A stretch of 20,000 bases of DNA from Paramecium tetraurelia. Its lineage: Eukaryota. Shown in pieces: positions 1 to 20,000 of the stretch. The translations under genes and the position numbers were made by a program. A model generated the notes under the pieces. It was not told the DNA's origin and did not search any database. It saw only the letters and a program-made list of their open reading frames with translations. Numbering within the stretch: the stretch's first letter is position 1; each line of letters opens with the position of its first letter. The stretch is taken from the NCBI GenBank assembly GCA_000165425.1, contig CT868070.1:118879-138878 (forward strand). Reading direction: 5' to 3'.

Positions 1-2
1 AA

Positions 3-3000
3 TTTTATATTGAATTGTTGGATAAATTGAATAATCTACAATTAGCCTTTTAAATTATTACATCCGGAACTAAAATAACTAAGAATACTATATAAAATCA
101 ATTTAAATCAAATGAATTTTAAGAATACATATTTTTGTAATAATAGGTTAAGGAGTATAAAAGAGTCAAGAAAAGATTTATTAGCAAATTGTAAGAAGCT
201 GAAGATAAATTCTGTGATTTTGAATAGATCATGAATGAAGAGGTATAGGAATAGGATTCTTCTGAAGAGGAGGATGATGTAGAAGATGAACTAGAGGATT
301 ATGAAAAACTACAGAGCTATTTAGGTTTTAAAATATTTTAAATTAAAAATTACTAATAATTTTATAATCTCACTTCTGAAACAAGAATCAAATTAAATTA
401 GATTAAATTGAGTAAGGAATTTGTTGAAAAAACAATTCAAGAATTAAATTCATTGTTAATTACAGTTCCCTGGGTAGAAATCTTAAAACAAGAATTGTAA
501 GAAGGATATCTCATTGTGTAATAGTTAGAAAATGCTAAATCATCGGATGAAATATAGTTATTGTTAAATAAGCTTGAAGAATTACCTTTCCATTATAAAG
601 ATTTTCCAGAGTTTTATGAATTTATATCCAAATACTAATTATATTAGAGATATATGCAAGATTTGGAATTGCAAGAAAAGGATGAAGATGACAGTGAAAT
701 CTAAGTTACTAAAGATATTCAGACAAAGATCACATGCGATCATCTTTAAATGCTGAAATAATTATCTATTGAAATCAAGGCTCCTGAGAAAGACAAATAG
801 GTATTGGAGTAGGTGGAGAAGTAGTTAAATGAATTTAGATAGAGATTGAGAGGTATGATTGAACAGAAGAGTTTGAATGAACAAATGAGAAAGAAGTTTT
901 AATCTGAACTATAAATTAATAAGATTTATGATGTCCCTGAAATCTATGAATTATAGAAAAGACTAGAACAATTTTAAGAGGTTGAAAAAATTAGAATGGC
1001 TAAATCTTAAACTCTTCAACAACTCGAGCATGCTTTAGAAAAATCTAAAGAATTCAATTTTGATGAAAAGATTATTAATCAATTTGATTAGGATATAACT
1101 AAATGCTTATTGAAAAAGAAAGAAATTAAAGCTTTGTTGGAGAATGAAATATTTGAAACTGAATAATTAGATTAGGCTAAATAATTACTCTAAGATATTT
1201 CTTAAAGTAAGGTAATTTATGAGGAGAAATAATTATTATAGAGTTTGAATAAAGCTTGCTAATTTATTTAATAATTATATGAATTTTATTAAAAATATAA
1301 ATCTCCAGATTAGGAAATGGAAATTGAAGATGATAAAAATCCAGACTTATAATTTAAAATTAATTAAGTTTGCAATCCCTTTTAAATTCTATTTAAAGAT
1401 GATAATGAAACTATCATACTAGAATTAGAAAATATTTTAAGCAAATAATCAATCATACTTGACAAAAGAATAAATACTGTTTTAAATAATTATTAGCATT
1501 TTCTTTGGGAAAAACAAACCAAATTATTGTTATCCTTCTGCGAATCCAAATAAGAAATGCAAATATAATTAATAGAAGCAGTACTTTCGAAGTCATTCAC
1601 TTTGGATGAAAATGAATAAGCAAAATTAATTGATTTTTCAGAGATGTTCTATAATCAATAAAAAATTGTTATTTCTTTAAGTACCTAAATTGGAAACTAT
1701 TTATTTCAAGTGCCTCTTCCCCAAGAATTAGAAGGATGGTTCTACTTATATGGCTAAGTAACTCTTAATATAAAAGGAGGAATCTGGGACCAAATGAAAA
1801 TATATAATGTTTGGGTTACGATTGTAAAGAAGTATTTTGAAATTACAACAACACCAGAGTTTACATATGAAAGTCTAAAATTATTATAGGATGTTATTGT
1901 TATGTCACATATTCCTAAATAAGCATTGATTTGCGCAAATTTGGTCCAAAAAATAGCTTGTTTCAATGCCCTGGTTGATAAAATGAAAGATTATAACATA
2001 AGAAAATAGATATTCCTAGAAAAGAAGAAGTCAAAATAAGATTTATAAAAATTCAAATAATGCTTTACAATTGCAGAAGCCAGATTATTGGATTAAGAGA
2101 TCAAAACATGTAACATAGCGCATGACTTTATTTCGAAAGATTTCTATCAAGATTTTCAAAATCTTCATTAAATTTAAGAAGAATTTAGCAATTGTTCTTC
2201 TGAGGATATCTCTGCCCTTACAACTTTGTATTAGAGATTGATTTAATCATTTATTTAAGATTAATAATTAATGGAAGATTTGAAGATAAATATCTATTTA
2301 TTGAAACTAAAAGAAATATTAAAAGGGAATAAATTAGTTGAATTATACAAAGCCAAAAAGCAATACAATAGCCTAATGTAATTGTTGCAATCTCGTAATT
2401 TGTAAATCCCAAATTTCATAATTGAATTAAATACTTTATTAAATATTGCTGAAAGAATTTAAAATATAGCAAATAAGATCAAAAATAATCAACCCTATAC
2501 ATTTGAAGAATTATAATAATCTATACAAGATATAGATAAGATTCAAAATATCAATATTGAGAGATCGTAAGATGTTGAGATTAGATATCATGAATGCCTT
2601 TAAATCTAAAATGAAATTCAAGAGATTGTTCAATCTCAAATTAAAACAAAGGAAGTTGTAGTTCAAAATATATTAGAAAAATTATAGAACTTACCTCTAC
2701 CAGAAGAGAAGCAATTAGTGTAATCTTGGTTGAATTCTTTCGAATAACTGAAGTAAAGTTATTCCACATTAAGATAAACAATCTCAAAATAAAAAACAAA
2801 TCCTAATAGTAAAGAATTGACTGATTTGATGAATAACTTTTAAAAGAAATACAAAGACATAATGATAATATATTCTGATGCTGATCATTTTATTAGAGAA
2901 TACTAGGAATTTAATAAGAAATTAGAATATATTGAAAATAATTTATAAACTGAATAGTCATTCAATGATTTTCATGATTTACTCAGCATATTTAGATGGG

Positions 3001-5548
3001 GGGATTAATATGAAAGAGTCAAAATTGCTATTTGGATTAAATAAGTCAATCAATTCAAGGAAAACCCATAATAAAAATGGGGATTTGCTTCGTTTAGAAA
3101 TATGTTGAATCAAGGTTATGATATAATTGATTAAGCTTTAATGAATAATTAAAAGTTATCAATCGAAAAAATGAAGGTTCCATTAACTTATTTAGAATCA
3201 ATCATGACTAAATTGATTGATTCAGTTGCAAGTGGATCATATTTAGATCCAAGTGGCGAAGGAAAAGTTGATGCTTTTTAATTGTAAATTGAACTTTAAC
3301 ATATTACTCAACATGATAAATTAGAAAGGTTAAGAGAATTGCAACCAAAAAAACCATTTGAAGACATAAATTCATACTTTGATAAGAAATAAAAATAATA
3401 ATATATGCGAAAGAAGAATCAATAGAGAGAGGAGAAAGAGGAACAAAATAATTAAGTTGACAGCATTAAGAAAGTCAAAAAATAGTAAACTAATGAAACG
3501 GTTACTTAATAATTAAGAGATGCAAAGAAAAAAGAATTATTATAAGTTATTTGGAGAAATCCAACATTATCAAATTTGAAGAATTAGGAATTCTATTAAG
3601 GCAAAATAAAGATTTTTGAAAATTAAGAGTTTGGCACTTTCAATACAAACAAGTCAAGTATTTATTATTATTTTATAATTTAGTGTATTTGGAGAGAATG
3701 GCAATACTCATTTAAACCTTTAAAGAATTGCAATAATTACCTAATTTTTCAAAAAGAATTGTTGAAAAAGGATTCAATATAGAATAGGTTAATTATGCAG
3801 TAAGAAAATATGAAACCAAGGCTCTTTTATAGATAGAAGAAAAGTTGATGTAAAGACCGAATCCATCATCTTCATAATAATAAGATTACAACCCTCTAGC
3901 TCCAAATAAAAATAAAATAGTTGCTATTCAGCCAGTTAATTAGAAAAATGCTTAACCTGTTGTTAAATAAGTGTAATCTAATTAAACACAATCTAAATTA
4001 ACTAAGGAAGATGTTCTTAATTAAATTTTGAATGATTCATATCCTAACAATAAATTATAATAATAGCAACTATAGTAATAATAATAAATCTAATCTCAAT
4101 CCAAATCATTGTAGTTATAATAACAATAGCCTTAAACATTTTATAAATAATAATAATTATAGCCTTAAATTATATAATTGTAATAAAAATCATTATAATA
4201 ATAATAGTAGCCACCATAATAGTAACAATAATTATAATCATCTATTTTTGATAATACTTATTCTGATTAGATCAAATAAACCTTTCAATATCAATCACAA
4301 TAATCACTCTAATCATCATAATCATAACTTTAATAATAATCCTCGAAATCGTTGCTTTCTCCAAGCAGATCTATAAGTAAAGGAGTTAATGAATCCATTT
4401 CGTCTGATTTACCAGAATTGGAAGTTTTGAAAATGGAAAATCCAAATAAACCCATTTTGTATAATCCAGATGATGATGAACCAGACTAAAAAGTAATTGT
4501 ATAAAAAATTGAAGTATATCAATTGATTATTTTAGGTGACTCCACTTAACTTTGGAGATAAAATCTTAAAAATAGGAAAGAGATATAGATTTAATATAAA
4601 AGATTAATAAGTATCTTGTGAATTTTACACTAATTCTTTGGATAATAAATTGAAAGAATTTCCTAAGTTTTCCAGTGAATTTAAACATTAAAAATTTTAA
4701 CAATAAGATACAACATTACAATAGATGGAAAGATTAGCGAATAAAAACATGTAAATAATTTTAGCAGGATGGGTGGTTCCAGAAAAATACACTGAGTTTG
4801 GTGATATTCTAAAGTTTAGTGAAATGTTAAGAAAAGATTAATCTTTCATATCATTTCCTTTAAGTGATTCATTTTATACTGTTGTATATTTAATGCATTA
4901 CGATTAATTGTAAAACTCATAATTATTTGCAAATTTCAAATTGACAGAATTTGTATCTGAATCACATTACTTAAAAAGAGACTTAGGAATCATTAAATTT
5001 TGGGGGAATTTGATCCCTAAATTATGCTTTGTAATAACTATAAAATAATAAACTGCAGCAATGATGTTGAGTAGTTTTAATCCTTTGCAGTACGATACAG
5101 CAAAGAATGTATTTAAGGTATTGGTTTTTCAATAATTATTAGTCTAAAGAGTTTTGCAAATGGGTTGAAGGTAAAATAAGTGAAGAGAAAGCAAGTAAGA
5201 AATTATAACAATCACAATAATTATTGTAATAGCAATAATAATAATAATAACAATAGCAACAGTAATAATAATAGCAATAATAATAATAATAAAAGTAATA
5301 ATCGTAGTAATAATAATCATAATAGCAATAATAAATATAAACAGAATTAGAACCTGTGACTTCTGAAGAGGAAGACAATAATCAAATTAATAGTTAAAAT
5401 GGTTAAAGCCATTTATTTGGTAATCCAAATTCCGAGGTAAGGGATAAGTTTATAAAAGTAGGAAAATGGATATGAATAATTGCTTGCGTTGTTACAATCA
5501 GATAAACAAATTATGGGGGAGCTATTTAAAAATAACAATATAGGATGA
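3..5548 (+). CDS. Large protein (>=1815 aa, start upstream of window): helical/coiled N-terminal region, TFIIS central-like domain, Q-rich tracts and SPOC-like domain
   Basis: With TAA/TAG=Gln, frame 3 has no TGA from 3 to 3657. Introns 3658-3683, 4514-4535, 5118-5142 and 5437-5461 (all GTA...TAG, 22-26 nt) keep the frame open to TGA at 5546-5548, and the spliced length (5448 nt) is a multiple of 3. The segment at ~3500-3850 (QLRDAKKKELLQVIW...FENQEFGTFNTNKSMYLERMAILIQTFK...FSKRIVEKGFNIEQV) resembles TFIIS_M. The segment at ~4560-5045 (IILAGWVVPEKYTEFGDILKFSEMLRKDQSF...VVYLMHY...KLCFVITIK) resembles SPOC. The gene model is strong; the domain calls are by eye. Confidence 0.85.
3658..3683 (+). 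other. Spliceosomal intron, 26 nt
   Basis: GTATTT...TTTAG, very AT-rich. Removal joins the TFIIS-like segment in frame (KS-M-YLER). Confidence 0.85.
4040..4345 (+). repeat. Gln-rich low-complexity coding tract (TAA/TAG/CAA codons)
   Basis: Imperfect TAA/TAG/CAA repeats in the frame of gene 1. The Asn/His-rich ORF 4032-4376 in the track is an off-frame reading of this tract. Confidence 0.8.
4514..4535 (+). other. Spliceosomal intron, 22 nt
   Basis: GTATATC...TTTTAG. The unspliced frame stops at TGA ~4619-4621, while the spliced frame stays open through the SPOC-like domain. Confidence 0.85.
5118..5142 (+). other. Spliceosomal intron, 25 nt
   Basis: GTATTG...TATTAG. Removal places the downstream TAA/TAG/CAA run in frame as poly-Q. 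Confidence 0.8.
5206..5340 (+). repeat. Poly-glutamine tract encoded mainly by TAA, with TAG/CAA/CAG
   Basis: Interrupted (TAA)n run in frame near the C-terminus of gene 1. Confidence 0.85.
5437..5461 (+). other. Spliceosomal intron, 25 nt
   Basis: GTAAGG...AAGTAG. Splicing gives the ending ENGYEQLLALLQSDKQIMGELFKNNNIG*. Without it the frame stops about 12 codons in. Confidence 0.65.
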
Positions 5549-5601
5549 ATTTGAATATTTTATAGAAAAATGAGATTATAATTAATTCGTTTTTAATATC
5601 A

Positions 5602-8098
5602 ATGTGTGTCGGTGACATATTAGGAATGTGCCTTGGTCCAATAGCAACGTGCACCAAATATCTATGTGGTGCTCTAGGACTGGGATTGGTATTTACAGCA
5701 GGGGCAGTTGGAATAGATTTGACGGCAGATTGGCCAATTATATTAATAATTCTTGCATCAATATTAGCATTAATATGGTGTATAATGGCATACTTTGGGG
5801 GATTATAAGAAAGAGAGGATGAACCTTAACATTTAGCAAAATAATTTGAATTGATATGTGAAACTTAAGAAATAGTGAGACAATATGAAGTATTCAATTA
5901 AATAATAATAGGTAAGGCATAACTACGCTAGTGAATTGGCTGATGGGTGCATTCAGATATCAAATACAATAATAGGAATGTTCTTTACATAATTGATATA
6001 CGCACTAATCTTATTGATTTTGTTTCTGTTGGCAACTGTATCAATATGAAAATATTTATGTAGATCTGGTTCATTCCAGTTGGAACTAAAGCAGGATTCA
6101 TAGTAGGTTTATTTTTTGGATTTGTATCAATAACAATAATTGCTTGGACAGCATACACATTTGCAGGTCGATCTATATGTAAGGTGATAACAACTGCAAT
6201 TTAAAATAAATGGGAGCTATATGATTTCATGTATACTGTAGGATTTGGTGTGGTTCTGATGTGCATAGCATCCATCTATTTCATTTTCTTAATATTATTC
6301 TTTTTATTTAGAAGTTTGTAAGGATTAAGCAATGATAACAAACCACAAGATAAATTACAGTTGATGGGTGTTTGCTGCTGTGGCTATGCTTTGGGAATAA
6401 TAGTTTGCGCATTTATATATAGAGAATCAACCAGCATTTTGGGTAGAAGTATATTTAATGCCATTGATGGATTGGTGAAATGCGATAGAAACCTAAGTTT
6501 CAATAACCCCTATATTTCATCACCCACTAAATTATTATATGTGATTTCAAATATAATCAGTACATAAGTAGTAAATTTGTTGGACTCAGCTATATGCATA
6601 GCAGTATTAACAGTTGGAGGATTTTTAATATTCTCTAATTCTGAAGAAGTAGCGAAAGAAAATATTACTTGGAAATCATTGTTGGCTCCAACATTGTACT
6701 TTTGTGTAAATGTCTTTTGTGCAGTGATAGTATAGACATTGAAGAGTATGATTTGGGATAATGAAGTAGTGAGATTCACTAAATTGAACATCAGGCAATA
6801 AGTGTTGATTACTCATTTAATGACATTATTAATCTTCTTTTTCATGCCTATGGTTACAATCTTAAAGTAGTTTTCTTTAAAAGGAGTTGAAGCACCTGCA
6901 ACATTGGCTAAGGAAGACATTACAATTAGAAAGATCACTTATTGTTGTATTTTGGGTCAATTAAGCAATTTAGTATTATTAACAATAGGAGAATGGATGA
7001 CATCGCATGGTTGCCAACCAGTTAGAAATTTGGTACATATTTTAATTTATTAAGAGGCATTATCATCATCTGAAAGAATATTAACACAATCATACAATTA
7101 TGCAACATTTCTTAGTGCTTCTGGTCAAATAATTATTGTATTAACCTTAGGAATAATAGCAACAGCTGCACACGCATTAGCTGGATACGCAGGCATTTTA
7201 GCAGCTGCTGCTGGGTTCTTAATCAATGTATTGATAATAGTTCCTCTTTATTACATTGGATCTATCTCTTAAGATGGTGCTAAACTATGTGTTGCATCTC
7301 ATGTTACCTAAGTCGTATCTGAGAGATTTACCAAAATGGCTTGGGCAGCTAGAAATTATATGATCTACCTAAAAGTCACAAATGCTGGTTCAGCCATTTT
7401 ATTAGCATTAACCTTCCTTGGAGGAGCACTTTATCTATTTAAAGTCGACAATAATCCATTGATAGATTTTAATGGTATTTTTGGAATTCTCTTTGGAATT
7501 GGATTGGCATTCCTTGTCAAGGGTATGACTGTTGGTTCTGTGATATCAATATCTAGAATATTTGATCTTAATATTTATGAGAGTGGAATTGCTGCAGAAA
7601 TAGCAAAGAGAAATACTATCACATTAAATAGATATTTTGATAGTAAACATTTACTGGCAATCATTTGGGTCTTCATCATTACAATTACTGACACAATACT
7701 ATTATTTATTTTTGCATATTTCTTTGGCAAAAGAGGAACGCCAGGATTTCTTTTAGGACATACAATTATTATACTATTTTTGATGTGTTATTCAATTATT
7801 AACGGAACTGTTATGAAATAAAGCCGTTATTACAATGAAGGTATACTATCAATCACTAATTTCAAGTTGATGATAAATTATCAAAAAGAGGAAAAATTTA
7901 TTAATCCTGTGTTTAAGGAGATATGCTAGCTACTGTTGTTGAAGAAAGCACAGCAATTCCTCTTATTGTTTACTTATTATATAACACCATTCTTGTTACG
8001 TGTGCCTATCCATTCTTTGGAGGTGAAGGGTATATATATTTATTATATTATTTAGAGATTTGTTTGTGGAAAAAGCAACAGAAACTAAGTTTTTCTGA
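5602..8098 (+). CDS. Membrane-integral (V-type H+-translocating) pyrophosphatase-like protein, ~798 aa, with degenerate catalytic motifs
   Basis: ATG at 5602; introns 5890-5911, 6038-6063, 7841-7866 and 8030-8055; TGA at 8096-8098; spliced length 2397 nt. Many hydrophobic helices are collinear with H+-PPase hallmarks: GYALG (GYGLG), LVKCDRNL (LVGKVERNI), EWMTSHGCQPV (EYYTSNAYSPV), AGILAAAAGFL (YGVAVAALGML), IGSISQDG (YGPISDNA), NAGSAILLALTFLG (AIGSAALVSLALFG), GMTVGSV (AMTMKSV), QGDMLA (IGDTIG) and C-terminal PFFGGEG. Confidence 0.85.
5890..5911 (+). other. Spliceosomal intron, 22 nt
   Basis: GTATTC...TAATAG. The unspliced frame stops at TGA ~5932. Confidence 0.8.
6038..6063 (+). other. Spliceosomal intron, 26 nt
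   Basis: GTATCA...ATGTAG, containing an in-frame TGA. Removal restores the long frame-1 exon. Confidence 0.85.
7841..7866 (+). other. Spliceosomal intron, 26 nt, AAG acceptor
   Basis: GTATAC...TTCAAG. It is required to join RYYNE to the PPase-like C-terminus (KRGKIYQSCVQGDML). Confidence 0.7.
8030..8055 (+). other. Spliceosomal intron, 26 nt
   Basis: GTATAT...ATTTAG, purely AT interior. Splicing gives the ending GGEGDLFVEKATETKFF*. Confidence 0.8.
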
Positions 8099-8594
8099 AA
8101 AATAATAAATAGAAGAAAATCAAAATCATTATTATTAATTAATTCTTTTTATCAAGCCTAAGATTTCTATTAACATTTTTTGCTAAATCACTCATCTCTT
8201 CCTTATTTCTATCTATTAATTTTGTTAATTTTTGCATTTAAATTATTTAGTTTTTTTAATTATTCTACTATTCTGTCATAATTAGCCACTCCTTCATCTC
8301 TACTCAAATCTACTTTGGTCATTTAATTGAAACACTTTATTGTTAGAATCAATTCTTTACGTCTTTATATATATGAATGATTTATAAGAAAACATCATTC
8401 CTGACTTTATAGGCGATAAATCTTTAGACTCTATTAAAAGTTTTCGCTTCTCAAATAATTAAGGCAGATATTAAATTGGTATTGTTTTATTATTAAAAAT
8501 GAGAATACAATGTTAATGCCGCAATTTCAAATTTCTATTCATTAAATTTAAATATTATTATTGTTAAGAACTCTATTTATTTTATCGTTAATTT

Positions 8595-9061
8595 ATGAAT
8601 AACGATTTATGCCTCTTGATTAGACAAGTCAGAATGCCGATGAGAATACAAATCCCTAAGCAGAAGAAATAACCTGTATTTCACAAAAAAAGCCTACACT
8701 ATCCCAGACAAAATTTACTCTGATAAAGAAATCATGGAATTGTATTTTTGCTAAGCTAATTTAGATATTATAAAAAATTTATTAAGGTCGATATTGATGA
8801 TTCCATTGCTCTAGAAATAATACAAACAGATGACTTTATTAATTGTAATATCAATATCAAATTAGGGACGTTAAATACAAAATGATGACGATTTAATCTT
8901 TAGAAGAAATTAATTAGATTATCATTAATAAACTATGGGATGATTTCTAATTGCTATCCTTAGAATGCAAAATGAAATAAATCAGGCAAAAGATGAATGA
9001 TACATTAAATAATTTTACAAGTAATTGTTAGATTCTATAATAAAAACTGAAGTAATTATGA
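8595..9061 (+). pseudogene. Possible small degenerate or hypothetical gene
   Basis: Coding-like segments in different frames (AYTIPDKIYSDKEIMEL; DVKYKMMTIQSLEEINQIIINKLWDDFQLLSLECKMKQIRQKMND...*) and two intron-like elements (8742-8764, 8845-8865). They cannot be joined without frameshifts. Confidence 0.35.
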
Positions 9062-9119
9062 ATTATTTTACATTTTACATATGAAATATTTATTCTAAAT
9101 GAAAACTCTAATTTTAGCA

Positions 9120-10142
9120 ATCATATTTTATTTTAAAACAACGTTGTAAATATCAATACATAGGAAGATCTTCATTAAAAAAAGTCTCATTTTATTAATA
9201 CATCCATTATATTTCTGACCTTGAAATGCTATTAATTACAGTATACTTTTACATTTCTGTTCTGATTATATGATTTCCACTTTAGGTTTCTCACTAATTC
9301 TTGTAATATCCATTTTAGAGCTATTTCATAAATAAACAATTTATAATATTTCTTACTCAAAGTTAATGTTCACATTATCAACTTCCATTTTGACAAATAC
9401 TCTCTAATCCTCATTATAACTAAGATTTAATCTTAATCCATAGTTAAATCCAATTCTTTTTCTAAATTATTGTTTAATAACTTTTATTAATTCAGCTCTG
9501 ATATTATTTCTTCTATTTGAGATTTTTCCTTAGAAGCTCAACATATTCTCATTAGATTTTATCATTTGATGGTAAGCTAATAATCAATAATTAAATTCCA
9601 TTTTCCATATTGCTACTTTAAAAAAAAGCAAAATGGAGTCAACTCTTTATACATAATGTTAATTCCATTTTTTTCATATTTTATCAAACTTATTCTGATT
9701 TATGAAAGGGGGAAGTGATAGTAAAAACTGATTATAAGAGAAGAAATTCTCAGATCTTTAACTTTTATGATAGAATTATTATATAGCATAATAAATTGGT
9801 GTGATTTTGTGTTCTAATCAATAGAAGATGGGACTAAATTTTTGAAATAATTTGGTTGAATTATAAAGATGGATAATTATTAAACTCTACCGTTCCAAAA
9901 TACACTTCCTATTATTCAAAATTCTCTTAAATTGTCACCATTTCAAAGAATAATTAAGATAAGCTGAAGAGCCATCAAATAAGAATCGAAATTGATATTT
10001 GCTAAGTCATTTAGTATGTTTTTCTTAATTCTTTTTCTTTGTTAAAAAAATATTAACACCAGTCTTGCAGTGGTTAATGATATAAGAAAAATTCTTCATT
10101 GATGATAATTTCTTTTCTGAAAGACCATTATTGACTATCCAT
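9120..10142 (-). pseudogene. Possible degraded gene remnant
   Basis: The reverse strand gives coding-like pieces (MDSQQWSFRKEIIINEEFFLY...; ENMLSFQGKISNRRNNIRAELIKVIK...FVKMEVDNVNINFEQEIL) broken by TGA and frame changes. Boundaries are approximate. Confidence 0.25.
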
Positions 10143-10180
10143 TATTTTATCATTTTTAAATTCATTAAAAATATAAAAAA

Positions 10181-10833
10181 ATGTTACAAAAAGCACTTAA
10201 AGCTTTTTCAAGAGTTTCAGCCAAAATTGATTACACCAAGGACTACTATAAAATATTAAAGCTTCCTCCTTAGGCTGACCAATCCTAAATTCGAATCCAT
10301 TACTATCAATTAGCGAAGAAGTACCATCCAGATTCATAAACACCAAACAGTGAAAAATATTAAAATGTATAAGAGGCATTCAGAGTAATATATTCAAAAT
10401 TTTATATCAATAGATTTTATCTGATTTAGAATATAGGCAAAAATACGACTAAAAACGAGTAGTCAATTCAGATACAGCAAGGTAAACTGATTAAAAAGAG
10501 AAAAATGATAATAATACACATGTAGGATATTTTGACTAGATGAGCTAATAATAATTTGAGAAGAAAGATGATGACATATGGAAATTAAAGATTACTGTTA
10601 AATAAGGATAAATTCAACATAATTACTATTTTAGTGAAACAGAATTAAAGGAAAAATCAATTAACTGCTCAGAGTTTGAGAAAGTCACTTCTGATTTAAT
10701 TACTAATCTCAAATTGAATCAAGCATCAATTGAAGAATATAAAAATTCATCCTTCTCTTCAACCTCCGTTTTGAAAAAAGTGGCTGAAATAGCATTTTTA
10801 ATAATGGCAATCTTTGTTTCAAAAAAGAAATGA
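10181..10833 (+). CDS. DnaJ/J-domain protein (class C), 207 aa
   Basis: DYYKILKL...YYQLAKKYHPD...EKYQNVQEAFR/ILSDLEYRQKYD with an intact HPD motif. One 29 nt intron at 10385-10413; TGA at 10831-10833. Confidence 0.92.
10385..10413 (+). other. Spliceosomal intron, 29 nt
   Basis: GTAATA...CAATAG. Removal restores the J-domain sequence EAFR-ILSD. Confidence 0.9.
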
Positions 10834-12145
10834 GGTATATATTACACATTAGAGTACATATATTTACTTACTTATGACTATTCTACTTCATATAGAAGTA
10901 TATTATTGTTTTCAATTTTGATTTTTCATTAAATTTAAAGACAATTCTTATTCATATTTTTGAAATACACTCTTACCGAAAATAAATCTATAAAATTTTC
11001 TTAATTTCAAGCTCATCACACATTACATTAACAATAGATTACCCTTACAATCAAATTGTGATGGAAAATAATTTGAAAATTTGATTTTTGTTTGGTCTTT
11101 ATAAAATTGGAGGTTTGCCAATAAGGAATCACTAAATTATTTAATCAAAATTCTGGTATTTTGCAATAAAAGGTAACTATTCTAATTGATGAAAAATAGG
11201 GCTTAAGTTATGTATAATTAAACACAATAATAAAAAAATGATATCATAAATTTGAAATTCCTCCTTATCTGTTAAATAATGCATATTGATTCGATGGAAT
11301 TTATAGAATAAATATGAAAGATATATGATTAATTTCATTAATATATATAAATGAAATTTAATAAATTAAAATTATATTTTTAGGAATAATGATTTTAGAA
11401 GGATATGAATAAGAAATTTCTCAATGGATTTAATTTTTTTTATATACTTTTCAATTCAATTCGAAATGGATATATGATTAAATTTAATAATCTATTATGG
11501 ATTGAATTACTTAAGATATTTCATAGCCTAAATATAATTAATATTACATTAATATATAAATATAAAGATTTATTAATGTTGATTAGGTTAAACAAAAGTT
11601 AGTATGATTACTTGTTATTATTTGAAATTTGATTTTAATCACAGATTTTTCTGAATAGAATTCAAATTTATAAAAAATATCATGTCTTGCTATTCTCGAC
11701 TTTAAACAACAAGATTATTATAATTTTTTGAATATTCATTTACAACATGTATTACTATACTATATTTCTATAATAAAACTCAATGTTTTAAATCATCTCA
11801 TTGTTAAAAGAATTACTTTGCGAAGTAAATATCTATGTTACAGTTAGTATAGATCTTCTAATATATTAAAGGAAATATAAAAAATATAAGGACCACCAAG
11901 AACAATATAATAAATTTGTAATTTTATTAAGTTTGTGGTAAAAAAAGATTATTCAAAACTAATAAAATAGTATATAACAGTATATAATTCAACCAATATA
12001 ATGATACTTTCTACTAAATTTCAAAAGCCTAGAATTACTTTAAGAAAATCTCAAATTATATCATATGTTAGTATGTTGAATACAATAAGTAAATTTGAAA
12101 TATCTCGAAAATCTTCTCAAAGACAAGCATAAATTAATAATTCAA

Positions 12146-12703
12146 ATGAAAATAGTTAATGTGAATATATTTCTAATTTGGATGCTTGCCTATCTAACTT
12201 GTGTTAAAGGTTAATGTAATGAAATAACAGATCAAAGGTAGTGTAATGAAAATGAACAATGCGAATGGGATTATTGGTCACCTTCAAAATGTCAAAACAT
12301 TTGCAATCAATTGAAGAATCAAAATGAATGCAACTTTGCAGCAAACTGTAAGTGGGTAGCAAGTTCATCCTCATGTTTCATCAGAAAATGCACAGAAGAA
12401 TTGTAATAGGATAGATGTTGTCAAATAGTATTTACTACAATAAATTAGGTTGCTTGTTCTTGGAGAAATAACTAATGTTGGGACTCATCATGTGTTACAT
12501 TGTAGGCTAGCGAGGCTGGTAAATGTGCCAATTCATACTGCATTTGGGATCAGAAAAGAAAGCTTTGCTATGATAAAAAATGCTCAGACTATTCTAATTA
12601 ATATGATTGTGATCAAATATCATTTTGTAGTTGGTTTAAATACAAATGCATAGACGATGGTAATAACAAGATTGATTATCAAAATGGTGAAGAATAATGT
12701 TGA
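12146..12703 (+). CDS. Small secreted cysteine-rich protein (mini-antigen / surface-antigen-repeat-like), ~178-185 aa
   Basis: Signal-peptide-like start MKIVNVNIFLIWMLAYLTCVKG, then five units built around C-x-W (CEW, CKW, CSW, CIW, CSW). Probable 21 nt intron at 12428-12448; TGA at 12701-12703. Confidence 0.85.
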
Positions 12704-15565
12704 TCTAAAATCTAATTATTGTTATAAAAGAGGTTGAATATGTTTTTGATTTTACATATATTTCTCTATCCAACCAATCCAATTTTAATTTTCAATAATT
12801 ATTAATTTTTGTGTAATTATTTCTGCCTATTATTAATCATATTCTCAAAGTTAAGATTATTTCTTTTGGGTTTTTATCAAACGTCCTGATTAATCAAAGC
12901 ATATTTCAATGTATTCTAATGAGAATGAGAGTGTAATTAATAATAATGGTTATTCTTGAATAATTATTAATCAATTTATTTGTATATTCTGTATACTTCA
13001 TTTGTTGAATTTATTTCCTAAGGCAAATTCAATATTTCATTCAAAACAAATCGAGCATTTTGATTGGAAACAGAAATCTTTGTTCAATAAATTAAATTTA
13101 ATCATATTTTTTCTTCATTCTATTCTACAAAATAAAGTGTTTCTTTAAAGATAGAATTATATTTTATTAAATTCAACATAGTTTTTCAAAACAGATAATT
13201 CAAACTTTGAGAATTACAATTTATTAATTTAAACAGTAGTTCCAATGAACCAATAAAGCCATTATTCTAGTTTGTAACTAGGATACAAATATGAAAGTGT
13301 TAGAGGAATAATAGTAATGTTAGAAACATCAGTTAACATAAATATTGGAAAATTAAAATAAAATCGCAATATTAATACTCTTTGGTTTGTTTCCTCTGAA
13401 TAAAGAGCTTTTTAGAATTAATATACGATAATTGAGGATTGAAATATTAAATTATAATTCTATTCGAATGATGAAGGGTAATTGTGACAAGATAATTTAT
13501 TGGAATGTCAATTTAATTATTTTTGGACTTACTTACAATTATATTTTGGGTTCTTTTCCAGAATAATACAATATAGGTTAGATATGAGTCAATATAATCA
13601 TTTATTAGAAAATTAGACTCTTTAGCTATTTCATGAAATAGTGTAGAATTAAGGATCTTTTCAATATAAATTGCAATTCAAGTAAATGATCGGATGAAAT
13701 GAATGGATTAGACTTCATTTATAATTAAATTTATGTATTCCAGGCTTATTCTTATTGGAGCTAAAAAAAACTCAAATTACTTAATTGAAAATAGAATTAA
13801 AATGTTATCCTAGATTCTCCTAAAAATGGTCTTATGATAAGATTTAAACACTTTAATATACGAAGCATAAGATTTATAAAGTGTAGTGTGCTTATAATTA
13901 GAATAGTTTATCGCATTCTAAATGAAAATATTAATAATTGTTTTGTTTTAGATTTATAAATGTACCATAAGGAAACCAATAAGGATCTTTAAATGTAATC
14001 TGCATGGTAAAACTCCAAACTATAATTATCATGAATCACATAACTTTCACGACAATTATATCTGGTAAACACAAAAATGATGTATACTGATTAATTAAAG
14101 AAAAAATTAATTTCCTTTATTATTGTATAAAGCATTTTTAAATGATATAAATTAAAATATATGATCATTTATTTAAAGGAATGCATTGTATTTCTGATTC
14201 TTAGTTTCCATGCCACTGCAAACTGGAGGTTAATGGATTATAGTTTTACAGATACTGTTATTGTAGATAATAACTGGAAGATGTTTAAAGATTACTCAAT
14301 TGGTTGGCAAATTTCATTCAATACAAACATTTGCACTTAAAATCCATAAACATATGTCTCGTTAAAGAGAAATTAGTAATTCATAAAAAAGTCATTCAAT
14401 TATAAGGGTTTTGCAGTTTAAGTAGTTTTTGATGTCTTTTTTATTCAAGAGGATAATTCAAATTCTTATTTTGAGTTAAATACTCAACTTCATCTTCTAC
14501 CATAACAATTTTTAGTAGAGATTATAAGAAATTTGATTTGGAACAAAATAGTTAAATCATTTGTGATCCTACTTTTGACGAATTTGAATTTTTTACAATA
14601 GCAAGTACAATTTCTAATACCAACACTGAAAACTAATTTCTAATAAGTGTTAACTTCAATCCTGATTCAGTGTCCGTGGAAATAGGAATTAGAAACATGT
14701 TAATTTATGTAAATCCTTGTCATCCAACTTGCTTAAGTTGTTATGGTCCTTTAGAAACAAATTGTTTAACGTGTTTCGATGGTTAAGGGTTATCAGGCGG
14801 GAAATGCTAATGTGTTTCTGAATAATAATTTGCTGAAACTTTTATAGGTTGTCGTTAGGAATGTGATAGAGATTATTCGATTGCTCGGTATGATAAAATT
14901 TGTGTGTAAGACTACAGAATTAAATCATATTTAACATTATTTGAAAATGGTGTCATCCTTGTATCAAATAATAATAGGTATTCTCCTTTTATTTTTAAAA
15001 CAGACATATTTCATCCTAAGAACACTGATTTAATTTATAAAAGGTTGCCTTGCAATAGATTTTATTGGTAAATTGTAATTTAATGAAGGGATGTTTTACT
15101 AAATGAATTTAGAAAATTCAGTAAAATTTCTACGAATTCGCCTTACATTTTCTTTATCTAATTTTCAAGATTCAAGTAAAATTGAAATCTTAATTGATAA
15201 TCAACTTTAATCACGCATCATAAAAACTGCAACCAATTTTTAATATGTCAATTTGAATACAATATTTCAAGATAGTAGCATTTGTGGGAGTAGTGCTACT
15301 TTGTTAAGAATAGAGATGATTTTTAAAGTCTTTAATTCTCATCCAACAATTAAGATTTAAGGATAACTTTAACAAGCAAGTGAGTTTTGGGGATTTAAAA
15401 ATGTCACAATTGACACAGGACTTTGTTAACAGAATTGCAAGATTTGTTAAACCTTTTCTAAATGCGCATAATGTGAAACAGGCTATTAATTATATAGAAA
15501 CTAATGTATTGATAAATGTCCTATTCATTCAGATAATTGTGTTGATTATGAGGATAGGATTCCAT

Positions 15566-15591
15566 GTAAATTAATGTTATATAATTTTTAG
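15566..15591 (+). other. Spliceosomal intron, 26 nt
   Basis: GTAAAT...TTTTAG. Removal joins EDRIP-YSRYLAKG. Confidence 0.85.
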
Positions 15592-16456
15592 ATTCTAGAT
15601 ATTTAGCCAAAGGATTTTATAATTTAAACATGACTCTCGAAGAGATCGAATCTTTTTATGATACATTTCCTGATCCAACCCATAATATTGCAACCACATA
15701 AAAATTTTCATTTTTGAACAATAAAATAGTATTAGGAGGTTTGTTGGTATGGAATAATGGATAATATACAAAGGAATGGTCTATTTCACAACCTCATCAT
15801 GGAGTGTAAATTTATTTTAATTTAACTTATGGAGACAATTATTCTGGATTCTTTTATTATAAGGTAGGGACTACTAGCAGTACGTAAAAAGGACCGTTTA
15901 TTAATCTTGGTGGAGGATCAAATCTAATCGGTCAAGTTACTTCTGAAAGCACCCGTTACTTTAATATTAATTTGAACGATTTTTCTTATGACAGATTATA
16001 CATTCAACTTTTATGTCAAACCATTGCTCCAAATATTAATATGGGTTTTTGTGCCATATCAGATTATTTTATTGTTGTCAATTATGTAATATTTAATCAT
16101 ATTGTTTTATACTAGTGCCCTCCTTTTTGTTAAACTTGCACAAGTTCAAGTGGATGTACCTAATGGCAGGCAGGTTATAGTGGTTCTAATTGTTAAAGTA
16201 ATTAATATATCAATTTTGATCAATAAACAGAAACCTATAGTTGCAAAGATTGCGATGAAGTTTGTAGAACATGTTTAAGTTCAGAAGACTGTTAATAATG
16301 CATTAGCGATGAATTTCAGTTAATTAATGGAATTTGTTTGTGTAAACCCATTCAGATTTAGATATGGACGACATGTTTATGATGTAGTAGGTATTGTGAA
16401 AACTGTGTTGGTATTACATAATACGATTGTGTTTCATGTATTGAGGAATTTCACAG

Positions 16457-16554
16457 NNNNNNNNNNNNNNNNNNNNNNNNNNNNNNNNNNNNNNNNNNNN
16501 NNNNNNNNNNNNNNNNNNNNNNNNNNNNNNNNNNNNNNNNNNNNNNNNNNNNNN
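16457..16554. other. Assembly gap (98 N)
   Basis: Run of N inside the Cys-repeat region. Confidence 0.99.
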
Positions 16555-16583
16555 CTATTAATTAGTTGAATCAAATCAATTAA

Positions 16584-17965
16584 TGTAAACCAATTTGTGG
16601 GGATTTGGTAATAGTCAAAAATGAATAGTGTGATGATGGTAATGATAATGCCCTTGATGGATGTCATCATTGTTAAATATAATGTTATGATCATTGTTTA
16701 AAATGTAATCAAGGGATTTGTTTAAAATGTGATGAAATTAATGGCTGGTATTTAACAGGTGCTAATTGTGAATTTGTATGTGGAGATGGAATTGTTGCTT
16801 AGGGACAAGAACTTTGTGATGATTCAAATTTCAATCCTTTCGACTTATGCAATAATTGTAAATTGGGTTGTTCATAGTATTGTATGCAATGCTAAAATGG
16901 AGATTGTCTTAAATGTGAAATTGGCTTTGAATAAGATTCATATACTCGATAATGCATTCAAATATGTGGTGATAATTTAATTGTAGAAAACGAATAATGT
17001 GAAGATTAGATGATTCCATCATATATAACATACTGTGAAAATTGTTAATTTAAATGTCATCCCAATTGTATTGTATGCAAGTTTGGTAAATGTCAAGAAT
17101 GTTAAATTGGTTATATGTTAATCCATAACGAATGTGGAGAAATTTGTGGAGATGGATTAATTATTGGGAATGAGATTTGTGATTTATTCATATAAGATGT
17201 CAATTCTAATTGCTACAATTGTAATTATAATTGTCTAAGTGGCTGTTTGGTTTGTAATTAGGGTATATGTCAAATTTGTTAAGATGGATATTCCTTAGAT
17301 GAATTTTAGTGTAAACCTATCTGTGGAGATGAATTAATTGTTGAATTGGAATTGTGTGATGATGGCAATTAAATACCATATGATGGGTGTGATAGTTGCA
17401 ACTTTTCTTGTGAAGTTACTTGCTAATAATGTGAATTCGGTAAATGTACATATACCGATGATGATGATGATCCTACTATTGATTGTACCCCAGATTGTAA
17501 AATATGTGCACAACAGAATATTTGTTCTGGTTGTGAGGATAACTTTCAATTAATTAATAACCAATGTGTTCCTATATGTGGAGATGGAATCATTATTGAA
17601 GGATTAGAAGAATGTGACGATGGAAATAATTTACCAGATGATGGATGCTATCAATGTCAATTTTAATGCTCAAACGGTTGCGTCGATTGTCAATAAAGTC
17701 AATGTAAGAAATGTGATGATTCATAATATACCTTGGATATATAAACAGCTAAATGTTTAGAAAAAATCTAAAATTAAACTGATACTAATGTTGATCCATC
17801 AATCTTAGAATAATAGTAATAGACAGTTCTAAGATGCGGAGAAAATCAATTACTAATTGATAGTAAATGTGTTAATTAGTGCGGAAATGGAATACTGATT
17901 AATCAGTATGAAGAATGTGATGATGGAAATAGTTTTGGAGGAGATGGATGCTCTTCCTTGTGCAA
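16584..17965 (+). repeat. Seven protein-level Cys-rich repeats of the Myxococcus cysteine-rich / DUF4215 type (CxxxCG[DN]xxI...ExCDDGN...DGC)
   Basis: CKPICGDL, CEFVCGDG, CIQICGDN, CGEICGDG, CKPICGDE, CVPICGDG and CVNQCGNG in frame 3, spaced about 60-100 codons apart. Confidence 0.85.
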
Positions 17966-20000
17966 TATTGAAAATTCTTATAAATGTGTGAATTAAGAGG
18001 GATAATTAAGTTCATGCACATTTAATAGATCTCCAGAATTTGTTCTTAATATTTTATCCGATAAAACAAATTCGACATAGATGTTAGAATTAATTTTCAC
18101 TTAAGAGGTTAAATTATAAACGGAATTAAGGTTTGATGAACTAGCTTTTTTTACAATAGCCACTTAAACTCAATATTTATTAACCATCAGTTTCATTTAA
18201 AATATTTCTACTCAATTGAGCAATCCAAAATATTAAATCTCAATCTAATTTCTCGAACCCATAATAGATCCTATTCTATAAGTTGAAGTAGAGAGATCCA
18301 TAATACAGAACTAATTTGAATAAGATCTATAAGATTATTAAAAGTCAATCATTCTCGGAACTCCTTTTGTCTTGCCTGAAACTGCAAAAAAATAACTGAC
18401 TTCTATTGTTTAAATTAATGACGTTATGATGTATTCCATGGTAAGCGTGTCAAGTTTGGCATTGCTGACTGGTAATGCTATTATGTTCTTTAATTTGCTA
18501 GATTTATTACAGTCCTTATCTTATATCAAATTTATGCAATATCAGTTTCCACCACATTTAAAAGAATTTCTGAATACATACACAAAAGTTTCATTGCAAC
18601 CAATTATGAATTATTTTCAAGTAGATTAATTATTGGCAAAGTTAAATGGAGGTACTCTTCCTTATTAAGTCAGCAATAAATCTCAATAAAAATCCACAGC
18701 AAATGCTTTAAATTAGTTTTATTTGCTCAATGCAAAAAGTTGCTATTTCTCTGTCTTGGCATCAATATTAACTTATCTAATATATTGTATTATAGTGTCA
18801 GAGAGTGTTTAAGAATTCTTATTTAAGTTTTACAATGAAAGAGATCCAAATTCTAAAATTCTAAAACTTATTGATTTTTTTTAATAGAAGATTTAGAAAA
18901 AGTGCTTATAGTTGAAGTTCGAATATTTCTCTTTAGGTATATTTAAACTTTACTAAGCAATTTTACATTAACTTATTTTCAGCACATTATTACAATTTCC
19001 AAACTATTAATTTAATAGTGCATTTGAAATTTTCAACAGCATTAATGCAATTGTTGGATTACTTTTTGTTAGTTTTGTGACTTTCAATTTATTTACCATT
19101 ACTTCTGCTCAAATAAAAGATTAAAGGAAATGGAAATATTTTTATTTCGAATCAAAAACTTCTTTTTGGTAAGTTCATTGTAAGTCCTTTTAAATTTACA
19201 GAGTATTATTTTACATAATGATTATTGTTTAATTAATGAATTATCCTGAAGCATAATCAATTTTACTCTCTATGCTTTCATTTTTCTATTTGATTTACTT
19301 AATCAAATTTAAACCATTGTAATCTCAATTCGAACTTCTAAAATTAATTTTTAGAGAGTTGCTAGTGATGCTAATAACTGGAACATTTCTAATATATAGT
19401 TTTGATTTTAGTTAGGATAATTATATGCTTTTTGGTTGGATTCATATAGGTATGTTTTGCTCAATTTTGGCTTCTAATCTATTCATCGATATCTATGTGT
19501 AAATCTAGAAAATCTATGATAACTACCTGCAAAAGAAAATTAAAGATCAAAATGAATAAGAGAGAAAATATTATTACAATCAATTGCAAAGTTTTATATT
19601 AAATGATCGAGATTTTAACCCACAAAATAAGTGTAATCGATGACCATTATTTTATTTTGATTTTATTCAACTTTCTATACCTTTAATAGATAGATTGAGA
19701 ATTTAAATATTTTAGATGATATATGAGGGTGATTTGAGGTGAATTTTTTTTTGTAGTTATTAATTTATGATGGCATATTGCAGTTTGAGATTAGATCCGA
19801 CTTTGATTAGCCATCACCATTTTAGTCTTGTAGCATCTTTATATAATGAAGGGAGAATGGAATTTGAAAACTTATAACTTCATCTAAGATACTAGAATTT
19901 GATAATTAAGATCAGACGGAATGAAACATTAAATACACTGAGTTATTTCATTATAGAGATACTTAAGAGAAATATTATGTTACAAGATGGAGAGCGGGTA

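Follow-up and report, generated by a model that had tools for sequence, protein, structure and literature searches.

The gene at positions 5602-8098 on the + strand of the window (the whole analysed stretch of 20,000 nucleotides of Paramecium tetraurelia DNA) very probably encodes a conserved ciliate pseudo-membrane pyrophosphatase (pseudo-M-PPase), i.e., a paralogue of the M-PPases which has kept the fold and lost catalysis and ion carriage. Its job is probably different from pumping. The first-pass annotation, made from the sequence alone, had described an intact M-PPase homologue unable to hydrolyse pyrophosphate (PPi) and still maintained, and this core inference is supported by the evidence presented here. 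Going beyond it, residue conservation among the relatives suggests that the former active site was not simply dismantled, as it appears to have its own conserved set of residues.

Under the ciliate genetic code (table 6) the gene consists of six exons and five introns of 22-26 nt, which in order measure 22, 26, 24, 26 and 26 nt and all have the form GTA..AG. When compared with the database protein, the spliced product of 790 aa was letter-for-letter identical to the P. tetraurelia protein GSPATT00038053001 (P0003). The start ATG at 5602 and the stop TGA at 8096-8098 were placed correctly in the first-pass annotation, and its full-length frame was indeed intact and properly spliced, but the length of about 798 aa was too high, being what results when the in-frame 24-nt intron 3 is left in; P0003 lacks the eight residues that the retained intron would add. 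The features of the gene are as follows.

5602..5889, + strand: exon 1, residues 1-96, containing the N-terminal extension followed by the first helix, the counterpart of canonical TM1 in the alignment; spliced coding sequence identical to P0003.
5890..5911, + strand: intron 1, 22 nt, GTA..TAG, based solely on the identity of the spliced product with P0003, with no read junction listed.
5912..6037, + strand: exon 2; spliced coding sequence identical to P0003.
6038..6063, + strand: intron 2, 26 nt; 26 bases are absent at 6038 in one contig each from runs X5 and X10.
6064..7032, + strand: exon 3, holding the degenerate TM5-TM6 motif region; spliced coding sequence identical to P0003.
6421-6606, + strand: degenerate TM5-TM6 motif region, residues 258-319, with YRE, ILGRSIFNAIDGLVKCD, FNNPY, YVISNIIST and LLDS.
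7033..7056, + strand: intron 3, 24 nt, keeping the frame and free of TGA; in transcript-like contigs of X5 and X10 a loose end at 7033 leads into exon 4.
7057..7840, + strand: exon 4, holding the degenerate TM11-TM12 region and the TM15 motif.
7249-7374, + strand: degenerate TM11-TM12 region, residues 526-567, with YYIGSISQDGAK, MAWAARNY and K567.
Within exon 4, + strand: TM15 motif NGTVMKQSRYY, located by alignment, with K715 at 7816-7818.
7841..7866, + strand: intron 4, 26 nt; in X21, 3 RNA reads with a loose end at 7864 connect ...TATTACAATG with AAGTTGATG.
7867..8029, + strand: exon 5, TM16 region GDMLATVVEESTAIPLIVYLLY, with L760 at 7977-7979 and no Lys at the expected K16.50.
8030..8055, + strand: intron 5, 26 nt; an X21 loose end at 8029 (7 reads) runs into AGATTTGTTT, the start of exon 6.
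8056..8098, + strand: exon 6 with the stop TGA at 8096-8098; RNA depth is zero after about 8108.

Expression was assessed by aligning raw RNA-seq runs to the window, a check that the first-pass annotation had proposed, and spliced, strand-specific transcripts were found. The depth in stranded oligo-dT RNA-seq (X21 and X22) was roughly 2-28 over positions 5300-8107, on one strand only, with none after 8108, and the splicing of introns 2-5 (four of the five) was backed by reads or contigs. This is an intact gene, read from the + strand into RNA that is spliced. An antisense open reading frame at 5382-6791 (469 aa) has no Pfam match and RNA on the opposite strand only, and was rejected as an artefact of the single-stop genetic code. 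The Cys-rich hydrophobic N-terminal extension noticed earlier is real: it carries Cys at residues 2, 10, 17 and 22 and spans approximately residues 1-42 (window 5602-5727), so that about 40 residues precede the segment aligned with canonical TM1, the canonical N-termini aligning from about residue 43 in MAFFT. Residues 1-37 of the predicted model have a pLDDT below 50.

The Pfam search suggested by the first-pass annotation gave matches to PF03030 (H_PPase) above the gathering score of 29.7 bits in all four full or near-full proteins tested, out of nine named cluster members (42.9, 39, 37 and 34.3 bits); the largest exon alone scored 26.3 bits, which is under this threshold. A single-sequence phmmer search against the PDB found no M-PPase, and the family profile was needed for a match. 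With this profile (A1), nine Vigna H+-PPase sequences were found at E-values of 5.6e-32 to 2.2e-31 over residues 223-762, and the Thermotoga M-PPase at 1.4e-8. The hhalign comparison of the pseudo-family with canonical sequences gave a probability of 99.6% and an E-value of 9.8e-25 over 558 columns. The profile E-values of 6e-32 and 1e-24 place the homology far beyond chance, and by these comparisons GSPATT00038053001 is a remote but certain M-PPase homologue. In ESM Atlas, which holds no structure for P0003, the nearest clusters were ordinary H_PPase with a score of 0.88, under the 0.9 line.

The structure prediction, another of the checks proposed earlier, likewise returned an M-PPase fold. 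The AF2 model, whose input alignment included canonical pumps, had a pLDDT of 77.2 and a pTM of 0.83, and in the Foldseek search with it ranks 1-35 were all M-PPases, with TM scores of 0.79/0.84 for 4a01_A. A second model built from an alignment of the pseudo-family only was poor (pLDDT 49.8), and with this low-confidence model ranks 1-35 were again all M-PPases, at E-values of 3.5e-8 to 2.9e-5, the next match being at 0.42. Thus, the 16-helix M-PPase fold is predicted to be kept.

The residues of the functional sites were evaluated with the lists and numbering given in the accessible text of PMC6882861. According to that text, the hydrolytic centre of M-PPases consists of 12 acidic residues, 3 Lys and 1 Asn, which bind Mg-PPi. 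In P0003 two of these 16 listed positions are identical (D273 = D5.65 and D741 = D16.31), three are changed conservatively (K5.58 to R266, K15.64 to R718 and D16.39 to E749) and 11 non-conservatively, among them D5.61 to F, E5.76 to F, D6.35 to Y, D15.61 to K and K16.38 to E. With 14 of the 16 identities gone, the earlier claim that most hydrolytic-centre residues had been lost agrees with this list. The water-activating Asp pair D6.43/D16.39 corresponds to T305 and E749 in both MAFFT and HMMER, and so is not kept. The degenerate segments quoted at the outset (STSILGRSIFNAIDGLVKCD, FNNPY, YVISNIIST, GSISQDGAK, AWAARNY, NGTVMKQSR, GDMLATVVEE and LIVYLLY) were all found, as were the few survivors named with them, i.e., the Arg of YRE, the Asp residues of AIDG and LLDS, and the first Asp of GD.

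The ion gate as listed in the accessible text of PMC6882861 comprises S5.43, D6.50, E/S6.53, S6.54, E6.57, D/N16.46 and K16.50. One of these seven listed residues is kept, D312 = D6.50 in the MAFFT register; the changed positions carry I251, I315, C316, V319 and I756, and L760 or a deletion at K16.50. The reported loss of the gate Lys and Glu was borne out, since K16.50 is missing under any alignment and positions 6.53 and 6.57 both lack Glu. Across the canonical rows of alignment A2, the key Asp, Lys and Asn residues show no or almost no variation (26-32 rows per position), a count that leaves out the mis-gapped TM16 gate columns. From these changes we infer that GSPATT00038053001 neither hydrolyses PPi nor pumps.

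The collinearity with canonical motifs described earlier is reproduced by the HMMER profile against Vigna, by MAFFT and by hhalign, which agree except in the stretch around D312. MAFFT places this residue at D6.50, HMMER one turn lower, and hhalign at D6.43. The last register requires an 11-residue gap that deletes D6.50, and under it one nucleophile-activating Asp would survive. When the spacing to the anchor prolines was considered (P287 = P271 and P347 = P327), D6.50 needed +2/+2 residues as compared with +9/-5, and this flanking-proline spacing favours the putative assignment of D312 to D6.50.

Intact 790-aa copies with five correctly placed introns are held by five aurelia species. Both whole-genome-duplication copies were found in four of them and one copy in octaurelia. 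Pairwise identities among the eight aurelia proteins of 790 aa run from 93.0 to 99.7%, and the tetraurelia ohnologue P0006 matches at 628 of 652 residues. All 12 RNA-read variants within the coding sequence are synonymous third-position changes. Together with the intact copies, the spliced RNA and the distant relatives, these variants indicate that the gene is expressed and under purifying selection; it is not decaying.

Distant relatives at 20-70% identity, in Ichthyophthirius and in many environmental fragments, carry the derived motifs YRE and W-A-x-x-N-Y/F. Among 76 cluster representatives counted at E ≤ 1e-3, 37 had family motifs only, six had canonical motifs and 33 were short pieces with neither. 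Alignment A4, made from 73 fragments that were short for the most part, was visibly poorer than the others and was left out. In the tree, nine pseudo rows and 24 canonical rows were split on one branch (SH-aLRT 100), a split that joins long branches (1.6-4.8 changes per column) and does not by itself prove a single origin. Word-index searches with the family alignments added four fragments (P0087-P0090) to the pseudo-family, the remaining matches being ordinary bacterial and archaeal pumps; no named member was gained besides those of the aurelia cluster and the one from Ichthyophthirius, which does not imply absence from Tetrahymena or other ciliates.

The Ichthyophthirius multifiliis protein XP_004029891 (P0041, 'proton-pumping vacuolar pyrophosphatase, putative') has the derived features of the pseudo-family in the form of YRE, E-L-F-TSHG, R-W-A-S-E-N-F and a Lys at D15.61, and is without DNVGDNVGD or GPISDNAGG. 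In the tree it joins the pseudo rows, on a very long branch (3.47). However, it is only 22% identical to P0003, has 569 aa with a possibly incomplete gene model, and retains slightly more of the old site (GG-x-I-G-K, and N-A-K in TM15).

P0003 is collinear with the K+-dependent H+-PPase of Vigna radiata (PDB 4A01) between TM5 and the C-terminus (residues 223-762, with a profile E of about 1e-31), and its predicted 16-helix fold can be superposed on that structure over 766 columns (TM 0.79/0.84). The two have R5.50, D5.65, K261 and probably D6.50 in common, as well as E423/T426/S427 of TM10, K12.50, V13.50 and D16.31. They differ in that identity is 16% only, 14 of 16 hydrolytic-centre and six of seven ion-gate residues in the lists of the accessible PMC6882861 text are non-identical, and P0003 has neither K16.50 nor E6.57. 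P0003 has in addition the approximately 40-residue Cys-rich hydrophobic N-terminus and the family-specific residues E259, Y297, W557 and K537. The canonical ciliate H+-PPases, such as PdVP1 and PdVP2 of Philasterides dicentrarchi and their homologues in Paramecium, Tetrahymena and Ichthyophthirius, belong to the same phylum and superfamily as P0003; in the accessible text of PMC8055999 they keep motifs including HKAAVIGDTIGDPLK and are reported to be working pumps in vacuoles and alveolar sacs. None of the motifs given there is present in P0003. The closest canonical matches (P0063, P0082, P0073, P0080 and P0086) and the pseudo-family have the same TEY-x-TSH form of the TM10 motif, which hints that the pseudo-family may descend from a eukaryotic-type pump.

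The automatic UniProt name 'H(+)-exporting diphosphatase' implies an active H+-pumping pyrophosphatase with an unusually divergent active site. Such a reading can draw on the PF03030 match above the gathering score, the full M-PPase fold predicted, the kept or conservatively changed residues R258, R266, D273, K277, D312, K567, R718, D741 and E749, and the hhalign register that would seat D312 at D6.43. It is nevertheless very improbable, given the non-conservative changes at 11 of the 16 listed hydrolytic-centre positions, the near-invariance of such positions across 26-32 canonical rows, and a gate that has no K16.50 under every alignment and no Glu at 6.53 or 6.57. Still harder to believe is that the gene is a duplicate in decay after the Paramecium whole-genome duplications, a pseudogene too young to have lost its open frame. 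Paramecium is rich in duplicates, the single-sequence Pfam score is weak and the catalytic motifs are lost, as would be expected of decay, but the 790-aa frame and its five introns are intact in five species, with both ohnologues in four, the coding variants are without exception synonymous and the transcripts are spliced. Moreover, the derived motifs are common to relatives at 20-70% identity, including one in Ichthyophthirius, and in an older P. tetraurelia paralogue pair the pseudo-PPases are 73% identical (over 63 comparable residues) in comparison to 53% for the upstream neighbour gene.

A third explanation, which we consider unlikely, is that the protein now serves as a passive channel or secondary transporter, with the old ion path put to new use and no energy drawn from PPi. 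The inner-ring helices are conserved in the family, as is the buried charge cluster R258/E259/D312 (17/18, 17/18 and 11/11 rows), and there is a new invariant Glu at 5.51 in the pseudo-family; in canonical M-PPases it is the position of the gate Glu that sets ion specificity, according to the accessible text of PMC6882861. However, S5.43 is replaced by I, V or L in 16 of 19 rows, 6.53 by I in 8 of 10, S6.54 by C in 8 of 10 and 6.57 by V in 9 of 11, and with K16.50 missing the gate resembles a plug rather than a pore. The replacement of the gate by hydrophobic residues makes a channel along the canonical path the least likely of the three roles offered in the first-pass annotation. The rows in these conservation tables are mostly Paramecium-like fragments, so that their counts are non-independent.

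The conserved pseudo-M-PPase would be unable to bind Mg-PPi, to activate the water for attack or to retain H+/Na+ at the gate. Its cytosolic funnel would have been rebuilt rather than left to decay: E259, R266, K277, D279, N286, Y297, D534, K537, W557, R/K560, N561 and K/R567 are conserved within the pseudo-family, and a tally of HMMER- and MAFFT-mapped residues gives about eight basic and six acidic funnel-aligned side chains in P0003. The canonical site is strongly acidic and requires five Mg2+; the pocket of P0003 may be able to bind anions or proteins directly. Around the kept R258/E259/D312 cluster of buried charges, hydrophobic side chains would plug the transmembrane path.

As to the role of the pseudo-M-PPase, we tentatively put forward a subunit that does not pump but pairs, via the dimer helices TM10/13/15, with a second copy of itself or with active H+-PPases, and thereby tunes or anchors pumps. 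The conserved TM10 residues and V13.50 are kept in P0003, which does not show dimerisation, and a two-copy complex prediction for residues 420-781, run without the family alignment, scored 0.09 against a mark of 0.32, which tells neither for nor against pairing. A receptor-like, ligand-sensing protein is a more doubtful candidate. Transporter-derived sensors are represented by the yeast glucose sensors Snf3/Rgt2 and the amino-acid sensor Ssy1; like these and like pseudoenzymes, P0003 would combine a kept fold and purifying selection with loss of the original activity, although it has no homology to the yeast sensors and sensing is only a candidate role for it. A passive transporter is, as argued above, improbable, and what remains may be a purely structural role or something unforeseen. 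The M-PPase dimer has a known half-of-sites asymmetry. It is conceivable, albeit rather speculative, that a dedicated dead M-PPase subunit heterodimerising with active H+-PPases, or a PPi/phosphate-sensing receptor, sets pump activity via this asymmetry in acidocalcisomes, the contractile vacuole or alveolar sacs. If true, M-PPases would thereby gain their first reported natural regulatory pseudo-subunit, as far as open-access papers and bioRxiv show. The presence of the pseudo-family at several divergence depths within Paramecium would fit a dosage-sensitive role, e.g., as part of a complex.

To our knowledge, M-PPases are regarded as primary pumps that are catalytic throughout the family, and they serve as drug targets in protist parasites and as tools for plant stress tolerance. 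In open-access papers and bioRxiv we found no description of a catalytically dead M-PPase and nothing on GSPATT00038053001, GSPATT00039077001, XP_001437010, A0CFP6 or XP_004029891, and the main text of the Ichthyophthirius genome paper does not contain the word 'pyrophosphatase'. Database entries give no fewer than nine Paramecium proteins, and one from Ichthyophthirius, the name H(+)-exporting diphosphatase or proton-pumping pyrophosphatase, and the residue losses described here expose this naming as what would be a systematic mis-annotation. Such mis-annotation as pumps would inflate pump counts in comparisons of ciliate transporter and osmoregulation genes. A conserved, expressed clade with the M-PPase fold but without the hydrolytic centre and ion gate would be a natural experiment on the scaffold minus catalysis, bearing on dimer communication, membrane organisation and ligand sensing.

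Translation by the ciliate code, with TGA as the sole stop, confirmed the gene that the first-pass annotation had placed at 5602-8098 (+) as a six-exon gene in the AT-rich window (GC 0.19-0.32). Its spliced product is identical to P0003, the Paramecium tetraurelia protein GSPATT00038053001 (NCBI).

Exons of the P0003 coding sequence
5602-5889 (+), exon 1
5912-6037 (+), exon 2
6064-7032 (+), exon 3
7057-7840 (+), exon 4
7867-8029 (+), exon 5
8056-8098 (+), exon 6

The five introns are 22, 26, 24, 26 and 26 nt long in order, and each has the form GTA..AG. The product has 790 aa; the previously estimated length of about 798 aa corresponds to retention of the in-frame intron 3 (7033-7056), whose 24 nt are a multiple of three and free of TGA. 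Such retention would add eight residues in the TM10-TM11 loop and would escape nonsense-mediated decay. An overlapping antisense ORF of 469 aa (5382-6791, -) was rejected, as it had no Pfam match and no RNA on its strand; it is an artefact of the single-stop genetic code.

Expression, which had been proposed as a check, was evident in X21 and X22 (oligo-dT stranded RNA-seq runs with the same species label), where the depth was about 2-28 over 5300-8107 and coverage was confined to one strand, ending after 8108. The 26 nt of intron 2 were absent from contigs of sequencing runs X5 and X10, which also passed from 7033 directly into exon 4, and RNA reads with loose ends at 7864 and at 8029 agreed with the removal of introns 4 and 5. 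In the runs examined there was no read evidence of intron 1 splicing, the support for which is the exact match to P0003. In addition, 6-7 reads of X21 and X22 broke at 5382, going on as GTTAGCAGTAATCATA..., and 4 reads of X22 did so at 5645, with continuations that had no match within 5300-8400, and variants at 5358, 5364 and 5543 were near 100% in the reads. These breaks and near-fixed variants could reflect a strain difference, ohnologue reads or an upstream-gene junction.

Against Pfam H_PPase the largest exon by itself scored 26.3 bits, below the gathering score of 29.7, and all four whole proteins tested exceeded it (34.3-42.9 bits), residues 322-742 matching profile positions 230-618 of 645. 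A single-sequence PDB search found no membrane-bound pyrophosphatase (M-PPase). With the family profile A1, nine Vigna radiata H+-PPase sequences came up there (E 5.6e-32 to 2.2e-31, residues 223-762), as did a Thermotoga one at E 1.4e-8, and hhalign aligned the degenerate relatives (pseudo-family, A5) with ordinary pumps (canonical, A6) over 558 columns (probability 99.6%, E 9.8e-25). The fold prediction proposed earlier also matched M-PPases: an AF2 model from an alignment that included canonical pumps (pLDDT 77.2, pTM 0.83) superposed on the Vigna structure 4A01 with TM 0.79/0.84 over 766 columns, and M-PPases filled Foldseek ranks 1-35. Because canonical pumps were present in that alignment, the protein was refolded with pseudo-family rows only; this model was poor (pLDDT 49.8), and its Foldseek ranks 1-35 were again all M-PPases (E 3.5e-8 to 2.9e-5; next match E 0.42). 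Sequence and predicted fold thus place the protein in the PF03030 superfamily.

We mapped functional positions by HMMER profile and MAFFT alignments, using residue lists and helix numbering from the review PMC6882861, which prints the hydrolytic-centre Asn as N12.53, Vigna N534 by its own table.

Hydrolytic-centre positions and window-protein residues
D5.61, F269
D5.65, D273 (kept)
E5.76, F284
D5.77, N285
D6.35, Y297
D6.39, N301
D6.43, T305
D11.57, Q533
D15.61, K715
D16.31, D741 (kept)
D16.35, T745
D16.39, E749
K5.58, R266
K15.64, R718
K16.38, E748
N534 (Vigna), R560

By these lists, two of the 16 positions are identical, three conservative and 11 non-conservative. The coupling funnel keeps 3/8 residues (R5.50 = R258, D6.50 = D312, K12.50 = K567) and the ion gate 1/7, namely D312; its other positions hold I251, I315, C316, V319 and I756, and that of K16.50 is L760 by HMMER and a deletion by MAFFT, with no Lys anywhere in this helix (TM16). 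The earlier description of a dismantled active site and gate stands. MAFFT aligns D312 with D6.50, HMMER places it about one turn lower, and hhalign pairs it with D6.43 and opens an 11-residue gap; we took it as D6.50 because the spacing from the anchor prolines (P287 = P271, P347 = P327) then needs +2/+2, versus +9/-5 for D6.43. Canonical rows of alignment A2 (26-32 per position) show little or no variation at hydrolytic-centre and funnel positions or at S5.43. The canonical counts are less uniform at 6.53-6.57 and in the pair of TM16 gate columns: 6.57 varies with pump subtype, most of these rows having the semi-conserved Glu at 6.53, and TM16 is mis-gapped by MAFFT. The protein failed all testable features that define a working M-PPase pump, and judging from its residues it is almost certainly incapable of PPi hydrolysis and of pumping.

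Searched exhaustively with HMMER, 1.84 billion cluster representatives yielded 76 matches at E <= 1e-3: six carried canonical motifs, 37 family motifs (YRE, W-A-x-x-N-Y/F/W, F-N-N-P-Y-I-S, E-x-x-TSH) without any canonical one, and 33 were short pieces with neither set. E-x-x-TSH also occurs in 5/6 canonical matches and is not family-specific. Named members beyond the aurelia cluster are Ichthyophthirius multifiliis XP_004029891 (P0041; 569 aa, 22% identity) and P. sonneborni P0044 (277 aa, 29% identity over residues 111-329). One branch of a quick ML tree divided nine pseudo rows from 24 canonical rows (SH-aLRT 100, length 4.8), with a program warning that long branches meet at this split. Conservation was counted in 52 non-redundant pseudo rows, many of them Paramecium-like fragments, so that the counts are not independent.

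Conservation among pseudo rows
R258, 17/18
E259, 17/18 (V or L in canonical rows)
R266, 15/16
K277, 15/16
N286, 14/16
Y297, 13/14
D312, 11/11
D534, 13/19
K537, 12/20
W557, 20/25
R or K at 560, 18/26

From these counts the former pocket looks rebuilt, not eroded; the gate positions were consistently hydrophobic. In public records P0003 and P0041 both bear the names of active proton pumps. Pseudoenzymes as a class are common; our search of open-access papers and bioRxiv found nothing on a catalytically dead M-PPase or on the pseudo-family accessions. A conserved pseudo-pump clade is clear, and it is probably undescribed.

A decaying copy was considered and rejected on account of intact aurelia orthologues, a retained ohnologue and synonymous coding variants. 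Nine named proteins share a cluster at 90% identity, to which P. tetraurelia, primaurelia, pentaurelia and sonneborni contribute two each and octaurelia one. Eight of the nine have 790 aa and pairwise identities of 93.0-99.7%; the tetraurelia ohnologue P0006, N-terminally cut on a 9.2-kb scaffold, is identical at 628/652 residues. RNA reads differed from the window coding sequence at 12 positions, all synonymous third-position changes; if, on a rough expectation, between one in four and one in three random coding changes is synonymous, the probability of this is < 1e-5. Older, more divergent Paramecium-like copies are P0044, the fragments P0011 and P0089 (at 42-50% identity) and the fragments P0087, P0088 and P0090 (at about 70%). 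This suggests that the degenerate family was retained across more than one genome-duplication round.

The upstream gene (3-3848, +, probably on to about 5475) shares 53% identity (656/1228) with GSPATT00027389001 (P0022), a P. tetraurelia PHD-finger protein of 2150 aa. The end of that model (residues 2077-2139, ~63) is 73% identical to pseudo-PPase residues 37-99, so that an older paralogous block has the same order (PHD gene, pseudo-PPase); the database model probably fuses two genes. Further along, the ORF 16884-19643 (+; 919 aa) encodes five Cys-rich DUF4215 repeats (Pfam E 1.1e-42) and a C-terminal half hydrophobic by eye; its product resembles a surface or membrane protein of ciliates. 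The ORFs 14161-15633, 15564-16382 and 12146-12703 are Cys-rich by eye and had no Pfam match.

As to function, we favour a non-pumping subunit that would use the M-PPase dimer helices to pair with itself or with canonical H+-PPases. A ligand-sensing role of the rebuilt pocket ranks second, and a channel along the canonical path third because the gate is hydrophobic. Ciliates also possess canonical H+-PPases (PMC8055999), and the subunits of M-PPases are described in the literature as functionally asymmetric, so that a dead partner is conceivable.
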